Shown here one piece after another: positions 1-64,000 of a DNA stretch of 64,000 nucleotides. The stretch is from an uncultured Chloroflexia bacterium (GTDB lineage: Bacteria > Chloroflexota > Anaerolineae > Anaerolineales > Villigracilaceae): NCBI GenBank assembly GCA_963827305.1, contig CAWHAM010000007.1, positions 14,812-78,811 of the forward strand, given 5' to 3'. The notes under the pieces are model-generated. The model did no database searches. It saw only the letters and a list, made by a program, of their open reading frames with translations, and was not told the origin of the DNA. How positions within the stretch are numbered: the first letter of the stretch is position 1; each line of letters opens with the position of its first letter. The position numbers and the translations under genes were made by a program.

Positions 1-287
1 ATGGTTTCGTAGTAACGTGGGTCCTGGGCCAGGTATCCAACGCGCCGGCGTATCTGTACGCTTTGGCGCTCGATATCATACCCAAAGACAGTTCCGCCGC
101 CGCCTGTCGGATGAGCCAAACCCAAGAGCAGCTTGATCGTGGTTGTCTTCCCGGCCCCATTCGGACCCAGAAAGCCAAAAATCGAATGTTGCGATACTTT
201 GAGATCCAGGCTCGTGAGTGCATTGACATTCTTAAAGACTTTGCTCAGGCCGTGGGTCTCGATTACGAGGGCATTATTTAGTTCCAT
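1..287 (-). CDS. ABC transporter ATP-binding protein, N-terminal part only (gene runs off the window start)
   Basis: Not in the ORF track. Reverse-complement translation from ATG at 287-285 reads MELNNALVIETHGLSKVFKNVNALTSLDLKVSQHSIFGFLGPNGAGKTTTIKLLLGLAHP..., with Walker A at the expected distance. Plus-strand ORFs 63..281 and 133..333 are its antisense shadows. Confidence 0.85.
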   Translation of the reverse strand, partial: MELNNALVIETHGLSKVFKNVNALTSLDLKVSQHSIFGFLGPNGAGKTTTIKLLLGLAHPTGGGGTVFGYDIERQSVQIRRRVGYLAQDPRYYET

Positions 288-364
288 GTGGAATCACTCC
301 TTTTTTTCGTGTTTCGTAAACTTCTTTTATTAACTTCCATTTCCTGCGCTTCTTCTTTAGGAAA

Positions 365-853
365 TCATTGGTTCATCAACCTTTCTCTAATTTTATCTAT
401 TGTGAATAAAGCCCGCAGGCGTGCTTGGATTGGCAGCTTTGGCTGGAAAAGAATGGCTACAACCGAAGTGAGGAACAGGCTTGGAATAAGAAAATTGAGC
501 ATGGTATAAAGACCGTTTCCAAGTGCATGCACCAATCCTGCCTTCGTAAACAAGGATGATGAAAGCACCATCCCCACCAGACTGAAAACCCAGATCAGCT
601 CCTCAAGGATGACCCAGCGGGCAAGCCAGTTACATCGCAGGGAATACGAGAGGAACGACAGCCCAAATGCCAGGATCATGCTTCCCAACAGAAACCAGGT
701 GGCAAATGTATTTACGTTTATACCGCCTGGCATCACCGGTGTCGGGAAGCCCAACGCTTGCAGGCTTATGCCGCTGAGGAACAAGCCAAGGAAGGACCCC
801 AGAACACACACCGGCAATTTCCAGAAATATCCCAAGATGACTGTTGGTTTCAT
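365..853 (-). CDS. hypothetical polytopic membrane protein
   Basis: 162-aa ORF with 4-5 hydrophobic helices. Sits co-directionally between an ABC-2 permease gene and the next ABC ATPase gene. No family recognised. Confidence 0.5.
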   Translation of the reverse strand: MKPTVILGYFWKLPVCVLGSFLGLFLSGISLQALGFPTPVMPGGINVNTFATWFLLGSMILAFGLSFLSYSLRCNWLARWVILEELIWVFSLVGMVLSSSLFTKAGLVHALGNGLYTMLNFLIPSLFLTSVVAILFQPKLPIQARLRALFTIDKIRERLMNQ

Positions 854-933
854 GCCTGATTTTCCTTTCGGAACAACAAACCTACTCGTTGCTCGCGCCG
901 ATTGTCTCTACTCATATCGGAACGGCCTCCGCC

Positions 934-2205
934 TCAGTCCACCTGGTAGCGGAAGCGCGGAATGGCGATCAGGAATAGCACAATCGTCATGCCCGCAAGG
1001 ACCGCCAGCGGAACCAGGATATCCACCAGAGTTGCTCCTTTGTAGGTCAGGGCGGTAAAGCCATCCATGGCCCAGGCGACCGGTGAAATGCGCCCAATGA
1101 TTTGCAGGAACCTGGGGGAGATGTCCATCGGCCACCAGGCGCCGCCGATGGGTGCAAGGATCAGGGTCAACAGCAGCCCGAGCATGCTGGCCTGGGCGGC
1201 GTTCTTCATCCCCGAACCGATCGCAAAGGCGAGGGCGGTGATGGCAAGGCAATAAACGATCACCAGCAACACCAGGGCAAGGGGATCCTTGCCGAAGTTC
1301 ATCTTGAACACGGCGCCGACGATGAACACCACCAGGAACTGCAGCAGCCCAAGAGAGAAGCGTGCAAGGATCTTGCCAGTCAGCAGGGTGCTGCGCGAGA
1401 CCGGCATCACTGCCAGGCGCTGCAGCGTCCACTGCTGGCGCTCGACGATCAGGGCGGCCATTCCTCCGAAGATGTTCATCAGCACGAACATCGTCCCCAT
1501 CCCCGGCACCGATTGCCCCAGACCTTGCTGCAGTTGGGCTCCCATCGACTGTCCGCCAGGATTGCTCGAAAGAGCGTAGTCCACATGGACGGTCTGCAAA
1601 TTCTCCAACTTGAGCGCCTGCTGGTACAGGTCGCCGCCCACCTGTTGGACCTGGTCAACCGGCAAGGCCTGGCCTTGCACCCGCTTGAACGCCGCCAAAC
1701 CCACCTGGGAGGCCACTGCGGCGGCATTCACCTGCGCAAGCGCGGCCTGGACAGCCTGCTGGGCCGCCTGGGAGGAGCCGTAATTGCTCGAGCTGCGGAA
1801 GGTCAGCGTAACGCTTTTCAGGGCCGCCAGACTGGCGCCGTAGCCGGAGGGGATCTCCAGCAGTCCCATGGAAGTGGATTTGGCCACCCGGTCGAGGGCC
1901 GTGCTTTCGGAAAGGGTTCCCGGCTTGCCCAGGCTGCAGGAATCCTTGGAGTTGTTATCCAGCGGGCAGAGGATTAGCTCCGGGTTGGAGGCCCGGATGG
2001 CCGCCAGGAACTGCGCGGAGGCCGGCGAGGCGTCCTGGTCGATCACGTCCAGCCGGTTGACCGGCGTCCCGCTGAATGTGCCTGAATTCACCAGGGCCAC
2101 GATGATCGTCATCACGGCCGGGGTTAGCAGCATGGAAATCAGGTTGGAGCGCTGCTTGAGAAAGACCCGCAGGTCTTGTCGAATGATTGCCCAGATTTTT
2201 GCCAT
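934..2205 (-). CDS. ABC-2 type transporter permease
   Basis: 423 aa. N-terminal TM, large extracytoplasmic loop, C-terminal multi-TM block (FVLMNIFGGMAALIVERQQWTLQRL...). Paralog of the upstream gene, with an 8-nt gap to it. Confidence 0.8.
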   Translation of the reverse strand: MAKIWAIIRQDLRVFLKQRSNLISMLLTPAVMTIIVALVNSGTFSGTPVNRLDVIDQDASPASAQFLAAIRASNPELILCPLDNNSKDSCSLGKPGTLSESTALDRVAKSTSMGLLEIPSGYGASLAALKSVTLTFRSSSNYGSSQAAQQAVQAALAQVNAAAVASQVGLAAFKRVQGQALPVDQVQQVGGDLYQQALKLENLQTVHVDYALSSNPGGQSMGAQLQQGLGQSVPGMGTMFVLMNIFGGMAALIVERQQWTLQRLAVMPVSRSTLLTGKILARFSLGLLQFLVVFIVGAVFKMNFGKDPLALVLLVIVYCLAITALAFAIGSGMKNAAQASMLGLLLTLILAPIGGAWWPMDISPRFLQIIGRISPVAWAMDGFTALTYKGATLVDILVPLAVLAGMTIVLFLIAIPRFRYQVD

Positions 2206-2213
2206 GCCTCACC

Positions 2214-3644
2214 TCACACTTCGAACTTTCTGTTGAAGAAGAAAAGACCGATCCCAAAGAATACGACCCCCTGGGCCAGCAGCACCAGCAGGTTGGGCCA
2301 TATCTCGCCATGCCCGGCAGCCAGCAAGTCAAAGGCATCCCGGCCCCAGTAGACCAGCGAGAACTGTGCCACGGAGCGCGGCAGTTGGAAGCCGAACGTC
2401 CCGCCCAACACGCCCAGGGCCATGGTCAGCATCGACCGGATGGTGACGGCCTGTTCCATGTCTTTTATCAGGCCGGCCAGCAGGACCCCCAGGCCCGAAA
2501 CGGCCAGGCTCACGCTCACCAGCACCAGCAGGAGCAAGCCCACGTCATTGCCCCAGATGAAAGCCGGGTGCCCCTCCATCAGGCTGCCGACTGCAGTCAG
2601 TACCAGCATCAGGATGAGCAGCTGGGCCAGCACGGAGAAGAACGTCCCGACCAGCTTGCCACCCAGCACCACCCAGCGCGGCGTGGGCGAAACCAGGATG
2701 CGCCCGAAGGTGCCATTGCGGCGTTCATCGTACATGCTCAGCACGCCGTTGATCCCGGTGAAGAGGGCAAAGAAGAGCGCCTGGGCCGACCCGAAAGTGA
2801 CCAGGAGTGTACCGGCCAGGTTGTTTGGGACAGCCTGGACGGGCAGGTCAGCCACCAGTACAATCCCGTTCCCCGGCACGAAGGCGCAGGTGAACAGCTC
2901 CCCCAGCTCCTGCGCCCTGGCTCCGCCGAGCGCGGACAGGGCGGCTGGATTGTGCAAAGCCAGTTCGGTCATGGTTGTTCCAATGGCGATGTTGCCCGAA
3001 ACGAGCTGTGCGGCGATGGAATCGACCACGCTGCGCACGATCACGGCCGAAAGGCTGTCGCCGCCGTTGCCATAGACCGTAATGGTCGTGGAAGCTTGAG
3101 GTTGGCGCGGGTCGGAGAGGCTGGCGAGCGCCCGGGAGAAATCCGCCGGGATGATCACCACAGCCGAATAGAGGCCCTTATCCACGGCTGCTTTCCCCGC
3201 CGTTTCCAGGTAGGTTGGGGCGTTGGCAGAGATCATGAGAGGAGCGATCTTTTTGCTGCTAACCAGGCTGTTTGCCTGGGTTTCGTCAAAAGTGGTCCCG
3301 GAGATCAGTTGCCCCAGGCTCATGCCTGCAGAACCCTGCCCGGAATCGTTCGCGGTGTGCGGGCAGGCCGGGAGTGGAGCCTCCGTGGCCGATGACAGTT
3401 GGCCGGTGGTGAGCATGCCCGCCAATATGGCTCCGAAGGCCGTCCCATTCCCAGCCGGCTGGTCGTGGTTGATGACTGCCACGGGGATGTGGCTGACGGG
3501 GCTGCTGGAGCGGCCCAGGCCGCCAAATGCCAGCCCGATGATCGTGGCGATGGCCAATGGAGCCGCAAACATGATGATCAGCAGGCGCCGGTCGGTGAAC
3601 CGGGTGCGGATATCCTTGAAGGCAATTGTCCAAAGCTTGTTCAT
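2214..3644 (-). CDS. ABC-2 type transporter permease
   Basis: 476 aa with the same architecture as 934..2205 (N-terminal TM, long loop, C-terminal 5-6 TM). Start lies 1 nt after the stop of the ATPase gene. Confidence 0.8.
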   Translation of the reverse strand: MNKLWTIAFKDIRTRFTDRRLLIIMFAAPLAIATIIGLAFGGLGRSSSPVSHIPVAVINHDQPAGNGTAFGAILAGMLTTGQLSSATEAPLPACPHTANDSGQGSAGMSLGQLISGTTFDETQANSLVSSKKIAPLMISANAPTYLETAGKAAVDKGLYSAVVIIPADFSRALASLSDPRQPQASTTITVYGNGGDSLSAVIVRSVVDSIAAQLVSGNIAIGTTMTELALHNPAALSALGGARAQELGELFTCAFVPGNGIVLVADLPVQAVPNNLAGTLLVTFGSAQALFFALFTGINGVLSMYDERRNGTFGRILVSPTPRWVVLGGKLVGTFFSVLAQLLILMLVLTAVGSLMEGHPAFIWGNDVGLLLLVLVSVSLAVSGLGVLLAGLIKDMEQAVTIRSMLTMALGVLGGTFGFQLPRSVAQFSLVYWGRDAFDLLAAGHGEIWPNLLVLLAQGVVFFGIGLFFFNRKFEV

Positions 3645-3645
3645 A

Positions 3646-4632
3646 TCAATCCCTCAAGGCACGACCAGTCAGATTGAGAAAGACAGCTTCCAGGTCGGGT
3701 TCATGCACCTCGACCGACTCGACCTGGATCCCGGCTTCATCGGCCAGGCGCAGGATGAAAGGCATGGCCTTGCGGCCGCGCGTGGCATTGACCACCATCA
3801 ATCCGCTGACGTTGGTCTTGTTCCCGCCTTCTTCGCCTGGCGGATCGTAAATGGCCTTGGTGACGCCTTCCACAGAAGTGCGGATGTGCTCCAGTGTTCC
3901 GTTGCTGATGACTGCCTGACCTACCTTGAAGATCAGTCTATCCTGTTCGCCCACCTGCAGGATCAGGTCGCCCGGGGTACCCATGGCGATGATCTCGCCG
4001 TGATCGATGATCCCGACCCGGTCGCTCAATTCCTGGGCTTCCTCCATCAGATGCGTGGTATAGAGCACGGTCATGCCGCGTTGTTCGCGCAGCTGCTTGA
4101 CGGTATCGAGAATGCGCCGCCGGCTTTGCGGGTCGATCCCCACCGTTGGTTCATCCATGTAAATGACCTGTGGATCGTGCAGCAGCCCGGCGGCAATATT
4201 GATGCGCCGCTTCATCCCGCCTGAAAAGGTTTCGATCCGGTCGAATTGGCGATCGCTCAGTTCCACAAATTCAAGCATGGTATCAATCCGTTTGGCCAGG
4301 TCCTTCCCGCCCAGCCCGTACATACGGCCAAAGAACTCCAGGTTTTGGCGTGCATTCAAGGTTGGGTAAAGGGCAATTTCCTGCGGGACAACTCCCAGCA
4401 GGCGCTTGGCTTCCAGCGGCTGGCGGGTGATCGAGTAACCGCCGATGGTTGCATCTCCACTGGTTGGCTCGAGCAGACCGCTGATCATCGAGATGGTGGT
4501 GGTTTTGCCGGCCCCGTTCGGGCCCAGCAGGCTGAAGATCTCACCCTTTTGGATATCGAACGATATCCCTTTCACGGCGGTCAAGTCGCCATATTTCTTG
4601 ACCAGATTTTTTACTTCGAGTATGGCTGTCAT
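3646..4632 (-). CDS. ABC transporter ATP-binding protein (ABC-2/DrrA-like, with C-terminal extra domain)
   Basis: Walker A GPNGAGKTTT, signature SGGMKRR, Walker B VIYMDEPTVGID, H-loop TTHLMEE, plus a roughly 100-aa C-terminal extension. Confidence 0.95.
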   Translation of the reverse strand: MTAILEVKNLVKKYGDLTAVKGISFDIQKGEIFSLLGPNGAGKTTTISMISGLLEPTSGDATIGGYSITRQPLEAKRLLGVVPQEIALYPTLNARQNLEFFGRMYGLGGKDLAKRIDTMLEFVELSDRQFDRIETFSGGMKRRINIAAGLLHDPQVIYMDEPTVGIDPQSRRRILDTVKQLREQRGMTVLYTTHLMEEAQELSDRVGIIDHGEIIAMGTPGDLILQVGEQDRLIFKVGQAVISNGTLEHIRTSVEGVTKAIYDPPGEEGGNKTNVSGLMVVNATRGRKAMPFILRLADEAGIQVESVEVHEPDLEAVFLNLTGRALRD

Positions 4633-4669
4633 GGTTCCTCCTGAAATACTATCAATTCTAATGGTGTGG

Positions 4670-5137
4670 TTAAGCAGGAAAAAGCGCTGTCCCCACCAAG
4701 GCCAGGCCGCCCAGGATGAGCAGGGCCGGCCAGAAGATGCCGATGTCCAGGTTTAACAGGAAGACCACTGCCAGGATGGTCAACAGGATTCCCACGGTCA
4801 GTGATCCGGCCCCACCGCGCGTCAACCGATTGTTTTCCTGATAGATATCCCAAGCGGCGATATACGCCCAAAATGCAGGGATCAGGATAAACAGGGCCCA
4901 CCAGTTCATGAAGAAGGGAATGCCCAGGTTTTGCATCAAGAGGGCCACGCCCAGAAGGATTAAAAGCGCGCCAAAGAACCAGCCGGTGTGACGCGAGCCG
5001 CGCCTCTGCCAGCGTGCCTCGTGGCGAGCCCAGCGCTCTGCGCGGCGCTGCTCACGCCAGTCATGGTAGCTGGGAGATGGTTCGGGTGGCGGATTGGTTG
5101 GCTGATTCTGGTTGGGAATTGGGTTTTGGTTGTTCAT
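4670..5137 (-). CDS. small membrane protein with Pro/Asn-rich N-terminus and Arg-rich juxtamembrane segment (possibly LiaF/LiaI-like TM domain)
   Basis: 155 aa. MNNQNPIPNQNQPTNPPPEPSP, then a basic stretch, then 4 predicted TM helices. In operon context. Confidence 0.5.
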   Translation of the reverse strand: MNNQNPIPNQNQPTNPPPEPSPSYHDWREQRRAERWARHEARWQRRGSRHTGWFFGALLILLGVALLMQNLGIPFFMNWWALFILIPAFWAYIAAWDIYQENNRLTRGGAGSLTVGILLTILAVVFLLNLDIGIFWPALLILGGLALVGTALFPA

Positions 5138-5188
5138 AATTTTTTCCTTTCTGGTTGTTGGAAGGTCTCAAGTTTTTTATTCGTTCTT

Positions 5189-6040
5189 TCATGTGGTTGC
5201 AACAGGCGGCTTGAGCGTGACGGCCGGGACGGTTGCAGCGGAAGGTGGAGGATTTTCCTGCACAGGTTCGGGCTGGCGCAAACGGAAGATCAGGAACAGG
5301 TTGACGATCGCGAATACACACATGAAGGCATAGGCCGGGAGAGCGCCGCCGAGACCAGAGAGCAGGGTCGCCCCGGTATCCATCGCGGCATGGTAAAGGA
5401 CCGCCAGCCAAACCCAGAACCATTGCCTGCGCGTGAAGGTTTGCAGAACGAGCATGGCCATGGCAATATGGGTCGGGATGGAGAAAAGACGTTGCAGGGC
5501 ACCCTGCAGGGAGTTGAACCAAGGCATCGACCAGTACCCGGAAACCTGTTGCTGGGTCTGCGCCAATTGACCGACCGGGACTATTTTGGAGAGATCCGCA
5601 TTCCGCAGATAGGCGAAATGCACAAAAGTGTACAGGGCAATCGCGCCGAAGATGATCGCCTCCGCGCCGCCGTGTCCGGCTCCCGTCAGTACGCCCTTTC
5701 GCCAGGAGCGTGCATCCTTCGCCCACCAGTGGAACATCTCATAGCGGAAGAGCTCCTCGAACAGGCCGGCGCTCAAGCCGACGTACACGGCATTGAATAT
5801 CAGCGCGGTTTCCGATGACATTTTTGTCAAAGGCGTGGGATTGACGACCAGGGTAAAAAGTGCGTTGAAAGGGATGTGCCCGATCTGCGAAAGGATGAAG
5901 GTCGCGGCGCCGATCAGCCACAGGCGTGCGCCGAGCTTCCAGCGTACGGCCAGGAAGATCGCCAGCCCGACGGGTATTGCGATCATTAGCAGGCTGTTCA
6001 GAAGATGGGCGAGAAAAATGTACAAGAATTTTGTGTCCAT
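5189..6040 (-). CDS. YhfC-family intramembrane metalloprotease
   Basis: Motifs GLFEELFRY, GAGHGGAEAI and LYHAAMD in a polytopic protein match the YhfC-family pattern. Start moved to the internal ATG at 6040 (MDTKFLYIF...), which is preceded by AGGAAGGA. The track start 6115 would overlap the upstream gene. Confidence 0.75.
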   Translation of the reverse strand: MDTKFLYIFLAHLLNSLLMIAIPVGLAIFLAVRWKLGARLWLIGAATFILSQIGHIPFNALFTLVVNPTPLTKMSSETALIFNAVYVGLSAGLFEELFRYEMFHWWAKDARSWRKGVLTGAGHGGAEAIIFGAIALYTFVHFAYLRNADLSKIVPVGQLAQTQQQVSGYWSMPWFNSLQGALQRLFSIPTHIAMAMLVLQTFTRRQWFWVWLAVLYHAAMDTGATLLSGLGGALPAYAFMCVFAIVNLFLIFRLRQPEPVQENPPPSAATVPAVTLKPPVATT

Positions 6041-6083
6041 TCCAATCCTTCCTAAAGGATGGCAAGATCGATTCCATGGATGT

Positions 6084-6911
6084 CTAGGTACTATTTCCCT
6101 GGCCTTGGTATTCAAAAGGTAGTCGGGGTCGTAGACTCCAGAAGATGATCGCGAGTAATAATCCCATGGCAGCAGTCACAGCACCATACTCGCCCAACAA
6201 TAGCCAGGTGTTGCCAGAGTCCGTTGTTAGAACATTGAACACATGTAACATGAATACATTATGACTTCCGTGAAGCAGCGCGACGGTCCACATACTACCT
6301 GATTTCAACCGGAGCCAGGCTGCCGCAAAGCTTAATCCAATTGCGAAAACGGTGAAGCAAACCAGGCTGTACGGCAAGGAAGTGTTAACCAACCGAACGT
6401 TCGAATAGATGATCAAAGGATAGTGCCAGACTGCCCAAATCAAACCCGTAATAATAGCGGTTTTGGAGAAGCTGGTAAGTTTAATCATTTTAGGGACGAG
6501 AAATCCGCGCCAGGCGACTTCTTCCAGGACGGCTGATAGGGTGCCATTGAACAACATGGTCAAAAGGTAGACCGGAAAGTTGGGGGAAAATTGGCCGTTA
6601 TATTTGCCCCGACCAGTAAGCCATACGAGGCCGTACTCGAGTAAACAATATATGAGCGGCATTACCAACCCTAGAACCAGATACGTTATCTTCCCCGGCT
6701 GCCAGCCGACTGGCCTTAGGCTGTGCTCGAAGACCAGGTAAGTGATGACTGCAGCAAGTCCGGGCGCAAGCATTAAAAGGCCTGCCGACTTGGATTGCCC
6801 ACCATTGATGGTCCCCGCTCGAAGAATAGGGATATAAGCCAGGGCACTGAAAATAACAGTCAATGCCAGGAAAACGATGATCTCACGCAAGGTCTTGCTT
6901 TTTTTGTCCAT
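6084..6911 (-). CDS. CPBP (CAAX/Abi) family intramembrane metalloprotease
   Basis: Motifs EEVAWRGFL, WAVWH and HGSHN. Start set to ATG at 6911 (MDKKSKTLREI...), because the longer track ORF overlaps the receiver gene. Confidence 0.85.
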   Translation of the reverse strand: MDKKSKTLREIIVFLALTVIFSALAYIPILRAGTINGGQSKSAGLLMLAPGLAAVITYLVFEHSLRPVGWQPGKITYLVLGLVMPLIYCLLEYGLVWLTGRGKYNGQFSPNFPVYLLTMLFNGTLSAVLEEVAWRGFLVPKMIKLTSFSKTAIITGLIWAVWHYPLIIYSNVRLVNTSLPYSLVCFTVFAIGLSFAAAWLRLKSGSMWTVALLHGSHNVFMLHVFNVLTTDSGNTWLLLGEYGAVTAAMGLLLAIIFWSLRPRLPFEYQGQGNST

Positions 6912-6921
6912 TCTGTGACCT

Positions 6922-7296
6922 CTATGACCTTTTCTGCATAACCTCTGCGAGCGCTTTCCGGAGGTTTTCGGGAGGATCACTTTTGCGAACAAAGGCATCC
7001 GCACCAGCCGCCAGGGCGAATGCCTGATAATCCGGATAGATCGAAATGACGATAATCTTAATCTGTGGCCATTTTGCCTTGATAAGCCTGGTTGCTTCCA
7101 GGCCGCCCATCTTTGGCATGCGTGCATCCATCAAGATGACATCGGGTTGAAGGTCTTCGACCAACTGGACAGCTTCAGTTCCGTTCGTAGCTTCACGGAC
7201 TTCCTCGAGTTGGTGCCAGACCTCCAACAGGGCTTTCATGCTCTGACGTGCCCGGGGTGTATCGTCAACGATGAGAACGCGGATTTTAGGGTTCAT
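6922..7296 (-). CDS. single-domain response regulator (CheY-like receiver, no output domain)
   Basis: 124 aa. IRVLIVDDTP, phospho-acceptor context DVILMDARMPKMGG, conserved K in KIIVISIY. Confidence 0.9.
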   Translation of the reverse strand: MNPKIRVLIVDDTPRARQSMKALLEVWHQLEEVREATNGTEAVQLVEDLQPDVILMDARMPKMGGLEATRLIKAKWPQIKIIVISIYPDYQAFALAAGADAFVRKSDPPENLRKALAEVMQKRS

Positions 7297-7399
7297 CCCT
7301 TCCTTCCGGTATAGTAGTGATTTGTAACTGGTCAGCCAGATGTGACACTTTGTTTGCCGTTATTGACAACATATTAGGTCTGAGCATCTCGCTGTGAGG

Positions 7400-8746
7400 T
7401 CAATACGTTCCGGTAGAGGAAAAGCTTCCTTCATCCTTAAGGTAAACGTTAAAGAATTGCAAGACCGTGGCGTTCAGCTTCTCAATGGTGGAAAATGGAT
7501 CTGCATCCGGTCCGTTGTAGGCATGGAACGAGCCGTTCAACAGGGACGTCAATAAAGGTGAACTTAGGGCGAGATCGGTGAAACTCAGATGATTTGTCCC
7601 CGGATAATCGATTTCGTAGGCATGGGGAGCAGTTGCAACTACATGTTTCAATGCGATGACATCGGCCGCATTCGGAACGGCTGCCATCCCAGGTGCCAAT
7701 GCATCCGACACAATGATCAGGATCGGGACAGGAAAAGGAGTGTTATTGAGCACCGGCTTGCCATTCACCACACCCACATACTCACCGGCTGGATCGGCAT
7801 CCAGGTCAATTACCGCACCGATGTCGTTTTTCCCACTGGCGATGCGCTGCCTGGCAGCCTGGGCGCTTGACTCTCCACCCAGGGAGTGTCCCATCAGACC
7901 GATTTTCTTGACATCCACCAGGCGATAAACGTCAGCCGAGCCGCTGCCTTGAGCATAGGCAAAGATCGTATCAAGGACGAAATTGATGTCAGTGATTTGA
8001 ACGGCCATCCATGAATGCTCGATTTGAAGGTCCGTGGCATAATCATACTTATTAGAGTTGAGGTTATACAACTCCTGCCGGATGGATGGCGACTGGATCA
8101 CCAAACGCCCGTCACTGCCGCGGGTGAAAAGGGCGATGTAGGGATTGTCGATGGAGCAGACCACATAACCATTGCTGGCTAAGTCCAGGAAGGTCGATCT
8201 ATTCTGTGTTTTCATCCCCATGGAACCGTGGGAAAATACGACCAGGGGGTATTTTTGACCGCCGGTTGAATCCGCCGGATACCAGAATTCCACGTTGACC
8301 TTTCTCTTCTCGCCCGTGTTGGTAAAGGTTTCGGTCTGGTTCTGATTGATATATGAAAACATGGCCGTGGCAACCGGATGCTTTCCGGTCACCCTGGGCT
8401 GCGGATGCTGCGGGAAAACAAGGGCGGGGATTACGACGATGACAACAAGCAGCAGCGTACCAATTGCCTTGGACACGATCGGTCCGGTTTTATATTCTTT
8501 TCTCTCCACCGGTTTGCGGATCAACGTCCAGGCGCCCAGCGCGGCCCAGATGAACAGCAAGATGGCCAGCAAGTACCAGCGGAAGCCCCACTGGATGACT
8601 GAGACCAACGTGAATGTGACGAAAGCAGCCAACGCGCCGATCCGGATAAAGCTTTTGACTTTTTTCTGGTTCGATTTCGTAATAATGCAATATGTTGCGA
8701 ATGCAACTTCAATGACGAAAGTAATAATCAGAATGATTGTTCCCAT
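7400..8746 (-). CDS. membrane-anchored alpha/beta hydrolase (PAF-acetylhydrolase/dienelactone-hydrolase-like)
   Basis: Four N-terminal TM helices, then PLVVFSHG and the nucleophile elbow GHSLGG. Confidence 0.75.
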   Translation of the reverse strand: MGTIILIITFVIEVAFATYCIITKSNQKKVKSFIRIGALAAFVTFTLVSVIQWGFRWYLLAILLFIWAALGAWTLIRKPVERKEYKTGPIVSKAIGTLLLVVIVVIPALVFPQHPQPRVTGKHPVATAMFSYINQNQTETFTNTGEKRKVNVEFWYPADSTGGQKYPLVVFSHGSMGMKTQNRSTFLDLASNGYVVCSIDNPYIALFTRGSDGRLVIQSPSIRQELYNLNSNKYDYATDLQIEHSWMAVQITDINFVLDTIFAYAQGSGSADVYRLVDVKKIGLMGHSLGGESSAQAARQRIASGKNDIGAVIDLDADPAGEYVGVVNGKPVLNNTPFPVPILIIVSDALAPGMAAVPNAADVIALKHVVATAPHAYEIDYPGTNHLSFTDLALSSPLLTSLLNGSFHAYNGPDADPFSTIEKLNATVLQFFNVYLKDEGSFSSTGTY

Positions 8747-8831
8747 GGCGATTTCCTTTCTTTTTTTCTCGCTATAACGATAACAGTTTCATCATTCAAT
8801 GTCATCGGGAGAAGGGTCTAATCTTTGCTAA

Positions 8832-8860
8832 ACAAAAAAGACCGCCTGGATTGGCGGTCT
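8832..8860 (-). terminator. rho-independent terminator after the NarL-type regulator gene
   Basis: Minus strand reads AGACCGCCAATCCAGGCGGTCTTTTTTGTTT: an 8-9 bp GC stem plus a T-tract. Confidence 0.6.
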
Positions 8861-8907
8861 CATCGAAATAGGTGATAGCCTTCTACCCTAAAAGGGGTAA
8901 AAGGAGA

Positions 8908-9582
8908 TTATTCGGTTTTGGTTCCCGGAATATCATCCACCGAGGCAATGCCCTCTTTCAAGGCGTAAAGGGCGGCCTGCGTGCGGCTGGCGAGGTGGAG
9001 TTTATTCAGAATGTTGCTCACATGGGTGTGAACAGTCTCCTCGGCGATCACCAATGTCCCGGCTATTTCCTTGTTACTCTGTCCTTGCGCAACCAGGCGA
9101 AGAATTTCCATCTCGCGCGCCGTAAGCGGGTCGGGAGTTAGTGGTTTTTGGGGCGGGTTGGACAATTCAGCCAACACTTTACGTGCAATTGAAGGGTCAA
9201 GGGATGGCTCCCCGCGGTAAACTTGTCGAATGGCCTGTACCAGTTCCTGAGGTCCTGAATCCTTCAGGAGATAGCCCAATGCACCGGCTTTAATGGCAGG
9301 AAAGACCTGCTCGTCCGCCGCGAAACTCGTCAGTACCAATACGCGGGCCCCAGACTGCCCGGCTGTGATCTCCCGGGTGGCCTGAATCCCATCCACCTTT
9401 GGCATCATAAGGTCCATGAGAATCACATCCGGGTGCAGCGTGTGAGCCTGAGCCACAGCCTCCGCGCCGTTGCTTGCCTCGCCGACCACCTGGATATCCC
9501 GCTTGGTTGCCAGAAGAGCGCGGATCCCCTTGCGGACTATTTCATGGTCATCTACGATCAGAACACGGATAGGGGAAGACAT
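8908..9582 (-). CDS. NarL/FixJ (LuxR-type HTH) response regulator
   Basis: Receiver domain (IRVLIVDDHEIVRKG, DVILMDLMMP) plus a C-terminal LuxR HTH (LTAREMEILRLVAQGQSNKEIA). Confidence 0.95.
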   Translation of the reverse strand: MSSPIRVLIVDDHEIVRKGIRALLATKRDIQVVGEASNGAEAVAQAHTLHPDVILMDLMMPKVDGIQATREITAGQSGARVLVLTSFAADEQVFPAIKAGALGYLLKDSGPQELVQAIRQVYRGEPSLDPSIARKVLAELSNPPQKPLTPDPLTAREMEILRLVAQGQSNKEIAGTLVIAEETVHTHVSNILNKLHLASRTQAALYALKEGIASVDDIPGTKTE

Positions 9583-9585
9583 CGG

Positions 9586-11166
9586 TCACTCCTTCTCATC
9601 CTGGGGAGACGCGGGTTTCGTTGGATTCGAATGCTCACGGGGATTTACCGACAGCCTCACAATAACTTTCGTCCCCTTACCTGGCGAACTGTCGATCTGC
9701 AATGTCCCTCCGATCTTCTGGCAACGCTCCTTCATTCCGGTGATGCCAAACCCTCCGCGTGCATGATCCAACGCGGGTTCGAAACCCACCCCGTCATCGG
9801 ATATTTCCATCGCAATTGCATCATTCCCATATTGTAAACGAATACGAACATGCTCCGCGTGAGCATGCTTGAGAGCATTGTTCAAAGCTTCCTGCGCGAT
9901 GTTGTAAAGTTCCGCCTGGACCTGACACGACATTTGTTCACTGCCTTCTACCAGCATTTCGACCTGCATCCCGCCGCGTCTTTCCACTGCGTCTAGCCGT
10001 GCCTGCAATGCTGCTGTGAGTCCGTCCAGTCCAAGGGCAGGCTCGTGCAGCTCGAAGATGAGCAGGCGCATTTCCCGCAGGGCTTCCTGGGCGGTGTCGC
10101 GCAATTCGCGCAAATGCCCTGCCGCCGTCTCCGTTTCACCGGAATCAAGTAATTCTGCCGCGGCTTCGGCATACAGGGTGACGCTATACAGCAATTGCGT
10201 CACCGAATCGTGCAATTCGCGCGCCAGACGGGTGCGTTCCTCAGAAACCGCCATATCCTGCCGTCTGTGTAACAGACTTTGTAATTCTCGCGCCATATTG
10301 TTCAACCGTTGGGCGAATTGCGATATCTCGTCTCCGGCAGCGTCATCCAGGTAGTGTGAAAAATCGCCCTCGCTCCAACGATCGGTGGTGGAAGATAAAT
10401 GTTCTAGCCGTTTTACCAGTCCATGGGAGATGAAGTAACCAAAGACTGCTCCCATGATCCCTGTAAACAGAAGAAATACGACCAGGCTCCTTCCAGCAAC
10501 GTCAAAGAGATAGCGGGGAACATCCTGCTGGGTGGGAACGGCGTCGATAAGAATCACGATGACGCCCGTCACCTGTTTTGGATCCCCGCCGGCGCGGTTG
10601 AAGCACGGGGCGGCGAATACATAGCGTTGATCCTTTTTAAGTTCGGCGTATAAAAGATTCGGATCTGTTGTTCCCGCCAGCGCGGATCGAAATGGTTCAT
10701 CCAGACCTGGAACGCGTGCAGGATCAAACACCTTGCCAACCTGGTCGCGAAATGCTGGATCATCCGGGACTGAGGCTCCCAGGAGGGTGCCATCGGGTTT
10801 GAAGACTGCAATACGAAGCTCAGCTATTGTCGACGCTGTGACCCTCACCTGTCCGATGTGTAATAACTGATACTGAGCGAAGACTGATTGCATTTTGGTC
10901 AACATGCGGTTGACCAGTTTTAGGTCCTGCGGCGTTTGTGAAAGGGTCTGGCAATAATACAAGTAAGAGCTGGTTTCGTTTTCGATATTCATAAAACCGT
11001 CAATGTAATTCGTGGGAGAATACCCGGGAGACATATAGACTTCTGCCTGAAATATGCGGATCAACAGAATCCCTCCCAGCACGAGTGTGATGATCAGCAG
11101 AGTGCCCACTGCCACCAGGGTGTAGTTCAAAGTCAGTCTCCAGCGAAGTTGACGAAAAATGTTCAT
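9586..11166 (-). CDS. sensor histidine kinase (HAMP, HisKA_3, HATPase_c)
   Basis: Two TM helices flanking an extracytoplasmic domain, H-box LARELHDSVTQ, N-box EALNNALKHA, G-boxes DDGVGF and GFGITGMKER. Confidence 0.9.
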   Translation of the reverse strand: MNIFRQLRWRLTLNYTLVAVGTLLIITLVLGGILLIRIFQAEVYMSPGYSPTNYIDGFMNIENETSSYLYYCQTLSQTPQDLKLVNRMLTKMQSVFAQYQLLHIGQVRVTASTIAELRIAVFKPDGTLLGASVPDDPAFRDQVGKVFDPARVPGLDEPFRSALAGTTDPNLLYAELKKDQRYVFAAPCFNRAGGDPKQVTGVIVILIDAVPTQQDVPRYLFDVAGRSLVVFLLFTGIMGAVFGYFISHGLVKRLEHLSSTTDRWSEGDFSHYLDDAAGDEISQFAQRLNNMARELQSLLHRRQDMAVSEERTRLARELHDSVTQLLYSVTLYAEAAAELLDSGETETAAGHLRELRDTAQEALREMRLLIFELHEPALGLDGLTAALQARLDAVERRGGMQVEMLVEGSEQMSCQVQAELYNIAQEALNNALKHAHAEHVRIRLQYGNDAIAMEISDDGVGFEPALDHARGGFGITGMKERCQKIGGTLQIDSSPGKGTKVIVRLSVNPREHSNPTKPASPQDEKE

Positions 11167-11236
11167 GTCTGCCTGCTCATGTTAATGGTTTGCATAGAAA
11201 GTGTTACAACAGGAAACTACTATATCCTGTTTCTGC

Positions 11237-14200
11237 CTAAGGTGAACTAGATCCCTTTGGTTTGGATTGCTCACGGAGATTTTCCGGCACTCTCACGATA
11301 ACTTTGGTTCCCTTGCCCGGCGCGCTGTCGATCTGCAATGTCCCCCCAATATTCTGGCAACGTTCCTTCATCCCTGAAATACCAAACCCTCCGCCCGCAC
11401 GATCCTGTGCAGGGTCGAAGCCGACCCCATCATCGGAAATTTCCATTTCAGTTATATCAGCCTGGAATTGCAATCGAATTCGAACAGAATTCGCATGAGC
11501 ATGCTTAAGTGCATTGTTCAAAGCTTCCTGGGCGATGTTGTAAAGCTCGGCCTGGACCGGGCGCGATAATTGTTCACTGCCTTCGATCTGCAATTCGGCG
11601 TGGAACCCGCCGCGCCTTTCCACTGCGTCCAGGCGTGCCTGCAGGGCTGCTGCGAGCCCAGCCTGTCCAAGGGCGGGTTGGTGCAGCTCGAAGATGAGCA
11701 GGCGCATTTCCCGCAGGGCCTCCTGGGCGGTGTCACGTAATTCGCGTAAATGCCCTGCAGCAGTTTCTGTTTCGCCTGAATCCAGTAATACTGCCGCAGC
11801 CTCGGCGTAAAGAGTGACGCTGTACAATAATTGGGTCACCGAATCATGTAATTCCCGCGCCAGACGTGTGCGTTCGGTTGTCACCCCGGTCTGTTCAGCC
11901 TGCTCATATAGCTGTGCGTTTACCACTGCCATACCGACTTGCTGGCTGATCGCAGTAAGTAAAGACAATTCTTCTTGTGTGATCTCGCGTATTTCCCAAG
12001 CAGCGAGGGTAAGCGCACCGACAAGTTTTCCTTGCACGAGAAGAGGTACGTTAATTGCCAGTCGAACCCTTGCTTGCTCGATTGCTTTTCTTATTTGTGG
12101 GTTGGGATGATTGTTAACCAGACGGACATCCGGCCTCCCCGTCTTGACGGTTTCTCCAATCAAGGTCGAATTCAATGGTAGGACTTTAACGATGTTGATG
12201 TAGTCGTCCGACACACCACGGTGGGCAAGCAAACGTAATAAAGGGCCATCCGGGGTTCCGCTATCTGTCTCCTCCAGCCGGTAAGCCAACCCACCATCCA
12301 TGTGCATGACCTCAATCGTCTTATCCAGCGCAGCGTTCAGGATCTCGGTTAGATCCAATGAGCGGTTCACAACCTCAGAGATTGTATTGAGGGTTGCCAA
12401 CTCGTGGGTCCGCTGCTCGACCCTCTTTACGAGTTCACGGTTCCTGGCTTCAATATCCCTGACGCGCAGCCGGTAGCCGCCGAAGGCACCACCGGCAACA
12501 ACCAGACAGATAATCCCCAAGAACCACCATGTTTCCCAAAATGGCGGCGTGATGTGGATATGAATGGCCGTCCCCTGGGAGTTCCATATGCCGTCGTTAT
12601 TTGAGGCTTTCACCCAGAAAGTGTAATTTCCCCCCCGCAGGTTGGTGTAACTGGCATAGCGGCGCGTCCCGGCATAGACCCAGTCTTGATCCACCCCCTC
12701 CAGCATGTACGCGTACTGGTTCTTTTCCGGAGCGTTGTAATCCAGGGCGGCAAATTCAAAGGAAATAAAATTGTCACGATAGGAAAGCTGAATGATTTCG
12801 TTTGGATTCAGATCCGTCTGGACAGTCTGGTTAAACTTCTGGAATGCGGTGATCATCAGCGGAGGTGGAATCGGATTATCCACCACTTGGGCCGGATAGA
12901 ACGCATTCAGGCCCTGCGTGCCTCCAAAAAACATTTCCCCCTCCCTGCTTTGGAAGTAAGCACCTGAATTGAATTGATCTCCTTGTAACCCGTCGCTGAT
13001 GTCGTAATTTCTGAATATCTTAGTGCTCGGGTCAAACTTTGACAAACCCTTGTTGGTGCTCAACCACAGGTCCCCGCTTGGGTCTGCCAGGATGCCATAG
13101 ACCGTGTCGTCCGGCAGACCATCCTTCTGGCTGTAATGAATAAATGAATGGGTGGTGCGATCGAAACGGTTTAAGCCGCCTCCGAAGGTCCCGACCCAGA
13201 TGTTCCCTTGTTTATCTTCGATAATGCAACTCACTTCATCGCTACTGAGGCTTAATGAATTCTTGGGATCATTACGATAGACGGTAAAGTGGTCCGACTG
13301 GCCGTCCCATAGATCGATTCCTCCTCCGAGTGTGCCAATCCATAAAACCCCGGTATGGTCCTCGGTGATCGCTCTAACGTTATCTTCGCTCAGACTCAAC
13401 GGATCGTTGCCATCATGCTGGTAATGGATAAAGGTTCCTTTGGCCTGGTCAAATCGGTTAAGGCCTCCGCGCTGGGTGCCGATCCACAACCTGCCCAGAT
13501 GATCTTCAAAAATTGAAAAAACATCGTCATTGCTCAAGGTGGTAGGGTCTGCGCTGTCATGCCGGTAGGCTATGAAGGTCCCTGTCTGCGCATCGAACCG
13601 GTCCAGGCCGCCGCGTTCCATTCCAACCCACAAGTTACCATTGTGGTCCTCCAATATCGCCCGGATTTCATTTCCGCTCAGACTGTTCGGATCTCCGGGA
13701 TTGTTCTGGTAGACGGTGACTGTGCCCGATTTGGGATCCAGGCGGTCAAGTCCTGCGAAGAACGTACCCACCCACAGGCTGCCAAGGTGATCTTCGTAGA
13801 TCGACCAGACGTTGTTATCGCTCAAGCTGTTCGGAAGGTCCGGTTCGTGCTGATACAAGGCGAATTTTTGGGTTGCGCGAGAATATTTATTTAACCCACC
13901 GGAGGTTCCTATCCATAGCACACCTGAGCGGTCTTCATAAATGGAGCGGATTGAATCGCTGGCCAGGCTGTTAGGATCGTTCGGGTCGTGGATATGATTG
14001 ATAAATCGATTTTGCGTTTTGTCGAAAAGATCGAGACCTTTTCTGGTTCCAAACCAGAGTCCCCCTTTGGAGTTTTCCAGAAAACAAGTCACTGAATCAT
14101 CACTGAGGCTTTCAGGGATATTTGGGTCATGATGATATTGGGTCAATAGGTTCTGGCTGCGATTCCATTCGAATAATCCGCTAGCTGTTCCAATCCACAA

Positions 14201-14959
14201 TGCTCCCTGCCCATCCTCGGCGATGGACAACACACTACCATTGCCAATGAATGTCGAACCTGCGACAGGTTGCCCGAAGGAAAGCGCGAATTTCGCATTG
14301 ATGGGGTCGAAATGATCCAGACCAGAATCGGTTCCAATCCACAACTCTCCGGTTTGATCCTCATAAATTGCGTTGATTGAATTTCCGGATATGGATTGAG
14401 GATCATCTGGAGAGTGCTTATATATTTTTGACTGGTTTGTGGTCAGGTTTAGCGCAATGAGCCCTCCCCCATCCCCCCCGACCCAAAGTGTTCCTGCACG
14501 ATCCTGGAAAATGACGGAGATCGATTGCCCTTTTAGACCAGCCGATCCTGCCAGATCCTGCGGGTAGTGCAAAAATGAGCCCGTTTTGGGATCGAACCGG
14601 TCCAATCCCAGCCTGGTTCCAACCCACAAAGCCCCTTGATTGTCCTGGTACAAAGCTTGAACTAGATTATCCGAAAGTGTTTTGGAATCATCGGCATCGT
14701 GTTTGTAAACAGTAAATTGATAGCCATCATACTTGTCAAGCCCCCCTTCTGTCGCAAACCACATGAACCCCTTTTGGTCTTGTAAAATGGCATGTACCGT
14801 GCTTTGGGACAGCCCCTGCTCGGTGGAAATATTCTCAAATCGGACGGGTTTGGATTGGCCGGAAACAGGGATGGTGAAAATGGGGCTGAACAGGATTAAT
14901 ATGACAGCCAACGCGACCAATGTCCGAAGCAGGAGGTGCCTTACCCCGTACGCTTTCAC
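11237..14959 (-). CDS. large sensor histidine kinase (Reg_prop beta-propeller repeats, Y_Y_Y-like domain, TM, GAF, HisKA_3, HATPase_c)
   Basis: 1240 aa. About 700 aa of recurring blade motifs (LW(I/V)GT..GL.(R/K)FD), TM WWFLGIICLVVAGGAFGGY, a GAF-like segment, then a transmitter about 85 percent identical to 9586..11166. GTG start. Confidence 0.9.
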   Translation of the reverse strand: MKAYGVRHLLLRTLVALAVILILFSPIFTIPVSGQSKPVRFENISTEQGLSQSTVHAILQDQKGFMWFATEGGLDKYDGYQFTVYKHDADDSKTLSDNLVQALYQDNQGALWVGTRLGLDRFDPKTGSFLHYPQDLAGSAGLKGQSISVIFQDRAGTLWVGGDGGGLIALNLTTNQSKIYKHSPDDPQSISGNSINAIYEDQTGELWIGTDSGLDHFDPINAKFALSFGQPVAGSTFIGNGSVLSIAEDGQGALWIGTASGLFEWNRSQNLLTQYHHDPNIPESLSDDSVTCFLENSKGGLWFGTRKGLDLFDKTQNRFINHIHDPNDPNSLASDSIRSIYEDRSGVLWIGTSGGLNKYSRATQKFALYQHEPDLPNSLSDNNVWSIYEDHLGSLWVGTFFAGLDRLDPKSGTVTVYQNNPGDPNSLSGNEIRAILEDHNGNLWVGMERGGLDRFDAQTGTFIAYRHDSADPTTLSNDDVFSIFEDHLGRLWIGTQRGGLNRFDQAKGTFIHYQHDGNDPLSLSEDNVRAITEDHTGVLWIGTLGGGIDLWDGQSDHFTVYRNDPKNSLSLSSDEVSCIIEDKQGNIWVGTFGGGLNRFDRTTHSFIHYSQKDGLPDDTVYGILADPSGDLWLSTNKGLSKFDPSTKIFRNYDISDGLQGDQFNSGAYFQSREGEMFFGGTQGLNAFYPAQVVDNPIPPPLMITAFQKFNQTVQTDLNPNEIIQLSYRDNFISFEFAALDYNAPEKNQYAYMLEGVDQDWVYAGTRRYASYTNLRGGNYTFWVKASNNDGIWNSQGTAIHIHITPPFWETWWFLGIICLVVAGGAFGGYRLRVRDIEARNRELVKRVEQRTHELATLNTISEVVNRSLDLTEILNAALDKTIEVMHMDGGLAYRLEETDSGTPDGPLLRLLAHRGVSDDYINIVKVLPLNSTLIGETVKTGRPDVRLVNNHPNPQIRKAIEQARVRLAINVPLLVQGKLVGALTLAAWEIREITQEELSLLTAISQQVGMAVVNAQLYEQAEQTGVTTERTRLARELHDSVTQLLYSVTLYAEAAAVLLDSGETETAAGHLRELRDTAQEALREMRLLIFELHQPALGQAGLAAALQARLDAVERRGGFHAELQIEGSEQLSRPVQAELYNIAQEALNNALKHAHANSVRIRLQFQADITEMEISDDGVGFDPAQDRAGGGFGISGMKERCQNIGGTLQIDSAPGKGTKVIVRVPENLREQSKPKGSSSP

Positions 14960-15285
14960 AGGCTATGTACCCGTTCCCTTTTCAGTGTTTTGTCCTGTTC
15001 AAGGAAACTCAAACGATAATGGGAGGTGGGAAATTATAGGACTACAATCTGATCATATTGTACCGGAAGGAAAGCGTGAATACAATATGAAATAATGACG
15101 CTTGCCTGGACTTGGGTGAAGAAGGTTCTTGGTCATGGCGCTGGAGCCAGGCAAATGGATTTGTTGAACTATATCAGACTCCATTTGCCTCTCGGTGCTG
15201 TCAGTTTTCCCTCTTGCACCATTACCGCTTGGGCAGGTGGGCAGTTCTTTATGACATAAAATAGCCACATTTTAAGGAGAGAAAA

Positions 15286-15699
15286 ATGGATGAAATAGAA
15301 GTTACTCCCCTCGATGATGATGCTCAGTATATCCGAAAAAAACTAAACGAATACAACTGTAATTTTGTGCAACCGGATAATCACGAAAGGTTATGTTTGG
15401 TTGTCAGGCAAAAAGATAATATTATTGGCAGCCTGGTTGGAGGAACATACTGGAACTGGATGTATATAGAAATGTTCTGGGTGGATGAGAAGGAACGTAA
15501 GAATGGATTGGGGACTCGAATATTGGCAAAGGCAGAAGAGATAGCTGTTCAAAGGGGCTGTAAGAATGCGCATTTGGAGACGCATGATTTCCAGAGTCTT
15601 GATTTTTATAAGAAACGCGAATATGTAGTATTTGGAGAATTGGAGGATCTACCCGAAGGTCATACAAAGTACTATTTGCGCAAGCGACTGGTAAAATAA
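15286..15699 (+). CDS. GNAT family N-acetyltransferase
   Basis: 137 aa. Acetyl-CoA motif (ERKNGLGTRIL) and SD AAGGAG upstream. The gene is AT-rich. Confidence 0.85.
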   Translation: MDEIEVTPLDDDAQYIRKKLNEYNCNFVQPDNHERLCLVVRQKDNIIGSLVGGTYWNWMYIEMFWVDEKERKNGLGTRILAKAEEIAVQRGCKNAHLETHDFQSLDFYKKREYVVFGELEDLPEGHTKYYLRKRLVK

Positions 15700-15887
15700 A
15701 TAGCAAACCCTGCCCAACGATGATTGGCCATCGATAGCTTTGATTTTTAATCCGGATTCTATTCTTAATAAAGCAGGCTGTAAATTGCATAGGTAGACTC
15801 TTGTCCTTAACGAACCATTGCACGCGTAAGTTCACCTTCTCTTTGACACCTCATACCTTCCATCACTCTATGGGACGGTAGATTGAT

Positions 15888-16010
15888 ATGCTGCTTAGAA
15901 GAATTGAAGTTGTACCGTACAATCCTGAATGGCCGTGCCTTTTCGAACAGGAAGCCATCAATTTGCTCGCCCTCTTCGGTCAGGAAGTGTTGGCCATTCA
16001 CCACATTGGT
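15888..16010 (+). pseudogene. GrpB/UPF0157-family gene remnant (N-terminal ~40 codons only)
   Basis: IEVVPYNPEWPCLFEQEAINLLALFGQEVLAIHHIG matches the GrpB N-terminus. Homology stops where the STSVPG motif should follow. Confidence 0.5.
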
Positions 16011-16255
16011 CGATATATTATGGTTTTGAACCGGTTGTCTATTTCGGCAATCATACGACCCATTTTCGCCGGGCTCTTTGAAGCCGCTGCGATCGGGAAC
16101 CTTTGCACCTAATTCATTTCGGCCGAAAAAATTGGCGATTTGGATGAGGCAAGGCGCGTGCTCTGCGAAACTTCTAATATCCGCGAGTTCCTTCCGGAAA
16201 AGGACACCAGGTGGGACGTGGCTTATGAAAAATTCTTAATGATCCTGAGACAAGC

Positions 16256-17425
16256 ATGACCATATCCGCCTCCCAACCCTCCCTCAAGCATTTGTTCTTG
16301 TCTTTTGCGCGCCTTGGTTTGACAGCCTTTGGAGGACCATCCATGATCGCCTATATTCGCAGGGTGTCTGTTGAGCAAAAACATTGGTTGGATACGGAGA
16401 CATTCAACGATAGTGTTGCCCTCTGCCAGATGGTACCTGGCGCAACTGCCATGCAAGTCACGGCTTCCGTCGGGCTGAAAACCAGAGGCATTATCGGGGC
16501 GGCTGTCTGTTATATTGGTTTTGGCCTGCCTGCATTTATTTTGATGATGACCTTCGCGGCTTTGTTTACTGTCACCCACGACCTTCCCTTCGTGGTTTCG
16601 GCCTTCAAAGGGCTGGAAGCAATAATTGTCGCCATAGTCGCGAATGCGACCTTGGTATTTGGCAGAACCACATTAAAAACCTGGAAACACTATCTCATCG
16701 CGGGGTTCGCAGCGGCTTTATTTGGTCTGAATGTGAATCCAGTCCTGGTGATTTTCATGGCTGCAATCATTGGGCTGATCCTCGTCAAACCGAAACAGCC
16801 GGCTCATCAAAAGCCTGTTTCCACCATTGATTTTTCTTTCGTACGTCCATTCTTGTCGATCATCTCCATCGCCCTGGTGGGTTTCCTGCTGCTTTTTATC
16901 TATGATCGTGATCTTTTTAATCTGGCTGTGTTGCTTTTCAGGATCGATCTGACTGCTTTTGGGGGTGGGTTTGCTTCTGTTCCCCTGATGTTCCATGAAA
17001 TCGTGGATGTCCATCACTGGATGGATGGCCCGACTTTCTTGAACGGCATTGTCCTTGGGCAAGTGACACCTGGCCCGATTGTCATAACAGCCACATTTAT
17101 CGGCTACCTGCTGCACGGACCGATGGGTGGATTGGTTGCCACGATCAGCATCTTTCTCCCTTCCTTCCTGGTGGTGATCGGAGCCACCCCATTTTTCGAC
17201 CGGATGCGGGCTTCCGTATTTTTCAACAAGGCGATTGGCGGAGTGCTTTGTTCTTTCGTTGGATTGCTCTTTACGGTCATCTTCCGGTTTTCAGGGAATG
17301 TCCACTGGAATCTGCCATTCCGGCTGCTGGGTGCCAGCGCGTTAATCGCTTTACTCATGAAGGTCGATGTCTTTTGGGTCGTCCTGATCGGATTGGTAAT
17401 CTCAGTATTTCTTTTCATCCTATAG
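16256..17425 (+). CDS. chrA: chromate transporter (two CHR domains)
   Basis: 389 aa. Duplicated CHR motif (LGLTAFGGPSMIAY... and IDLTAFGGGFASVPLM...) in a polytopic protein. Confidence 0.9.
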   Translation: MTISASQPSLKHLFLSFARLGLTAFGGPSMIAYIRRVSVEQKHWLDTETFNDSVALCQMVPGATAMQVTASVGLKTRGIIGAAVCYIGFGLPAFILMMTFAALFTVTHDLPFVVSAFKGLEAIIVAIVANATLVFGRTTLKTWKHYLIAGFAAALFGLNVNPVLVIFMAAIIGLILVKPKQPAHQKPVSTIDFSFVRPFLSIISIALVGFLLLFIYDRDLFNLAVLLFRIDLTAFGGGFASVPLMFHEIVDVHHWMDGPTFLNGIVLGQVTPGPIVITATFIGYLLHGPMGGLVATISIFLPSFLVVIGATPFFDRMRASVFFNKAIGGVLCSFVGLLFTVIFRFSGNVHWNLPFRLLGASALIALLMKVDVFWVVLIGLVISVFLFIL

Positions 17426-17525
17426 AGCAGCATTAACGAAGTTTAGACAGTACTTGGGGCATTTGAAACATAGTACCAAATTGCGCAAATGCGGACAATC
17501 TGATATACTCACCCGGTGAGTATAT

Positions 17526-18080
17526 ATGCCAGAAAAACCTCATCATTCCGGCTCCCGATCGCCAGAGTATGCACTGCTTGGGTTCCTTTGTGAACAGCCC
17601 AACTATGGCTACAACCTCCATCAGCAGCTTATAACCGAACTCGGTCATGTCTGGCGTGTCAGCCAAAGTCAAACGTATGCCATCCTGAAGAGATTGGTAA
17701 ATCAAGGGGATATCTCTTCCAGTACCCTTGAACAGGAAAAACTTCCCCCGCGCCAGATGTTGAAAATAACTGCGAGCGGCCGCCGCCGGTTTAAGGAATG
17801 GCTTCAAACACCCTCCGGCAGCAGCGTGCGTGCCATCCGGCTGGAGTTCATCACCCGCCTGTATTTTGCCCAGAAACTTTTCCCGAAGATGATCCCAAAG
17901 CTGTTCAAAGCCGAGTTTATTGATATCAATTCGGCAATCGCCCGTCTGGAAACGAATCAGAAAGGCATCCCGCCTGAGCAGCCATTCAACCGTCTAAGCC
18001 TGGATCTGCGCATCCGGCAGCTCCATTCTGTTCGTGCCTGGTTGAACGAATGCCGCAAGGCATTTGAAATAAACGCATAG
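17526..18080 (+). CDS. PadR family transcriptional regulator
   Basis: Winged-helix motif PEYALLGFLCEQPNYGYNLHQQL...SQSQTYAILKRLVNQG plus a C-terminal dimerisation part. Confidence 0.85.
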   Translation: MPEKPHHSGSRSPEYALLGFLCEQPNYGYNLHQQLITELGHVWRVSQSQTYAILKRLVNQGDISSSTLEQEKLPPRQMLKITASGRRRFKEWLQTPSGSSVRAIRLEFITRLYFAQKLFPKMIPKLFKAEFIDINSAIARLETNQKGIPPEQPFNRLSLDLRIRQLHSVRAWLNECRKAFEINA

Positions 18081-18091
18081 AGGAAAACATC

Positions 18092-18978
18092 ATGAAAAGA
18101 TTCACAATTCTCGTCCTTTTGATCGGGACTCTTCTGGCCGCCTGCGGACCGGCTGTAACGCCATTGCCCGCTTCCACTGCGGTGCCGCCGACCACGGCGC
18201 CGCCAACTGAGACCCCGTTGCCGCCAACGGCGACCCCGGTCCCGCCCACCGCGACACCTGAACCACGCACCCTGACGGTATTCGCTGCCGCCTCTCTAAC
18301 CGATGCCTTTACCGAGATCGGGCATAATTTCGAGTCCGCCCATCCGGGCGTCAAAGTGGCGCTCAACTTCGCCGGGTCCCAGACACTGAGCACGCAGCTC
18401 ACCCAGGGAGCGGTGGCGGATGTCTTCGCCTCCGCCAACCATACCGAAATGGATAAGATGGTCACCGGCAACCTGGCCCAAAAAGATGCGCCGAAAGATT
18501 TTCTGACCAACCAACTGATCGTTATTCTCCCCAAGGATAATCCAGCCAATGTCCAGACCCTGCAGGATCTGGCCCGCCCCGGCCTGAAGCTTGTCCTGGC
18601 GGATACAACCGTGCCGGCGGGAAAATACGCCCGTCAAATCCTGGACAATATGAGCAAGGTTGCCTCCTTCGGCGCAGACTTTAATACCAAAGTGCTGGCC
18701 AACGTGGTTTCGAACGAGACCGATGTGAAGCAGGTGGTAGCCAAGGTGCAACTCGGAGAGGCAGATGCCGGCATCGTCTACATCTCGGATTCGGTCGCCG
18801 CACCGGAATTAAAACTATTAATATTCCCACGAATTTAAATGTCATTGCCAAGTATCCCATCGCAGCTCTGACCAAAGCCCCGCAGTCTGAGCTGGCGCCA
18901 GAATTCATCACCTTCATCCTCTCGGCGGATGGACAGGCCATCCTAAAGAAGTGGGGCTTTGCCCCAATCGCCCCATAG
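18092..18978 (+). CDS. modA: molybdate ABC transporter substrate-binding lipoprotein, frameshifted at an A-run near 18811-18814
   Basis: Lipobox LLAAC, Pro/Thr linker and ModA motifs (FAAASLTDAF, NFAGS). The track ORF stops at 18838, but the +1 frame continues as ...NIPTNLNVIAKYPIAALTKAPQSELAPEFITFILSADGQAILKKWGFAPIAP, ending at 18978. One extra A would restore the frame. Confidence 0.85.
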
Positions 18979-18990
18979 GCTCAGGCTACT

Positions 18991-19815
18991 TTGCGGCACT
19001 ACTTTCGCAGACTTTCCCTTGAACATAACCCAGGCTGGATATTCATTCTACCCAGCCTGGGTTTAATAGCGTTGCTGGGACTTCCTCTCCTGGCCCTGGT
19101 CTGGCGTGCCATCGGGAAGGATTTCTTCAACAACGTCCTCTCCCCCACTGCTATATCGGCGCTGCAGCTCAGCCTGCTGACCAGCACGATCAGTGTCATC
19201 CTTGCAATTGCTACTGGCACACCCATGGCATACATCCTGGCGCGCTGGAAGTTTCGCAGCAAGTCCGCTCTCGAATTATTGATCGACCTGCCGGTCGTTC
19301 TGCCACCCTCGGTCGCAGGATTGGCATTGCTGATCGCTTTTGGACGCCAGGGCGTCTTCGGGGTCTGGTTGAACGCCATCGGTATTACTTTGCCCTTCAC
19401 AACTGCGGCGGTGGTGATGGCACAGACCTTTGTCTCGGCGCCTCTATTTGTCCGATCGGCGCGGGTGGGCTTTGCCGAGATCGATAAGCAACTGGAAGAG
19501 GCTGCCACCGTGGAGGGGGCGAACGAATGGCAGTTATTCCGCTTTATCATGGTGCCTCTGGCTGGACGCGCTTTTTTGACCGGAGTTATCCTGACATGGA
19601 CCCGGGCCTTAGGCGAATTTGGAGCTACACTCATGTTCGCCGGGAATCTGGAAGGAAGAACCCAAACGATGCCATTGGCTATTTACCTAGGCTTTGAGCA
19701 CGGATTGGGGACGGCAATTGCATTATCTGTGATGCTAGTGGTTGTGTCGATTTTGTTACTTGGGGCGATGAGAAGACTTGAACAGCGTAGCAGGGTTGAA
19801 ACTCATAATCAATAA
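18991..19815 (+). CDS. modB: molybdate ABC transporter permease
   Basis: 274 aa, 5-6 TM, with the EAA-type loop (EEAATVEGANEWQLFRFIMVPLA) typical of ModB/CysT permeases. Confidence 0.9.
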   Translation: MRHYFRRLSLEHNPGWIFILPSLGLIALLGLPLLALVWRAIGKDFFNNVLSPTAISALQLSLLTSTISVILAIATGTPMAYILARWKFRSKSALELLIDLPVVLPPSVAGLALLIAFGRQGVFGVWLNAIGITLPFTTAAVVMAQTFVSAPLFVRSARVGFAEIDKQLEEAATVEGANEWQLFRFIMVPLAGRAFLTGVILTWTRALGEFGATLMFAGNLEGRTQTMPLAIYLGFEHGLGTAIALSVMLVVVSILLLGAMRRLEQRSRVETHNQ

Positions 19816-19963
19816 TCAACTGCTTGAGTAAAAAATGAATGCGCGGCTTATTGCATCTCCATCGACAATTAAAAGACCGTTATCGCTGTCATACATAAAT
19901 CCGGGAGAAAACCTTTCCTACAGGTTGGCTTGTAAACAGTGCGTATACCTGGGACATTCCGTA

Positions 19964-21523
19964 CTAAGGATGGCCTTTGAAGATCTTGACCTCTTCATTG
20001 GCATAGACAAGTTTGAACTGAGGCAAATCGCTCATCGATCGGTAAAGTGGGGAGACATCGATCGGCATAAGACCGTCCTCCTGTGAGAGGACAATAGTAT
20101 CGATCTGCTCCCTATATTTCTCTTCAAGACCAAGAATACAATCTGCGCTGGCGTACAAGCAGTTCTGGGCCTGCGAGAAGAGTTGGATATACGCTTGATA
20201 GTGCTGGCTGCCAGGCAGCCATTCTCTGCCCTGAACCGTGGTCAAGTTGTGACGACCTGTCAGGGCAGGAAACCACTCCAACAGGGGTGAATGGAGCGGG
20301 TTGGTTTGCCCACTCAACACCAGGAAGTTGGCTCCGGGGTCCGTTTCGTTCACAACCCAAGCCAGCGCCTGCTGCTCCGGCATGGTGAGTGTGTGGTAGG
20401 AGAGTGTCACAGACACGTTATAGGCATTCGCCAGGCAGAAGATAGCCAGAAAACCGAAAAAGGCCTTCCCAACCGGCAGCTCAAGCGCCCGCCACCATTC
20501 ATCCATTTCTCTCTTGCGCTGCTGCAGGAAATAAGGCGCCACCATGTGAGTGATCACTCCGGCAGACAGGATTGATAACGGCAGCAAGGCAAATGGGACT
20601 CCACCCCGCGGGTCGGCAAACAGGGCTGCCAAAACCCAAACCGGCAGGAAATACTCCCGGCGGGCGAAAGCCATGAAGATCCCAATCACAGCAAACACGG
20701 AGAGGAAGTCGACATACTCGGCTGTGAAGGACAGGTTCAACAGGGGTGTCCAGAAAAAGAGGCGGTTGTTAGTGGATTGGCTGGCGTAAAGGAAGATACC
20801 AGCTCCATGCTGCATGATGACGGTCAGCCACCAGGGAGCGGTCAAAATGATGACCCCCAGAAGTACCAGCATGGCATGTCGCAGGCCGGTCCGGCTACGC
20901 CCCCAGCGCAGTCCGATTAAGGCAGTTGCCAGGACTGCCTGCAGGGCCCATTCCGGATGGCTCAATACGACCAAAACTCCGGCCGCAAGCGTTCCAGCTA
21001 GCCAGATGACCCGTTTTTCCTGAAACATGCGCAGGGCGCAATAAACCGTCATGAAGCCAAAAAGCCCACCCAACGAACGCGTCAGCCCCCCGCCAGTGAT
21101 CTGCCACCAGTAGGCGTATGGTGTCATGGCATAGAGGAAGGTGACCAGTGCAGCGGAAGGAGATGAGCGCAGTAACTGTCGGGCAAACAGGTAAATGATT
21201 GGCAAGACCAGCAAGTTGGCCACCACAGGCTGCCAGCAAATCAGCTCCAAAAGTGGCAAGTGGGTCAGGTTATTGACCAGACCTGTTAAGTAGAAGGCTA
21301 GCGGGGGATAGGCGTAGGGAATCTGGAGCAAATTGTAGGTCGTGTAGTCCGGGAGCAGGTAATGGTTGGCCTGCAGGTCCAGGATCATTTTATAGAACAG
21401 GCCACCATCAACCAACGGGAAATCGGTCCGCAATAGGGGGAAAATTCGCACCCCAACGCCAAAGACGGCCGCCAAGATTAGGAAGAACAGGGTGACTTCC
21501 TGCGTGTGCAAGACGCGTGGCAT
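19964..21523 (-). CDS. large polytopic membrane protein, putative GT-C-type glycosyltransferase
   Basis: About 12 TM plus a C-terminal soluble domain. N-terminal loop motif FPLVDGGLFYKMI...PYAYPPLAFYL. Start set to ATG at 21523 to avoid overlapping the upstream gene. Family assignment is tentative. Confidence 0.5.
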   Translation of the reverse strand: MPRVLHTQEVTLFFLILAAVFGVGVRIFPLLRTDFPLVDGGLFYKMILDLQANHYLLPDYTTYNLLQIPYAYPPLAFYLTGLVNNLTHLPLLELICWQPVVANLLVLPIIYLFARQLLRSSPSAALVTFLYAMTPYAYWWQITGGGLTRSLGGLFGFMTVYCALRMFQEKRVIWLAGTLAAGVLVVLSHPEWALQAVLATALIGLRWGRSRTGLRHAMLVLLGVIILTAPWWLTVIMQHGAGIFLYASQSTNNRLFFWTPLLNLSFTAEYVDFLSVFAVIGIFMAFARREYFLPVWVLAALFADPRGGVPFALLPLSILSAGVITHMVAPYFLQQRKREMDEWWRALELPVGKAFFGFLAIFCLANAYNVSVTLSYHTLTMPEQQALAWVVNETDPGANFLVLSGQTNPLHSPLLEWFPALTGRHNLTTVQGREWLPGSQHYQAYIQLFSQAQNCLYASADCILGLEEKYREQIDTIVLSQEDGLMPIDVSPLYRSMSDLPQFKLVYANEEVKIFKGHP

Positions 21524-21546
21524 AGGGGCAGGTCGGGGATGAGATC

Positions 21547-22743
21547 TCAAGTTGTTTTTCCTTGTCTTGGATGAGCAACCCCAGGATACCACAGTGCAAT
21601 CAACAGAACGGCTCCCAAAAAGTAAGGAAGAGTGAATTTAAGAACAAAAATGGAATTACTGGCAATCATCATCCAGGAAATTGCCAATAGGAACAGGATG
21701 GTGATTCTTCCATCGAGGTATCCTTTTTTCGTAACAAGCGCAAGCACGCATATTATCGGGATAAGCAGCAATGCCAGGTCATGATAATGCAAATGTGGGG
21801 AAGCAAACAAAGCCACCAGCGCCGCCAATCCAATCTGCTTTTCTTCGATACTTTCACTACGCGCCCAAACGACGCACAGGAAGACGATCCCGCAAGCATA
21901 GATAATCCAACTGGCGAGCCTTGCATAATCTGGCGGGATATCGGGAACCAAACGCCGGAGCAGGCCAAGTAAGTTAACCATGGACAACTCATTGATTTTA
22001 TACCCGGTTCCGTTGGCACTGATGCTCAAAATATTGATAAAATTCCCCGCACCCTTGATTCCGACCAGAAGAACACTAAAGACGGCTAATATTGAGGCGC
22101 CGAGGAGAAACCACCACCATACCTTTCTCCGCCTGAATAGAAACGGCAGGGCCAGTAAAAGGGCAATATGCGGGCGGATGGTTGTCATTGCAAGGCCAAA
22201 CCCTGCGAGGCGGTCGTCACCACCAAGCAGGCCGTACAGCCAAAGTGCTGCACCGAGCAATAACAGGGCAGTATCCTGTCCATTCAGGACACTGACAAAG
22301 GCAGGAAAGAACAGGATGATACTAAAGAAAAGAACTTTCCTTTCCTTGACCTGCGGGATTACCCGGAGAAGCATCAGTGCGCTTACACCATAAAGAATAA
22401 AAAGAAGGATTGCCCATGCGTGGAAGGCCCAGACATAAGGGAATAAAGCAATGACCGCAAGGATTGGGAGAATGAAGGGGGGATGAACAAAAGGATTTAG
22501 ATCGCTCGGGAGAATGGGAAAAACCAGTATTTTTTCTTCTTCAATAACCTGGAGGTGGGGATCAAACACACCCGCACGATCGCCCGATAGCACGATCCGA
22601 CCCGCAGCATAAAAGGCGATAAAATCCGTTCCTGTCCGCTCTGCGGGGCTGGTGATCATGCGCACCCAGAGCAAAGCGTAAAGGATGACAAGCGCCGCCA
22701 ACCCGGCAACCACAAAAACCCGGCGGAAATCAACCTTCTTCAT
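21547..22743 (-). CDS. GT87/DUF2029 family membrane glycosyltransferase (paralog 3)
   Basis: Shares RPHIALLLALPFLFRRRKVWWWF and HLHYHDLALLLIP blocks with 23612..24844. Start set to ATG at 22743 (MKKVDFRR...). Confidence 0.75.
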   Translation of the reverse strand: MKKVDFRRVFVVAGLAALVILYALLWVRMITSPAERTGTDFIAFYAAGRIVLSGDRAGVFDPHLQVIEEEKILVFPILPSDLNPFVHPPFILPILAVIALFPYVWAFHAWAILLFILYGVSALMLLRVIPQVKERKVLFFSIILFFPAFVSVLNGQDTALLLLGAALWLYGLLGGDDRLAGFGLAMTTIRPHIALLLALPFLFRRRKVWWWFLLGASILAVFSVLLVGIKGAGNFINILSISANGTGYKINELSMVNLLGLLRRLVPDIPPDYARLASWIIYACGIVFLCVVWARSESIEEKQIGLAALVALFASPHLHYHDLALLLIPIICVLALVTKKGYLDGRITILFLLAISWMMIASNSIFVLKFTLPYFLGAVLLIALWYPGVAHPRQGKTT

Positions 22744-23615
22744 GGCACCTTTCTGCCAGCCAGGCCAACACGGGCAATGCCGCCATAAGAAGATACGGGA
22801 TGGTGAACCAAGCCGGGTCCCAGAACTCGCTGAAGAGCAGAATAATAGAAACCAGCATTGGCACTGCCGCGGCGCGCTGGATCGCCAGCCTGCCTGCCTT
22901 GACCAGGACAATGGCCATTCCAAGAACGGGGGATCAGTAGGAGCGCTAAGTCATGGTAATGCAGGTGTGGTGTGGTGAACACGCATATTGCCACAGCCAG
23001 AACAATCTGGTGGTAATGGATTTCCGGAGAAGACTTCCACCAGACGGACAATCCTATAACTGCTGCTAAAAACAATCCCCATGCGGCGACATGCACTGCA
23101 TCTATATCTGCGTGTGGAAGGAGTCTCAGAACCATACCGGTGAAGTTGAACATGGCGTTCTGGTTCATGCCAAACCCCTGACCGATGGCACTGATCCTTA
23201 GTAGTGAAATAAAATCGCGCACTCCCTCAAACCTTACCAATGCAAGGCTGTACAACGCCAAGAATGCTGCCCCGCCACAGAACCACCACCAGACCCTGCG
23301 CCGGTTGAACAAAAACGGCACGGCCAGAATAACCGCAATCTGCGGACGAGTGACGGGCGGCTGCGTAAGGGTCCAGTAATTTTCCGCCCAGTTGGTATTT
23401 GTATACCCCGAAGTTGACCGATATAACTGCAGCCATTCCGGCGTACTGGGTTTGATTCCTAAAAGGGATTCAAAATAAAAACTTGTAGCAATCCATTGGC
23501 TTTCATCAGGATAAAAAGGGACATCCTGAAGGTGTTGAAAATAAACGCATACTAAAATAATAGCAGCAAGAAGCAGTTCAAGTGGACCGGTTTTTTTCAA
23601 TAACCAGGTTTTCAT
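22730..23615 (-). pseudogene. decayed or chimeric GT87/DUF2029 paralog (paralog 2)
   Basis: The first ~88 aa are unrelated to GT87. From RPQIAVILAVPFLFNRRRVWWWF it matches the C-terminal half of its neighbours. The frame breaks after HLHYHDLALLLIP at a G5 run (22928-22932), and the conserved C-terminus continues in ORF 22730..22918 (...FTIPYLLMAALPVLAW). Confidence 0.6.
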
Positions 23616-24844
23616 GGCCGCATCTTTGATCGGTTTTCCAGCTCGGCAACCGATCCGGCTCGGCGGGCAACGATCTCGTTATGCCAGATGAGAAAAGGCA
23701 AGCTCGCCATTAATAGATAGGGAATAATGTTATAGATGGGTCTCCACAATTCAGCGATAAGTAATACCAGGGAAACGACTGTAAGCATTGCCGCGGCAGG
23801 CAGGAACGTAATCTTTCCACCCCCTGCCCCTGTCACTCCCCATCCAATAATTGGAACCGCCAGCAGCGCCAGATCATGGTAGTGTAAATGGGGGGCGGCG
23901 AACAGGCTCAGACTCACCGCTAGTGCAAGCTGCCACAAACGGACGGGGTTCGACCTAGACCACAATACACACAGGCCAATCAATGCCAGGGCGTAGCAAC
24001 CCCAACCGATGCTATGCGCCACACCCAATCCCAGCCCAGGAGCAACACGCAACAAGAGTCCCACCAGGTTGAACATCTCCTCTTCATCCCAACCAAAGCC
24101 CTCCACACCAGTGCTTAGAGAAAGAACATGCAAGTATTCCCCCATCCCGGACCAACCAAGTTGAACAAAGCTGTACAGTCCCAAACCTGCCGCTGTAACC
24201 AAAAACCACCACCAAATCTTTCGCTTTTTAAACAGAAAAGGGACAGCCAGTACAAGGGCTATCTGCGGCCTGACGAGAGTCAGCCCCAGGCCAAAGCCTG
24301 CCAGCCAATCTTTTTCAAGCATCCAGCCAGAAAGCAAAAATAGTCCTCCTGAGTAAAGCAGAAAAGTATCCTGGCCCTTTAATAGACTGACGAAAAACGG
24401 TTCAAAAAGCGTCAGCCCAATCACAACAATTAATGTCTCCAAGCGCGGCCAGCCATCTTTTCTTAAGGACTGGTATATCGTGGATAATGGAAGAATCATG
24501 ATAAGCAAGACCAGCACAAAATAACAATAATATGCTGTTCTGTAATCCAAGCCGGCCAGGATAGCCATTAAAGGAAAAACAAATGGGGGATGATTGGGTA
24601 ACAGAAGTTTTTCAGCATTCACTGGCGCCCCTGCCACCTCAGCCTGATAAACACTCGCAAGATTCAGGTCATAAACATGGCTCGAACCGTGCTCACGAAA
24701 AGCTTTCCCCACAGAGTAAAACCAACGAAAATCAGCCCCTTCCGCTAATCCGGAATGGACATAAGTATATGTTCCAATGAAAAACCAGCTTAACTGGAAC
24801 ATGATAGCAAAGATCAGCAAGGTCAAGCCTTGCAAGTATTTCAT
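23612..24844 (-). CDS. GT87/DUF2029 family membrane glycosyltransferase (paralog 1)
   Basis: Polytopic, with RPQIALVLAVPFLFKKRKIWWWF and HLHYHDLALLAVP. Start set to ATG at 24844 (MKYLQGL...) to avoid overlapping the DUF4342 gene. Confidence 0.75.
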   Translation of the reverse strand: MKYLQGLTLLIFAIMFQLSWFFIGTYTYVHSGLAEGADFRWFYSVGKAFREHGSSHVYDLNLASVYQAEVAGAPVNAEKLLLPNHPPFVFPLMAILAGLDYRTAYYCYFVLVLLIMILPLSTIYQSLRKDGWPRLETLIVVIGLTLFEPFFVSLLKGQDTFLLYSGGLFLLSGWMLEKDWLAGFGLGLTLVRPQIALVLAVPFLFKKRKIWWWFLVTAAGLGLYSFVQLGWSGMGEYLHVLSLSTGVEGFGWDEEEMFNLVGLLLRVAPGLGLGVAHSIGWGCYALALIGLCVLWSRSNPVRLWQLALAVSLSLFAAPHLHYHDLALLAVPIIGWGVTGAGGGKITFLPAAAMLTVVSLVLLIAELWRPIYNIIPYLLMASLPFLIWHNEIVARRAGSVAELENRSKMRP

Positions 24845-24848
24845 GCGG

Positions 24849-25097
24849 CTATTTATCCATTTTCTCCACCACGACAGTGGCCTCACCGATCAAGGCTGCC
24901 ACCGCCCCCACTGCTGCCAGGGTGGGTGCCAGGACCACTCCGACCACACCGAATGTCAGCGGAAACTCCAGCATGACCTTGCCATCCCGGTCTTTAATGA
25001 TAATGCGGCGGATATTGCCCTCGTGGATCAATTGCTTGATCTTGGCTATCAGTTCTTCGCCATTTACGTGAAACTCTTCCGTACGGAATTCAGACAT
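24849..25097 (-). CDS. DUF4342 domain protein
   Basis: MSEFRTEEFHVNGEELIAKIKQLIHEGNIRRIIIKDRDGKVMLEFPLTFGVVGVVLAPTLAAVGA matches the DUF4342 pattern. Start at the internal ATG 25097. Confidence 0.7.
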   Translation of the reverse strand: MSEFRTEEFHVNGEELIAKIKQLIHEGNIRRIIIKDRDGKVMLEFPLTFGVVGVVLAPTLAAVGAVAALIGEATVVVEKMDK

Positions 25098-25263
25098 GGG
25101 TGCTCCTTGTATAATTGGTTTTAGAATTAGCCGATATCCCAATTTAGGGATATTGTAAATATTATCGCATAATATTGCCTAATTGTGACCGTTATCGCAC
25201 CCGAATATTCGATTTGTGTTATATACTGTGGATTAGCTTTCATTCCCTTTCAAGGAGATTTTC

Positions 25264-26397
25264 ATGATCACCATCGAAAAAGTGGATACGGACAACAAAT
25301 CGCAGGTCAAGCGCTTCATCGAGTTCTATTATGATCTCTATAAAGACTGTCCGCAGTGGGTGCCGCCGCTTTTCGTGGATGCCTACCTCCCGCTCAACCG
25401 GAAGAAACATCCATTCTTCGAATATTCGGATGCGGATTTTTTTCTGGCGGTTCAGGATGGAAGAGTTGTGGGCCGTATCTGTGCCGGGGAGAACAAGCTA
25501 TTCAACGAATACCACAAGACCAAAAAGGCCCAATTCTATTTCTTCGACACTCTTGACGATCTGGAAGTGGCAAGGTCGCTCTTCGAGGCCGCCTTCGACT
25601 GGGCCCGTCAGCGCGGGTTGGATACGATGATCGGGCCAAAAGGCCTCTCCCCCTTCGATGGTTATGGTGTTTTGGTTGAAGGTTTTGATCACCGGCAGAT
25701 GATGACCATGATGAACTACAACTACGATTATTACCCTAAACTGGTCGAAGCACTCGGCTTCGAGAAGGAAGTGGACTTCGTCTCCTGCTACCTGCCGGCG
25801 GAGGCCTTCAGGATCCCGGAGCGGGTCGAACGCATCGCCAAGTGGGCCATGCAGCGCGGCAACCTGTGGGTCAAGAACTTCAAGAGTAAAAAGGAACTGG
25901 TTGGCTGGGCACAGCGCATCGGCCGGAGTTACAACAAAACCTTCATCAATAACTGGGAATATTATCCCTTCACCCAGGGTGATGTCGATTATGCCGTGCA
26001 GAACGTTTTCATGGTGGCGGACCATCGCCTGATCAAACTGATCATGCACGGCGAGGATATCGTTGGTTTCCTGTTCGCCTTCCCGGATGCTTCGGCTGCT
26101 CTGCAGCGTGCCAAAGGCCACCTGTTCCCCTTCGGGATCGTGGACCTGCTGCTCGAAATGAAGCGCACCAAAACCGTTTCCGGGAATGGCATGGGTGTTC
26201 TGCCCGAGTTCCAGGGCACTGGTGGTAATGCCTTGCTCTATTATGAACTGGGCAAGACCGTCCTGGATAATTATGATTTCAAATTCGTTGAGATGACCCA
26301 GGTGGCCGAGACCACCAAGCAGATGCGCGCCGATTTGAAGAACCTGAACGGGGTGGAGTACAAGAACCATCGCGTTTATAGAAAAGAGATCAAGTGA
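25264..26397 (+). CDS. GNAT-fold acyltransferase-like protein (uncharacterised ~375-aa family), paralog of 43227..44348
   Basis: Colinear similarity to 43227..44348 along the whole length (WVPP/WVPA, GR(I/L)..., MIGPKG/MVGPKG, LFPFG, VEMTQV/AEVVQI). Confidence 0.65.
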   Translation: MITIEKVDTDNKSQVKRFIEFYYDLYKDCPQWVPPLFVDAYLPLNRKKHPFFEYSDADFFLAVQDGRVVGRICAGENKLFNEYHKTKKAQFYFFDTLDDLEVARSLFEAAFDWARQRGLDTMIGPKGLSPFDGYGVLVEGFDHRQMMTMMNYNYDYYPKLVEALGFEKEVDFVSCYLPAEAFRIPERVERIAKWAMQRGNLWVKNFKSKKELVGWAQRIGRSYNKTFINNWEYYPFTQGDVDYAVQNVFMVADHRLIKLIMHGEDIVGFLFAFPDASAALQRAKGHLFPFGIVDLLLEMKRTKTVSGNGMGVLPEFQGTGGNALLYYELGKTVLDNYDFKFVEMTQVAETTKQMRADLKNLNGVEYKNHRVYRKEIK

Positions 26398-26412
26398 TCT
26401 TCTGACAAACGC

Positions 26413-26448
26413 AAAATTCCCGCCGAAAATGGCGGGAATTTTGTTTTG
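26413..26448. terminator. bidirectional rho-independent terminator between convergent genes
   Basis: AAAATTCCCGCC-GAAAAT-GGCGGGAATTTTGTTTT: A-tract, stem and T-tract. Confidence 0.6.
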
Positions 26449-26461
26449 GTTTGGTCAGCTA

Positions 26462-26671
26462 TTACAGAATGGTGACGTTGGTAGCCTGAGGGCCTTTGTT
26501 GCCCTGCTCGACTTCGAATTCGACCTTCTGGCCTTCGTCCAGGTTGCGGAAACCTTCGCTCTGGATGGCGGAGTAGTGGACAAAGACATCCGGGCCGTTC
26601 TCACGAGCAATGAACCCGTAGCCCTTGCTGCCGTTGAACCACTTGACCGTGCCGACGATACGTTCAGACAT
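26462..26671 (-). CDS. cspA: cold-shock protein (CspA family)
   Basis: 69 aa. RNP1 KGYGFI and RNP2 VFVHY. SD AAGGAGG and a >100-nt structured leader upstream. Confidence 0.95.
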
Positions 26672-27021
26672 ATTATTTGCCTCCTTATGGCAAAAGAAAA
26701 AATGGTGTGTCAGAGTCGTTCCATCGGACGATCAAATGAAATGACCCGGGTGAAGAAACCTCGGGTCATCGTTTTTCTCTTTCCAACGTGAACTTACTGG
26801 CATCTTACAATCCCTATGATAAAGCCAAAATTCGGATACGTCAAGGTGGAATTTTGCCTGTCAGGTTGGGGAGAGCAGGTTCTTGGAGTGCTTGCACCCC
26901 AAATCCCAACTCTGTAAGAACGTTGTTTCCTGTGCTGAACGGAAAGCATGTTCAAAATTGTCTTATCGGGTATGATTAAGCGTGTCCTATCAATCGCAGC
27001 AAACCGCCGGCGAGGATACAA

Positions 27022-29769
27022 ATGCCCGAATTTGAATTCCACATTTCACGCAAAGCCCGCAAGAAATACCAGTTTGATGAGGCCCTTTTCTCCCTGGACG
27101 GTAATGTTGTCCTGGCGGATTTCGCCGCTGCCCGGCATTTTGCCGAGAGCATGACCAGGGTGCGCGGCGAGCCGGTCCCGGCCAGCGATATCAATGCCAT
27201 GGGGCTGATTGACGAGATTTTACATATCCTCATCCGCCAGTACGAACGGCAAAATCCCGGTGCGATGCAGCGGGCATTTGAATATGTCAGGAAAGACGCC
27301 GATGCAACCCTTTTGAAATTTGTGGAAGAGTTTCCCCCACTAACCGTCCAGCGTGGAGAGATTGAGGCACGCCATTACCTGGATTTGGAAACAGCCGGCC
27401 GGCCGAACCGCCAGTCCAGTCTGGAGGAGATGCTGCTGCTTTACCTGGCCAACGCCAATCCCGCCCTTGCTCCCTATCACGAGTTGTTCGACGATAAAGA
27501 ACTTCGCCGAATGACCTCTTACGAAACAGTCATATCCGGTCTGCGGACCTTTTTCGTGACAGAACCGGGTTTCACCTCCGGCGGTGAGACCCTTTTCGAG
27601 GCGCTGCTCGCCCCATCCCGTCGCGCACCCCACTCGCTCCAGGTCCAGTTGGAATACCTGCTAGAACGCTGGGGAGCGGTCCTGGGCGAAAGCTTTGTTA
27701 TCAGAATCCTGCGTAGCCTTGATTTTATCAAGGAAGAGGTCATCCGGCGCACGGGTCCAGGCGGGTTCGGCGGCAACGCGCCCGTGCTGACGTTCAGCGG
27801 GTACGACTATACCGAATACGAACGCTTCAGCCTGGATAAGGATTGGATGCCGCGACTCGTGCTGATTGCAAAGAACTCCTACGTCTGGCTCGACCAGTTA
27901 TCCAAAAAGTACCAGCGCTCCATTGCCCACCTCGATCAGATCCCCGATGAAGAGCTGGAAATATTACGACAACGCGGCATCACCGGTCTATGGTTGATCG
28001 GTCTATGGGAACGCAGCCTGGCTTCGCAAAGAATGAAACAGATGATGGGCAACCCGGATGCAGTCGCATCGGCTTATTCGCTGATGGATTATCAAATCGC
28101 CGGGGACCTGGGTGGTTGGGATGCGTTGCAGAACCTGCGCTGGCGCGCCTGGCAGCACGGCGTGCGCTTATCTGCCGATATGGTCCCCAACCATATGGGC
28201 ATCGACTCGCGTTGGGTTGTGGAGCACCCCGATTGGTTCCTTTCCCTACCTTATGCGCCCTACCCCAACTACACCTTCAATGGCGCCGACCTATCGAATG
28301 ACAACCGTGTGGGTATCTTCATTGAAGATCATTATTACGAAAAAACCGATGCGGCGGTCGTTTTCAAGCGCCTCGACCGATGGACAGGTAATGCGCTCTA
28401 TATCTACCACGGTAATGACGGCACCTCCATGCCCTGGAACGATACTGCCCAGTTGGATTTCTCTAAGGCGGAAGTACGCGAAGCCGTCATCCAGACCATC
28501 CTGCACGTGGCGCGTAACTTCCCGATCATCCGTTTCGACGCGGCCATGACGCTCGCCAAGAAGCACATCCAGCGCCTGTGGTTCCCTGAACCCGGTTCTG
28601 GTGGCACCATCCCATCCCGTTCAGAGTACGGCATGACGCGTACCCAGTTCGAGGCAGCCATGCCGACCGAGTTCTGGCGCGAAGTAGTGGACCGGGTCGC
28701 GGCCGAGGTTCCGGATACACTTCTACTGGCCGAGGCCTTTTGGATGATGGAAGGCTACTTTGTCCGAACGCTGGGCATGCACCGGGTTTACAACTCAGCC
28801 TTCATGCATATGCTGCGCGACGAGGATAACGCCAAGTATCGCCAAGTGATGAAGAACACCCTCGAGTTCGACCCGCAGGTGCTCAAACGCTACGTCAACT
28901 TCATGAACAACCCGGATGAAAAGACCGCTGCTGAACAGTTTGGTACCACCGACAAGTATTTCGGTGTCTGCACAATGATGGTAACCCTACCCGGCCTGCC
29001 GATGTTCGGTCATGGACAGATCGAAGGCTATCGCGAGAAATATGGCATGGAATACCGTTACGCTAAGTGGAACGAGTTCATGGATGAGGGCCTGGTACGC
29101 GGCCACGAATGGCGCATCTTTCCTCTCACCCATCGGCGTGCACTCTTCGCCGAGGTGGAAAATTTTCTGCTCTATGACTTCTATACTCCCGAAGGCTATG
29201 TCAATGAGGATGTGTTCGCATATTCCAACCGCTTCGGGGACGAGCGTGGCCTGGTGGTGTATCACAATAAATACGCCGAAACCCGTGGCTGGGTCAAGAC
29301 TTCCGCCGCTTACATGGATAAGTTGAGCGGCAACCTGGTCCAGAAGACTCTGGCAGAAGGCTTGAACATTCCCGCCGGAGCAACTGATTATATGACTTTC
29401 CGGGATTACGTAACTCAACTGGAATACATCCGTCCTTGCCGGGAACTGGTCGAAAAAGGATTATTCGTCCTGCTAGGCGCATACCAGTGCCACGTCTTCC
29501 TGGACTGGCGATTCGTCAGCGGAGAAGAATGGAAAACCGTTTGCGAAACGCTGAACGGCGCCGGGCTGCTATCCATCCAGACAAAGTTTGACGAGATGTT
29601 TGTGGTGAAGGAAGAAGTAATCAGCCAGCCGGAAATAACAAGGAAGAGAAAAGCAACGGGCAAACGCGCAACGAAGAAACTGGCGGGAAAGATCGCTGTG
29701 GAGAAACCTGCAAAAAGCAAAAAAGGAAGACCTGCCAGCAGGAAGAAAAACAGAGGTAATGACAAATGA
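27022..29769 (+). CDS. alpha-amylase (GH13-like) family glycoside hydrolase with long N-terminal domain and Lys/Arg-rich C-terminal tail
   Basis: GH13-like conserved regions DMVPNH, IRFDAAMTLAK, LLLAEAFW and FMNNPDE. Last ~45 aa read KRKATGKRATKKLAGKIAVEKPAKSKKGRPASRKKNRGNDK. Confidence 0.8.
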   Translation: MPEFEFHISRKARKKYQFDEALFSLDGNVVLADFAAARHFAESMTRVRGEPVPASDINAMGLIDEILHILIRQYERQNPGAMQRAFEYVRKDADATLLKFVEEFPPLTVQRGEIEARHYLDLETAGRPNRQSSLEEMLLLYLANANPALAPYHELFDDKELRRMTSYETVISGLRTFFVTEPGFTSGGETLFEALLAPSRRAPHSLQVQLEYLLERWGAVLGESFVIRILRSLDFIKEEVIRRTGPGGFGGNAPVLTFSGYDYTEYERFSLDKDWMPRLVLIAKNSYVWLDQLSKKYQRSIAHLDQIPDEELEILRQRGITGLWLIGLWERSLASQRMKQMMGNPDAVASAYSLMDYQIAGDLGGWDALQNLRWRAWQHGVRLSADMVPNHMGIDSRWVVEHPDWFLSLPYAPYPNYTFNGADLSNDNRVGIFIEDHYYEKTDAAVVFKRLDRWTGNALYIYHGNDGTSMPWNDTAQLDFSKAEVREAVIQTILHVARNFPIIRFDAAMTLAKKHIQRLWFPEPGSGGTIPSRSEYGMTRTQFEAAMPTEFWREVVDRVAAEVPDTLLLAEAFWMMEGYFVRTLGMHRVYNSAFMHMLRDEDNAKYRQVMKNTLEFDPQVLKRYVNFMNNPDEKTAAEQFGTTDKYFGVCTMMVTLPGLPMFGHGQIEGYREKYGMEYRYAKWNEFMDEGLVRGHEWRIFPLTHRRALFAEVENFLLYDFYTPEGYVNEDVFAYSNRFGDERGLVVYHNKYAETRGWVKTSAAYMDKLSGNLVQKTLAEGLNIPAGATDYMTFRDYVTQLEYIRPCRELVEKGLFVLLGAYQCHVFLDWRFVSGEEWKTVCETLNGAGLLSIQTKFDEMFVVKEEVISQPEITRKRKATGKRATKKLAGKIAVEKPAKSKKGRPASRKKNRGNDK

Positions 29770-30212
29770 ATAACAAGAATATTTTTCGATCAAATCGAAA
29801 ATCAACAGAAAGAATGCGACAAATAATTCATAGTTTGTCGGAAACGGATTTATCTCGAACCACTGGAAATGATTGGTCAATATCAATTACATTGGCTCAT
29901 TTGGCGTTTTGGGATCAGCGAGTTATTCATGTAATAGAATTGGCAAAGAAGAATAACGTATTGAATGCTCCCCTCTTTGATGATCAATTAAATGACATCC
30001 TAACTCCAATATTAGGAGCAATTCCTCCCCCAGAAGCAGCAAGAATGGCAATTAATACTGCTGACACCCTTGATAAATTGCTTGAGGAATGTCCTCCGCA
30101 GTTTATAGAACAAATGATGAAGGAAAATGCCAGGTTGGTGGAACGATCACTTCACAGGAATAATCATCTGGATGAAATTGAATCTATAATGAACAGTCTT
30201 AAGAATCCTTGA
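29766..30212 (+). CDS. DinB-superfamily-like protein (tentative)
   Basis: 148 aa, helical, with His motifs LAHLAFWDQR and HRNNHLDE. ATGA start/stop overlap with the upstream gene. Strikingly AT-rich. Confidence 0.5.
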   Translation: MNNKNIFRSNRKSTERMRQIIHSLSETDLSRTTGNDWSISITLAHLAFWDQRVIHVIELAKKNNVLNAPLFDDQLNDILTPILGAIPPPEAARMAINTADTLDKLLEECPPQFIEQMMKENARLVERSLHRNNHLDEIESIMNSLKNP

Positions 30213-30357
30213 TCCAGCCCAACCCGCGGGTCAAATCCGACGTTTTATCCATTGCCATGCGCAGTTGCCTCAAATATCCCGTACGAGGCTTATACACACC
30301 ATTAGTCTGCTCAACCGAAGCCTTCATCGAAATCGTCGGACCAGGAAAAGGTGAACG

Positions 30358-31419
30358 ATGTCCAGACTTTCACGACGAGATTTTTTAAAAACCGCTTTAC
30401 TGGGTGCAGAGGCCTTATCTCTGCAGGCTCTCTTGGAGGCCTGTGGGCAAAGGCTCCCCACATCCCTGCCTCAGCCAACCTCACAAGCGGCATCTTCCGA
30501 ACAACCTACTCTCACACAATCTTCCACCCCACCTCCCGTCCCCACGGAAACACTTTCTCCGGCAACGGATACCCCGCCTGCAGCTACAAGCACTCCGGTC
30601 ATACCGCCAGATGTGGTCGTGACTAGCGCCGGCGAACCGGAAGAGCTGGTGCGGCGGGCCTTGGCGGCGCTCGGCGGCATGCAGAAATTCGTGCCGAAAG
30701 GCGCAAACGTAATCGTCAAACCCAACATCTGCGTGGCATATCGAACCTATGAGTATGCCGCGACCACCAATCCCTGGGTGGTGGGAACATTGGTAAAGTT
30801 GTGTTATGAGGCCGGGGCAGCCAGCGTCAAAGTAATGGACAACCCTTTTAATGGCACGCAAAAGCAGGCTTTTGAAATGAGCGGGATCAAGCAACAGGTC
30901 GAGGCAGCTGGAGGCGAGATGGCCTATATGCTTGCCTATAAGTATGTTCAAATGGATATTCCGAACGCCGTTATGTTGAAAAAAACCGCCGTTTATGATG
31001 ATATCCTAAAGGCGGATGTTTTAATCAATGTGCCGATTGCCAAAACACATACCAGTTCCGCCAGGCTTACCCTCGGGATGAAGAACCTGATGGGTGTGGT
31101 TTGGGACCGTGGAGCACTCCACACCAACCTGGGACAGTGCATCGCCGACCTGAATGCCCTGGTCCGCCCTCAATTGACCGTCATCGATGCAGTTCGTATC
31201 ATGACAGCCAACGGTCCGACCGGCGGCTCACTGTCTTATGTAAAGAAACTGGATACCGTAATCGCCAGTCCGGATGTCGTCGCGGCCGATAGTTATGCAG
31301 CCTCTCTTTTTGGATTAAAACCCTCAGGTCTGGCCTATATTGTCGCCGGCTCAGCCATGGGTTTGGGTCGCAGTGACCTCGAGAACATGAAGGTCGAGCA
31401 AATATCTCTGGGCACATAA
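30358..31419 (+). CDS. DUF362 domain protein with twin-arginine signal
   Basis: TAT motif SRRDFLKTALLG, Pro/Thr linker, DUF362-type core VIVKPNICVAYRTYEYAATTNPWVV. Confidence 0.75.
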   Translation: MSRLSRRDFLKTALLGAEALSLQALLEACGQRLPTSLPQPTSQAASSEQPTLTQSSTPPPVPTETLSPATDTPPAATSTPVIPPDVVVTSAGEPEELVRRALAALGGMQKFVPKGANVIVKPNICVAYRTYEYAATTNPWVVGTLVKLCYEAGAASVKVMDNPFNGTQKQAFEMSGIKQQVEAAGGEMAYMLAYKYVQMDIPNAVMLKKTAVYDDILKADVLINVPIAKTHTSSARLTLGMKNLMGVVWDRGALHTNLGQCIADLNALVRPQLTVIDAVRIMTANGPTGGSLSYVKKLDTVIASPDVVAADSYAASLFGLKPSGLAYIVAGSAMGLGRSDLENMKVEQISLGT

Positions 31420-31437
31420 AGAATCCGAGGCAACGAC

Positions 31438-32682
31438 ATGAAGAAGGTCTCCCGTTTGCGCCACGCACTCAAGTGGACTGGCATTGCCTGCGGGATTTGC
31501 ATTGCGGTGCTCATTCTGGCTTTCCTTGCTGTGAATACCTGGCCTGCCCTCGGAGCGGAAGGTGCGGACCTGTTGCGCAGCCTCATTGGGGATAAAGCCG
31601 TTGCTGGGCTGGAAATGAAGTTCAATCAAATGCAGGATGGCCTCCAAAAACTAAAATATCAACTAAGACTGGAAACGCCCGCCGCCCCTTGGAACACTTC
31701 TCAAGTGCCAATCCCTACTCCGCATTTTACAGAAACTATGACCTTCACTCCTGAAAACCGAACCCCTCAGGTCATTCAGCCAACGCCGATACTGACTATG
31801 TTTAATACACCGGAACCCACCTACACGCCCACACCCTATGTCTGGCGGCTAGTCGCCCTCACTCCCTTGGGTGCCGCTGCCGGAGAAGGGCTCTGGTCAG
31901 CTTATATTCAGGATGCAGAAGGTTACAGCGTGGCTTACCGGACTTTTCTGCAGCCGGATTCTTCCAGACCTTATACGCTGGTCGCGATCGTGGCAATTGA
32001 CCTGACCCGCACCCGCCTGCATTTTAAGCTTGGCAGTTTCGAATCGGCCGGGGAAAATACGCAACCCCGGACCGGCGCAATTCCGCAAGACGACCGGGTT
32101 GCCAATGTACTGATGGCTGCGTTCAATGGTGGGTTTCAGGCCCGGCACGGGCAGTTTGGCGCCATGGCCGATGGCGTCATGGCCCTGCCTCCCCGGGACG
32201 GGTTGGGGACGCTCATGATTTATAAGAGCGGCAGGGTCATCCTGGGGGAATGGGGCCCGGGGTCAGCCATCACTCCCAACGTGCTGGCCTTACGCCAGAA
32301 TGGCCCCTTGGTCGTCCAGCAAGGTGGGATCAACCCACGCATCCATAACAATTCTCCCCAGGATTGGGGCTATACGGTCAACGATGTTTCACCGACCGTA
32401 CGTACTGGCATAGGCTTGAGCGCTGATGGCAACACATTGTTCTATTTCTGCGGCCCCAGTCTTTCCATGGAAATGCTGGCGAAATCCATGCAGTCTGCCG
32501 GCGCGTGGAATGCCATCCAGTTGGACATTAATAATTACTGGGCGCTCTTTGTGAAGTTTCAACCATCCGGGTCGAAACTTGTCCCAGAACCATTGCTTCC
32601 CAGATTGATGGTTGCAAACGTTGACCGTTACCTATGGGATTATTCCCGGGACTATTTTTACCTCACCAGTATTGTCAGGTGA
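31438..32682 (+). CDS. phosphodiester glycosidase (NAGPA/DUF2233) family protein, membrane-anchored
   Basis: N-terminal TM. Motifs AFNGGFQARHG, RTGIGLSADGNTLFYF and NAIQLDIN. Confidence 0.7.
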   Translation: MKKVSRLRHALKWTGIACGICIAVLILAFLAVNTWPALGAEGADLLRSLIGDKAVAGLEMKFNQMQDGLQKLKYQLRLETPAAPWNTSQVPIPTPHFTETMTFTPENRTPQVIQPTPILTMFNTPEPTYTPTPYVWRLVALTPLGAAAGEGLWSAYIQDAEGYSVAYRTFLQPDSSRPYTLVAIVAIDLTRTRLHFKLGSFESAGENTQPRTGAIPQDDRVANVLMAAFNGGFQARHGQFGAMADGVMALPPRDGLGTLMIYKSGRVILGEWGPGSAITPNVLALRQNGPLVVQQGGINPRIHNNSPQDWGYTVNDVSPTVRTGIGLSADGNTLFYFCGPSLSMEMLAKSMQSAGAWNAIQLDINNYWALFVKFQPSGSKLVPEPLLPRLMVANVDRYLWDYSRDYFYLTSIVR

Positions 32683-32831
32683 AATCCTCCAGGACCGCTT
32701 TCTCATTTCTTGCCAGCACTCAATAGCTTCCCCGCAACCCTCTGAAATCAAGAGTGATTAATCTTTCAAAGGCCGACACAGGAACCCGATCTGTGCATGC
32801 CATTCATCCTAATTCGCCAAAGGAGTTCGGG

Positions 32832-32880
32832 AAAAAGGGGTCGGGCGGCGCAAAACACCGCCCGACCCCTTTATCATTCT
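32832..32880. terminator. bidirectional rho-independent terminator
   Basis: AAAAA-GGGGTCGGGCGG-CGCAAAACA-CCGCCCGACCCC-TTTATCATTCTTTTT: a 12-bp GC stem. Confidence 0.65.
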
Positions 32881-32918
32881 TTTTCCAATCATGTTCCCCT
32901 GTTTAGCCGCCTCGGGTG

Positions 32919-33389
32919 TTACAGGCGTTTTGTAAATATGACCAGGTCATCGCCGTCGCGGTAGAAATCCTTCAAGGTGGCTTCGAGCTTGTACCCGGTG
33001 GCGAGATAGAAGCCCCTCGTCGGCTCGTATTTAGGCAAGCCGGAGGTCTCAACGATCAACAGCCGCCCACCCAGCTTGCGAACGGCCTCTTCAGTGGCCC
33101 TCAGCAGACTGCGTCCCACCCCGCCGCGCCGGGCGTTGGGACTGACGGCGATCCAGTACAGGTCATAGGTCCGGTCGGTCAGGGCGCGCGGACCATAACA
33201 GGCGTAACCCAGAACCTGCTCGTTTTCCTTCTCGACAATAAAATAATAGCCGCTGCGTTCCGGTCCCTGGGTCAGATACTCCTCCCAGAGTTCGTCCACA
33301 CATTCCACTTCTTCCTGGCTGAAAACACTGGTATTGGCATTGACGGTGTGGATTTGCGGACCGTCATCCTTGGCTGCAGTGGCGATCAT
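32919..33389 (-). CDS. GNAT family N-acetyltransferase
   Basis: 156 aa. Motif A RRGGVGRSLL. ATG directly abuts the stop codon of the upstream ATP-grasp gene. Confidence 0.85.
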   Translation of the reverse strand: MIATAAKDDGPQIHTVNANTSVFSQEEVECVDELWEEYLTQGPERSGYYFIVEKENEQVLGYACYGPRALTDRTYDLYWIAVSPNARRGGVGRSLLRATEEAVRKLGGRLLIVETSGLPKYEPTRGFYLATGYKLEATLKDFYRDGDDLVIFTKRL

Positions 33390-34415
33390 CTAATAACTCC
33401 ATCCTTCTCGTTTTAAAGCGTGGATCAGTACCCGCTCGACCATTTGCGGATACGTCAGCCCGGTGACGCGTGCCGAGTTCCAGAACCCGGCGTCTGGCGA
33501 TAGGTCGGGTAGTTCGTTGATGTCGATTACATAGGGGATGCCGTTGTCGAAACGCATGTCCACCCGGCCCAGGTCACGCAGGCCAACGGCGCGGAAGGAG
33601 TCTTCGGCAACTTTGCGTACCACCTGCTCTTCCTTGCTGGTAAGGTCAGCCGGGACACGCGCGGGGATATTCTGGAAATAGGACGATTCCGGTTTCCATT
33701 TGGATTCATAGGTCAGCAGGTGCTCGAGTGGGTTGGAGATGGCTGAAAAATCATCCTCGGCGATGGGAAGGATCTCCACAACTTCGTTTCCCAACATAGC
33801 GACTGCCAGTTCGCGCCCGCCGATGAATTGTTCAACCATGGCAGGCTGCTGGTATTCCTCGATAATATAGGCAACTCTTGTTAACAAATCCTCCCGGTTG
33901 CCAACGACCGAACACAGGTCAATTCCCATGCTGGCGTCTTCGACCGAAGGTTTGACAATGACCGGGAACTCCAACCGGAAATCCCCTTCAGCCCTTTCGA
34001 AAACCTGGTAAGCTGGTGTTGGAATGCCGCAGCGTTGCAGTTTCTCCTTGCAGCTCGGCTTATTAATGCAAAGTTCAATGGAATCGGCGCTTGCTCCGGT
34101 GTGCCTGAAACCCATCCGCTCGATCAGACGGATGACCTGCACGGCTCCCAGGTTGTTGCCGTTAAAGCCGTCACAGTTATTGAAAACAAATGTTTCCTTG
34201 GGGGAATAAGAAACAAGCTTGCTTTCGATTTCCTCGAGAGACCCCCTGACCGGGATCTTTACCACCTGGTAGCCCAGGCTGGTTAGCGCCTTGTATAGGT
34301 TCTGCGCGGCGGTTATTGTACACTGGATTGCCAGTAAATCCTGCGGATCACCTCTGGTTACCTGTTTTTCTCTGTTGTAAAGAATCGCTACCTGCCGGGG
34401 ACTAAAGCCGTTCAT
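33390..34415 (-). CDS. D-alanine--D-alanine ligase family ATP-grasp enzyme
   Basis: 341 aa. Ddl-like N-domain and ATP-grasp core (FPVIVKPSVEDASMGI, EQFIGGRELAVAML, VDMRFDNGIPYVIDINELP). Confidence 0.85.
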   Translation of the reverse strand: MNGFSPRQVAILYNREKQVTRGDPQDLLAIQCTITAAQNLYKALTSLGYQVVKIPVRGSLEEIESKLVSYSPKETFVFNNCDGFNGNNLGAVQVIRLIERMGFRHTGASADSIELCINKPSCKEKLQRCGIPTPAYQVFERAEGDFRLEFPVIVKPSVEDASMGIDLCSVVGNREDLLTRVAYIIEEYQQPAMVEQFIGGRELAVAMLGNEVVEILPIAEDDFSAISNPLEHLLTYESKWKPESSYFQNIPARVPADLTSKEEQVVRKVAEDSFRAVGLRDLGRVDMRFDNGIPYVIDINELPDLSPDAGFWNSARVTGLTYPQMVERVLIHALKREGWSY

Positions 34416-34696
34416 CGAAACCTCAGATTAAAATAACTCCCTAGATAGGGAGTCGGGTACGCAACCTTTTGATACGGCTGCGCGTTTTTATGGACCAGAA
34501 AAAAACGAAATTTGTTTGTACATCCATATAAGTCTATCATACTCCGATTTCGAAATCTTAAATAATGAGATTCTTGTGAAAAGGGGAGATTGCCAAGTGA
34601 TGATTTTACGACAGCAAAATAATGACATTCTACCTCTTGCATCGCGCTGGGGATTTCACCTGTATAATCAACTTGTTTGCCCAAACCAGGTGAGCC

Positions 34697-35630
34697 ATGA
34701 CCAATCAGGAAGCCAAGAAGGATAAACGTTCGGCAGCATTAAGTTCCGTCATCGCTGCAATCGGATTAACCTCATTCAAACTCATCATTGGTGTTTTGAC
34801 CAACTCGCTTGGTATACTGGCCGAAGCCGCCCATTCCGGTCTGGACCTGGTGGCGGCTGCCATGACCTACTTCGCCGTGCGTGTTTCCGACAGACCCGCC
34901 GATAAGGAACATCCCTTCGGCCACGGCAAGATCGAAAACCTCTCGGCTCTTTTCGAGACAGTGCTCCTGCTGGCGACCTCCGGCTGGATCATCTACGAGG
35001 CCATCCTGCGTTTATTCTATATAAGTGTAAAAGTGGAAGCTTCCATCTGGTCATTTATTGTGATGGGCGCCTCCATTGCTATTGATTACACCCGCTCGCG
35101 TATCCTATACAAGGCCGCCAGGAAATACAAAAGCCAGGCTCTTGAAGCCGACGCCCTGCACTTCAGCACCGATATCTGGTCCTCTTCCGTGGTTATCCTG
35201 GGTTTGATCGGGCTCGCAATTGCCCGCAGTGTTCCGGGCCTGGACTGGATGCACAAAGCCGACTCGATTGCCGCCCTGGTTGTGGCCATCATCGTCATCT
35301 ACATCAGCGGCCAACTTGGCTGGCGGACGATCGCAGCCCTGCTGGATACCGCCCCGCAGCGGCCTGGCGGAAAAGATCGAAAGGGTGGCTGCCAGCGTGC
35401 CCGGCGTGGTGGACGCACATGCCATCCGCATCCGCCCTTCCGGAGCGCACACCTTTATCGACATGCATGTGACCATGGATGGAAATGTATCTTTAAAGGA
35501 CGCTCACGCCGCCACCATGATAATTGAGGACGCCATACTGAAGGAAATCTCGCCGGCAGATGTGACCGTCCACGTGGAACCGGCAGAAACGCCCAAGCCC
35601 CCAAATAAGAAAACGAGGCTGAATAGATGA
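34697..35630 (+). CDS. cation diffusion facilitator (CDF) transporter, frameshifted at C-run 35352-35355
   Basis: TM domain with HSGLDLVAA and HFSTDIWSS motifs, ending at LLDTAP. The C-terminal cytoplasmic domain (GLAEKIERVAASVPGVVDAHAIRIRPSGAHTFIDMHVTMDG...) continues in ORF 35220..35630, frame +1. Confidence 0.85.
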
Positions 35631-36361
35631 CTCTGCAAAAAGATCCCGAAGGGAACGAAATCCGCCACCTGAATCAATCCGCCCTGTTCACCAACCAACG
35701 TGTGCTGGAAATCGGCAGCGGTGATGGACGACTGACATGGAGGTATGCCCATTCTACTGGGCGCGTCACCGGGATTGATCCGGATGCCGATGCCCTGAAG
35801 ATTGCTGTGACGGATTGTCCTCCCGGTCTTTCTGAAACCGTCTCGTTTGCGCGGGCCTGTTCGCTCGACCTGCCTTTCCCCCAGGAAACGTTCGATATAG
35901 CCATCCTGGCCTGGTCGTTCTGATGAATTGAACGCGCGGGCATGGTTCATGCCCTGGAAGAGATCCGGCGAATCCTTATTCCCGGTGGAGTCATGATCGA
36001 CCTGCGGCCGCTGGCGGATCGGTGGCCGGTGGAGGTGATATCAGATCGCACCCACCATGAACTGGGCCGGTTGACGGATCTCCCTGCCGGATTGGCGGAT
36101 GATGAGGCTGCCAACAATGCAATCAAAGAATCCGCCCGGCGAGGCTGGTTTGTTCTCGAAAGTGAACTGAACTTTCCGTTCTTTTACTATTGGGATACGC
36201 CGGAGGAAATGCAGGAACACATCCATGAAAAATGGGGTGATTTCATGCAAATGGCAGATCAGGTTTATTCTGAGACGCAGAAAGCCTGGGCAACTGCGGG
36301 GGCGGACCGCCGTGTGCGAGTGCAGGCAAAGATGCTCCTGACACGCTGGCGAAAACGTTGA
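35627..36361 (+). pseudogene. class I SAM-dependent methyltransferase interrupted by tandem in-frame TGA TGA (35921-35926)
   Basis: ORF 35627..35923 carries motif I (VLEIGSGDGRL) and FDIAILAWSF. After TGA TGA the same frame continues as IERAGMVHALEEIRRILIPGGVMIDL (post-II/III motifs) to 36361. ATGA overlap with the CDF gene. Confidence 0.7.
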
Positions 36362-36420
36362 CCTATTTATATCCCTGTTCCACTTAACTCGCTCGCTGGG
36401 CAAATCCCATCGGGAAACAG

Positions 36421-38421
36421 TTATCTTTGTAATTCCTCCCACTCCGCCAGCCATACATCCATCTCAAGCTGGACCCGCTGATATTCCTTACCCAATTGGG
36501 CCACCTTGGCCGGATCACCGGGGGGATTTTCCAGCCGGAAACCGATCTGGCCCAATTCCGCCTCGAGCGCTGCAATCTTGTTTTCGAGTTCCTGCAAGCG
36601 CGCCAGGCGGTGGCGTTCCGCCTTGGCCGCCGGGTCCGTCGACCGGCGCACTGCACCCGTCACAACAGTTTTGGATGATTCCGTGGCGCGCAGAGCCGCC
36701 AGACGTTCGCGCTCCACCCTGCGTTGGCTGTAAGTCCCCTCGAAGACGGTCAAAGTGGATTCGTCCGGTTCCACTTCCCAGATCTGTGTGCCGAGCGCAT
36801 CGATCAGGTAACGGTCGTGCGTCACCAGCAAGATCGTCCCGGCATAATCGTCCAACACCGCTTCCAGCACCTCTTGCGAGGGGATGTCGAGGTGGTTGGT
36901 GGGCTCGTCCAATAAGAGCAGGTTGGTATCCTGCAGGGCCAGTTTCGCCAGGGCCAGCCGGCCGCGCTCTCCTCCGGAAAGGACCGAAATCTTCTTGAAA
37001 ACCTCATCGCCGGAGAAAAGATATTTCCCAAGATATTCGCGGATTCGTCCCGGCAGCCAGTGTGGCATGACCGAATCGATTTCCTGGACAAGGGTGTTGT
37101 CGGGATTGAGCCCTTCATGCGCCTGGGCGAAGTAGCCGATTTTCAGGGAGGCGCCCAGAGTAACTTCGCCTTCCAGCGGTTCCAACTGGCCGAGTACGGT
37201 CTTCAGGAAAGTGGTTTTTCCGGCGCCGTTCGGACCAATCAGGGCAGCGCAATCACCGCGTCTTAAAAGAATATCTGGCGCAGAGAAGAGCAGACGCCCG
37301 GGGTACCCGACGCGCAGGTTCGAGGTCCGCAGGACCAGTTCGCCGGAACGCATGGCAGGGCGCAGATTCAGGTGCAGGCGCGGCAAGGTCCGCCTGGGAG
37401 GACGCAGAGCCCGCACGCGTCGTTCGGCTTCCTCAGGCCCGAAGGGTGAGGTGGCAATAATTACATCTTCAGCGGTCTCAGCCCATTTCTGGCTGATCAC
37501 GGTCTCCATGCCGACCTGCTCGATGGCCTGGACGATCCGGCTCAGCCGGCGCAGTTTGCCCTTGGCCTGGCTGACATTCTGGCCGGAGATGTTCCTTTTG
37601 ATGTACTCGACATCTTTGAGCAGTTTCTCCTTCTCGGCTTCGAAGGTCTCTCGCCGGTGCTCCCAGCGCTGTTCACGTGTTTGCAGGTAAGCCGAGTAGT
37701 TGCCTGGGTAGTGCTCGGTGGCGCCAAACGCCATCTCCAGGATACCGTTGGCGGCGCGGTCGAGGAAATAACGGTCGTGCGAGACGATCACCGCCGCGCC
37801 ATCCCATTGCCCAAAATAGCCTTCCAGCCATTCGACCGCCGCGATGTCGAGGTGGTTGGTAGGTTCGTCTAGCAGGAGCAGGTCAGGATCGGAGAGCAGC
37901 AAGCGTGCCAGGAAGGCACGTGTGCGCTGTCCGCCGGAGAGATGGGCCAGCGGCAGGTGATAGTCGCCGGAGGAAAAACCCAAACCGGTCAGAATCTGTT
38001 TGATACGGGTGGGATAGTCGTAACCACCGCGCCGCTCGAATTCGTGCTGTAGCGGGCCATAGTGGAGCAGGGCCTGTTCGCGTTTTACCACGTCGGACAT
38101 TTCAGTTTCAAGTTTCTCCAGTTCCGCCTGGCGGGCGATCAGGTCTGAGAAGACACTGATGCAGGCATCCCAAACGGTGCCAGCCATTTCGAACTCGGCT
38201 TCCTGGGGAAGGTAACCTAGGCGGATGTTTTTGGCACGCGCAATCGTCCCTCCGGAGGGTTCGTCCAACCCGACCAGGATGCGCAGGAGCGTGGTCTTGC
38301 CGCAACCGTTTGGACCCACCAACGCCAGGCGCGCCCCTTTCGGGATGGCAAAGCTGACGCCGGAGAACAGGTCCACCGGGCCGAAGGATTTGGAGAGATT
38401 GGTGACGGCGATGAGGGACAT
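36421..38421 (-). CDS. ABC-F family ATPase (two NBDs, linker, C-terminal coiled coil)
   Basis: Two Walker A motifs (GPNGCGKTT, GPNGAGKTT), two signatures (LSGGQRTR, LSGGERGR), no TM, C-terminal coiled-coil tail. Confidence 0.9.
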   Translation of the reverse strand: MSLIAVTNLSKSFGPVDLFSGVSFAIPKGARLALVGPNGCGKTTLLRILVGLDEPSGGTIARAKNIRLGYLPQEAEFEMAGTVWDACISVFSDLIARQAELEKLETEMSDVVKREQALLHYGPLQHEFERRGGYDYPTRIKQILTGLGFSSGDYHLPLAHLSGGQRTRAFLARLLLSDPDLLLLDEPTNHLDIAAVEWLEGYFGQWDGAAVIVSHDRYFLDRAANGILEMAFGATEHYPGNYSAYLQTREQRWEHRRETFEAEKEKLLKDVEYIKRNISGQNVSQAKGKLRRLSRIVQAIEQVGMETVISQKWAETAEDVIIATSPFGPEEAERRVRALRPPRRTLPRLHLNLRPAMRSGELVLRTSNLRVGYPGRLLFSAPDILLRRGDCAALIGPNGAGKTTFLKTVLGQLEPLEGEVTLGASLKIGYFAQAHEGLNPDNTLVQEIDSVMPHWLPGRIREYLGKYLFSGDEVFKKISVLSGGERGRLALAKLALQDTNLLLLDEPTNHLDIPSQEVLEAVLDDYAGTILLVTHDRYLIDALGTQIWEVEPDESTLTVFEGTYSQRRVERERLAALRATESSKTVVTGAVRRSTDPAAKAERHRLARLQELENKIAALEAELGQIGFRLENPPGDPAKVAQLGKEYQRVQLEMDVWLAEWEELQR

Positions 38422-38872
38422 GGGAAACGAGAAATAAGAAATAAGGAATAAGGAATAAGGGAAAACGCCCCCGAATTATATCTTGGAATATCGTAAGGAT
38501 CGAATAAAATCAATCGTGAACGACGCCAGTCGCGTTTCAGCGATGGGTTGCAGGCTTCCCTGCGAGACCTTGCCATGCATGAAATCCACAAGCAGGAACT
38601 CAGCGATCTCTCGACCCGCTTCCCTTTAAGGTTTTATCCGGGGGAAAAGGAATAAATAATATTGCAGAAATTAACCAAAAATAGGCAAAATCCCTTTTCT
38701 TTGCCTCCTTTGGGGAGGAACAATTCATTCAAAAACGCCTCCCCGAGCTGTTTCATCCATATTCATTCTTCATTAAATAACTACTGCTTATGCCCTTTTT
38801 TGTTTTTGGTTGTTTTGAACTACCGGTCGCGCCCTACCTTTTTTTTCGGCTTTTCACCCTTTTCCTGCTGGA

Positions 38873-39415
38873 TTACTTTACAACCGCATAAAGGTAGCAA
38901 TCGCGTGGTTCCGCGCTGATGTTCGGGTGAATGATTCCTCTTCGAAGGATCCCCTCTCTCAGCATGCCGGCTTTTTCCATCACCCGCCTGGAGCCAATAT
39001 TATCGACATCGCAAACCGCCCAAACGCGGTAGATCGACGGCTGTGCTAGCCCCCAATCGATCGATGCGCGGGCTGCTTCGGTGGTATAGCCTTTGCCCCA
39101 ATACGCCCTTCCGATGCCATATCCCACCTCCGCTGTAAAACCCTCCAGGCGAATCTCGAACAAACCAATGGCAGAATTCGAACCTTTGAGAGTGATGATG
39201 TAAGGGAACCGGCGATCCCCCTGCCAGGCCTGCTCACACCCGGCCAGAAATTCCAACGTCTGGGCAATGGATGTATGCGGTCGCCAGGAGGTATATCGGG
39301 TCACTTCCGGATCCTGAGCAAATGTCTGAAAAATGGATTCGGCATCCGACAGCCTTGCCGGACGGAGAACCAAGCGATCCGTTTCAAACTTTTCCGGGGG
39401 TTTCATCGAACTCAT
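38873..39415 (-). CDS. GNAT N-acetyltransferase, RimJ/RimL-like
   Basis: 180 aa. FETDRLVLRP start motif and GYGIGRAYWGKGYTTEA. Confidence 0.85.
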   Translation of the reverse strand: MSSMKPPEKFETDRLVLRPARLSDAESIFQTFAQDPEVTRYTSWRPHTSIAQTLEFLAGCEQAWQGDRRFPYIITLKGSNSAIGLFEIRLEGFTAEVGYGIGRAYWGKGYTTEAARASIDWGLAQPSIYRVWAVCDVDNIGSRRVMEKAGMLREGILRRGIIHPNISAEPRDCYLYAVVK

Positions 39416-39457
39416 TATAAAACAAGTGGACGGCTGTTGCCGTCCACTTGTTGTTAC

Positions 39458-40324
39458 CTATTTCTCATTCCCATTATCCGCCTCTGGTATGTGTACCGGC
39501 TTCTCCCGGCCAAGTTCCAGTGAACGCTGGTAGGCTGCCCAGATGGCGCGTGAGATGGCCGTGCGGAAGCCCGCTTTCTCGAGGTAATACAATGCTTCGG
39601 CAGTGGTTCCTCCAGGTGAGGTCACCTGGTTCTTGAGCGCCGCCACGTGGACGCTGGATTTCTGGTTGATGGTTTGGTAATAGTCCACCGAGCCCCTCAG
39701 GGTTTGCACCACCAACTGCTCCGAGACGCGCCGCGAGAAACCCATGTGCACTCCCGCGTCGATCATGGCTTCCATGAAAATGAATACATAAGCCGGGCCC
39801 GTGCCGGAAAGCGCGGTCGCCATGTCGAGGTAATCTTCATCATCCACGTCGATCTCTTCACCGAACGCGCCCAGGATGGTACGGGCGGTCTCTTTTTGCA
39901 TCTCGTTGACCGACGGCGAGGCGATCCAAACGGTAATCCCTTCACCGATCTGGGCCGGCGTATTGGGCATGGAGCGGACGACCGCGTTGTGTTTCAGCCC
40001 CTTGCTGATTTTCTCGATGGTCGCACCTGCGACAATCGATAGCACCAATGCGCCTGAGGGGATGGCCCCTTTCAGGCTGCCAAGCACTTCGGTCAGGCGC
40101 TGGGGCTTGACGGAAAGTACGACCACATCAACATGTTCAGCAGCCTGGTTGTTGTCAGTATACGGCTCGACGCCATATTTTTCGTGCAGTTCCTGTACAC
40201 GTTCGAGGTGAGTATCAGAGGCGCGCAGGTTCTCCGGTCTGGCCAATTTCTGACGCAACAGGCTGGTGATCATGGCCTCGGCCATGGCTCCTGAACCGAT
40301 GAAAGCGATTTTCTTCTCCAACAT
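39458..40324 (-). CDS. proC: pyrroline-5-carboxylate reductase
   Basis: IAFIGSGAMAEAM Rossmann motif and C-terminal VTSPGGTTAEAL. Start set to ATG at 40324, preceded by GGAGGAG. Confidence 0.9.
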   Translation of the reverse strand: MLEKKIAFIGSGAMAEAMITSLLRQKLARPENLRASDTHLERVQELHEKYGVEPYTDNNQAAEHVDVVVLSVKPQRLTEVLGSLKGAIPSGALVLSIVAGATIEKISKGLKHNAVVRSMPNTPAQIGEGITVWIASPSVNEMQKETARTILGAFGEEIDVDDEDYLDMATALSGTGPAYVFIFMEAMIDAGVHMGFSRRVSEQLVVQTLRGSVDYYQTINQKSSVHVAALKNQVTSPGGTTAEALYYLEKAGFRTAISRAIWAAYQRSLELGREKPVHIPEADNGNEK

Positions 40325-40451
40325 TTCTCCTCCAAAAGGTATCTTCTCAATAATCAAGGGAGGATGTGGGATGTGCCGGCGGCGCCGCAGCCCACACACC
40401 CCGCGCTCCTTCCATTCTTGGAGATGATACTCTATAAGTGTTACTCATTAC

Positions 40452-41033
40452 TCACTTCCCGGTGAACTGCTGAAGCGCCAGGCGGAGACGTTCCTCAACA
40501 TCCTCCGGCGCATCCTTCGGGAGGCTCTGGATGGCGGTCTGTGCTTCCACGACACTATAGCCGAGCGCAGTAAGCGCGGCCAGTACTTCGGAATCGCTGT
40601 CGGTCATGGAGGCGATCTTCTCCAACCCGCTGACCGGTTTCAACCGGTCGTGCAGGTACAGCACAATCTTCTGGGCGGTCTTTTTGCCCACGCCCGGGAC
40701 GCGGCTCAACAGGTCCGGCTCTTCGCTGAAGACTGCCCGCTGGACGGTATCCAGTGTCAGGGTCGAGAGCACCGCCAGTGCCGTGCGTGGACCCACCCCG
40801 TCCACACCGAGCAGGGTGTTGAAGAGTTCCCGGTCCGATTGGGTCTCGAAGCCGTAAATCTTCCAGTCACCCTCGCGCACGACCAGATGGGTAAAAAGAA
40901 AAATGGCTTCGCCAGTCTTCATGCGTTCCCGCAGTGGTTTTGGCACGAAGACGCGCAGTCCAACCCCGCCGGTCTCGACGATGATGGCGTTCTCTTCGAT
41001 CTGGGTAATTTCACCGCGTAAGGTTGCGATCAT
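40452..41033 (-). CDS. ruvA: Holliday junction branch migration complex subunit RuvA
   Basis: MIATLRGEI...GVGLRVFVP, HhH motifs LLGVDGVGPRTAL and VPGVGKKTAQKI. Confidence 0.95.
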   Translation of the reverse strand: MIATLRGEITQIEENAIIVETGGVGLRVFVPKPLRERMKTGEAIFLFTHLVVREGDWKIYGFETQSDRELFNTLLGVDGVGPRTALAVLSTLTLDTVQRAVFSEEPDLLSRVPGVGKKTAQKIVLYLHDRLKPVSGLEKIASMTDSDSEVLAALTALGYSVVEAQTAIQSLPKDAPEDVEERLRLALQQFTGK

Positions 41034-41071
41034 GGTTTTCTCCTAACCACGAAAGGCACAGGTTGTAAGAA

Positions 41072-41551
41072 CTAATAATGTCTGGTGTGCAGGTGTGTAA
41101 TGGCAATTGCCAGTGCATCGGCTGCATCGTCAGGCTTGGGTGTATCCGGCAACGCCAGCAGCACACGGACCATCTCCTGCACTTGTTTCTTCCCGGCGGA
41201 ACCATAACCGGTCACGGCCTGCTTGACCTCATTGGGAGTATATTCGGCCATGTCCAGCCCGGACTCGCTAATTGCCAGCATCACCACACCACGAGCCTGT
41301 CCAACCGCGATGGCCGTTCTTACATTACTTTGGAAAAACAACTTCTCCACCGCACAGGCATCCGGACGATGGAGAAGCAATAAATCATTCAATTGATGAA
41401 AAAGTAAGGACAAACGCTGGTGGGCCGCGACACCTGCCGGGGTCTGGATGGTACCGTAAGTGATCGATTCCAGGCTGCCATCCACCCGGTCGCGCACCAG
41501 ACCGTAACCGGTCGTCGCCGTCCCCGGGTCAATCCCCAGCACCAAAGTCAT
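41072..41551 (-). CDS. ruvC: crossover junction endodeoxyribonuclease RuvC
   Basis: LGIDPGTATTGYG, VEKLFF and DAADALAIAITH catalytic motifs. Confidence 0.95.
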   Translation of the reverse strand: MTLVLGIDPGTATTGYGLVRDRVDGSLESITYGTIQTPAGVAAHQRLSLLFHQLNDLLLLHRPDACAVEKLFFQSNVRTAIAVGQARGVVMLAISESGLDMAEYTPNEVKQAVTGYGSAGKKQVQEMVRVLLALPDTPKPDDAADALAIAITHLHTRHY

Positions 41552-42309
41552 GTTTCTTCGGCCTCGAGGGCAACCAGGGCCTCATCGGAGATCTTCAGGT
41601 TGTGAAATACACTCTGCACATCATCGAGCTCTTCGAGGCTTTCGATTGCGCGTAGCACTGAGAGCGTCTGGTCCACCGGGAGTTCCAGATCCTGCTTGGC
41701 GATCATGCGAAGTTCGGCATCATCGGGGGTTACTCCAGCCTTTTTAAGGGCATCACTGATCTTCTTAAAGGCGTCCACCGGGCCAATAATCTCGATGTTG
41801 TCCCCATCCTGCTGAACGTCCTCGGCGCCGGCGTCCAGGGCCAATTCGAACGCCTTGTCGTAGCCCAACATGTCGGCCGGGAACGAGAAATACGCATTCC
41901 GGCTGAACTGCCAACCCACCGCCCCGGCTTCGGCCATATTCCCGCCGCTGCGGTTGAGCAGGTGGCGGATTTCTGCCACAGCCCGGTTGCGATTGTCAGT
42001 GACACAATCCATCATCAACGCCACGCCATGCGGACCATAGCCTTCATAGGTAATCTCTTCATAAATGGCACCATCTTTATCTTCGCCGGTACCGCGCTTG
42101 ATGGCACGATCGATATTCTCCTTGGGCATATTTCCGGCGCGCGCTTTTTCGATCGCCAGCGCCAGCCGGAAATTGGAATCAGGGTCACCGCCGCCTTCAC
42201 GCGCCGACATGACAATTTCACGCGCCAGGCGGGTGAAAATTGCCCCCTTCTTGGCATCGGCTGCACCCTTCTTGCGGCGGATGGTTGCCCAGTGGCTGTG
42301 ACCTGACAT
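41548..42309 (-). CDS. yebC: YebC/PmpR family DNA-binding transcriptional regulator
   Basis: MSGHSHWATIRRKKGAADAKKG is the canonical N-terminus. 4-nt overlap with ruvC. Confidence 0.95.
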   Translation of the reverse strand: MSGHSHWATIRRKKGAADAKKGAIFTRLAREIVMSAREGGGDPDSNFRLALAIEKARAGNMPKENIDRAIKRGTGEDKDGAIYEEITYEGYGPHGVALMMDCVTDNRNRAVAEIRHLLNRSGGNMAEAGAVGWQFSRNAYFSFPADMLGYDKAFELALDAGAEDVQQDGDNIEIIGPVDAFKKISDALKKAGVTPDDAELRMIAKQDLELPVDQTLSVLRAIESLEELDDVQSVFHNLKISDEALVALEAEET

Positions 42310-42376
42310 TGTTATTCTCCTAACACCACTTCCGTGGGAATTTACGCAATAGCCTGCGAATTATACCATAGGGCTT

Positions 42377-43216
42377 TTAGGCCACAAAGAAGCCGATACC
42401 CAGCACTCCCGGTCCTCCGTGCGTGACAATGGCTGGCGGCAGTTCGTAGATGGGGATGTCGGTCAGGTTCATTCTGGACCTCAGATCGGCCGCGATCGAC
42501 CCGGCCTCCTGGATTGCGTCGGCCTGCATGACACATAAATGCGCCTGTGGTCCTTTCGGGCACTGTTCACCAACCACTTCCAGCAGTCGCGCCAAGGCGC
42601 GCCGCTTGGTACGGTGTTGCTCGAAAGGCTCAACCTGTCCGTCCTGGAGACACAAAATGGGCTTGATCTGCAGCATTTCGCCCAACAGGGCTTTGGCTCC
42701 GCCAATCCGACCGCCTTTTTGTAAATATTCGAGGGTATCCACCAGGAAAAAGATGTGTCCACGTGGGATCCATTCCTTCAGGCGGCTGACGATGGTGTCT
42801 GCATCAGTGCCCTCTTGTGCCCACGCGTGCGCCAGTAGAACCAGACTCGCAAGGTTGCCGGCGATGGTCTGGGTATCCACCACGGCTACTTTGAGTTTTG
42901 GAAAATCCTGCGCGGCCACTTCGGCCGAGCGGACCGTCCCGCTGACCTTGCCTGAAGGGGCCACAACGACCACCTCCTCCGCATCTGCAAGGGCCTGCTT
43001 GAAAATCGGATGGTAAAGTGCCGGAGGTGGTGCGGCGGTCTTTGGCAGCTCAGCTGAAACCTTGAGTTTTTGCAGGAAAGCAGCTGTGTCAAGTTCGGTA
43101 TCGTCGCGGAAGGAATCTTCTCCAAAGCATACAATCTGTGGGATGAGTGGGATGCCAAGAACTTTCAGCATTTCATGTGGCAAACCAGAGGTGGTGTCAG
43201 CTACGATTTTGACCAT
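42377..43216 (-). CDS. DegV family fatty-acid-binding protein
   Basis: MVKIVADTTSGLP..., TAAPPPALY, LEYLQKGGRIG. Start set to ATG at 43216, preceded by AAAGGAGA. Confidence 0.9.
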   Translation of the reverse strand: MVKIVADTTSGLPHEMLKVLGIPLIPQIVCFGEDSFRDDTELDTAAFLQKLKVSAELPKTAAPPPALYHPIFKQALADAEEVVVVAPSGKVSGTVRSAEVAAQDFPKLKVAVVDTQTIAGNLASLVLLAHAWAQEGTDADTIVSRLKEWIPRGHIFFLVDTLEYLQKGGRIGGAKALLGEMLQIKPILCLQDGQVEPFEQHRTKRRALARLLEVVGEQCPKGPQAHLCVMQADAIQEAGSIAADLRSRMNLTDIPIYELPPAIVTHGGPGVLGIGFFVA

Positions 43217-43226
43217 GATTTCTCCT

Positions 43227-44348
43227 TTATAGGCTTTTCTCATACACACGATGGGTCTTGTGGAAATCGATCCCGAAGTTCTCCATTTCGCGCCGCATAT
43301 TCTCGTTCTCCATGCCGATTTGCACCACTTCAGCATGCCGGTAACGCGGATTCTCGATCACGCTCTTGAACATCTCGCTGTACAAAATGGCCGTCCCGCC
43401 CAGGCCGCGATATTCCTTGATCATCCCAGCTCCGTTGATATTGATCCAGTCGGTCCTGCGCAGTTCGCGCAGGAGGATGATCCAGCCGAAGGGGAATAGC
43501 CGGCCTTGCGTTTTTTGCAGAGCTGCTGAGATGTCCGGATATGCCAATAGAAAGCCGACCGGCTTTTCACCCTTCATGACGATCTTTATCAGGCGTGGGT
43601 CGGCAAACCAAAGGAGCTGGCCTGCCAGGCTCTGAATTTCCTCGTCCGTGATGGGCGTGCCTCCACTGGTCCCCTCCAGCGCGCCATTGTAGAGGTCCTT
43701 CAAGTGGCCTAGCATGCCGCGCAGTTCCCGCCGGGTGCGGAAGCGGGCAATCTTCAAACCGCGCCGCTCCCGGATGCGCGCCGCTAACTCATGAACACGC
43801 TCCGGGAATTGAATGTCCTCCCCCAGGTAACCGGAGACAATCTCACTTGTCTTTGTAAAGCCCAGACCTTCAATCAACTCCACATAGTATGCTGGATTAT
43901 ATGGCTGCCCCAGAGCCGGACGCCGCTCGAAGCCCTTGACCAGCAACCCCAATCCGTCCAGCGCCGTAAACCCTTTCGGACCAACCATTCTTTCGAGATC
44001 ACGCTCACGTGCCCAGGTAAAGGCGGCTCCGAACAATCCACGCGCTGCTTCCTGATCCAGGTCACACTCGAAAAGGTAAAAGAAGGCATCCTTCGTTAGG
44101 TTAGATTCATTATACAGGGGGTTATTCAGCACTGCCAGCCGCCCAACCGGAAGATCCTCCCGGATTGCCAGGAAAAAGGCAGCCTCGGAATGTCTATAAA
44201 ACGGATAGCGTTTCGCATTCAGGCGGAGATGCTCGTCTCCTTCCAGCGCGGGTACCCAAATAGGTGTGTTCTGGTAAATCCGGCCAGGCAGGTCAAGGAA
44301 AGCCCGAACCTGTTTCCGATTGGCAAGGTCTACCTGTATAATTTCCAT
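43227..44348 (-). CDS. GNAT-fold acyltransferase-like protein (uncharacterised ~375-aa family), paralog of 25264..26397
   Basis: Full-length colinear similarity to 25264..26397. Confidence 0.65.
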   Translation of the reverse strand: MEIIQVDLANRKQVRAFLDLPGRIYQNTPIWVPALEGDEHLRLNAKRYPFYRHSEAAFFLAIREDLPVGRLAVLNNPLYNESNLTKDAFFYLFECDLDQEAARGLFGAAFTWARERDLERMVGPKGFTALDGLGLLVKGFERRPALGQPYNPAYYVELIEGLGFTKTSEIVSGYLGEDIQFPERVHELAARIRERRGLKIARFRTRRELRGMLGHLKDLYNGALEGTSGGTPITDEEIQSLAGQLLWFADPRLIKIVMKGEKPVGFLLAYPDISAALQKTQGRLFPFGWIILLRELRRTDWININGAGMIKEYRGLGGTAILYSEMFKSVIENPRYRHAEVVQIGMENENMRREMENFGIDFHKTHRVYEKSL

Positions 44349-44357
44349 GGATTACTC

Positions 44358-44386
44358 GCAGGGGCACGGTGTTGCCGTGCCCCTGC
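44358..44386 (-). other. intercistronic 12-bp GC stem-loop between the MFS and GNAT-like genes
   Basis: GCAGGGGCACGG-loop-CCGTGCCCCTGC fills the 43-nt gap. No T-tract follows, so it is probably an mRNA stability or processing hairpin rather than a terminator. Confidence 0.4.
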
Positions 44387-44391
44387 TCCGG

Positions 44392-45714
44392 CTAACCCAG
44401 AGTCTCAGCCTTAGCCTGGGCTGCACGCGCCTCCAGTTGGGTGTGCAGGGATTTGATATCCTTATCCACAAAGAACAGCGCCCCGAGGTACAGGAAAAAG
44501 CAAACGACCCAGGTGGAGACACAGATGGTCAGGATGGCGTGCTGCTTGGTGGTGGCATCCGCAATGATGCCGGCGATCAGGGGCGCCAGGGCCGCGCCGC
44601 TATTCTCAATAAAGTATTCCACCGCCTGCGCCGTGGACCGCACCTCGGGAGGCGTAATATCGAAGATCGTCGAGAGGACGTTGGGTGAAGAGAACGGCAT
44701 GAAGAGCGCCGTCAGGCTCATCAGGATAAAAAAGGTGGTCCGATTCTCGACCGGCGTCAGCAGGGCGAGCAGGAGGAAAATGGCACCCAGGATCACCCCG
44801 GCGCTCGAAGCAATGATGCGGCCCTTTTTCGTGTATTTGAACAAGAGATCGCCCAGCCACCCGCCGACAAAATAACCCAGGGACAGGATTAGGATGACCG
44901 GCCCCATGACAAACAGGACAGAATTATTGTCGTAACCGCGCTCGCTCTGCAGGTAGGCGACAAAGAAATAAGTGATCACATTCCACGGAAACACACCGGC
45001 AAAGCCCTGCAGGAAAATGAACCACATGGTCCTCTTTTGAAGGACTCCCCCCAGCTCTTTCCACGAGAAGTGGAACTGTCCTACGTCCTGCATCCCTTCG
45101 AGCTCCGGTTCGGCTTTGCCGCGGGGGATGTCCTTGATCCCAAAGAAAATGACGACCGCCATAACAATACCGAGCGAACCGGTGATCAAGAAGATCGTCC
45201 GCCACCCCTCAAGATGGAAGATCTTTCCATCCAGGAGCGGTGCGAACATCAAAGCCAGGATCATGCCCATCAGATATCCCAATGGCTGGGGGATCTGCAG
45301 GATGCCGTACACCTTACCGCGTACCTTGGGGCCAAAATAATCCGCCACCAAGCTGTACAGCCCGGGATAGGACGAATCATCGATGCCGGTGGAGGCGCGC
45401 GTACCGAGGAATTGGGGGTAGGTCCGCACCAGGGAACTCAACCAGGTGGTGGCCCCCCAAATGAATGATGCCAACGCCAGCAATTTTGCACGGGTATAGC
45501 GGTCGTACAGGTAGCCCCAAACCGGGAATAGGAGCGTGCCGACGATCAATGCCCCGGTGTTGATCAAACCCCACTGCTTGTTGCTCAGATGAAAGGTGTC
45601 GCTGATGGGGATCTGGAGTGAACCTATCAGGAGCTTATCCGTCTGGTGAAGGAAGATGAACAGGAAGAAAACAATCACAACGAACACAGGGTATAAATTA
45701 CGCTTCTTTTCCAT
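44392..45714 (-). CDS. MFS transporter
   Basis: 440 aa, 12 TM, with the MFS loop motif (GYLYDRYTRAKLL). Confidence 0.85.
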   Translation of the reverse strand: MEKKRNLYPVFVVIVFFLFIFLHQTDKLLIGSLQIPISDTFHLSNKQWGLINTGALIVGTLLFPVWGYLYDRYTRAKLLALASFIWGATTWLSSLVRTYPQFLGTRASTGIDDSSYPGLYSLVADYFGPKVRGKVYGILQIPQPLGYLMGMILALMFAPLLDGKIFHLEGWRTIFLITGSLGIVMAVVIFFGIKDIPRGKAEPELEGMQDVGQFHFSWKELGGVLQKRTMWFIFLQGFAGVFPWNVITYFFVAYLQSERGYDNNSVLFVMGPVILILSLGYFVGGWLGDLLFKYTKKGRIIASSAGVILGAIFLLLALLTPVENRTTFFILMSLTALFMPFSSPNVLSTIFDITPPEVRSTAQAVEYFIENSGAALAPLIAGIIADATTKQHAILTICVSTWVVCFFLYLGALFFVDKDIKSLHTQLEARAAQAKAETLG

Positions 45715-45748
45715 GGATTTAACCTCATTTCAGAAGTTTATTAAAAAA

Positions 45749-45777
45749 AGTGTACAACAAGAAAAGAACCTCGTCAA
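45749..45777 (-). promoter_or_regulatory. candidate sigma70-type promoter for the MFS gene
   Basis: Minus strand reads TTGACG-17 nt-TACACT, about 35 nt upstream of the ATG. Sequence match only. Confidence 0.3.
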
Positions 45778-45827
45778 ACCCCTTTCGTCCCCATCTGCCG
45801 TGACTATCCTTATGCATCTGTTATTTT

Positions 45828-46940
45828 TCACTTTCCGCCCAACACGCGCTGCACCGCCTCACATACCTGATCAAGTTGAGCTTCGCTGAGGGTCATGCCT
45901 GAAGGCAGGTAGAGTCCCTGTCGGGCGATGCGCTCGGCGACCGGGTAATGTTCGCCGAGGAACAAGCCCATGCGCTGAAAAACAGGTTGCTCGTGCATAC
46001 CCAGGAAAAAAGGCCGGGTCATCACGTCCTGCTCTGCCAGCCGGCGTGCAAATTCGACCGCCTCCAAGCCGGTACTTTCATCCAGCACCAGGCCATACAT
46101 CCAATACACATTCCTGGCCCAGGATTCTTCAACCGGCAGTTGCAAACCAGGGACGTGTTTCAAGCGCTCAGTATAGGTCGCCCCCATCCAACGCTTGTGC
46201 GTGATCAATTCTTCAATCCGTTCCAATTGGGCCAGGCCGATGGCAGCCTGCAGGTTGGTCAGGCGATAGTTATGGCCCAGCTCGGTGTGATAGAAACGGC
46301 GCTCTTTTTTAAAGCACAGGTTACGCAGGTCACGCAGGCGTTCCGCCTGGACGGCATCCCGGGTCAAGACCATCCCACCCTCGCCCGTCGTTATGATCTT
46401 GTTGGCGTAAAAACTGAAGCAGCTCAAGTCACCCAGCCCGCCGCATTTACGGCTTTTATACTCGGCGCCGTGCACTTCCGCAGCATCTTCGACAATGATC
46501 AGGTCGTGTTTACGGGCAAGTGCCAACAATGGATCCATATCCACCGGATGACCATAGATATGTACCGGCATGATCGCTCGCGTGCGTGCCGTGATTTTTG
46601 CCTCCACCTGGCTCACATCCATACACCAGGTACGCGGGTCCGAATCGACCAATACGGGCTTCAACCCGCACATGGTCACGGCCTGGGCACAGGAAATGAT
46701 GGTGAAGCTGGGCAGGATAACCTCGTCACCGGGCTGAAGTTCCAGGCATGCCATCGCAATTTCCAGCGCAACCGTACCGTTGCTGACCGCCACGCCGTAG
46801 GACATCCCGCAGTAAGCTGCCCAGCGGTCCTCGAACTCGTGGATAAATCGTCCCTCTGAGGAGATCCAGCCGGTGCGCAGGCATTCCAGCACATATTTGC
46901 TCTCGGATTCACCAACCAGCGGTTCATTGACTGGTATCAT
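45828..46940 (-). CDS. DegT/DnrJ/EryC1/StrS family sugar aminotransferase
   Basis: 370 aa, PLP fold. Motifs AVSNGTVALEIA, DAAEVHGAEY and FYANKIITTGEGGMV (PLP Lys). Confidence 0.9.
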   Translation of the reverse strand: MIPVNEPLVGESESKYVLECLRTGWISSEGRFIHEFEDRWAAYCGMSYGVAVSNGTVALEIAMACLELQPGDEVILPSFTIISCAQAVTMCGLKPVLVDSDPRTWCMDVSQVEAKITARTRAIMPVHIYGHPVDMDPLLALARKHDLIIVEDAAEVHGAEYKSRKCGGLGDLSCFSFYANKIITTGEGGMVLTRDAVQAERLRDLRNLCFKKERRFYHTELGHNYRLTNLQAAIGLAQLERIEELITHKRWMGATYTERLKHVPGLQLPVEESWARNVYWMYGLVLDESTGLEAVEFARRLAEQDVMTRPFFLGMHEQPVFQRMGLFLGEHYPVAERIARQGLYLPSGMTLSEAQLDQVCEAVQRVLGGK

Positions 46941-47048
46941 TTGAATAAACTCCTTATCGAGAATATTTACGAGAATCTATCCAAAAATTGTGCTCCTGGA
47001 GGCATCCCCTTCGTCAGCCAGAGGGGGAAGGTTAATTCTGGATGGAAA

Positions 47049-48014
47049 CTAAATGGTTTGGATCTTGCAGACCCATTCACGTTCGGCCATGTACCAGTCC
47101 ACCAGCCGGTCAATCCCCGCCTCCAGGCCGACTTTGGGTTGCCAATCCAGCATGTTGCGGGCCTTGCTCACATCTGCCCAACTGGTCAGCATATCCGCCG
47201 GGTTGGGCGGGTGCCTTTCGATGATGGCCTTCCTGCCGATGCGTTGCTCGAGCAGCTCAATCAGGCCTTTCATGCTGATCACCTCATGGCCGCCCAGATT
47301 GATGATTTCATATCCGAGCGGCTTCAGGGCGGCAATACTACCGCGAGCAATATCATCCAGGTATGTAAAGCCGCGTGATTGTTCGCCGTCGCCATACAGG
47401 TGCAGTGGTTCCTCTTCACAGATCCATTTGGCGAAGCGGAACATGCTCATATCCGGTCGTCCCGCCGGGCCGTAGACGGTGAAATAACGTACCACACTCA
47501 CATCAATTCCGTACAAATGGTGATAGGCGTGGCACAATACCTCGGCGGCTTTCTTACTGGCCGCGTAGGGCTGAAGGGGTTCACTGCTGGAAGCCGTTTC
47601 CGGCGTTGGATATATCGGGTTTGCGCCGTAAATGCTGGAGGTCGATGCCATCAGGAACTTCCCGATTTCCCTCTGTCGGCATAATTCAAGCAGGTTCAAA
47701 GTCCCGGTCAGGTTGGTTTCATAGAAAGCCCGGGGATTCTCCACGCTGGCCCGTACCCCGGCGCGTGCTGCCAGGTTGATGATTGCGTCGAAGGCAGGAA
47801 GGTTTGTAACCGAAGCGGGATCGGAAATGTCCAGCTTCTGGAATTTAAACCCAGGAAGAGACTGCAACTTCCGCAGGCGATACTCCTTCATGTGGACATC
47901 GTAGGCGTTGTTCAGGTTATCTACGCCCATAACGGTGTGACCTTGCTCGAGCAGCATTTCGCTGAGGCGGCTCCCGATAAATCCGGCTGCACCGGTAATG
48001 AGATAATTTGACAT
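47049..48014 (-). CDS. NAD-dependent nucleotide-sugar epimerase/dehydratase (SDR extended family)
   Basis: GAAGFIGSRL, catalytic YAASKKAAE. UDP-glucuronate/glucose 4-epimerase-like. Confidence 0.9.
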   Translation of the reverse strand: MSNYLITGAAGFIGSRLSEMLLEQGHTVMGVDNLNNAYDVHMKEYRLRKLQSLPGFKFQKLDISDPASVTNLPAFDAIINLAARAGVRASVENPRAFYETNLTGTLNLLELCRQREIGKFLMASTSSIYGANPIYPTPETASSSEPLQPYAASKKAAEVLCHAYHHLYGIDVSVVRYFTVYGPAGRPDMSMFRFAKWICEEEPLHLYGDGEQSRGFTYLDDIARGSIAALKPLGYEIINLGGHEVISMKGLIELLEQRIGRKAIIERHPPNPADMLTSWADVSKARNMLDWQPKVGLEAGIDRLVDWYMAEREWVCKIQTI

Positions 48015-48017
48015 GGG

Positions 48018-48557
48018 CTACAATCCACTCTTCCTGGTCACTGGGCCGGGCTTCTTTCCCGGGCGGATGTAACCAGCCGGAAGTTCAATCGGCATTCTCC
48101 GGTCTCGGAGCATTTTTAATAATACCCGAACGCGTTCTTTTCCAGGCAGGCGCGCATCAAAAATGGCTTCATACCCTGCAAACGGTCCCGAATGCACCAG
48201 GACGGTTTCGCCGGCTTTAAGCACATCGAATAATTCCCCACCGGCTGAGTTTATTTCTTCCACACGCTGCCGGATGGCATGGATCAAGCCGTCCGGTATA
48301 AAAGCCGGCTCACCTCCGAACGCGATCAGGCCGGCAGAGCCAGGCACATATTGCAGGGCCGACATGCCCATTTCCTCCAGATCTGCCTGGACAAAGATAT
48401 ACCCTGGGAAGTAAGGCCTGACCGGTTGGGCCCGCGGGTTGACAACCTGCACCCGGATGCGTGGGGCAAATGTCTCGATCCTGCGGAGTTCAAGTTGTTC
48501 AGCCAGCAATTTTTCCTTATGGGGCTTGCTGTGCAGCACATACCAATAAGCAGTCAT
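48018..48557 (-). CDS. specialised NusG paralog (RfaH/UpxY/LoaP-type; NGN plus KOW)
   Basis: 179 aa. NGN start WYVLHSKPHKEK, PGYIFV, KOW GETVLVHSGPFAGYEAIF. First gene of the sugar-modification operon, with a 3-nt gap to the epimerase gene. Confidence 0.8.
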   Translation of the reverse strand: MTAYWYVLHSKPHKEKLLAEQLELRRIETFAPRIRVQVVNPRAQPVRPYFPGYIFVQADLEEMGMSALQYVPGSAGLIAFGGEPAFIPDGLIHAIRQRVEEINSAGGELFDVLKAGETVLVHSGPFAGYEAIFDARLPGKERVRVLLKMLRDRRMPIELPAGYIRPGKKPGPVTRKSGL

Positions 48558-48781
48558 TATTTTTCCGTCTTCAGGAGTGGGAATCCCTTCCGCCCGATTT
48601 TCGCAGCAGGTTTAGGTCGAATTTGAACATCATTATAACAAATTCCCATGACTGCCTGAGTATGTACGATTCCCCATGGAAAGTAAAATCACATGCATTC
48701 ATTCCGATCAAGACAATCGGAAAAATATTGTTTCAATTCTCTTCCACGGATTGGATAAATCGGTTCACAGTCCTTCGGACT

Positions 48782-48809
48782 AAAAAAAACAGAGCTTTGT
48801 GAGCCCTGG
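48782..48809 (-). terminator. rho-independent terminator closing the tRNA-Met repeat array
   Basis: Minus strand reads CAGGGCT-CACAA-AGCTCTG-TTTTTTTT. Confidence 0.65.
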
Positions 48810-49150
48810 TTCCCTGTCGGTTGCAGGGGACAGGACATGCCTGGCCCGAATAAGGGGAAACCAGCGTCTAAAATAAAAGACGCCCTCTTGGACGTCTTTT
48901 CAGTTCCGGGGGCTGGACTCGCCTGTCCCCTGCAAGGGGAAACCAGTGCCTAAAATAAAAGACGCTCTCTTGGACGTCTTTTCATTTCCGGGGGCTCGAC
49001 TCGCCTGTCCCCTGCAAGGGGAAACCAGCGTCTACATCAAAAACGCCCTCTCGGACGTTTTTGATTAGTTGCCCGGGCTGGACTCGCCTGTCTCCTGCAA
49101 GGAGAAACCAGCGCCTAAAATAAAAGGCGCCCTCTTGGACGTCTTTTCAG
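48810..49150 (-). repeat. tandem array of four ~82-nt units downstream of tRNA-Met; each holds a terminator-like hairpin plus a partial tRNA 3' third split by a 19-nt insertion
   Basis: Units at 49069-49150, 48986-49068 and 48904-48985, plus a degenerate unit at 48810-48903. Each contains GGGGGCTGGACTCG (the tRNA 3' end, plus strand). Confidence 0.85.
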
Positions 49151-49222
49151 TTGCGGGGGCTGGACTCGAACCAGCGACCTCCAGGTTATGAGCCTGACGA
49201 GCTGCCACTGCTCTACCCCGCG
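49151..49222 (-). tRNA. tRNA-Met (CAT), initiator type
   Basis: CGCGGGGTAGAGCAGTGGCAGCTCGTCAGGCTCATAACCTGGAGGTCGCTGGTTCGAGTCCAGCCCCCGCAA folds as a cloverleaf. C1xA72 mismatch and a CGCGGGG/CCCCGCA acceptor, as in bacterial tRNA-fMet. The 29:41 pair is A:U rather than G:C. CCA is not encoded. Confidence 0.85.
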
Positions 49223-49285
49223 TCGGGTGCACTAAAATCCGGCACTTCAAACGAGCGGCTATTGTACACCACCCATTCGGGTGCG

Positions 49286-50230
49286 TCAAGGATTGAGGAA
49301 GATTTCCTGGCTATAAAGGTACATGATCCCACTGATGCGGTCGTCAAACTGACGGACGACCAGCAATGCCCACATTGCACCGGGAATACGGTAAGCTAGA
49401 TCTACGCGAAAAGGAACGTACCCATCATCCGGGGCGGGCGAAATGGGAACCAGGCTTGTCCCGATTACCTCACCATCCCGGGAGACCAATTCTGCCGTCA
49501 GAGGCAGGTTGTTATAAGGACGCATTTTCCCGCTTACGCTCAGAACCCCTCCCGAGAGGCGCTGTCCTGCAACAGGCTTTTCAATCACACAACGTTCTTG
49601 CAGGTTGCCCGGCGGTGTCACGATCGACGGGCCCTCTGAAAGTAAAAGGAGGTGGACCGAATTCACCGCATTAATCCGGCCATACTCATCCTTGGTGCTC
49701 AGGCTCAATCGACCTAATTCCCCCACCGAACGGGTATTAAAAGAAAGTTCCCAATAGAAAAAAGCCCATTTATAGGGGGTGTTCAACTGTAAAAGTTGCG
49801 AAGCCAAAAGCCGTCCATCCTCGCCATACAAGTCCAGATATCCTTTATTTTCATGGCTAGGAATGGCATATCCATGCACACTGAATGGGGAAACGATCTT
49901 TGAAAGCGGACCGGGGCTGAGGATCTGGATTGCGCCTGAATCGGCGGATGGCTGCGGGACGGATGTCGCGGCCAGGGTCGGCGGTTCCAGGGGTGGAAGT
50001 GGTAGTGGGGTGTCCGTGGGAAGCGCTTGGGGCGTGGGGCTGCCCTCTGGTAGGGTTGAAGAGGCTGTTTCCGAGGTTGGAGGCCTGACAGTGAGTTCAG
50101 GGAGCGCTGTCGTAAACGGGGTGGGCGTATCCGGCAAGCTTACCAGGGTTGGCGGAAGTGTCGATCTTGCCTGGACACAGGCCGTAAGGAGAATAAACAG
50201 GCCACAGGTCAGGAGAAAGCGACGGAACAT
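49286..50230 (-). CDS. secreted lipoprotein with two Gmad2-like Ig-fold domains (tentative)
   Basis: Lipobox LLTAC, Pro/Thr-rich linker, two repeats resembling Gmad2 (IQILSPGPLSKIVSPFSVHGYA... and IEKPVAGQRLSGGVLSVSGKM...). Start set to ATG at 50230. Confidence 0.55.
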   Translation of the reverse strand: MFRRFLLTCGLFILLTACVQARSTLPPTLVSLPDTPTPFTTALPELTVRPPTSETASSTLPEGSPTPQALPTDTPLPLPPLEPPTLAATSVPQPSADSGAIQILSPGPLSKIVSPFSVHGYAIPSHENKGYLDLYGEDGRLLASQLLQLNTPYKWAFFYWELSFNTRSVGELGRLSLSTKDEYGRINAVNSVHLLLLSEGPSIVTPPGNLQERCVIEKPVAGQRLSGGVLSVSGKMRPYNNLPLTAELVSRDGEVIGTSLVPISPAPDDGYVPFRVDLAYRIPGAMWALLVVRQFDDRISGIMYLYSQEIFLNP

Positions 50231-50343
50231 ATCAGGATTATAACCCACCAAAAGAGAGACGCCCCATGGTGAGAAGGTACAAAGGCGGAAGCAGTTTTGT
50301 TAGGGTTTCTGAAGGGCTGTGAGATCAAGGTACCAGTTCAACA

Positions 50344-50889
50344 TCACCTCGTGTGCCACCGCCGGTACGGCAGCATATCCATGGCGATGGATTTCCCCCA
50401 GGTGCGCCCCATCCGTTGGTAGAATCGACAAGCCGGCACGTTGACGTTCTGGGTCTCGATTTTCATCTGCGTGCAGCCGTGTGCGCGCGACCAAGCAGCA
50501 GCCTGACGAAAAAGTGGGATGCCCACCCCGCGCGCCTCCGGTCGGACCCGGATATCCCATAGCACCGACAGATCCCGCCTGGCTTCGAGCATGAACACGC
50601 CGGGCGTATGAAACGCTACCGCCGCCGCGCCAGCCAGCTTATCGCCTATTCTCGCCAGGAAGAATCCCCAATTAGTCACATCGAAACGTGTTGGCCAATC
50701 GGTGGGCAATTCTCCATATGCATCATAATCTTTGATATATGGCTTTACCGGGACTTCGTGCAATAGTATTCCACCCAGGCCTCCATCCACCATTGCAACT
50801 TCCAATACCGATTTCACTTCAAGTGCAATCGGTATACTGGCATATTCAGCCAGACGGCTTGGGGAAATTTCCTCGATGGTGGTTTTCAT
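50344..50889 (-). CDS. GNAT acetyltransferase, streptothricin/nourseothricin acetyltransferase-like
   Basis: LHEVPVKPYIKDYD..., RVRPEARGVGIPLF and IETQNVNVPACRFYQRMG parallel the Sat/Nat1 architecture as remembered. Not verified by search. Confidence 0.6.
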   Translation of the reverse strand: MKTTIEEISPSRLAEYASIPIALEVKSVLEVAMVDGGLGGILLHEVPVKPYIKDYDAYGELPTDWPTRFDVTNWGFFLARIGDKLAGAAAVAFHTPGVFMLEARRDLSVLWDIRVRPEARGVGIPLFRQAAAWSRAHGCTQMKIETQNVNVPACRFYQRMGRTWGKSIAMDMLPYRRWHTR

Positions 50890-51000
50890 ACTTCCATTAT
50901 ATATTACATGATTCCGCAGAACCTGGAGAGAGAAAAGAATGAAAAAAAGGGTAAGCTGCGCATTATGCGAACTCGCCCTTTTTTTCGAGATTTTAACAGC

Positions 51001-52233
51001 CTATTCGTATCGAAGCGCGTCCACCGGTTCCAGGCCGGCTGCCCGGTTGGCCGGATATATACCGAAGAACAATCCGATTGCGGTAGAGAAGAGGGTCGCC
51101 AGCAGGATCGAGCTGAGGTTGACAGTCGGATTGAATGGGTTGCCGCTTGCAGTGGCGATCCGCCCAACCAATAAAGCCAGTGCCCAGCCCAGACCGATCC
51201 CGATCACACCGCCAAACAAACTGAGCAGGGAAGACTCGGTCAGGAACTGGACCAGGATGTCCCGCTTGCGCGCACCGAGTGCCTTACGCAGGCCAATCTC
51301 GCGCGTCCTTTCCGTCACCGAAACCAGCATAATGTTCATGATGCCAATGCCACCGACCAGCAGGGATATCCCGGCAATGCCACCTATGAAAATGGTGAAC
51401 ACACCCGTGACAGTTGTGGCGATCGAGAGAATGTCTTTTTGCGAAAAGATGGTGAAATCATCGATGCCGATCGGTGTGTGGTGGCGCTGCCGCAAAACCT
51501 GGGTAACCTCATCGGTAGCCTGGGTTACCGTATCGGCGCTGGTTGCCTGAACATAGATCAAGTCAACTTCATTGACCGCGGCTCGATGGATCAGACGAGT
51601 TTGGGCGGTACTGATCGGAACGAAAATGCTGCTGTCCTGGCTGCCGAATGAACCGCCTCCTTTCGAGGCTGTTACGCCGATCACGTGAAAGGGTTGTCCA
51701 TTAAGACGAACTGTCTCACCGATCAGACCATCATGTCGGCCAAACAACTTGTCCGCAATGCTCGGGCCGATCACGACCACGGACGACTGACCAAGTATCT
51801 GATCTTGTGTAATAAAAGCGCCTTCTGTTACTGCGTAGTTCTGCATGGTAAAGTAATCCGGGGTAACGCCGGAGATGGTGTTGGTGGTCTGCTTTCCGTT
51901 TGCCACGCTGACTTCGGCGCTGCCCTGGATGTTCGGAGCGACTGCTTCCACATCCGGTGAAACCAGGGGATCTGCAATCGCTTGTGCATCCCCCATGGTG
52001 AGCGGTCGTGGGTTGCGTACATCCTGCGTCCGGTTGCCGGAAGTGACAAACAGCAAATTGGTCCCGATCCCACTGATCGCACCGGTGATTGTCGACTGTG
52101 CTCCCTGCCCAACTGACAGCATGGCAATCACCGCCCCCACTCCGATGATTATGCCCAGCATGGTCAATCCTGAGCGTAAACGATTGGCGTTCAGGCTTTC
52201 CAACGCCTCGATGATGGATTGTGCTATGTTCAT
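51001..52233 (-). CDS. ABC transporter permease, MacB/FtsX family
   Basis: N-terminal TM, periplasmic MacB_PCD-like domain, C-terminal FtsX 3-TM block (ERTREIGLRKALGARKRDI). Confidence 0.9.
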   Translation of the reverse strand: MNIAQSIIEALESLNANRLRSGLTMLGIIIGVGAVIAMLSVGQGAQSTITGAISGIGTNLLFVTSGNRTQDVRNPRPLTMGDAQAIADPLVSPDVEAVAPNIQGSAEVSVANGKQTTNTISGVTPDYFTMQNYAVTEGAFITQDQILGQSSVVVIGPSIADKLFGRHDGLIGETVRLNGQPFHVIGVTASKGGGSFGSQDSSIFVPISTAQTRLIHRAAVNEVDLIYVQATSADTVTQATDEVTQVLRQRHHTPIGIDDFTIFSQKDILSIATTVTGVFTIFIGGIAGISLLVGGIGIMNIMLVSVTERTREIGLRKALGARKRDILVQFLTESSLLSLFGGVIGIGLGWALALLVGRIATASGNPFNPTVNLSSILLATLFSTAIGLFFGIYPANRAAGLEPVDALRYE

Positions 52234-52907
52234 AAGGCCTCCACCAACCCATCGCGCAAGTGAATAACACGATGCGTCTGCGCTGCCACGGTTGGGTCGT
52301 GGGTGATGATGATCAGTGTGGTGCCTTTTTGACGGTTCAGTTCGAGCAGCAGGGCTATGATCTCTTTACCTACTTTGGAGTCAAGGTTGCCGGTCGGCTC
52401 ATCGGCCATGATGATGGCCGGGTTGTTGACCAATGCACGGGCTATGGCAACGCGCTGCTGTTGGCCGCCGGAGAGTTCCGTCGGCCGGTGCGTCACCCGG
52501 TCTTTAAGCCCAACGGCTTCGAGTGCCTCTAGCGCTTGCTCTCGCTTTCCAGTTGTTATTCCAGCATAGCGCAGAGGCAGTTCAACGTTCCCAAGCGCCG
52601 TCGTTCGGTTGAGCAGATTAAAACTTTGAAAGACAAACCCAACCTTGCGGTTACGGATGTCAGCCAGCTGATCGTCCTTTAACATCGAGACTTCCTCGCC
52701 ATCCAGGGAGTATTCACCGGATGTTGGAAGGTCCAGGCAGCCCAGGATGTTCATTAACGTCGACTTGCCCGATCCTGACGGTCCCATGATGGCGACCACT
52801 TCGCCTCGTTCGATTTGCAGGGAAACCCCGCATAACGCGCAGACTTCCTGCTCGCCCATTTTATAGACTTTGGTCAGATCATTGGCAACGATTACAAGGT
52901 CTCCCAT
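52230..52907 (-). CDS. ABC transporter ATP-binding protein (MacB/LolD-type)
   Basis: [36 protein letters not shown]. 4-nt overlap with the permease gene. Confidence 0.95.
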
Positions 52908-54376
52908 TAGTTGCCTCCACCGAAGGGCCCTCCGCCGCCAGCACCATTGGTCGGACGAGTGAAGAGTGTTGAGGGTGGATTCAAGATAATGAGGTCGCCG
53001 GCCTTCAAATTGGTGGAGACGACTTCGCTCATCGTATCGGAGGAAGCCCCCAGGGTGACGTTGACTTGCTCGGCCTGGCCATTGCGCAGGATATACACGA
53101 CCCGCTGGCTGTCTACTAAACGTACGGCCCGGTTTGGTACCAGAAGCACATTATTAATCTGTCTCACAGTGATGGTGACTGCGGCGGTCATCCCAGGTTT
53201 GACGCTCGCATCCGTGTCCGTTAGGGCTACAGTAACGGTAAAGTTGACCGCGCCCTGGACGGCATCACCCGCCCGGGCCACTTCCACAACCTTGCCGGTA
53301 TATGCCTTGCCGGCGATTGCATCGAAAGTCAATGTCACCGACTGGCCAACCTGGACGCTGTTGATATCCACTTCCGAAACTTGCACATCTACCTTCATCT
53401 GCGACAAGTCATCAATGCGGAACGCTTTCGTTCCTGGAGAAACCTGATCGCCGACCATCCCACTGACTTCGGTGACCGTCCCATCGAACGGGGCGGTTAG
53501 CTTGGCCGCATCCAGGTTCTCCTGTGCGGTCTGGACAGCCAGCTTGGCTTGCTCGAGCTGGAGTAACGCCGTCCCGGTGGCGTCTGCGGGCACCTCCCCA
53601 CCAGTCAGCACCGCCAGGTAGATTTGTGCGTTTTTCAGCGTGGCATTGGCCAGGTCCAGTTTCGCCTGGGCCTCATCCATCTGTCGCTGGGTCGGTTTCT
53701 GTGAATACAGGCTGAAATAATATTGAGCAGTGTCGTACACTTGCTTGGCGTTATAGAGCGCCTGGTAAGCATTTGCCTCATCTGCGTTATTAATATAATC
53801 CCCTACGTTCAAGCTATCATAGGTTGCTTGCGCTTTATCCAGATTAGCCTTGGCTATGACATAATTGGCATAGTAATTTTGAATGAGGGCATCGTTTTTC
53901 CAATACTGCTCGTTGTTCAACGCGGTCTGTGCATTGGTTATATTTGTCTCTGCCGTGGTGACAGCCAGCTTGGCATTTGCGATCGCTTCAGGCGAAGTCA
54001 GCTCGGCCAGGTTTTCCTGGGCGGTGACAAGGTTGGATTCCAGCGTACTCTGGGTCAAGGGTGGCAGGATCAGGCTGGCCAGGACATCCCCTGCATTGAT
54101 CTGGTCCCCAGGCTCGACCTTTACAACGCCAACGGTGCCGGTGTTCTGCCACGTCAGTACGGTGGTCTGGTTGGAACGGACGGTTCCCGTCGCGCCGATT
54201 GTGGCGGTCAGGGTACCCTTCTCCGCTTGGACCGTCTGGTACTGGGTGGCTGTCGTGCTGCTGTTACGCTTTCTTATGACCAGAACTCCGACCGCCGCAA
54301 CCACGACGATCACAATCACAATAATTATCCAGGTTCTTGCCCGGCTGTTCTTTTGCCGATTGGTTTGTTTATTCAT
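52907..54376 (-). CDS. efflux transporter periplasmic adaptor (HlyD/MacA family)
   Basis: N-terminal TM, long coiled-coil hairpin, beta-barrel and MP domains (GMTAAVTI). 1-nt overlap with the ATPase gene. Confidence 0.85.
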   Translation of the reverse strand: MNKQTNRQKNSRARTWIIIVIVIVVVAAVGVLVIRKRNSSTTATQYQTVQAEKGTLTATIGATGTVRSNQTTVLTWQNTGTVGVVKVEPGDQINAGDVLASLILPPLTQSTLESNLVTAQENLAELTSPEAIANAKLAVTTAETNITNAQTALNNEQYWKNDALIQNYYANYVIAKANLDKAQATYDSLNVGDYINNADEANAYQALYNAKQVYDTAQYYFSLYSQKPTQRQMDEAQAKLDLANATLKNAQIYLAVLTGGEVPADATGTALLQLEQAKLAVQTAQENLDAAKLTAPFDGTVTEVSGMVGDQVSPGTKAFRIDDLSQMKVDVQVSEVDINSVQVGQSVTLTFDAIAGKAYTGKVVEVARAGDAVQGAVNFTVTVALTDTDASVKPGMTAAVTITVRQINNVLLVPNRAVRLVDSQRVVYILRNGQAEQVNVTLGASSDTMSEVVSTNLKAGDLIILNPPSTLFTRPTNGAGGGGPFGGGN

Positions 54377-54991
54377 TGATAACTTCCTCCATAAAGAATT
54401 CTAATTCCATGGTTCACTCGGATTAAAATGGAATTCGATGGTCACCCAACCTAAGGCTGGGGTAAATTCCCTTTCGAGTTACTTGAACACTCTCTCACCC
54501 CCCGCTGCACGACGGAGGATCAAATCTGGTTCAGCAAACAGCTTTTCTATCAGAAGATAGCATACCCAAGACAGCGAAAAGTCTCAAAAAGGACAGCCGT
54601 ATATTATATATCCTTAGCCGAAAAAAAACCGTTCTGATATGAAAATGATTCGGACAAGCATGGGATCATCCACCATGTTTACGAATCTGATCGGCTGTTT
54701 ATTCGGAAACCAGTTTTTTGGGAATACCCATAATGTTTATTGCATGTAATCATTCATAAGCGATCCTGGGCAGAGTATACAGAGCAATTGTGAACTGCAT
54801 ATGAAGGCGGGGAGGAGAAATTGTGCAGGCTATGGCGCCAAAAGCGAGTGACATATAAGGATTTTTACATAATTTACATTGTGATAATCGTCGCAAGCAA
54901 TAATGACATAGTAACCTGTGTATACACCCTAAGATTGAGTATGATGTACTTCAAATTAGTGTGAGTTTGTCGGTATTTACCGGAGGCACCA

Positions 54992-56428
54992 ATGCAAACG
55001 ATTCCGAGTGAGTTTCTGGAAATTGATCGCAAGGCGCGCGTCTACATGCCCTACCAGGACCTGTCAAGGCGTCCACCCACGGAACGCGTCTGTGACTTCG
55101 GCGACGTGATTATTCCCCTCGATTCTGACCGGGCCATGTTGGAGGCCTCGCGTTGCATCCATTGCCCCGACCCGGCTCCCTGCATGTTGGCCTGTCCCGC
55201 CCATAACGATATCCCGTCCGCGATGTGGTTGATTGAACAGGGCCGTTACGTGGAAGCCGCCGAGCTTTATCGCCAAACCTCCTCCCTGCCGGAAATTTGC
55301 TCGCGCGTTTGTCCGCAAGATCAGCTCTGTCAGGGTTCCTGCGTTCTCAATAAGACCGAGGAGCCGGTGCTGTGCGGCCCGTTGGAAACCTTCGTGACCT
55401 GCTACGAACGCAAGACAGCCGGGGTGGCCATCCCGGTTGGGAAACCGACCGGTCGGAAGGTTGCCATTGTCGGAGCCGGACCGGCCGGTTTGGGCTGCGC
55501 CGAGCAACTCTTCCAGCTGGGCCACTCTGTCACTTTTTTCGACTCCAAGCCAGCCCCCGGCGGGTTGCTGGTCTATGGCATTCCAAACTTCAAACTGGCC
55601 AAGGAAGTGTTCTTCTGCCGTTGGGGTGATTTCGAAAAAGCCGGCGCAAGTTTCATCGGCAACACCTATATTGGCCAAAGCAAGACAATCGACCAGTTAT
55701 TTGAAGAAGGTTTTGATGCAGTATTCGTCGGCGTCGGAGTAGGTATTGACTCCAGAATGGATACGCCGGGTGAGGACTTGCCGGGTGTGTATGAAGCCAC
55801 CGATTTTCTGATGCGCGCCAATACTGAACTGAATCTGCTTCCCGAAAGCAAGCGCGAACGCCCGACCCTCGGAAAACGTGTGGTGGTGATTGGCGGCGGC
55901 GATACGGCCTCGGATTGTCTGCGTTCCGCATTGCGTCTGGGTGCCGAGGAAGTGACCTGTCTTTATCGCCGCACCGAAAAGGAGATGCCAGGTGGCAAGA
56001 AGGATCGCCAAATGGCAAAAGAAGAAGGGGCCAAGTACCGCTTCTTGACCCAGCCGGTGAAATTTATCGCCGATGAGGCTAACCACCTGGCCGCCATCGA
56101 GTGCATTGAAATGAGATTGGGGGAACCCGACGCCAAAGGCCGGCGAAAACCGATTCCTGTGGAAGGCTCCAACTTCTCTATTGCAGTGGATACGGCCATC
56201 AAGGCTCTCGGCTATTGGCCAGACCCGGTCATCGGGAAGACGACTCCCGGCCTGGAAACCCACGATTACGGTCTCGTCAGTGTAGTCGACAAGGAGACCG
56301 GCGCCACTACCCGCGCAGGGGTCTTCGCCGCCGGGGATGGCGTCACCGGGCCGGATCTGGTTGTTACTGCCATGGTCGGAGGGCGGAAAGCCGCCCAGGC
56401 CATCGATGAATACCTGAAAGCGAAATAA
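54992..56428 (+). CDS. glutamate synthase small-subunit-like NAD(P)H oxidoreductase (GltD family), stand-alone
   Basis: Two Cys clusters (CIHCPDPAPCMLACP, CSRVCPQDQLCQGSC), then VAIVGAGPAGL and VVVIGGGDTA dinucleotide motifs. No gltB nearby. Confidence 0.85.
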   Translation: MQTIPSEFLEIDRKARVYMPYQDLSRRPPTERVCDFGDVIIPLDSDRAMLEASRCIHCPDPAPCMLACPAHNDIPSAMWLIEQGRYVEAAELYRQTSSLPEICSRVCPQDQLCQGSCVLNKTEEPVLCGPLETFVTCYERKTAGVAIPVGKPTGRKVAIVGAGPAGLGCAEQLFQLGHSVTFFDSKPAPGGLLVYGIPNFKLAKEVFFCRWGDFEKAGASFIGNTYIGQSKTIDQLFEEGFDAVFVGVGVGIDSRMDTPGEDLPGVYEATDFLMRANTELNLLPESKRERPTLGKRVVVIGGGDTASDCLRSALRLGAEEVTCLYRRTEKEMPGGKKDRQMAKEEGAKYRFLTQPVKFIADEANHLAAIECIEMRLGEPDAKGRRKPIPVEGSNFSIAVDTAIKALGYWPDPVIGKTTPGLETHDYGLVSVVDKETGATTRAGVFAAGDGVTGPDLVVTAMVGGRKAAQAIDEYLKAK

Positions 56429-56435
56429 ATCAACT

Positions 56436-56470
56436 CGGGTAGCCAAATGGCTGCCCGATAATTTTATAAG
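56436..56470 (+). terminator. rho-independent terminator after the gltD-like gene
   Basis: CGGGTAGCC-AAAT-GGCTGCCCG followed by ATAATTTTAT. Confidence 0.55.
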
Positions 56471-56727
56471 GGCAATCGCCGACCCTGTTGGATCGGCGGT
56501 AAAAAGAGTCGGGTGCCCGGATTTGCGTCAGTCCCTAAATGGGAAACCGCCGACCCTTTTTGGATCGGCGGTAAAAAAAAGTCGGGGCGCCCGGATTTGC
56601 GTCAGTCCTTCAATGGGAAACCGCCAACCCTTTTTGGATCGGCGGTAAAAAAAAGTCGGGGCGCCCGGATTTGCGTCAGTCCCTCAATGAGAAACCGCCA
56701 ACCCTTTTTGGATCGGCGATAAAAAAA
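56471..56727 (-). repeat. tandem array of three ~73-nt units (plus a hairpin-only remnant) downstream of tRNA-Pro; same architecture as the tRNA-Met array
   Basis: Units at 56655-56727, 56581-56654 and 56508-56580, remnant at 56471-56507. Each unit starts (plus strand) with GTCGGGGCGCCCGGATTTG, which equals the tRNA-Pro 3' end. Confidence 0.85.
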
Positions 56728-56728
56728 G

Positions 56729-56803
56729 TCGGGGCGCCCGGATTTGAACCGGGGACCTCTGCGTCCCGAACGCAGCGCTCTAGCCGGGCTGAGCCACGCC
56801 CCG
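56729..56803 (-). tRNA. tRNA-Pro (CGG)
   Basis: CGGGGCGTGGCTCAGCCCGGCTAGAGCGCTGCGTTCGGGACGCAGAGGTCCCCGGTTCAAATCCGGGCGCCCCGA: 75 nt, cloverleaf, anticodon loop TTCGGGA. CCA is not encoded. Confidence 0.9.
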
Positions 56804-56953
56804 AAAAGTCCCACTCTATGGGACAAGCAAGGCGGGATTATAACTGTCTGCACCTGATTTGACAAGCTGTTTGCGGTATAATCCATTCGATATCTCGATT
56901 ACCCCGTAGGGGCACAGCGACGCTGTGCCCCTACCTTTGTGAGGAATTTTCCT

Positions 56954-59516
56954 ATGGTCGAACCTGAACCGACCGGCCCGGGGCCGGAACCAGTCAAACA
57001 AGTCATTGGCACCGTTCAGATGGCAGACATCGACGAGACCATGCGCATCGCCTACCTTGACTATGCCATGTCTGTCATCGTCGCGCGTGCCCTGCCGGAT
57101 GCGCGGGACGGATTGAAACCCGTCCACCGGCGGATCTTGTATGCCATGCAGGACATGGGCATCCGTGCCAATTCAGCTTTCAAGAAATCCGCCCGTATCG
57201 TCGGTGAAGTCCTGGGCAAGTATCACCCGCATGGCGATCTGGCTGTCTACGAGTTCGATGGCGCGCATGGCTCAGGATTTCTCCATGCGATATCTTCTGG
57301 TGGATGGCCAGGGCAACTTTGGGTCGGTGGATGGCGATGCACCCGCAGCCATGCGTTACACCGAAGCCCGCCTGCACAGAATGGCCGAGGAATTGCTGGC
57401 CGATCTTGACAAGGATACGGTGGACTTCACTGATAATTTCGATGGTTCGCTCAAAGAACCGCTGGTTCTGCCTTCCCGTCTCCCTAACCTGCTGCTCAAT
57501 GGATCGTCTGGGATTGCCGTTGGCATGGCAACCAATATCCCGCCACATAATCTCAAGGAACTGGCCGCGGCACTGATCTACCTTATCAACAACTACGATA
57601 CGATGGACGAAGTCCCGATCGAGTTTTTGATGAAATTCATTCCCGGACCGGATTTTCCCACCGGCGGTATCATCGTCGGAACAGAGGGTATCGAAGCCGC
57701 CTACGGGTCCGGGAAGGGCCGCATTGTGGTGCGTGGTAAAGCCCACATCGAAGAGATGTCCGGCAATCGCTACCGCATCGTCATCACCGAAATCCCCTAT
57801 CAGGTCAACAAGGCCACCCTGATCGAACGCATCGCCGACCTTGTCCGTGATGAGAAGATCGACTCCATCTCGGACCTGCGGGACGAGTTTGACCGGCGTG
57901 GCATGAGCATCGTCATCGAGCTGAAACGCGGCGCCCAGCCCAAGAAGGTGCTCAACCAGCTCTACAAGTACACGGCCCTCCAATCCACCTTTGGCGTACA
58001 GATGCTCGCCCTCGTTGACGGCGAACCGCGTCTTCTCCCGCTCAAACGGGCGCTGCAAATATTCATCGAACACCGCCAGACCGTGCTCACCCGCCGCACC
58101 CAATTCGAACTGGAAAAAGCCCGTGCACGTGCCCATATCCTGGAAGGTCTGACGATCGCCCTATCCAACCTGGATGCTGTCATTCAGACCATCCGCGAAT
58201 CCCCGGACGCGGATATGGCCAAGGAACGCCTGATGAAGCGTTTCAAATTGTCCGATCTCCAGGCCCAGGCCATCCTGGACATGCAACTGCGCCGCCTGGC
58301 TGCCCTGGAACGCCAGAAAATCGAGGATGAATACAAACAGGTCAAACAACAGATCGTCCACTTCGAAGACCTGCTTGCCCATCCAAAGAAGATCCTGGCG
58401 CTCATTCAGGAGGATTTGCGGGAACTCTCCGATAAATATGGCGACGAGCGTCGCACGCACATCGCCGTCGAGGCCATCGAGAACCTGAGCGAATTGGACC
58501 TCGTGCCAGACGAGGCCGTGCTGATCTCGCTCACCGCCCAGGGCTACGTCAAGCGGGTTGCTGCCGCCGCCTACCGTTACCAGGTGAAAGGCGGCAAGGG
58601 TGTGACCGGTCATATGACCAAGGAAGAAGATGAGATCCTGACCCTCATCCCAGCGCGCTCGCTAGACACCATGCTGTTCTTTTCCGACAAGGGCAAGGTT
58701 TATTCTGAAAAGGTCTACCAGATCCCCGACGCCGACCGGGCTGCCAAAGGCATCCCTCTGGTGAATGTGTTGTCGCTGGAGCCTGGTGAGATCATCACCG
58801 CGGCAGTAGCTGTGCCAAACTTCGAGACTGTGGAATTCATAACGCTTGCCACGCGCAATGGAAAGATCAAGCGCATGGCCCTGTCCGAGCTGGTGGCGGT
58901 CCGTCCCTCCGGCATCATCGCCATCGGGCTGGAAGAAGGTGATGAATTGGACTGGGCGCGCCTGACGCATGGCGACAACGAAATCATCCTTGTCACCGAG
59001 CAGGGGCAGGCACTGCGTTTCGCCGAGGACGAAGTCCGCTCGATGGGACGCTCGGCCGGCGGCGTGACCGGTATCCGGCTGGCCACCAATGACAAAGTCA
59101 CCAGCATGGAAGTCATTGAGGAAGGCGGCGATCTTTTACTGGTGACAACCCAGGGCTTTGGCAAGCGCACGGCTCTGACGGAGTACCCGGTCAAAGGGCG
59201 CGCCACCGGCGGAGTACAGACCATCGCCCGCGCCGCCGCCGACAAGATTGGCACCATCACATCCGCACGCGTCGTCCAGGAAGTCGACGATCTGACCATC
59301 ATCACCGCCAATGGCATGGTCCTGCGCACCAGGGTCAAGGATGTGAAACAAGCCGGGCGCGCCACGCGCGGCGTCCATCTGATGGAGGTCAAGGAAGGGG
59401 ACCGGGTGGTATCCATCGCCCGCATCGCCACTGCCGAGCTCAAAAAAGCCGGTGCCAGCACCAACGGCGAGCCTGGCCCTGAGCCAGGCAAACAGTTCGA
59501 ATTACCAAATATATAA
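56954..59516 (+). CDS. gyrA: DNA gyrase subunit A, with an apparent 1-nt insertion near 57254-57257
   Basis: The N-terminus ([33 protein letters not shown]...[12 protein letters not shown]) is in ORF 56939..57409. The rest ([23 protein letters not shown]...) is in ORF 57141..59516. ATG 56954 is preceded by GAGGA. Confidence 0.9.
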
Positions 59517-59535
59517 ATGGCACCCCTTCAGAATC

Positions 59536-59578
59536 AAAACTCCCGGTCTCGGAAATCGACCGGGAGTTCATATTTAAA
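59536..59578. terminator. bidirectional terminator between gyrA and the convergent small gene
   Basis: AACTCCCGGTC-TCGGAAATC-GACCGGGAGTT, an 11-bp stem flanked by A- and T-rich tracts. Confidence 0.6.
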
Positions 59579-59810
59579 ATGATATTGGCAGAATCCATTT
59601 TCCAGTCATCACGAGAAGGATCACTCCCCCCAGGCACACGATCACCAGCAGCATCAAGGCCAGCATCAAACGCTGCTTGTCGTTGGTATGGGTTATCTGG
59701 TCGAGCGAGCGGCGGGGTTTGGGCGGCTTGGGCTGCTCCGGGTGGCTGACTTCCGGCGGATCTTCTTCTCCCGGTTCAAAAGTGGCCTCGTTACGCAGGT
59801 CTTTGAGCAT
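59574..59810 (-). CDS. small single-pass membrane protein (hypothetical)
   Basis: 78 aa. Acidic/Pro-rich N-terminus, one TM (LMLALMLLVIVCLGGVILLVM). Co-directional downstream of birA. Confidence 0.45.
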   Translation of the reverse strand: MLKDLRNEATFEPGEEDPPEVSHPEQPKPPKPRRSLDQITHTNDKQRLMLALMLLVIVCLGGVILLVMTGKWILPISF

Positions 59811-59835
59811 GGGTCACCTCACGCCAAAAAGTATA

Positions 59836-60636
59836 TCACACAACCGGACGCAAGTGCACTTCGCCGGATTTGATCGTAAAGGCCTGCCCCTGAGGAGAAA
59901 GTAAACGCAGCCGTCCATCCGGCTCCAGACCGTCCACTTGGCCCGTTCTCGAGGCCTGTCCAGCCTCCCGGATCTCCACTGGCTCCCCGCGAAAGGCCAA
60001 GCGTTCCTCCCAGGCGTGCAGGAAAATATCGGTTGTGACCAAGCTGCGCCAATATAGCATGGCCTGGAGGATCTGCTGGAGTAATTCCGCCCGTTGGAAC
60101 GTCCCAATCGTGTAATCGGTGAAGGGCAGTTCAGCCTCCAGACAGGTCGCAGGGAAATTGAGCTGTTCGGGCGGAGGGACTGACTCAGGCTTGATATTAA
60201 GCCCAACACCCAGGACGATACATTCCACCTGCTCTCCCAGCCAGACCAATTCGGCCAATATTCCACAAACCTTGCGGCGGTTGAGCAGGACATCATTGGG
60301 CCATTTAATCTCCGGATCCAGGCGCTGCGCCGCGAGTACTTCGCAAACTGCCAATGCACCCAAGGCCGAATAGAGTGGGGTGGTTTGCTCCTTGCCAAGC
60401 AAGGGCCGCAATACCAGGCTGAAAGCCAAAGCTGCGCCCGGCGGGGTAAACCAGGTGTTGCTGCCGCGTCCACGCCCGGCCGTTTGCTCCTCGGCATAGA
60501 CCAACGCCAGGTCCGGAGCATCGACCGCGGCCCACGCCAGGGCGACATCATTGGTTGAACCGGTTTGCTCCAAATAGCGCAGCCCGCCCAATGGGATGTT
60601 AGAAAGCGTTTTTCGAAGGGTATGCTCGTCCATCAT
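59836..60636 (-). CDS. birA: biotin--[acetyl-CoA-carboxylase] ligase (no N-terminal HTH)
   Basis: GRGRGSNTWFTPPG motif, KWPNDVL, C-terminal SH3-like domain. Confidence 0.85.
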   Translation of the reverse strand: MMDEHTLRKTLSNIPLGGLRYLEQTGSTNDVALAWAAVDAPDLALVYAEEQTAGRGRGSNTWFTPPGAALAFSLVLRPLLGKEQTTPLYSALGALAVCEVLAAQRLDPEIKWPNDVLLNRRKVCGILAELVWLGEQVECIVLGVGLNIKPESVPPPEQLNFPATCLEAELPFTDYTIGTFQRAELLQQILQAMLYWRSLVTTDIFLHAWEERLAFRGEPVEIREAGQASRTGQVDGLEPDGRLRLLSPQGQAFTIKSGEVHLRPVV

Positions 60637-60681
60637 TCTTAATGAAAACCCGGTTTTCCAGAAAACCGGGTTGCGAATATT

Positions 60682-61728
60682 TTACTGTGCGGGTAATAGA
60701 TACCATGGATCCAGGGGATTGCCATCCAGGCGGATCTCGAAGTGCAGATGCGGACCGGTTGAGTTGCCCGTACTGCCTGCCAGACCAATCCCCTGGCCGG
60801 AGGAAACGCCTTCGCAAACGGTCACGTTGATCTGGCTCAAGTGGCCGTAGACGGTCAAATAGCCATTGCCGTGGTCGATCATGACCACATTTCCGTAGCC
60901 TCCATTCCAACCGCCCTGCGCCATCGTGACCACACCGGCGGAGGCGGCCCAGACAGGCGCGCCCAGCCCGGCCGCGATATCGATCCCGGGATGACCCGAC
61001 CAAAAATCATTGCCCGAGAGATAATGGTTGGCGGTCGGCCAGATGAAACCACTGCCGACCGGCCCGGCGCCGCAGGCCGTGCCGCTATAGTTCGTGGCGC
61101 TCGAGCGCACGATGGTCGGGATATTCCACACCACCACCTTTTGATGCCCGCCGGGAACCATCACATAATCACCCGCCTTGACCTGCTGGCTGGCCAAATC
61201 GATGGTGTTACCGGGCCAATTGAGAATATCGTCGAGGTTGGCGGAAAACTTTTTTGCAATCGATGCGAGGGTATCCCCCGCCTGGACTTGATAATAGACC
61301 CCGTCCACGGGCGGCACCTTGAGCACCTGCCCCACCTGCAGACTTTCCGGACTATCCTTTAAAATATCGCTGTTGGCCCAAAACAGGGTTTCCGGCTTGA
61401 GGTTGAATTGCTTGGCGACGCTGAACAGGGCATCCCCGGGCTGGACGGTGTACTGGGTGACCGTGAAATTGATCTTCGACGTGATATCGGTCTTGAGCCA
61501 GACCTGCCTGACAAGCGCCTGCGAAACCACCGCAGGAACATTAGCAATGGTAACGGTGGGAACAGCCGTACTGGTTTCTGCAGTAGGAGTGGCTTGTGGA
61601 GGCGCAGCAGAAACCGGCCGAGGGTAGAGCCGCCTGAACCCGAAGCCAAGCAGGCCGAAGACGATCAGAATAGTCACTCCCCATGAGATACCGGTAAACA
61701 GGCGGGGAGATCTCGAACTCTTACCCAT
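60682..61728 (-). CDS. M23 family metallopeptidase with two LysM domains
   Basis: N-terminal TM. LysM repeats (YTVQPGDALFSVAKQF, YQVQAGDTLASIAKKF). M23 motifs HPGIDIAA and GNSTGPHLHFEI. Confidence 0.9.
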   Translation of the reverse strand: MGKSSRSPRLFTGISWGVTILIVFGLLGFGFRRLYPRPVSAAPPQATPTAETSTAVPTVTIANVPAVVSQALVRQVWLKTDITSKINFTVTQYTVQPGDALFSVAKQFNLKPETLFWANSDILKDSPESLQVGQVLKVPPVDGVYYQVQAGDTLASIAKKFSANLDDILNWPGNTIDLASQQVKAGDYVMVPGGHQKVVVWNIPTIVRSSATNYSGTACGAGPVGSGFIWPTANHYLSGNDFWSGHPGIDIAAGLGAPVWAASAGVVTMAQGGWNGGYGNVVMIDHGNGYLTVYGHLSQINVTVCEGVSSGQGIGLAGSTGNSTGPHLHFEIRLDGNPLDPWYLLPAQ

Positions 61729-61732
61729 AAAT

Positions 61733-63010
61733 TTATAAGCCTTCCGTCAAGGTCTCCAAAAATTCCTGATTGTTCCTGGTCTTGGTGAGACGCTGCAGGA
61801 GCGCCTCGGTGGCCATGGAGGAATCCATGCCGGCGCCCTGGGGCGGCGGCGAAACCATCTGGATGTACATGCGTCGCATGATCCAAACGCGCTGGAGGAT
61901 ATCCGGGCCGAGCAGCAGGTCCTCGCGGCGGGTGGAGGAACGTTCGATATCCACAGCCGGGAAAATGCGGCGCTCCTGGAGCTTGCGGGTCAGGATCAAT
62001 TCCATGTTGCCGGTGCCCTTGAACTCCTCGTAGACCACGTCATCCAGGCGGGAGCCGGTTTCCACCAGGCAGGTGGCGATGATGGTGAGACTGCCACCTT
62101 CCTCCAGGTTGCGGGCCGCCCCGAAGAAATGCTTGGGCGGGTACAAGGCCGAGGGGTCCATACCACCGGAGAGCGTACGCCCGGATGGGTTGACGACCAG
62201 GTTGTAAGCGCGCGCCAAGCGGGTGATCGAATCCATCAGAATGACGACATGCCGGCCGATCTCGGTGAGGCGCTTGGCGCGGTCGAGGGCAATTTCGGCC
62301 GTGCGGACGTGCGAGGTGACCGGCTCATCGAAGGTGGAGGCGATCACTTCGGCATCCACCGAACGGTCCATGTCGGTCACTTCCTCAGGGCGTTCACCGA
62401 TCAAGGCAACCATCAGATGCACGTCCGGGTATTGCGTGGAAATTGCGTTGGCAATCTGCTTCAAGATGGTGGTCTTGCCGGCCTTGGGCGGAGAGACGAT
62501 CAGGCCGCGCTGGCCGCGACCGATCGGGACGATCAGGTTGATCAGGCGGGTAGAGAGGATATCGCCCTTGGTCTCCAGGTCGAAGCGCCGGTCGGGGAAG
62601 ATGGGGGTGAGGTCTTCGAAGCGGGGACGGCGGCGGGCGTCCTCGGGGTCGATCCCGTTGACGGATTCCACCTTGATCAGGCCCCAGTGCCGTTCCGATT
62701 CACGCGGCGGGCGGACGTGGCCGATGACCAGGTCACCGGAGCGCATCTCGTAACGCCTGAGCTGGGCCTGGCTGACATAGACGTCATCTTCACTGATGCT
62801 GTAACGGGCCGAGCGCAGGAAACCGATGCCCTCGCTCATGATCTCGAGGATGCCACCGCGCATGTCAATGCCCTGCCGGGCAGCCTCTTCCTGGCAAATG
62901 GACAGGATGAGGGCCTCCTTCTTCAGGCGGTGGGCATTGACCACGTTGAATTCCTTGGCGATATTGCGCAATTCGGCCAAGGGCTTGTTTTCAAGTTCAA
63001 GTATGTTCAT
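61733..63010 (-). CDS. rho: transcription termination factor Rho
   Basis: 425 aa. Rho N-domain and CSD-like RNA-binding domain, Walker A PPKAGKTT, Q/R loops, C-terminal consensus. Confidence 0.95.
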   Translation of the reverse strand: MNILELENKPLAELRNIAKEFNVVNAHRLKKEALILSICQEEAARQGIDMRGGILEIMSEGIGFLRSARYSISEDDVYVSQAQLRRYEMRSGDLVIGHVRPPRESERHWGLIKVESVNGIDPEDARRRPRFEDLTPIFPDRRFDLETKGDILSTRLINLIVPIGRGQRGLIVSPPKAGKTTILKQIANAISTQYPDVHLMVALIGERPEEVTDMDRSVDAEVIASTFDEPVTSHVRTAEIALDRAKRLTEIGRHVVILMDSITRLARAYNLVVNPSGRTLSGGMDPSALYPPKHFFGAARNLEEGGSLTIIATCLVETGSRLDDVVYEEFKGTGNMELILTRKLQERRIFPAVDIERSSTRREDLLLGPDILQRVWIMRRMYIQMVSPPPQGAGMDSSMATEALLQRLTKTRNNQEFLETLTEGL

Positions 63011-63185
63011 ATGGCTTTCTCAATGTATATATTCAATGTATATATATTGAATTGATGGAGACAAGGCAAAGGACAAGCCCCCCAGAGCAGGCTTGTGGAG
63101 TATTCGATTTTAAGAAGTTGGGTAAGGGCTCAAGAATTTCAACTTTTCATCTTGACGGGGATATGTCAAGCTAAAGGTCGGCTGG

Positions 63186-63214
63186 ATTATAGCACGCATG
63201 TGGGGGAGGCGCAA
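63186..63214 (-). promoter_or_regulatory. candidate sigma70-type promoter of rho
   Basis: Minus strand reads TTGCGC-17 nt-TATAAT, implying a leader of about 170 nt that contains the hairpin CTTGAC-N8-GTCAAG. Sequence match only. Confidence 0.35.
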
Positions 63215-63299
63215 GCGGGAGGGATAGGAAGAAATTCACCACGAAGGACACCAAGGACACGAAGAAAGAAGAAATGTTTCTTTTGTCAAATGTCAAGTG

Positions 63300-64000
63300 T
63301 CGCGCCACCCCCATAACTGGGGGCTTTCCCCCATTACTGGGGGCTTCCCCTTGCCCCACCCCCGACCCCTCCCCAAATCCTGCGGATTTAGGGAGGGGAG
63401 AACCTGACCCCACCCCCATTCTGGGGGCTTCCCCCATGCACCCTTCGCCCCATGGGGTGCAGGCGGGTACAGGCTGGGGGCTTCCCCTATTCACCCTTAG
63501 CCCCATGGGGGCAGGCGGGTACAGGCTACAGGCTTCTCCTGGCGCTGATCCCAAGCAGGAGAAGGATTTCTTTACAGCGCTATTAAAGTTTTAAGGTTCG
63601 GCACAGGTGAAACCCCCTCGGGGATTCCCAGCAACTCGTGTCCCACCCCCATAACTGGGGGCTTCCCCCATAACTGGGGGCTTCCCCCATGCTAGGGGTC
63701 CTGAAAGTGCACAGGACAGGCAAGCGGGATGCTGCGTGATCGCTGGGACTGCCAATCCTGAAAATACACAGGACTTTGGGGGCTGGAAGCCGCCTCGGGG
63801 AGTCCCAGCGACTCGTGTCGCTGGGACTGCCGATGGCCAGAGTACTGGCCACTTTGGCGGCTTGCCTGCCTGCGCCACTACCACAGGTACAGGTGCACCT
63901 GTGGCGCCCTGCTAATATGCCCTGACAAGAGTAGTCAGGACAGGCAGGGCAGGCAGGCACAGGTGAAGCCCCCTCGGGGAGTATTTGATATTTGAAAACA
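63300..64000. repeat. non-coding field of short GC-rich hairpin repeats (several families); runs to the window end
   Basis: CCCCCAT(A/T)ACTGGGGGCTT at 63308, 63328, 63413, 63646 and 63665. A 52-53-nt tandem duplicate at 63421-63473 and 63474-63525. GAAGCCCCCTCGGGGAGT-like copies at ~63607, ~63787 and ~63964. Perfect 11-bp hairpin at 63802-63827. Confidence 0.7.

Follow-up and report, generated by a model that had tools for sequence, protein, structure and literature searches.

Partial copies of tRNA genes lying beside intact tRNA genes are usually taken for passive traces of phages or islands that have integrated there, and element integration is known to produce such partial duplicates (PMC9897764). 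The copies described here hold a precisely placed, length-conserved and covarying hairpin at the tip of the T-loop, and this hairpin recurs behind different tRNAs and in distant phyla. Integrase identity blocks reportedly run, in the classical case set out by Williams in 2002, from the tRNA T-loop to the discriminator. The T-loop itself can bear extra elements at its tip; we know of no mechanism that places a hairpin there, and a literature search found no paper describing such an insert module. Two arrays of these copies are present on the minus strand of the window, i.e., the whole 64,000-nt stretch of DNA that was analysed.

The Array behind tRNA-fMet

An initiator-type tRNA-Met(CAT) without an encoded CCA is located at 49151–49222 (49150/49151–49222 according to ARAGORN and Rfam). 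Its T-arm is GCTGG-TTCGAGT-CCAGC, and the initiator marks C1xA72 and A11:U24 can be read from the sequence. A promoter-like site, TTGACG-17-TACAAT, is found at 49261–49289 and is the same in L079, L080, L082 and L083–L086. Tandem Repeats Finder detected an array with a period of 82, 3.9 copies and 84% matches at 48852–49168, positions 56–73 of the tRNA (49151–49168) being taken as repeat copy 0. The array comprises three good units and one degenerate unit of about 82 nt each. Each unit begins with a terminator hairpin, after which come copies of tRNA positions ~44–55 and 56–73, separated by a 19-nt hairpin insert. An earlier note on this DNA had claimed the initiator tRNA and the tandem units of ~82 nt, and both are borne out. 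Only the two intact tRNAs of the window are called by ARAGORN and the Rfam tRNA model, which skip the repeat units.

Unit A1 (49069–49150) contains the terminator hairpin GACGTCC-AAGA-GGGCGCC with a T-tract, the 5′ piece GGCGCTGGTT (49106–49115), the insert TCTCCTTGCAGGAGACAGG (49087–49105) and the 3′ piece CGAGTCCAGCCCGGGCAA (49069–49086), which matches the tRNA at 16 of 18 positions. In unit A2 (48986–49068), the insert is located at 49004–49022 and the 3′ piece at 48986–49003 (16/18), and the terminator stem has compensated changes (AAAAACGTCC/GGGCGTTTTT). Unit A3 (48904–48985) has its insert at 48922–48940 and the best-matching 3′ piece of the three (48904–48921, 17/18). The 5′ piece AG(G/A)CGCTGGTT stands directly before every insert, and AGGCGCTGGTT, after which the 19-nt insert follows, matches positions 44–55 of tRNA-fMet at 11 of 12. 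The insertion point between T55 and C56 is unique, since no alternative phasing is possible. The identity of 16–17 of 18 in A1–A3, the position of the insert exactly at T55|C56 and a second hairpin (GCGCC-N10-GGCGC in A1, GCGTC-N10-GACGC in A4), all claimed earlier, were confirmed. As tRNA homology resumes on both sides of the insert, the units are not plain att-type duplicates.

The distal unit A4 is degenerate, as had been stated; its extent has to be corrected, however, because it is a full-length diverged unit at 48821–48903. It consists of a terminator, GACGCTGGTT, the diverged insert TCCCCTTATTCGGGCCAGG (48840–48858), CATGT and the final 14 nt CCTGTCCCCTGCAA (48821–48834), which are the exact reverse complement of the 3′ 14 nt of the insert, TTGCAGGGGACAGG. 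Model R1, which was built from fMet-type units, gives A4 13 bits (E 0.22). Beyond A4, at 48782–48820, there is a remnant resembling an inverted 5′ piece (GGGAACCAG) and then a distal intrinsic terminator, CAGGGCTC-ACAA-AGCTCTG followed by T8. The strong terminator reported at the end of the array is this one; its hairpin occupies 48790–48808. Outside the repeat, at 48018–48557 (minus strand), a NusG paralogue (RfaH/UpxY/LoaP-like) heads a small sugar-modification gene cassette with an epimerase, a DegT aminotransferase and an MFS protein.

The Array behind tRNA-Pro

A second array, which the earlier note had missed along with the wider spread of the insert, follows tRNA-Pro(CGG) at 56729–56803 (minus strand; T-arm CCCGG-TTCAAAT-CCGGG; promoter at 56837–56865). 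With positions 56–73 of this tRNA taken as copy 0, the array covers 56470–56746 with a period of 74, 3.8 copies and 92% matches. Its three 74-nt units occupy 56508–56728. The 3′ piece CAAATCCGGGCGCCCCGA repeats C56–A73 at 18 of 18 positions; it is exact at 56656–56673 and 56582–56599 and degenerate at about 56508–56525. After each 3′ piece come C and a run of seven or eight T, and then the hairpin ACCGCCGATCC-AAAAA-GGGTTGGCGGT, the 3′ strand of which resembles tRNA positions 44–55. This 11-bp hairpin scores as a terminator. The 19-nt insert TC(T/C)CATT..GG(G)ACTGACG is located at 56674–56692, 56600–56618 and 56526–56544. It is a different hairpin from that of the fMet type, likewise placed between T55 and C56. 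The array ends with a partial unit (56470–56507) that contains the T-run and the hairpin and finishes with GGCGATT, with unrelated sequence beyond.

The context of this array is a conserved core, with gyrA upstream and a conserved convergent gene, and no island is present there. The tRNA-Pro array does not precede the nusG-like operon. In the relative L087, the tRNA-Pro locus has the hairpin and the insert once, without a repeated 3′ piece. Model R1 fails to detect the tRNA-Pro units, so the homology of the fMet and Pro inserts rests only on the common plan and on approximately 11–13 shared bases.

The 19-nt Insert and Its Distribution

The 19-mer TCCCCTTGCAGGGGACAGG is found exactly in A3 and A2, and the copy in A1 differs by two compensatory changes (TCTCC/GGAGA). 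There is no other occurrence in the 64 kb, where zero chance matches are expected; even if up to three mismatches are allowed, the fMet-type 19-mer is confined to the array. The pairing of the hairpin is kept through compensatory and wobble changes: 97% of the cells are paired, and two pairs are changed on both sides. The compensatory variants are TCTCC/GGAGA, TCCTC/GAGGA and TCCGCC/GGCGGA, in addition to G.U intermediates. The insert itself does not have the form of an intrinsic terminator. Between genomes in which the flanking protein is only ~70% identical and the nearby spacer DNA has diverged, the fMet-type insert is identical at 19 of 19 positions. A length of 19 nt at T55|C56 is retained in two sequence-unrelated versions within one genome. 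The fixed position and length, the identity across genomes and the preserved pairing suggest that selection acts on the module, either as an RNA or as a protein-binding DNA site.

The distribution of the insert is wide. In Leptolinea, the fMet type follows tRNA-Val and also the end of a Pro-like tRNA; two low-GC contigs, one of them from Patescibacteria, likewise have it behind tRNA-Val, and it is present in one Nitrospirota MAG. Some loci (L004, L005 and L006) carry several insertions per sequence. L005 and L006 might be read as a complete 'outer' tRNA, all three loops of which would be interrupted by hairpins and by a nested functional tRNA; part of their sequence simply has the arrangement known from Anaerolineae, in which a terminator precedes the 5′ piece, the insert and the 3′ piece. 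A scan of IMG/VR viral contigs revealed no true motif (72 relaxed matches look like chance, unrelated sequence), and BLAST against phage and plasmid records gave no match. Two proteins encoded in the window were looked up by exact sequence, and neither had a record. In Rfam 15, the tRNA model alone matches, even at E up to 10 for the window or up to 1 for the related loci.

It is conceivable, if rather doubtful, that the module 'GGTT | U-hairpin-AC(A/UGAC)G(G) | C(G/A)A(G/A)UCC' represents a hitherto undescribed entity that spreads horizontally and is specific to the T-loop tip. It could then form the centre of a new kind of small recombination or insertion system directed at the T-loop, or it could be a new structured RNA of tRNA origin, a T-arm with one more arm, in the tRNA trailers of Chloroflexota, Patescibacteria and other phyla. 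In both cases, the arrays of the window would be its amplified form.

Copy Number in Relatives and a Proposed Origin of the Arrays

At the syntenic tRNA-fMet of related Anaerolineales, zero, one or three units are present. Four close relatives are without the module; in L083 and L086, the same native terminator alone follows the tRNA. One unit is found in L003 and in L080 (degenerate, with a 17-nt insert), and at least one in L079, the contig of which ends inside the unit. Three units, derived from a duplicated 141-nt super-unit, are present in L082/L087. The most diverged fMet copy of the window is the distal-most and contains an inverted duplication, which fits the dynamics of recombination and template switching; in the tRNA-Pro array, too, the distal end is marked by a third 3′ piece that is degenerate and by a truncated unit. 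The growth of the array by unequal recombination, which had been one of the earlier proposals, is well supported by the copy numbers in relatives, the super-unit of L087 and the degeneracy of the distal copies.

These data are best explained, in our tentative opinion, by a split T-arm cassette, i.e., a partial tRNA duplicate with a loop-tip hairpin that has been amplified by unequal recombination, the stacked terminators being a by-product. The cassette would be a pseudo-copy of the last third (~44–73) of the neighbouring tRNA, carried together with the tRNA's own terminator, and its T-loop would be split between T55 and C56 by the 19-nt module, a U-closed G/C hairpin with a short purine-rich tail. 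It is a DNA feature of tRNA 3′ flanks and exists as a single copy in some relatives. Most likely, part of the tRNA was duplicated at a tRNA end prone to recombination, and the duplicate gained a small hairpin element at the loop tip. A single cassette beside the tRNA would create direct repeats of at least 50 nt (the 3′ piece and the terminator), through which the array could expand and contract by unequal homologous recombination or replication slippage. The immediate consequence would be a stack of intrinsic terminators and a hairpin-rich trailer RNA behind a strongly transcribed tRNA. We infer this mode of origin for the first cassette, and the arrays would have no dedicated function. In favour of this explanation, the lineage amplifies other 19-nt hairpins beside tRNAs: the tRNA-Pro leader of L087 contains 10.3 copies of one, the arms of which (TCCCAT..GGGAC) match the tRNA-Pro insert. 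In addition, the spacer hairpins score as intrinsic terminators. However, an accidental origin leaves unexplained the exact 19 nt at T55|C56 in two versions and behind different tRNAs in other phyla.

The terminators could be the selected feature instead: bidirectional stacked terminators would act as insulators shielding the tRNA from the NusG-paralogue operon in the fMet case or from the convergent gene in the Pro case. An A-tract/stem/T-tract hairpin is indeed present in every fMet unit, the array is closed by a strong terminator, the tRNA-Pro hairpin has the score of a terminator, and the terminator stems stay paired through compensatory changes. We nevertheless consider this highly unlikely: the tRNA-derived pieces and the 19-nt insert are left unexplained, L087 has units without a terminator, and among the relatives that share the NusG operon, L080 has a single degenerate unit and L085 has none.

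The repeat number could also be an artefact of assembly. In two relatives (L079 and L081), the short-read contig breaks off within the first unit or immediately ahead of it, which indicates that assemblers struggle at the array. Nevertheless, the units differ at many positions, including compensated pairs, and arrays are found at two loci and in independent assemblies (L087, L001), which makes such an artefact extremely improbable. The tRNA flanks in Anaerolineae can be flagged as hot spots at which hairpins are amplified in tandem and short-read assemblies break.

Possible Site-Specific Recombination

Alternatively, the insert may target the T-loop, either as the half of a site-specific recombination site that an element contributes or as a tiny non-autonomous element in its own right. 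In that case, the units would be attR-like hybrids in which an element arm (...GGGGACAGG) is joined through a crossover region (CGAGT) to the host tRNA 3′ end. The arrays could form in two ways: a recombinase would mediate unequal exchange between the T-arm of the tRNA and a site already resident, or a minimal unit carrying att would integrate repeatedly. The repeated segment, from the T-loop to the discriminator, has the position of a classical integrase identity block. In the fMet units, TTGCAGGGGACAGG-CGAGT-CCAGCCCCCGCAA is a quasi-palindrome with 13–14-nt arms and a core geometry of the Xer/lox type, and A4 carries its perfect inverted partner. An Xer-like tyrosine integrase and an excisionase-family protein occur directly after tRNA-fMet in relatives, in place of the units: L084 encodes the tyrosine integrase, and L085 has an integrase remnant and an excisionase-family gene. 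The DNA downstream of tRNA-fMet differs among relatives, and the patchy cross-phylum spread is typical of mobile DNA. Moreover, the 5′ piece in L003 keeps GCTGG while the tRNA of that genome has GGTGG, a hint of an imported unit.

Other observations do not agree with this. A Pfam scan of the 39 large ORFs of the window detected no recombinase, transposase or reverse transcriptase, and a tblastn search of the window with the integrase and excisionase of L084/L085 gave no match. The downstream genes of relatives, which were searched in the window in order to delimit an island, were not found either. By inspection, the palindrome is absent in the tRNA-Pro, tRNA-Val and Patescibacteria versions. 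An att hybrid predicts an element side unrelated to the tRNA, but the 5′ piece also resembles the local tRNA, and in model R1, genuine T-arms align to the units with a deletion in place of the insert (32 bits). The inter-copy segments are duplicates of one another rather than separate remnants, no island exists at the tRNA-Pro locus, and the motif was not found in IMG/VR contigs or in phage and plasmid records. By reasoning, crossover models for tyrosine and serine recombinases give no 19-nt insert at 55|56. On balance, a recombination site seems somewhat unlikely. The earlier idea of scars left by serial integration and excision is indirectly supported insofar as tRNA-fMet is an integration hot spot in relatives (L084, L085); the near-identical inter-copy segments, the tRNA-Pro array without an island and the empty recombinase searches speak against it.

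Several specific mechanisms were tried and rejected. Neither a tyrosine-recombinase crossover at the T-loop borders nor a serine-recombinase or IS607-type crossover at a GG or TT dinucleotide reproduces the junctions GGTT|T... and ...AGG|CGAG. Ends of the IS91/Helitron or IS200/IS605 kind (target GTTC or a TAM, subterminal hairpin, flank as guide) would have the wrong phasing, and 19 nt is too small for them. Integron attC sites can be dismissed, as there are no R″/R′ boxes (GTTRRRY). A tRNA minihelix mimic or lox/dif-like palindrome can be seen in the fMet units, most strikingly in A4; the tRNA-Pro, tRNA-Val and Patescibacteria versions do not share it, and it is a lead only.

A Possible Structured RNA in the tRNA Trailer

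The split T-arm could also be a functional structured RNA in the tRNA 3′ trailer, with a T-stem, a T-loop with an extra tip hairpin and a single-stranded acceptor 3′ strand. It might serve as a mimic or decoy for a T-arm or tRNA 3′-end binder (RNase Z, CCA-adding enzyme, a T-loop modifier or a tRNA-directed toxin), or else contribute to processing or stability. The covariation of the insert hairpin, the length of 19 nt in two sequence versions and the identity of the insert in diverged genomes of Chloroflexota, Patescibacteria and the Nitrospirota MAG are consistent with this. From the established structure of the T-loop, an insertion would be expected to disturb the fold least at its tip. Only 13 nt and no terminator separate the first unit of L087 from the tRNA, from which co-transcription with the tRNA would follow.

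Against an RNA role, the module is dispensable, being missing in close relatives and variable in copy number. A terminator precedes every unit of the window, so little transcription into the units is expected. Single units of the window, L082 and L003 fold only weakly better than shuffled sequences (z = −0.4 to −1.9), and the T-stem is reduced to three pairs in the tRNA-Pro units. There is no 5′ acceptor strand, no match to an Rfam family and no strand bias in the wobble/mismatch cases (3 vs. 2). Such a role is, in our view, unlikely. An extended CUG/CAG helix with a GUU bulge, a k-turn and pairing between the insert loop and the T-loop were rejected as not conserved, and an antisense promoter in the spacer is implausible.

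If the module were a recombination site, it would represent a new way for mobile DNA to exploit the universally conserved T-loop box; if it were an RNA, a new structural module would have been derived from tRNA, possibly to act as a decoy or to signal processing in organisms without an encoded CCA. Under either reading, it provides annotators with a recognisable signature.

Comparison with Known Systems

The att-type partial tRNA repeats of integrative elements (tycheposons, ssrA islands) resemble the arrays in that the tRNA 3′ end from the T-loop to the discriminator is repeated behind an intact tRNA; the direct repeat C56–A73 is present at 16–18 of 18 positions behind tRNA-fMet and at 18 of 18 behind tRNA-Pro. 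Also alike are the use of tRNA-fMet by an integrase-bearing element in relatives and the hypervariable DNA downstream. In contrast to such repeats, the copies of the arrays are only 56–64 nt apart with no element DNA between them; an integrase gene or its remnant behind the tRNA is seen only in the relatives L084 and L085. The arrays also contain the 5′ half of the T-arm and the conserved 19-nt hairpin that splits the T-loop, the tRNA-Pro array lies off any island, and no integrase was found in the 64 kb.

REP/BIME-type and other short palindromic repeats, including hairpin elements that insert into stem-loops, share the short, fixed-size, G/C-rich hairpin. Similar 19-nt hairpins are amplified in tandem in the tRNA-Pro leader of L087 and upstream of rho in the window, and within the 64 kb, loosely similar C-run/G-run hairpins cluster only upstream of rho (63.3–64.0 kb). 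Within the 64 kb, in contrast, the fMet-type 19-mer is not dispersed, all three copies being in the array; the insert always stands at one position of a tRNA-like sequence, and no associated transposase was seen.

The non-canonical short tRNA introns of archaea (Thermoproteales), which occupy the T-loop and other positions, are likewise 12–30-nt hairpin insertions at loop positions of tRNA-like sequences. However, the genomes considered here are bacterial. A bulge-helix-bulge intron was rejected by inspection, because no 4-bp helix with 3-nt bulges can be drawn around GGTT|insert|CGAG and the units are without positions 1–43. Moreover, the interrupted part is the 3′ third of a tRNA in Anaerolineae, or a degenerate copy, and the functional tRNA beside it is uninterrupted. 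Two further candidates were rejected. A CRISPR array, or a guide RNA with a homing spacer, does not fit, as the 'spacers' are all identical, every part is repeated and no Cas domains or genes were found; type III toxin–antitoxin repeats do not fit the downstream genes, which encode the NusG paralogue and sugar-modification enzymes behind tRNA-fMet and the convergent gene behind tRNA-Pro.

The tRNA-like RNA modules (the tRNA-like domain of tmRNA, YrlA/Y-RNA-like RNAs, T-loop motifs) also reuse the T-arm and acceptor strand outside tRNA. The units differ from them in lacking a 5′ acceptor strand and an Rfam match and in being tandem with a variable copy number. Finally, tandem intrinsic terminators behind highly expressed RNA genes are similar to the stack of hairpins and U-tracts behind the tRNA, and both the spacer hairpins and the distal hairpin have the features of intrinsic (Rho-independent) terminators. 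Here, however, the terminators stand within repeats that carry tRNA-derived sequence and a conserved insert.

Tandem Arrays Behind Two tRNA Genes

The initiator tRNA gene of the window, tRNA-Met(CAT) (49151–49222, minus strand), was called by both ARAGORN and Rfam. Read from the sequence, it carries initiator marks of the bacterial type, C1xA72 and A11:U24, and the CCA is not encoded. Tandem Repeats Finder located an array with a period of 82 and 3.9 copies behind it (48852–49168, minus strand), which is closed by a strong terminator. Direct reading gave the order of the four parts in each unit: first an A-tract/stem/T-tract hairpin, then AG(G/A)CGCTGGTT, next the insert of 19 nt, and last 18 nt that copy tRNA positions 56–73. 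The insert has a single possible placement, T55|C56, and cannot be re-phased. The earlier note had described this tRNA, the repeat, the four-part units, and the T55|C56 insert accurately; the identity to tRNA positions 56–73, for which it had claimed 16–17 of 18, was measured as 16/18, 16/18, and 17/18.

The evidence on this genome is drawn from 64 kb, in which the fMet-type 19-mer occurs three times, always inside the array, with an expected number of 0. The insert of the unit nearest the tRNA (A1) differs from the other copies by a compensated pair change, TCTCC/GGAGA. The distal unit, A4, is diverged yet complete; the TTGCAGGGGACAGG of the insert recurs there in exact reverse complement as the 3′ piece, CCTGTCCCCTGCAA. 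The adjoining NusG paralogue (48018–48557), which is RfaH/UpxY/LoaP-like and scores under all curated cut-offs, has a conserved promoter, GAGAATTTGTTATAATG, and is the first gene of a four-gene cassette, the other three encoding an epimerase, a DegT aminotransferase, and an MFS transporter (44392–48014). Housekeeping genes come next, so this operon is short here.

The only other tRNA gene of the window, tRNA-Pro(CGG) (56729–56803, minus strand), is also followed by an array (period 74, 3.8 copies, 92% identity). Its units carry C56–A73 of tRNA-Pro (18/18 in two copies) and then a T-run, followed by an 11-bp hairpin, the 3′ strand of which resembles tRNA positions 44–55 and ends in GGTT. The 19-nt insert, TC(T/C)CATT..GG(G)ACTGACG, stands directly before the next C56. 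The inserts of the two arrays differ in sequence, whereas their position (55|56) and length (19 nt) are identical, and both follow the same plan: U, C-rich arm, loop, G-rich arm, A-C, and a purine-rich tail. Such common end points would not be the chance outcome of two independent tandem duplications.

Leader Hairpins and the tRNA-Pro Locus of Relatives

In the related contig L087 (contig_101340 of ERZ25039515), the tRNA-Pro hairpin and insert are present once each, and the 3′ piece is unrepeated. The flanks of the locus are conserved, with gyrA on one side and a convergent gene on the other; thus, there is no island at this locus. In the 5′ leader of tRNA-Pro in L087, the stretch from promoter to tRNA holds a 19-nt hairpin unit, GCTTGTCCCATGAAATGGG, in 10.3 tandem copies (2099–2294); the window has a single copy, GTCCCATAGAGTGGGAC (~56806–56830, minus strand). 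The arms of the leader hairpin, TCCCAT..GGGAC, correspond to those of the 19-nt insert in the array behind tRNA-Pro. An 89-nt unit (2.1 copies; L087:1886–2065) lies just upstream of the tRNA-Pro promoter and is absent from the window.

Repeats are also packed in about 1 kb (63295–63980) upstream of a gene read, from its translation only, as putative rho (61733–63010, minus strand). They include a tandem and dispersed 19-nt hairpin unit, CCCCCATAACTGGGGGCTT, a 53-nt unit repeated twice, and the recurring modules GGCACAGGTGAAGCCCCCTCGGGGA and GGACAGGCAAGCGGG. These repeats and the tRNA-flank hairpins may form one hairpin family.

Variation at the tRNA-fMet Locus

Syntenic tRNA-fMet loci were taken as contigs encoding homologues of the upstream Gmad2-like gene, which has many homologues, two of them source-named Anaerolineales or Chloroflexota. 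Units are absent from two of these loci (L083 and L086), the first of which retains just a terminator, clearly the same as that within the window units. One unit is present in L003, and L080 also has one, in decayed form and with an insert of 17 nt. L082/L087 has three units and a partial one; they stem from the duplication of a 141-nt super-unit, and every second spacer has lost the terminator. Many genes are broken in this assembly (in L087, the split genes include MacB, a peptidase M32 broken into three, and a NusG reduced to 82 aa), which points to a high indel content, so single-base details of the repeats are less reliable. The L079 and L081 contigs break off within the first unit or immediately ahead of it.

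Other relatives encode integrases at this site. An intact Xer-like tyrosine integrase directly follows tRNA-fMet in L084 (3683–4678), and then an IS66 transposase. In L085/L088, tRNA-fMet is followed by an integrase remnant and an excisionase-family protein (L085:3722–3964 and 4164–4391), and then by an 81%-identical NusG paralogue with its polysaccharide cluster. Because an integrase lies directly behind tRNA-fMet in L084 and L085, with the cluster following in L085, this suggests that the cluster travels as island cargo. The unit counts and integrases show that the 3′ side of tRNA-fMet is a hot spot of recombination and integration, where unit number changes fast. The finding is real, is reproduced in independent assemblies, and is wider than first reported.

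Distribution of the Split Module

In a single exact-pattern search that covered each species by one genome, the fMet-type module, a partial tRNA copy with a split T-loop, turned up at four places, including the syntenic L003. In Leptolinea UBA5203, two units whose 3′ pieces agree with tRNA-Val(CAC) lie behind that gene, and the acceptor strand contains a second hairpin, AAGCACTCCCGCAGGGAGCAAG (L004:2233–2262 and 2344–2373). An array of at least four units with a Pro-like acceptor strand lies at a different contig end in this MAG. The Nitrospirota MAG contains the module once, with no tRNA within the 8 kb examined; it also has a second hairpin, GCCGCCCGAGGGGCGG (L002:7536–7565). These second insertions, which lie inside the acceptor 3′-strand copy of some units or immediately downstream of it, resemble the T-loop insert in style.

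A single relaxed-pattern search of metagenomes added two contigs of low GC content in which the module follows tRNA-Val(CAC). One of them, L006, belongs to Patescibacteria, judged by its CCA-adding enzyme. The bases left free by the pattern still pair as a hairpin (TCCGCC/GGCGGA), and the 5′ piece is similar to the tRNA next to it; therefore, these matches are not due to chance, while the invariance of GGTTT and GACAGGCGAGTCC among matches is partly a product of the search pattern. In L006 (1500–1740), tRNA-Val(CAC) is located between perfect 17-bp inverted repeats, TTATCCCTCACCATTTG and CAAATGGTGAGGGATAA; in the taxonomically unclassified L005 (140–400), the repeats around it are shorter and imperfect. 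In both contigs, a functional tRNA-Val(CAC) appears to be nested in a degenerate second tRNA-Val-like sequence, with a 5′ fragment upstream and the remainder, bearing hairpin insertions, downstream. No true copies were found in viral contigs, phage records, or plasmid records.

Structure and Origin of the Units

In an alignment of 15 units (49 columns), 97% of the cells of the insert hairpin are paired and two pairs are changed on both sides; in the flanking T-stem, 80% are paired, and the variation is inherited from the differing tRNAs. The structure of the aligned units exceeded that of shuffled and slid controls, and single-unit folds (window, L082, and L003) gave only a modest gain over shuffles. 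The covariance model built from the units aligned real T-arms with the insert deleted (32 bits), scored A4 weakly, and did not detect tRNA-Pro-type units. Covariation, fixed length, and conservation are consistent with a functional RNA; however, this reading is weakened by the dispensability of the module, the terminator preceding every window unit, and the missing 5′ acceptor strand. Among wobble and mismatch intermediates, neither strand is clearly favoured.

We also considered an att-hybrid model. The 3′ half of the insert, CGAGT, and tRNA positions 61–73 form an Xer/lox-like quasi-palindrome in the fMet units, and a perfect palindrome partner is present in A4; unequal exchange between a resident site of this kind and the T-arm would produce exactly the order seen. 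However, the symmetry is missing in the non-fMet versions, the 5′ piece is tRNA-like too, no recombinase was found among the scanned window ORFs, and the tRNA-Pro locus is without an island.

A single unit beside a tRNA would create direct repeats of at least 50 nt (3′ piece and terminator), and from this first cassette on, arrays could grow or shrink by unequal recombination or slippage. That the arrays behave as these processes predict is well supported, since copy number varies, a super-unit has been duplicated, distal copies are degenerate, and there is a distal inverted duplication. This lineage amplifies further 19-nt hairpins beside tRNAs, as in the tRNA-Pro leader of L087. No Rfam family covers the split module, and no description of it was found in the literature; that it forms an undescribed system of its own is less likely than not. 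The arrays are best classed with the known partial tRNA repeats at tRNA genes, from which they differ in that the T-loop is split in a conserved way and the units are tandemly amplified.

Follow-up and report, generated by a model that had tools for sequence, protein, structure and literature searches.

Why do two tandem arrays, built of units that are otherwise barely alike and adjoining two different tRNA genes, carry a similar short segment at the same tRNA coordinate? The question arises from a 64-kb stretch of Chloroflexota DNA, called the window here; the proteins encoded on the flanks of the arrays place it in an Anaerolineales MAG. An ARAGORN search and an Rfam gathering scan of the 64-kb window revealed two tRNA genes, both on the minus strand, and each of them is followed on its 3′ side by a tandem array on the same strand:

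49150..49222, minus strand: tRNA-Met(CAT), the parent gene of the Met array (ARAGORN; Rfam RF00005, 63.4 bits)
48852..49168, minus strand: Met array (TRF, 82-nt period, 3.9 copies)
56728..56803, minus strand: tRNA-Pro(CGG), the parent gene of the Pro array (ARAGORN; Rfam, 63.1 bits)
56470..56746, minus strand: Pro array (TRF, 74-nt period, 3.8 copies)

Read on the tRNA strand, the units of both arrays follow one order: first come 19 nt that repeat the tRNA from C56 through the discriminator plus one C, next a hairpin region with GGTT at its end, and finally a segment of 19 nt that leads into the next C56 copy. The Met unit consists of the tRNA 56-74 copy, a terminator hairpin, a copy of the T-stem 5′ strand that closes with GGTT, a small hairpin (hp2) and a linker, and the Pro unit of the tRNA 56-74 copy, a U-run, a long hairpin (hp1, ACCGCCGAUCC / GGGUYGGCGGU), UU, hp2 and a linker. 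The window units are degenerate copies of the 3′ half of the adjoining tRNA, with the T-loop expanded by hp2 and a terminator-type hairpin added. Across the arrays compared, the 3′ blocks are identical to the adjacent tRNA gene at 14-19 of 19 positions and the 5′ blocks at 9-14 of 14. The tRNA 5′ half is absent from the window units, and ARAGORN and Rfam detect only the two intact genes there. A tRNA intron, whether of the archaeal bulge-helix-bulge type or group I, was rejected because the insertion does not lie inside a complete tRNA gene and the units lack the 5′ half; a CRISPR-like array was rejected because the entire 74-82 nt unit repeats and has no variable part. The parts of the Met array are as follows:

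49087..49105, minus strand: insertion A1, TCTCCTTGCAGGAGACAGG (plus strand CCTGTCTCCTGCAAGGAGA), composed of hp2 UCUCC-UUGCA-GGAGA and the linker CAGG; the coordinate given in the first-pass annotation
49004..49022, minus strand: insertion A2, TCCCCTTGCAGGGGACAGG
48922..48940, minus strand: insertion A3, TCCCCTTGCAGGGGACAGG
48840..48858, minus strand: insertion A4, a diverged distal copy of 19 nt, TCCCCTTATTCGGGCCAGG
48839-48820, minus strand: decayed tRNA 3′ copy after A4, CATGTCCTGTCCCCTGCAAC
49068..49086, minus strand: copy of tRNA-Met from position 56 to the discriminator plus C, CGAGTCCAGCCCGGGCAAC, identical to the gene at 17/19 positions
48985-49003 and 48903-48921, minus strand: additional tRNA-Met 3′ copies
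49117..49147, minus strand: intrinsic-terminator-type hairpin of the first Met unit, AAAAGACGUCC AAGA GGGCGCC UUUUAUUUU
49036-49065, 48952-48982 and 48870-48900, minus strand: equivalent Met terminator-type hairpins
48782..48808, minus strand: terminator that closes the Met array, CAGGGCUCACAAAGCUCUG and then U8 (terminator consensus scan)

The corresponding parts of the Pro array are:

56674..56692, minus strand: insertion B1, TCTCATTGAGGGACTGACG, composed of hp2 with a U-G pair and the linker CUGACG
56600..56618, minus strand: insertion B2, TCCCATTGAAGGACTGACG
56526..56544, minus strand: insertion B3, TCCCATTTAGGGACTGACG
56694..56720, minus strand: hp1 of unit B1, terminator-like, with G-U pairs on the tRNA-sense strand only
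56620-56646, 56546-56572 and 56476-56500, minus strand: equivalent Pro hp1 copies
56655..56673, minus strand: copy of tRNA-Pro from position 56 to the discriminator plus C, CAAATCCGGGCGCCCCGAC, 19/19 identical
56581-56599 (19/19) and 56508-56525 (decayed, 18 nt), minus strand: additional tRNA-Pro 3′ copies

The first-pass annotation had reported 19-nt insertions at 49087-49105 and 56674-56692, each preceded by GGTT and followed by tRNA position 56, and both the coordinates and the sequences proved exact. On the minus strand, A1 is preceded by GGTT at 49109-49106 and followed by CGAGTCC..., which is tRNA-Met from position 56 onward, and B1 is preceded by GGTT at 56696-56693 and followed by CAAATCC.... 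The reported length of 19 nt holds for all six well-preserved window insertions and for A4, but it is not a conserved length, since homologous insertions outside the window span 19-45 nt (19, 23, 28, 32, 33 and 37-45 nt). The similarity between the Met and Pro insertions lies above that of shuffled sequences: ungapped identity is 10-12/19 overall and 8-10/12 in the first 12 positions, with P = 7e-4 against random 19-mers from the window and P = 1.5e-3 against shuffles. When GGTT was included, the local alignment of the Met and Pro insertions scored better than all 5000 shuffles, whereas the remainder of the units is barely alike (P = 0.04).

The common core GGTTTCCCnTTGnAGGnnGAC that had been derived from this similarity occurs exactly in no unit and is found only with three mismatches, because the ‘GAC’ offset differs between the Met and Pro arrays. 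We replaced this string with the hairpin consensus UCYC(N)-loop-(N)GRGA; the true common element is GGTT, immediately followed by this hairpin with a 4-6 bp stem and then by a short linker, which measures 4-6 nt in the window. The Met/Pro likeness is accounted for partly by the universal T-arm (GGTT), partly by the U/C-rich tail after hp1 and partly by the conserved hp2 stem. Within the 64-kb window the motif is found only in the two arrays, plus two matches in coding sequence, and a dispersed palindrome of the REP or MITE type was rejected on this ground. A REP-like cluster at 63.3-63.7 kb of the window differs in sequence from the motif.

hp1 is a long hairpin, the 3′ strand of which copies the variable loop of the tRNA together with the T-stem 5′ strand. 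Its stems vary by locus and always pair (ACCGCCGAUCC/GGGUCGGCGGU, CCCUUGACC/GGUCGAGGG, CCCUCGGC/GCCGGGGG and CCCACGAGGC/GCCUCGUGGG), the base is frequently AAACC...GGUUU, and G-U pairs occur on the tRNA-sense strand only; the second Met terminator-type hairpin contains compensatory changes. In part like an intrinsic terminator, hp1 combines a G+C-rich hairpin with A/U flanks and a U-rich tract behind it, and terminator consensus scans picked out as terminator-like the Met hairpins, the first Pro hp1 and the terminator at the end of the Met array. Unlike tandem or bidirectional terminators and repeats that bear them, the array units also hold tRNA-derived blocks and a second conserved hairpin, and the U-tract is interrupted by CCC, the remaining hp1 copies having UUU and then CCC. 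The last unit of two other Chloroflexota arrays (L008 and L009) ends in an hp1 with an improved T-tract. In the Pro units of the window, the hp1 3′ strand carries the T-stem GGCGG of the other tRNA-Pro allele (found in L078-L085) and not the CCCGG of the window's own gene; this is compatible with integration displacing tRNA 3′ parts, although only two positions separate the alleles. An integron attC site was rejected by inspection, as the hp1 base reads RGAAAC ... GTTTCY and not the RYYYAAC ... GTTRRRY boxes, and no IntI integrase was seen.

hp2 has a stem of 4-6 bp in the arrays, in which the UCCC/GGGA portion is nearly invariant and the fifth pair is U-A or C-G. Between A1 and A2/A3 a double change (C>U / G>A) keeps the stem, and the loops vary (UUC, UUUC, UUAC, UUGCA, AUUGA). 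When MAFFT and RNAalifold were applied to hp1-hp2, hp1 fell out of register, and the hp2 pair counts alone are usable. In single relic units (L068 Pro, L074 and L078) hp2 is reduced to as few as 2-3 bp, and selection on hp2 is therefore not strong everywhere. In predicted folds that leave out the hp1 5′ strand, the T-stem closes around hp2 in A1, L001, L008, L010 and L006, indicating that the ‘insertion’ is a T-loop expansion of a tRNA-derived pseudo-3′-half; the expanded T-arm of the window Met unit reads GCUGG, UU, hp2, CAGGCGAGU, CCAGC. T-stem pairing is lost in the Pro units of the window (3/5 pairs) and in L015, although hp1 is kept, and the acceptor 3′ copies, which have no 5′ partner, decay too (CCGGGCA, CCCCGGA). 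Selection, if any, would thus act on hp1 and hp2 and not on tRNA-likeness. Fold z-scores of the Chloroflexota units are modest (-1.1 to -3.0).

Other sources and roles for the inserted segment were considered. An anticodon-like stem-loop was rejected by inspection, as hp2 has no U33/purine-37 pattern in Pro; a primer-binding site for a tRNA 3′ end on the plus strand was likewise rejected by inspection, as no CCA complement is present. Derivation from the tRNA's own 5′ leader or body found no significant support in local alignments against shuffles at 12 loci, the best being the window Pro leader with P = 0.057.

The same architecture was found in other bacteria. A scan in which each species was represented by one genome, and in which two copies of the motif had to lie 45-75 nt from each other, returned 18 loci, among which nine are arrays of the same architecture, seven in Chloroflexota (L001, L008, L009, L010, L013, L015 and L017) and two in Lachnospiraceae (L005 and L006); the rest are unrelated coding or tandem repeats. 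A metagenome scan added the arrays L020 and L028-L030, giving 11 other Chloroflexota loci and two Lachnospiraceae loci, 13 arrays in total. Over both scans most hits were unrelated, among them coding repeats of LRR and collagen-like type and other tandem arrays; two of the unrelated hits, L012 and L049, are tandem terminator-like hairpins ending in GGTTTCTC. Wherever the tRNA is visible, the array lies downstream of it and is co-oriented with it: the Chloroflexota arrays follow tRNA-Pro with anticodon TGG, CGG or GGG (L001, L008, L009, L010, L013, L015, L020 and L028-L030), and the Lachnospiraceae array L006 follows tRNA-Leu. The contig of L017 starts inside the array, so that no tRNA is visible, and the tRNA of L005 lies outside the locus examined.

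In all arrays the hairpin starts directly after the copy of the T-stem 5′ strand plus TT. The proposed tie of the motif to a fixed tRNA coordinate was borne out: in the 11 other Chloroflexota loci it recurs within tRNA-derived repeats at the T-loop 55/56 junction, and in the two Lachnospiraceae loci directly behind T55. After the insert the tRNA copy resumes at C56 in Chloroflexota, except that L001 picks it up a few nucleotides further on, at the T-stem 3′ strand; in L006 it resumes at 59/60. Compared with the local tRNA, the 5′ block is identical at 11-14/14 positions (L001, L008, L009, L010, L013, L015 and L028) and the 3′ block at 15-19/19; the Lachnospiraceae units lack the acceptor 3′ strand. 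Taking the Chloroflexota and Lachnospiraceae array loci together with the window, the motif occurs only in the arrays, save for three coding-sequence matches. No Rfam family matched the arrays in gathering or E<=10 scans, and four scans of viral contigs for phage or plasmid attP candidates returned nothing relevant.

The first-pass annotation knew of no described element with such a signature, yet the same design, in a different sequence, is present in the RtT repeats of E. coli tyrT. Knowledge of these repeats and of rtT RNA goes back to about 1980-1991, and we know of no accepted origin or function for them; Bosl and Kersten reportedly described in 1991 that rtT RNA is freed from the tyrT transcript by processing. 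Behind the tyrT-tyrV operon lie 3.1 copies of a 178-bp repeat that includes the last 19 nt of tRNA-Tyr; they are annotated as rttR/tpr and matched four times by Rfam RF00391. Alignment to tRNA-Tyr shows that the RtT unit copies the tRNA over its whole length, in degenerate form (P = 0.011), with a T-stem GAAGG/CCUUC around a 24-nt loop that holds the hairpin AGCGC-GCA-GCGCU. The string AAGGTTCGA in the E. coli unit was rejected as the T-arm 5′ copy because it aligns to the acceptor/D region, the T-stem being GAAGG/CCTTC. A single repeat unit of the tyrT operon encodes rtT RNA, which has been linked to stress and the stringent response (PMC3318445; bioRxiv 10.1101/2024.07.17.603846), and RtT copy number differs between strains of E. 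coli and Shigella (PMC3318445).

The window units thus resemble RtT in being tandem, downstream of and co-oriented with a tRNA, in each carrying a 19-nt copy of the tRNA 3′ end, and in deriving from a tRNA copy, now degenerate, in which the T-stem surrounds an enlarged loop that contains a small hairpin (5-bp in E. coli). They differ in having no sequence or covariance-model similarity to RtT: the RtT RNA model (RF00391) gave no gathering match in the window, where only the two tRNAs were matched, and none in the Met array at E<=10. The 178-nt E. coli unit, which overlaps the tpr ORF, aligns to the tRNA over its full length, whereas the window units are 74-82 nt long, correspond to the tRNA 3′ half only and have, built on the T-stem 5′ strand, an additional hairpin of terminator type; the arrays described here also share a UCCC/GGGA hairpin between different tRNAs and phyla. 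The window units are not members of RF00391 and are RtT-like in architecture only.

Comparison of orthologous tRNA sites among relatives revealed the dynamics of the arrays. At the tRNA-Met site no unit is present in the syntenic loci L072, L087 and L088; exactly one, with an identical hp2, is present in L068 (epimerase 92% identical), and about four in the window. L087 carries at this site a terminator of the type seen in the window units, ending ...UUUUAGA and followed by unique DNA, and L073 has lost tRNA-Met but keeps a relic. At the tRNA-Pro site one decayed unit is present in L068, L074 and L078, compared with 3.8 units in the window. The series of zero, one and about four units indicates that the arrays expand and contract from a common single unit. 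The Met and Pro arrays are both expanded in the window genome and both single in L068, which hints at a trans-acting factor.

The orthologous tRNA-Met and tRNA-Pro sites are integration hot spots in the relatives. At the tRNA-Pro site of L075-L077 a hicB-hicA cassette of ~0.95 kb lies between hp1/hp2 and the linker plus 3′ fragment (CCTAGGGGACTGGCG|CAACACGGCCCGCCCCGAC), and its position within the orthologous unit points to recombination at or near hp2. The same site holds a prophage-like island ending in an attR-type tRNA-Pro 3′ fragment in L080 and L082-L085, and in L081 an island with an integrase-like gene (faint Phage_integrase match) and an attR-type tRNA-Pro 3′ fragment. Following tRNA-Met, L088 has an integrase N-terminal fragment and an HTH_17 (excisionase-like) gene. 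In the array L013 a gene-bearing segment of ~0.9 kb starts at the linker/C56 junction. Integrases, for which the first-pass annotation had suggested a search in genomes with the motif, were found only in this form, as an integrase-like gene and an integrase fragment at the orthologous sites of relatives; Pfam searches of flanking ORFs and tblastn with the L081 integrase detected no recombinase near the 13 arrays or in the window.

Direct repeats of a tRNA 3′ end that start in the T-loop are the hallmark of tRNA-targeting integrases, in the classes attributed to Williams (2002). The window arrays resemble the att scars of tyrosine-integrase elements of the T-loop sublocation class in their 19-nt direct repeats of the tRNA 3′ end from C56, and the same tRNA-Pro and tRNA-Met sites in relatives hold islands, an integrase-like gene or fragment, an excisionase-like gene or a toxin-antitoxin cassette. 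They differ from att scars in that the window has neither integrase nor cargo between the repeats, these being present only in the relatives L075-L077, L080-L085 and L088, and in that the units are about 80 bp long and tandem, with a pseudo-T-arm split by a conserved hairpin instead of an uninterrupted block of identity.

The first-pass annotation had offered a recombinase site, a mobile-element terminus or an RNA signal as the source of the shared junction, and the evidence points both ways without telling the three apart. That the Met/Pro similarity is a coincidence of two independent low-complexity hairpins beside GGTT is highly improbable in our judgment: the motif is short and C/G-rich, the pairwise P is just about 1e-3 and the collection scans themselves selected for the motif, but 13 independent arrays have the same hairpin at one and the same tRNA coordinate, the search pattern included neither the adjacency to tRNAs nor the split T-arm, and the window motif is confined to the two arrays apart from two coding-sequence matches. 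A better case, though one we still consider rather unlikely, can be made for hp2 plus the linker as a recombination site, or as the joined termini of small integrative cassettes that target the T-loops of tRNA genes or displaced 3′ fragments. In that case the arrays would represent att units devoid of cargo, which a trans-acting tyrosine recombinase had multiplied via attL x attR exchange between sister chromosomes. The direct repeats from the T-loop, the exact placement in L075-L077 of the hicB-hicA cassette, with hp1/hp2 on one side and the linker plus 3′ fragment on the other, the islands with attR-type tRNA-Pro fragments in L080-L085, the integrase fragment and HTH_17 gene after tRNA-Met in L088, the segment starting at the linker/C56 junction in L013, the match of the window Pro hp1 3′ strand to the T-stem of the L078 tRNA-Pro allele, and the expansion of both arrays in one genome with both single in L068 all argue for it. 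However, the 13 arrays all lack a recombinase within reach, a unit of 74-82 bp is too small for a circular substrate, the inverted repeat measures only 4-6 bp, and standard integrase products leave an uninterrupted T-arm at attR and not a split one. The Met and Pro copies within one genome are moreover 10-12/19 identical (about 60%), viral contigs gave no match, and the Lachnospiraceae units lack the acceptor 3′ strand; the absence of dispersal within the window speaks against an active mobile element.

Alternatively, hp2 may be an RNA recognition or processing signal, the units being cut from the tRNA precursor as RtT-like RNAs with a tRNA-like 3′ end and a regulatory role, for example as a tRNA-mimic decoy. 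The covarying hairpin, the strand-specific G-U pairs, the constant co-orientation with the tRNA and the recurrence of the same hairpin at the same T-loop position in two phyla are consistent with such a signal, as is the precedent of E. coli, in which a stress- and stringent-response-linked rtT RNA comes from a single tyrT repeat unit. We nevertheless judge it improbable: the acceptor 3′ copies decay freely and have no 5′ partner, the units are located behind terminator-type hairpins, the Chloroflexota units reach fold z-scores of modest size (-1.1 to -3.0), single units show a decayed hp2 and no partner protein is known.

The explanation that we favor, and hold to be probable if only by a little, is that the arrays are RtT-like repeats derived from the tRNA 3′ half through duplication or integration and unequal recombination, serving as trailer or terminator modules if they act at all. 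The copy of the T-stem 5′ strand doubles as the hp1 3′ strand, and the structure of the unit as a whole identifies the arrays as RtT-like repeats and not as a mobile insertion into a tRNA gene. The architecture, the homology, the conservation of the hairpins, the copy-number dynamics and the E. coli parallel on which this explanation draws are direct observations. The tRNA 3′ end would originally have been duplicated, by tandem duplication or by site-specific integration at tRNA genes, and a single founding unit may then have been amplified or contracted through unequal recombination. The units are presumably co-transcribed with the tRNA as a trailer, in which hp1 with its UUUCCCnUU tract could act as a terminator or 3′-end protector, and hp2, which overlaps the U/C-rich tail of hp1, might prevent the pseudo-T-arm from forming a normal T-arm. 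Several observations run counter to this explanation: hp1 is followed by a short U-tract only (UUU, then CCC), the cross-phylum conservation of UCCC/GGGA is unexplained by termination alone, hp2 decays in relics, T-stem pairing is lost in the window Pro units and L015, a cassette lies inside the unit in L075-L077, and the two arrays are jointly expanded in the window genome.

A bolder extension, which we regard as speculative and unlikely, is that the hairpin-expanded pseudo-T-arm defines a cross-phylum RtT-like class, spanning Chloroflexota, Lachnospiraceae and Enterobacteria, in which GGUU-UCCC...GGGA could be functional, either as a docking or recombination site for cassettes or as a signal by which tRNA precursors release small tRNA-mimic RNAs. 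If it were a docking or recombination site, small cassettes such as hicAB would be inserted beside tRNA genes, giving rise to tRNA-linked cassette arrays.

These findings turn the tyrT repeat of E. coli from a curiosity of a single species into a recurring architecture that is open to comparative study. Unrelated bacteria carry the same design after their tRNA genes, namely a copy of the tRNA 3′ half with a hairpin-expanded T-loop and a retained tRNA 3′ end, and the hp2 hairpin and the hp1 terminator supply testable candidates. Such units are easily mistaken for tRNA fragments, att sites or terminators, and they are markers of tRNA loci that serve as integration hot spots and that expand and contract rapidly among close relatives.

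A hairpin resembling the short hairpin hp2 of the array units (TCCCA...GGGAC), with a perfect 6-bp stem (GTCCCA-TAGAG-TGGGAC), lies within the 5′ leader of tRNA-Pro at 56808-56824 on the minus strand of the window. It was found in the window and in the syntenic locus L068 and is missing from the relatives L075 and L078, whose leader is otherwise conserved (GCTTGCTTATT/CGGGG). Comparison of the array insertion with the tRNA-Pro leader gave only marginal similarity (P = 0.057).

The tRNA-Pro site itself is occupied by other sequence in several relatives. Three of them (L075, L076 and L077) carry a hicB-hicA toxin-antitoxin cassette between the hairpins hp1/hp2 on one side and the linker plus a tRNA-Pro 3′ fragment on the other, co-oriented with the tRNA and placed in L075 as follows:

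about 4050-4940 in L075: hicB-hicA cassette

The displaced 3′ fragment in L075-L077 is of the type of the other tRNA-Pro allele, and the native terminator is kept. This allele, GGCGG TCCAAAT CCGCC, is the one present at tRNA-Pro(CGG) in L078-L085, and its T-loop starts with TC versus the canonical TT. Two different islands were observed at the tRNA-Pro(CGG) site in L080, L082-L085 and L081 (4050-6437). One is prophage-like (HIRAN, HTH and LexA DNA-binding), with an identity block running from the anticodon stem onward; the other encodes a 343-aa product with a faint Phage_integrase match, and its identity block begins at the T-loop ATCC.

A gene-bearing segment was also seen within the Chloroflexota array locus L013, where about 0.9 kb of AT-rich sequence (6150-7090), which carries a gene for an F420H2-dependent quinone reductase, begins exactly at the expected start of the second unit's tRNA 3′ copy and runs as far as an older unit that has decayed (GGTCGAAGGATT CCCTATGCAAGGA TAACGCAGGTTAAAT AAATCCCTCCGTCCC). 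In place of the segment, the sister genome, L009, contains at least four intact units.

Turning to neighboring genes, the window gyrA occupies two overlapping reading frames on the plus strand (56939-57409 and 57141-59516; 156 aa and 791 aa), a split due to a frameshift or to an indel in the assembly. In L079 gyrA is called as three genes, and in relatives such as L068 and L074 it is a single gene of 853-855 aa. The Met array lies immediately upstream of a NusG paralog gene (48018-48557, minus strand, upstream to 48780), the first gene of a polysaccharide-type operon that also includes epimerase, DegT aminotransferase and MFS genes. A promoter-like stretch at this locus, TTTCCATGGGGAATC...GGGAATTTGTTATAATG, is conserved in L068, and L072 and L088 each have a similar one ahead of their NusG gene. 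L073 has lost the tRNA, yet a relic of tRNA 3′ fragment, terminator and GGTT remains before its NusG gene.

Hairpin repeats also occur elsewhere. A REP-like cluster, CCCCCAT(A/T)ACTGGGGGCTT, at 63300-63700 on the plus strand includes some tandem copies with a 19-20 nt period as well as 53-nt repeats; these hairpins belong to another sequence family than hp2. Terminator-like hairpins in tandem arrays ending GGTTTCTC... (for example GCCCGGGACA...TGTCCCGGGC GGTTTCTCTTTCTGGG) were present in the scan matches L012 (Pseudohoeflea) and L049 (metagenome), and no tRNA was found in the examined stretches of either. The GGTTTCYC tail is therefore common to repeated terminator-type hairpins.

Follow-up and report, generated by a model that had tools for sequence, protein, structure and literature searches.

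The tRNA-Pro(CGG) gene of an uncultured Chloroflexia bacterium is directly followed by a tandem array of 73- to 74-nt units, each ending in an intact or decayed copy of the last 19 nt of that tRNA. In our assessment, this array probably arose by ordinary repeat expansion, in that an older "pseudo 3′-half" unit was amplified in tandem in this particular lineage; a unit of this kind is present behind tRNA-Pro(CGG) in many members of the Anaerolineae clade. Judged by analogy, the array is a Chloroflexi counterpart of the tyrT/RtT phenomenon, which is already known from Escherichia coli. Arrays of this kind are found here in a phylum unrelated to that of E. coli; they occur at two tRNAs and at about a quarter of the orthologous environmental loci, and they have several independent origins. 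Given the second phylum, the two tRNAs and the several origins, tRNA 3′ ends together with their terminators seem to be generally prone to partial duplication and to the expansion of repeats. This has consequences for the annotation of tRNAs and att sites, for calling the boundaries of genomic islands and for assembly, as one related contig ends inside an array. In the following, "the window" is the whole analyzed stretch of 64,000 nucleotides, to which all coordinates refer, and related loci and contigs are cited by their L numbers.

Genomic context of the tRNA-Pro gene

The best matches of the encoded GyrA protein were uncultured Chloroflexota/Anaerolineae MAGs with 87–91% identity, and the window carries housekeeping content such as rho, ruvA, ruvC, proC, ABC transporters, two-component systems and polysaccharide genes. 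Based on ARAGORN and Rfam, it contains two RNA genes only, tRNA-Pro(CGG) and tRNA-Met(CAT), both on the minus strand. The array is wedged between the tRNA-Pro gene and the terminator of a convergent gltD-like gene, with gyrA located on the other side of the tRNA:

54992 to 56428, plus strand: gltD-like NADPH-dependent oxidoreductase gene (Fer4_20 and Pyr_redox_2 domains), convergent with tRNA-Pro
56435 to 56458, both strands: hairpin terminator common to the gltD-like gene and the tRNA/array transcript (10-bp stem, T-rich tails on both strands)
56728/9 to 56803, minus strand: tRNA-Pro(CGG) (ARAGORN; Rfam tRNA, 63 bits)
56837 to 56865, minus strand: promoter-like site of tRNA-Pro, TTGTCA-17 nt-TATAAT (11/12 consensus matches)
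57141 to 59516, plus strand: gyrA, divergent from tRNA-Pro and used as anchor for orthologous loci

The tRNA-Pro gene has the T arm CCCGG-TTCAAAT-CCGGG and does not encode CCA. Its promoter is conserved across about 80 orthologous loci, and no other promoter-like site was found between gyrA and gltD on the strand of the tRNA. A Pfam screen that covered 46 of the 59 long ORFs of the window revealed no integrase and no transposase, including those of the RAYT/Y1 type.

Anatomy of the tRNA-Pro array

Tandem Repeats Finder detected the array at 56470–56746 with a period of 74, 3.8 copies, 92% matches and a score of 445. It begins at the base directly 3′ of the tRNA, in the same orientation, and each complete unit consists of four parts, namely a T run, a hairpin of 10–11 bp, TT plus 19 nt (the insert), and the 19-mer that copies tRNA positions 56–74:

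56655 to 56727, minus strand: unit B1, 73 nt (T7 56721–56727; hairpin 56695–56720; TT 56693–56694; hairpin-plus-tail insert 56674–56692; 19/19 copy of tRNA positions 56–74 at 56655–56673)
56581 to 56654, minus strand: unit B2, 74 nt (T8 56647–56654; hairpin 56621–56646; TT 56619–56620; insert 56600–56618; 19/19 copy 56581–56599)
56508 to 56580, minus strand: unit B3, 73 nt (T8, hairpin, TT, insert 56526–56544, decayed 18-nt copy 56508–56525)
56471 to 56507, minus strand: distal remnant with T run and hairpin only, ACCGCCGATCC-AACA-GGGTCGGCGA, which corresponds to the units over their first ~45 alignment columns

Perfect matches of the 19-mer CAAATCCGGGCGCCCCGAC are found three times in the window, namely in the tRNA itself and in units B1 and B2, while the tail copy of B3 matches the tRNA at 17/19 positions with one substitution and one deletion. 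By chance, 0.06 matches with up to three mismatches would be expected in the window, and at least three were reached in 0 of 100 shuffles. The 3′ copies are separated by spacers of 54 nt. The preliminary description, drawn from the sequence letters, had reported such an array downstream of tRNA-Pro, with the four-part anatomy, perfect copies in B1 and B2, one mismatch plus one deletion in B3, and a hairpin-only remnant beside the gltD-like terminator; all of this was borne out, and the limits it had given for the three units and the remnant are exact.

In a terminator scan, B1 was the only unit whose hairpin passed, which characterizes the unit hairpins as weak terminators. Since only this hairpin passed the scan and no promoter-like site other than the tRNA's own was found, transcription probably continues from the tRNA through the array, which would then form a 3′ trailer, down to the terminator shared with gltD, and the units would add weak terminator hairpins to the transcript. 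There is no indication of a coding or essential function of the units.

A second array at the initiator tRNA

A second array, with a period of 82 and 3.9 copies according to Tandem Repeats Finder (48852–49168), follows the other tRNA gene of the window:

49150 to 49222, minus strand: tRNA-Met(CAT), initiator type (ARAGORN; C1 opposite A72 read from the sequence)
48810 to 49149, minus strand: tRNA-fMet array with units 49068–49149, 48986–49067 and 48903–48985 and a decayed unit 48810–48902

Its units are composed of a terminator, a copy of tRNA positions 44–55 (AGGCGCTGGTT), the insert TCCCCTTGCAGGGGACAGG and a copy of positions 56–74 (CGAGTCC...). A tRNA-Met array of the same architecture had been proposed, as had a break between T55 and C56 of the T loop, and we found both, the break at tRNA-Pro as well as at tRNA-fMet. 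What has to be revised is the claim that the two arrays consist of unrelated unit sequences. The Pro and fMet units have a homologous hairpin-plus-tail insert of ~19 nt (the fMet insert resembles Pro inserts such as TCCCCCTGCGGGGGACTGACG in L098), and, with these homologous inserts and the same unit plan, the two arrays are not unrelated.

Distribution among related genomes

The comparison comprised species genomes, which contributed 12 orthologous tRNA-Pro/gyrA loci, and 77 contigs from metagenomes that share the tRNA 5′ half. A census of the orthologous loci with at least 200 nt downstream (n = 78) revealed one to four copies of the last 18 nt of tRNA-Pro (up to four mismatches allowed) at 22 loci, whereas chance alone would give 0.45 loci. 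By visual inspection, additional decayed units were recognized in L142, L147, L149, L157, L163 and L171. The last of these is the closest relative found (88% amino acid identity in the neighbouring gene); it has one decayed unit at tRNA-Pro, and its contig stops inside the first unit at tRNA-fMet. L172 and L173 (77% amino acid identity) each have one fMet unit. The unit design persists at two loci down to ~77% amino acid identity. At tRNA-Leu(CAG), no copies were found in 32 loci of more distant Anaerolineales.

Unit number thus varies between zero and four at orthologous loci; whether it varies or is fixed was the question for which the preliminary description had suggested this comparison. 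That description had argued for "a process rather than an accident". Since unit number ranges from 0 to 4 across relatives, the arrays are indeed recurrent and no one-off accident, but their growth does not need a special process directed at tRNAs.

Short tandem repeats are prone to mis-assembly, and the end of the L171 contig within a unit could be read in this way. That an assembly artefact produced the tandem copies is nevertheless extremely improbable, as the units differ by substitutions and megabase contigs are among the dozens of independent assemblies in which the same design recurs.

A fuller unit in relatives

Many of the related loci contain a fuller version of the unit, in which a spacer with a terminator hairpin is followed by a copy of tRNA positions 44–55, an insert of ~19–21 nt and positions 56–74. 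The insert is a short imperfect palindrome with a flanking tail, i.e. a hairpin of 4–6 bp followed by 4–7 nt such as CTGACG. In the cleanest case, L092, the 44–55 copy AGGTCGGCGGTT is followed by CCCCCTACGGGGACTATAG and CAACTCCGCCCGCCCCGAC, and the whole is placed between two copies of one terminator. In L116, where the tRNA has a CCCGG T stem, the 44–55 copy reads AGGTCCCGGTT and tracks its own gene. Units similar to the L092/L116 type were found in L005, L103, L150 and L156, and units of the window type in L104, L117, L006, L149 and L142. None of the chromosomal loci examined showed an uninterrupted copy of positions 44–74; each such copy was split between positions 55 and 56 by the hairpin insert.

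The fuller unit also clarifies an earlier observation, according to which the hairpin's 3′ strand plus TT mimics the 5′ side of the T stem and T54-T55. This T-stem mimic is real, and in relatives it is an outright copy of positions 44–55, as in L092. We infer that the 73-nt unit of the window corresponds to an L092-type unit minus the stretch between the TCGGCGGT of its terminator and the identical stretch in the 44–55 copy. Such a deletion between TCGGCGGT repeats would explain the T-stem mimic in the window unit.

Under the amplification model, the ancestral unit would have consisted of the tRNA's own spacer and terminator hairpin, the 44–55 copy (variable loop, 5′ strand of the T stem, T54 and T55), an insert of ~19 nt and the 56–74 copy. 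In the window lineage, the deletion between the two TCGGCGGT repeats would have fused the 3′ strand of the terminator with the 44–55 copy and thus given rise to the 73-nt unit.

Growth of the arrays

Information on array growth comes from L104 (four units), L150 (three) and L157 (two). At each of these loci, two to three substitutions in the 3′ copy are common to all units and absent from the tRNA, and the units are nearer to one another than to the gene. As the derived substitutions are common to all units and the tRNA lacks them, the comparison of these sequences shows copying from unit to unit. Copying of this kind would be the expected product of unequal homologous recombination or of replication slippage between direct repeats. 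Accordingly phrased as a model, a first unit would have created direct repeats at the locus (first the 19-mer, then whole units), between which either process could add or remove units, and recombination, or simple recency, may keep the proximal copies identical to the gene.

Differences from the tRNA rise with distance: in the window, they amount to 0, 0 and 2, followed by the remnant, and in L101 to 1, 3 and 6. This fits decay at the edge of the array, gene conversion by the tRNA gene or younger proximal units. The formation of new units at the tRNA itself would be compatible with this gradient as well, a point that we take up below.

An independent array at the same tRNA was found in L094 and L112. 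Its 78–88-nt units contain a long terminator hairpin and only CCGCCCCGAC, with another break point and no hairpin module, and the two near-identical contigs differ in copy number (2.9 vs 3.9). A break between T55 and C56 is therefore not universal, and the tRNA 3′ end and terminator have been partially duplicated more than once, with different break points.

Integrative elements at the same tRNAs

Both tRNAs are integration hot spots in relatives (L053, L066, L142, L175, L177). Integrase or excisionase genes lie beside tRNA-Pro in L053 and L066 (DNA read by eye, without family search), and L142 carries a 12-kb island with a plain attR at tRNA-Pro; distal to this island, behind the unit of L142, a 3′ copy of the old type, CAACTCCGCC, has been retained. 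In L100 and L101, 3′ copies enclose cargo of 2 kb and 1.6 kb, respectively. At tRNA-fMet, integrase elements were found in L177/L178 and a decayed one in L175. Two IMG/VR contigs (L082, L083) have attP-like copies of tRNA-Pro that run uninterrupted from about position 43/44 to the 3′ end, the same extent as the 44–74 copy, and the CCCGG-type T arm of the window matches these viral copies.

Based on these elements, each unit could be conceived as the remnant of a separate tRNA-integrated element that lost its interior. The direct repeat is a 3′ part of the tRNA, as in the attL/attR repeats of tyrosine integrases, and the extent of the partial copy, from about position 43/44 to the end, equals that of the attP-like viral copies; the islands at the same tRNAs in relatives and the old-type copy distal to the island in L142 point in the same direction. 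In contrast to attL/attR repeats, however, the window repeats are only 54 nt apart, with no cargo, integrase or integrase remnant between them (islands occur only in relatives), and the block identical to the tRNA is not contiguous, being interrupted in the T loop between positions 55 and 56. Moreover, the units are 92% alike including spacer and terminator, and their spacers are tandem duplicates of the tRNA's own local terminator, which argues for duplication in place. We therefore regard a series of integration scars as very unlikely.

An origin of the hairpin-type junction from attP was rejected based on two IMG/VR scans of the tRNA 3′ end: all attP-like partial copies were uninterrupted, and the second scan gave only chance matches in coding sequences and one phage tRNA. 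Likewise, we found no intact element with a hairpin-type distal end, as L177/L178 have no second tRNA copy within 10 kb and the attR of L142 is plain. For the amplification model, the first unit may have come from a partial tandem duplication or from an att scar left by an integrase of the T-loop class, into which a small hairpin would have been inserted later. Such integrase sites in the T loop were reportedly described as a class by Williams in 2002, and a scar of this class is a plausible origin of the first partial copy.

Comparison with the tyrT/RtT repeats of Escherichia coli

Tandem repeats of the last 19 nt of the tRNA behind E. coli tyrT have been known since the late 1970s and were regarded as a one-off curiosity. 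The distal repeats of tyrT-tyrV, with their 178-bp unit, the small RNA RtT/RttR and tpr, are said to have been described between about 1978 and 1991 by Egan and Landy, by Rossi et al. and by Bösl and Kersten. Three 178-nt units follow tyrV in E. coli K-12, all of them terminating in the last 19 nt of the tRNA (three perfect 19-mers), and 4726 of 5426 complete E. coli genomes have one to nine units annotated as RtT sRNA. As in the window, the array lies directly downstream of the tRNA in the same orientation, its tandem units end in the last ~19 nt of the tRNA, copy number is polymorphic, the T loop is split by an insert, and a small hairpin precedes the 19-mer. In the E. coli unit, this hairpin has 5 bp and a 4-nt tail, GAGT, directly before the 19-mer, and AAGGTTCGA (the 5′ strand of the T stem plus TTCGA) lies 67 nt upstream of it; the match of this 9-mer alone is only modestly significant (73/2000 shuffles, 3.7%).

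There are also clear differences between the two systems. The unit measures 73 nt in the window and 178 nt in E. coli, the insert in the T loop 19 nt compared to ~67 nt, and the break follows T55 in the window, whereas it follows TTCGA (position 58) in E. coli. Furthermore, CCA is encoded in the E. coli tRNA but not in that of the window, the E. coli units do not each have a terminator hairpin, and the arrays, from different phyla, share no sequence or Rfam similarity.

The likeness to RtT raises the question of whether the tRNA transcript is processed to RtT-like small RNAs or to mimics of the tRNA 3′ half (e.g. decoys for factors that bind or process tRNAs), which selection would maintain. 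The stem of the small insert is kept by compensatory changes (TCCCC/GGGGA, TCTCC/GGAGA, TCCCAT/ATGGGA, CCCT/AGGG, CCAAT/ATTGG), the design is kept at two loci in diverged relatives, and both together hint at selection on structure. In L103, L116 and L150, the 44–55 copy is paired with the sequence that follows the hairpin on its 3′ side. The E. coli equivalents are annotated as a small RNA, and, according to a preprint, rtT RNA is the product of rttR and is linked to the stringent response and to the processing of the tyrT transcript, its mode of action being unknown (10.1101/2024.07.17.603846). In the window units, by contrast, the GGCGG of the 44–55 copy is unable to pair with the CCGGG of the 3′ copy and is held in the big hairpin instead. 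Folding z-scores of the units are weak (-0.3 to -1.9), and searching Rfam for RtT or other RNA families, at the gathering threshold and at E ≤ 10, returned only the tRNA. Together with the patchy distribution (22/78 loci), the many decayed copies and the rapid gain and loss, these results make a functional RNA an unlikely explanation.

Several other known systems were considered as candidates. A CRISPR array does not fit, as every part of the unit is repeated and variable spacers are lacking, nor does an array of type III toxin-antitoxin RNAs, as no toxin gene lies next to it. Integron attC sites disagree in stem orientation and R-box. We also rejected a guide-like reading in which GGTT would serve as the PAM and the 19-mer as the guide of Cas12k or TnpB, since a scaffold is missing, neither a nuclease nor a transposon gene is present, and the spacing is variable. 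The idea that the insert was copied from elsewhere in the tRNA, such as the anticodon arm or the 5′ strand of the acceptor, was discarded as well, as the resemblance is limited to G runs and C runs.

Hairpin-plus-tail modules and the split T loop

Plain duplication leaves one feature unexplained, namely that the break lies between T55 and C56 at two tRNAs and that the same kind of hairpin is found there in more than 20 lineages. The persisting copies that include the 5′ half of the T arm all have this split, for which three readings can be considered: survivorship, a mini-element seeking hairpin loops, or a dedicated nuclease or recombinase. According to the first, an uninterrupted 31-nt repeat would recombine out.

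A module similar to the inserts is also found in front of the tRNA:

56804 to 56823, minus strand: 20-nt hairpin-plus-tail module TCCCATAGAGTGGGACTTTT in the 5′ leader of tRNA-Pro, directly before +1 (folds at -6.6 kcal/mol)

A leader module of this kind was also detected in L171, L121/L151, L149 and L095 (two in tandem in the latter), while most orthologous leaders are plain, with CCCGCCTTGCTTGTT directly followed by CGGGG. Between close relatives, modules occur as indels, of 21 nt between the window and L152 and of 23 nt between L087 (present) and L092 (absent). A version with the conserved tail TGCTTCGCGA is part of units in L087, L163, L126 and L149, sitting within the 3′ copy in L149, and also appears in two intergenic hairpin clusters without a tRNA. 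Overall, modules were noted in the leader and in units as well as at L091 and L156. In view of these indels and the non-tRNA sites, the modules, judged from their sequences, resemble REP/BIME or the SDR of cyanobacteria in behaving as insertional elements of very small size. The latter were reportedly introduced as "very small mobile repeated elements" by Elhai et al. in 2008, and the BIMEs of enterobacteria amplify in tandem. Like these, the modules of ~19–23 nt are intergenic, nested, arranged in tandem, polymorphic in insertion and often located inside the loops of larger hairpins; unlike these, they are associated with tRNA 3′ copies, which is not known as a feature of REP or SDR.

These properties bear on the possibility of a dedicated site-specific process, in which an enzyme recognizing hairpin and tail would join the 3′ end of the tail to T-loop position 56. 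The enzyme could be an HUH/Y1-type nuclease (as in IS200/IS605 or REP/RAYT) or a T-loop-class tyrosine recombinase, and each event would add a cassette of tRNA 3′ end, terminator and hairpin. The junction of tail and C56 is identical at tRNA-Pro, at tRNA-fMet and across many lineages, and the modules act as insertions elsewhere (the leader, the 3′ copy of L149, L087 but not L092, and the two non-tRNA intergenic sites). Such a process would also agree with the larger cargos in L100 and L101 that are bounded by the same 3′ copies, with both tRNAs being integration hot spots and with the drop of identity to the tRNA with distance. Yet the units of L104, L150 and L157 were copied from diverged units and not from the tRNA, L094 and L112 have another break point without a hairpin module, and the attP-like copies in IMG/VR are uninterrupted. 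Moreover, no candidate enzyme was recognized among the 46 window ORFs screened, and double-stranded circles of 73 bp are implausible substrates. On balance, we consider such a process unlikely, and amplification of a pre-existing unit by ordinary repeat expansion remains the reading that we prefer.

More speculatively, an undescribed class of hairpin-plus-tail elements of ~19–23 nt might insert into hairpin loops and, with a cognate nuclease or recombinase, split T loops between T55 and C56 and build tRNA 3′-end cassettes. We give this idea little credence, but if it were true, mini-elements inserting into hairpin loops would also explain the 45-year-old E. coli tyrT/RtT repeats, with their split T loop and the hairpin before the 19-mer. 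The split T loop with its small hairpin offers a testable handle for distinguishing targeted insertion or recombination from selection on an RtT-like RNA.

A loose pattern for such hairpins matched 52 times in the window compared to ~32 expected, which, for a 64-kb window only, is no clear enrichment. As a further observation, related hairpins (CCCCCATAACTGGGGGCTT) are clustered upstream of rho, at 63.3–63.7 kb of the window.

T-arm forms of tRNA-Pro and integrative elements

Among the compared loci, the T arm of tRNA-Pro occurs in two versions, GGCGG/CCGCC in most of them and CCCGG/CCGGG in the group to which the window belongs:

56728-56760, minus strand, segment of the window's tRNA-Pro gene with the CCCGG/CCGGG T arm; same form in the related loci L002, L116, L121, L136, L142, L151, L152 and L171

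Viral contigs (IMG/VR; L081-L083) contain attP-like partial copies with exactly the CCCGG/CCGGG form, which suggests that an integrating element once replaced the 3′ part of the tRNA-Pro gene in this group. Behind the unit of one member (L142), an old-type 3′ copy is still present.

Larger cargos enclosed by tRNA 3′ copies were found at two related loci, L100 (tRNA-oriented offsets ~190-2180) and L101 (~330-2000). The 2-kb cargo of L100 carries apparent HTH and ImmA-like peptidase genes, assigned by eye and not by family search. That of L101 is a 1.6-kb peptidase-like pseudogene, followed by two more units. At tRNA-fMet, one relative (L177/L178, 11183-12178) harbors a tyrosine integrase element directly 3′ of the tRNA, and a decayed integrase element with an 80-aa integrase fragment and an HTH_17 excisionase-like gene lies downstream of it in a further locus (L175, 3222-3891).

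Comparable arrays at tRNA genes

An independent array type, also located at tRNA-Pro, is present in the near-identical contigs L094 (1563-1819) and L112. Its units of 78-88 nt combine a long terminator hairpin with a tRNA-derived part limited to the final ~10 nt (CCGCCCCGAC), and the copy numbers in the two contigs are 2.9 and 3.9. The known RtT repeats of E. coli offer a further comparison:

1286700-1287330, E. coli K-12 NC_000913.3, RtT locus at tyrV (L174)

The 178-nt RtT unit of E. coli K-12 includes AAGGTTCGA, corresponding to the 5′ strand of the T-stem plus TTCGA, and a 5-bp hairpin and GAGT immediately precede the copy of the last 19 nt of the tRNA. The T loop is split here as in the tRNA-Pro units of the window. 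Complete E. coli genomes contain between 1 and 9 RtT units.

Hairpin modules within and outside the arrays

The leader of the window's tRNA-Pro carries a small module:

56804-56823, minus strand, 20-nt hairpin-plus-tail module (TCCCATAGAGTGGGACTTTT), downstream of the tRNA-Pro promoter and upstream of tRNA position +1

This module is missing in most orthologous leaders and shared with the closest relative found (L171) and the related loci L121/L151, L149 and L095, the last having a tandem pair. A 23-nt module, composed of a 5-bp hairpin and the conserved tail TGCTTCGCGA, was detected in the tRNA-Pro units of four relatives (L087, L163, L126, L149) as well as in two non-tRNA intergenic hairpin clusters (L091, ~3950-3990; L156, ~8580-8625); larger inverted repeats enclose it in a nested manner.

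Short hairpin repeats (CCCCCATAACTGGGGGCTT and variants), similar to the leader and array hairpin modules of tRNA-Pro, cluster at 63300-63700 of the window (also 63421-63527), within ~1 kb of non-coding DNA that precedes rho (61733-63010, minus strand).

Neighborhood of the arrays

Most relatives have a conserved promoter and an M-box (Mg2+) riboswitch behind the tRNA-Pro array or terminator (131 bits at L005 3219-3387; also L003, L004, L099, L150 and many others); for the window and a few relatives, the immediate neighbor is a gltD-like gene. Downstream of the M-box, L003, L004, L103, L138, L148 and L163 contain 25-28-nt hairpin-forming indels and tandem copies (e.g. CCCGTGCTGGAACCGGGACTACCGTG), in which close relatives are not alike; these sequences are a further small repeat family of these genomes.

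Directly downstream of the tRNA-fMet array, the window encodes a NusG paralogue of 179 aa (48018-48557, minus strand); sugar epimerase and aminotransferase genes come next. This paralogue may be a LoaP/UpxY-like antiterminator at the head of a polysaccharide operon.
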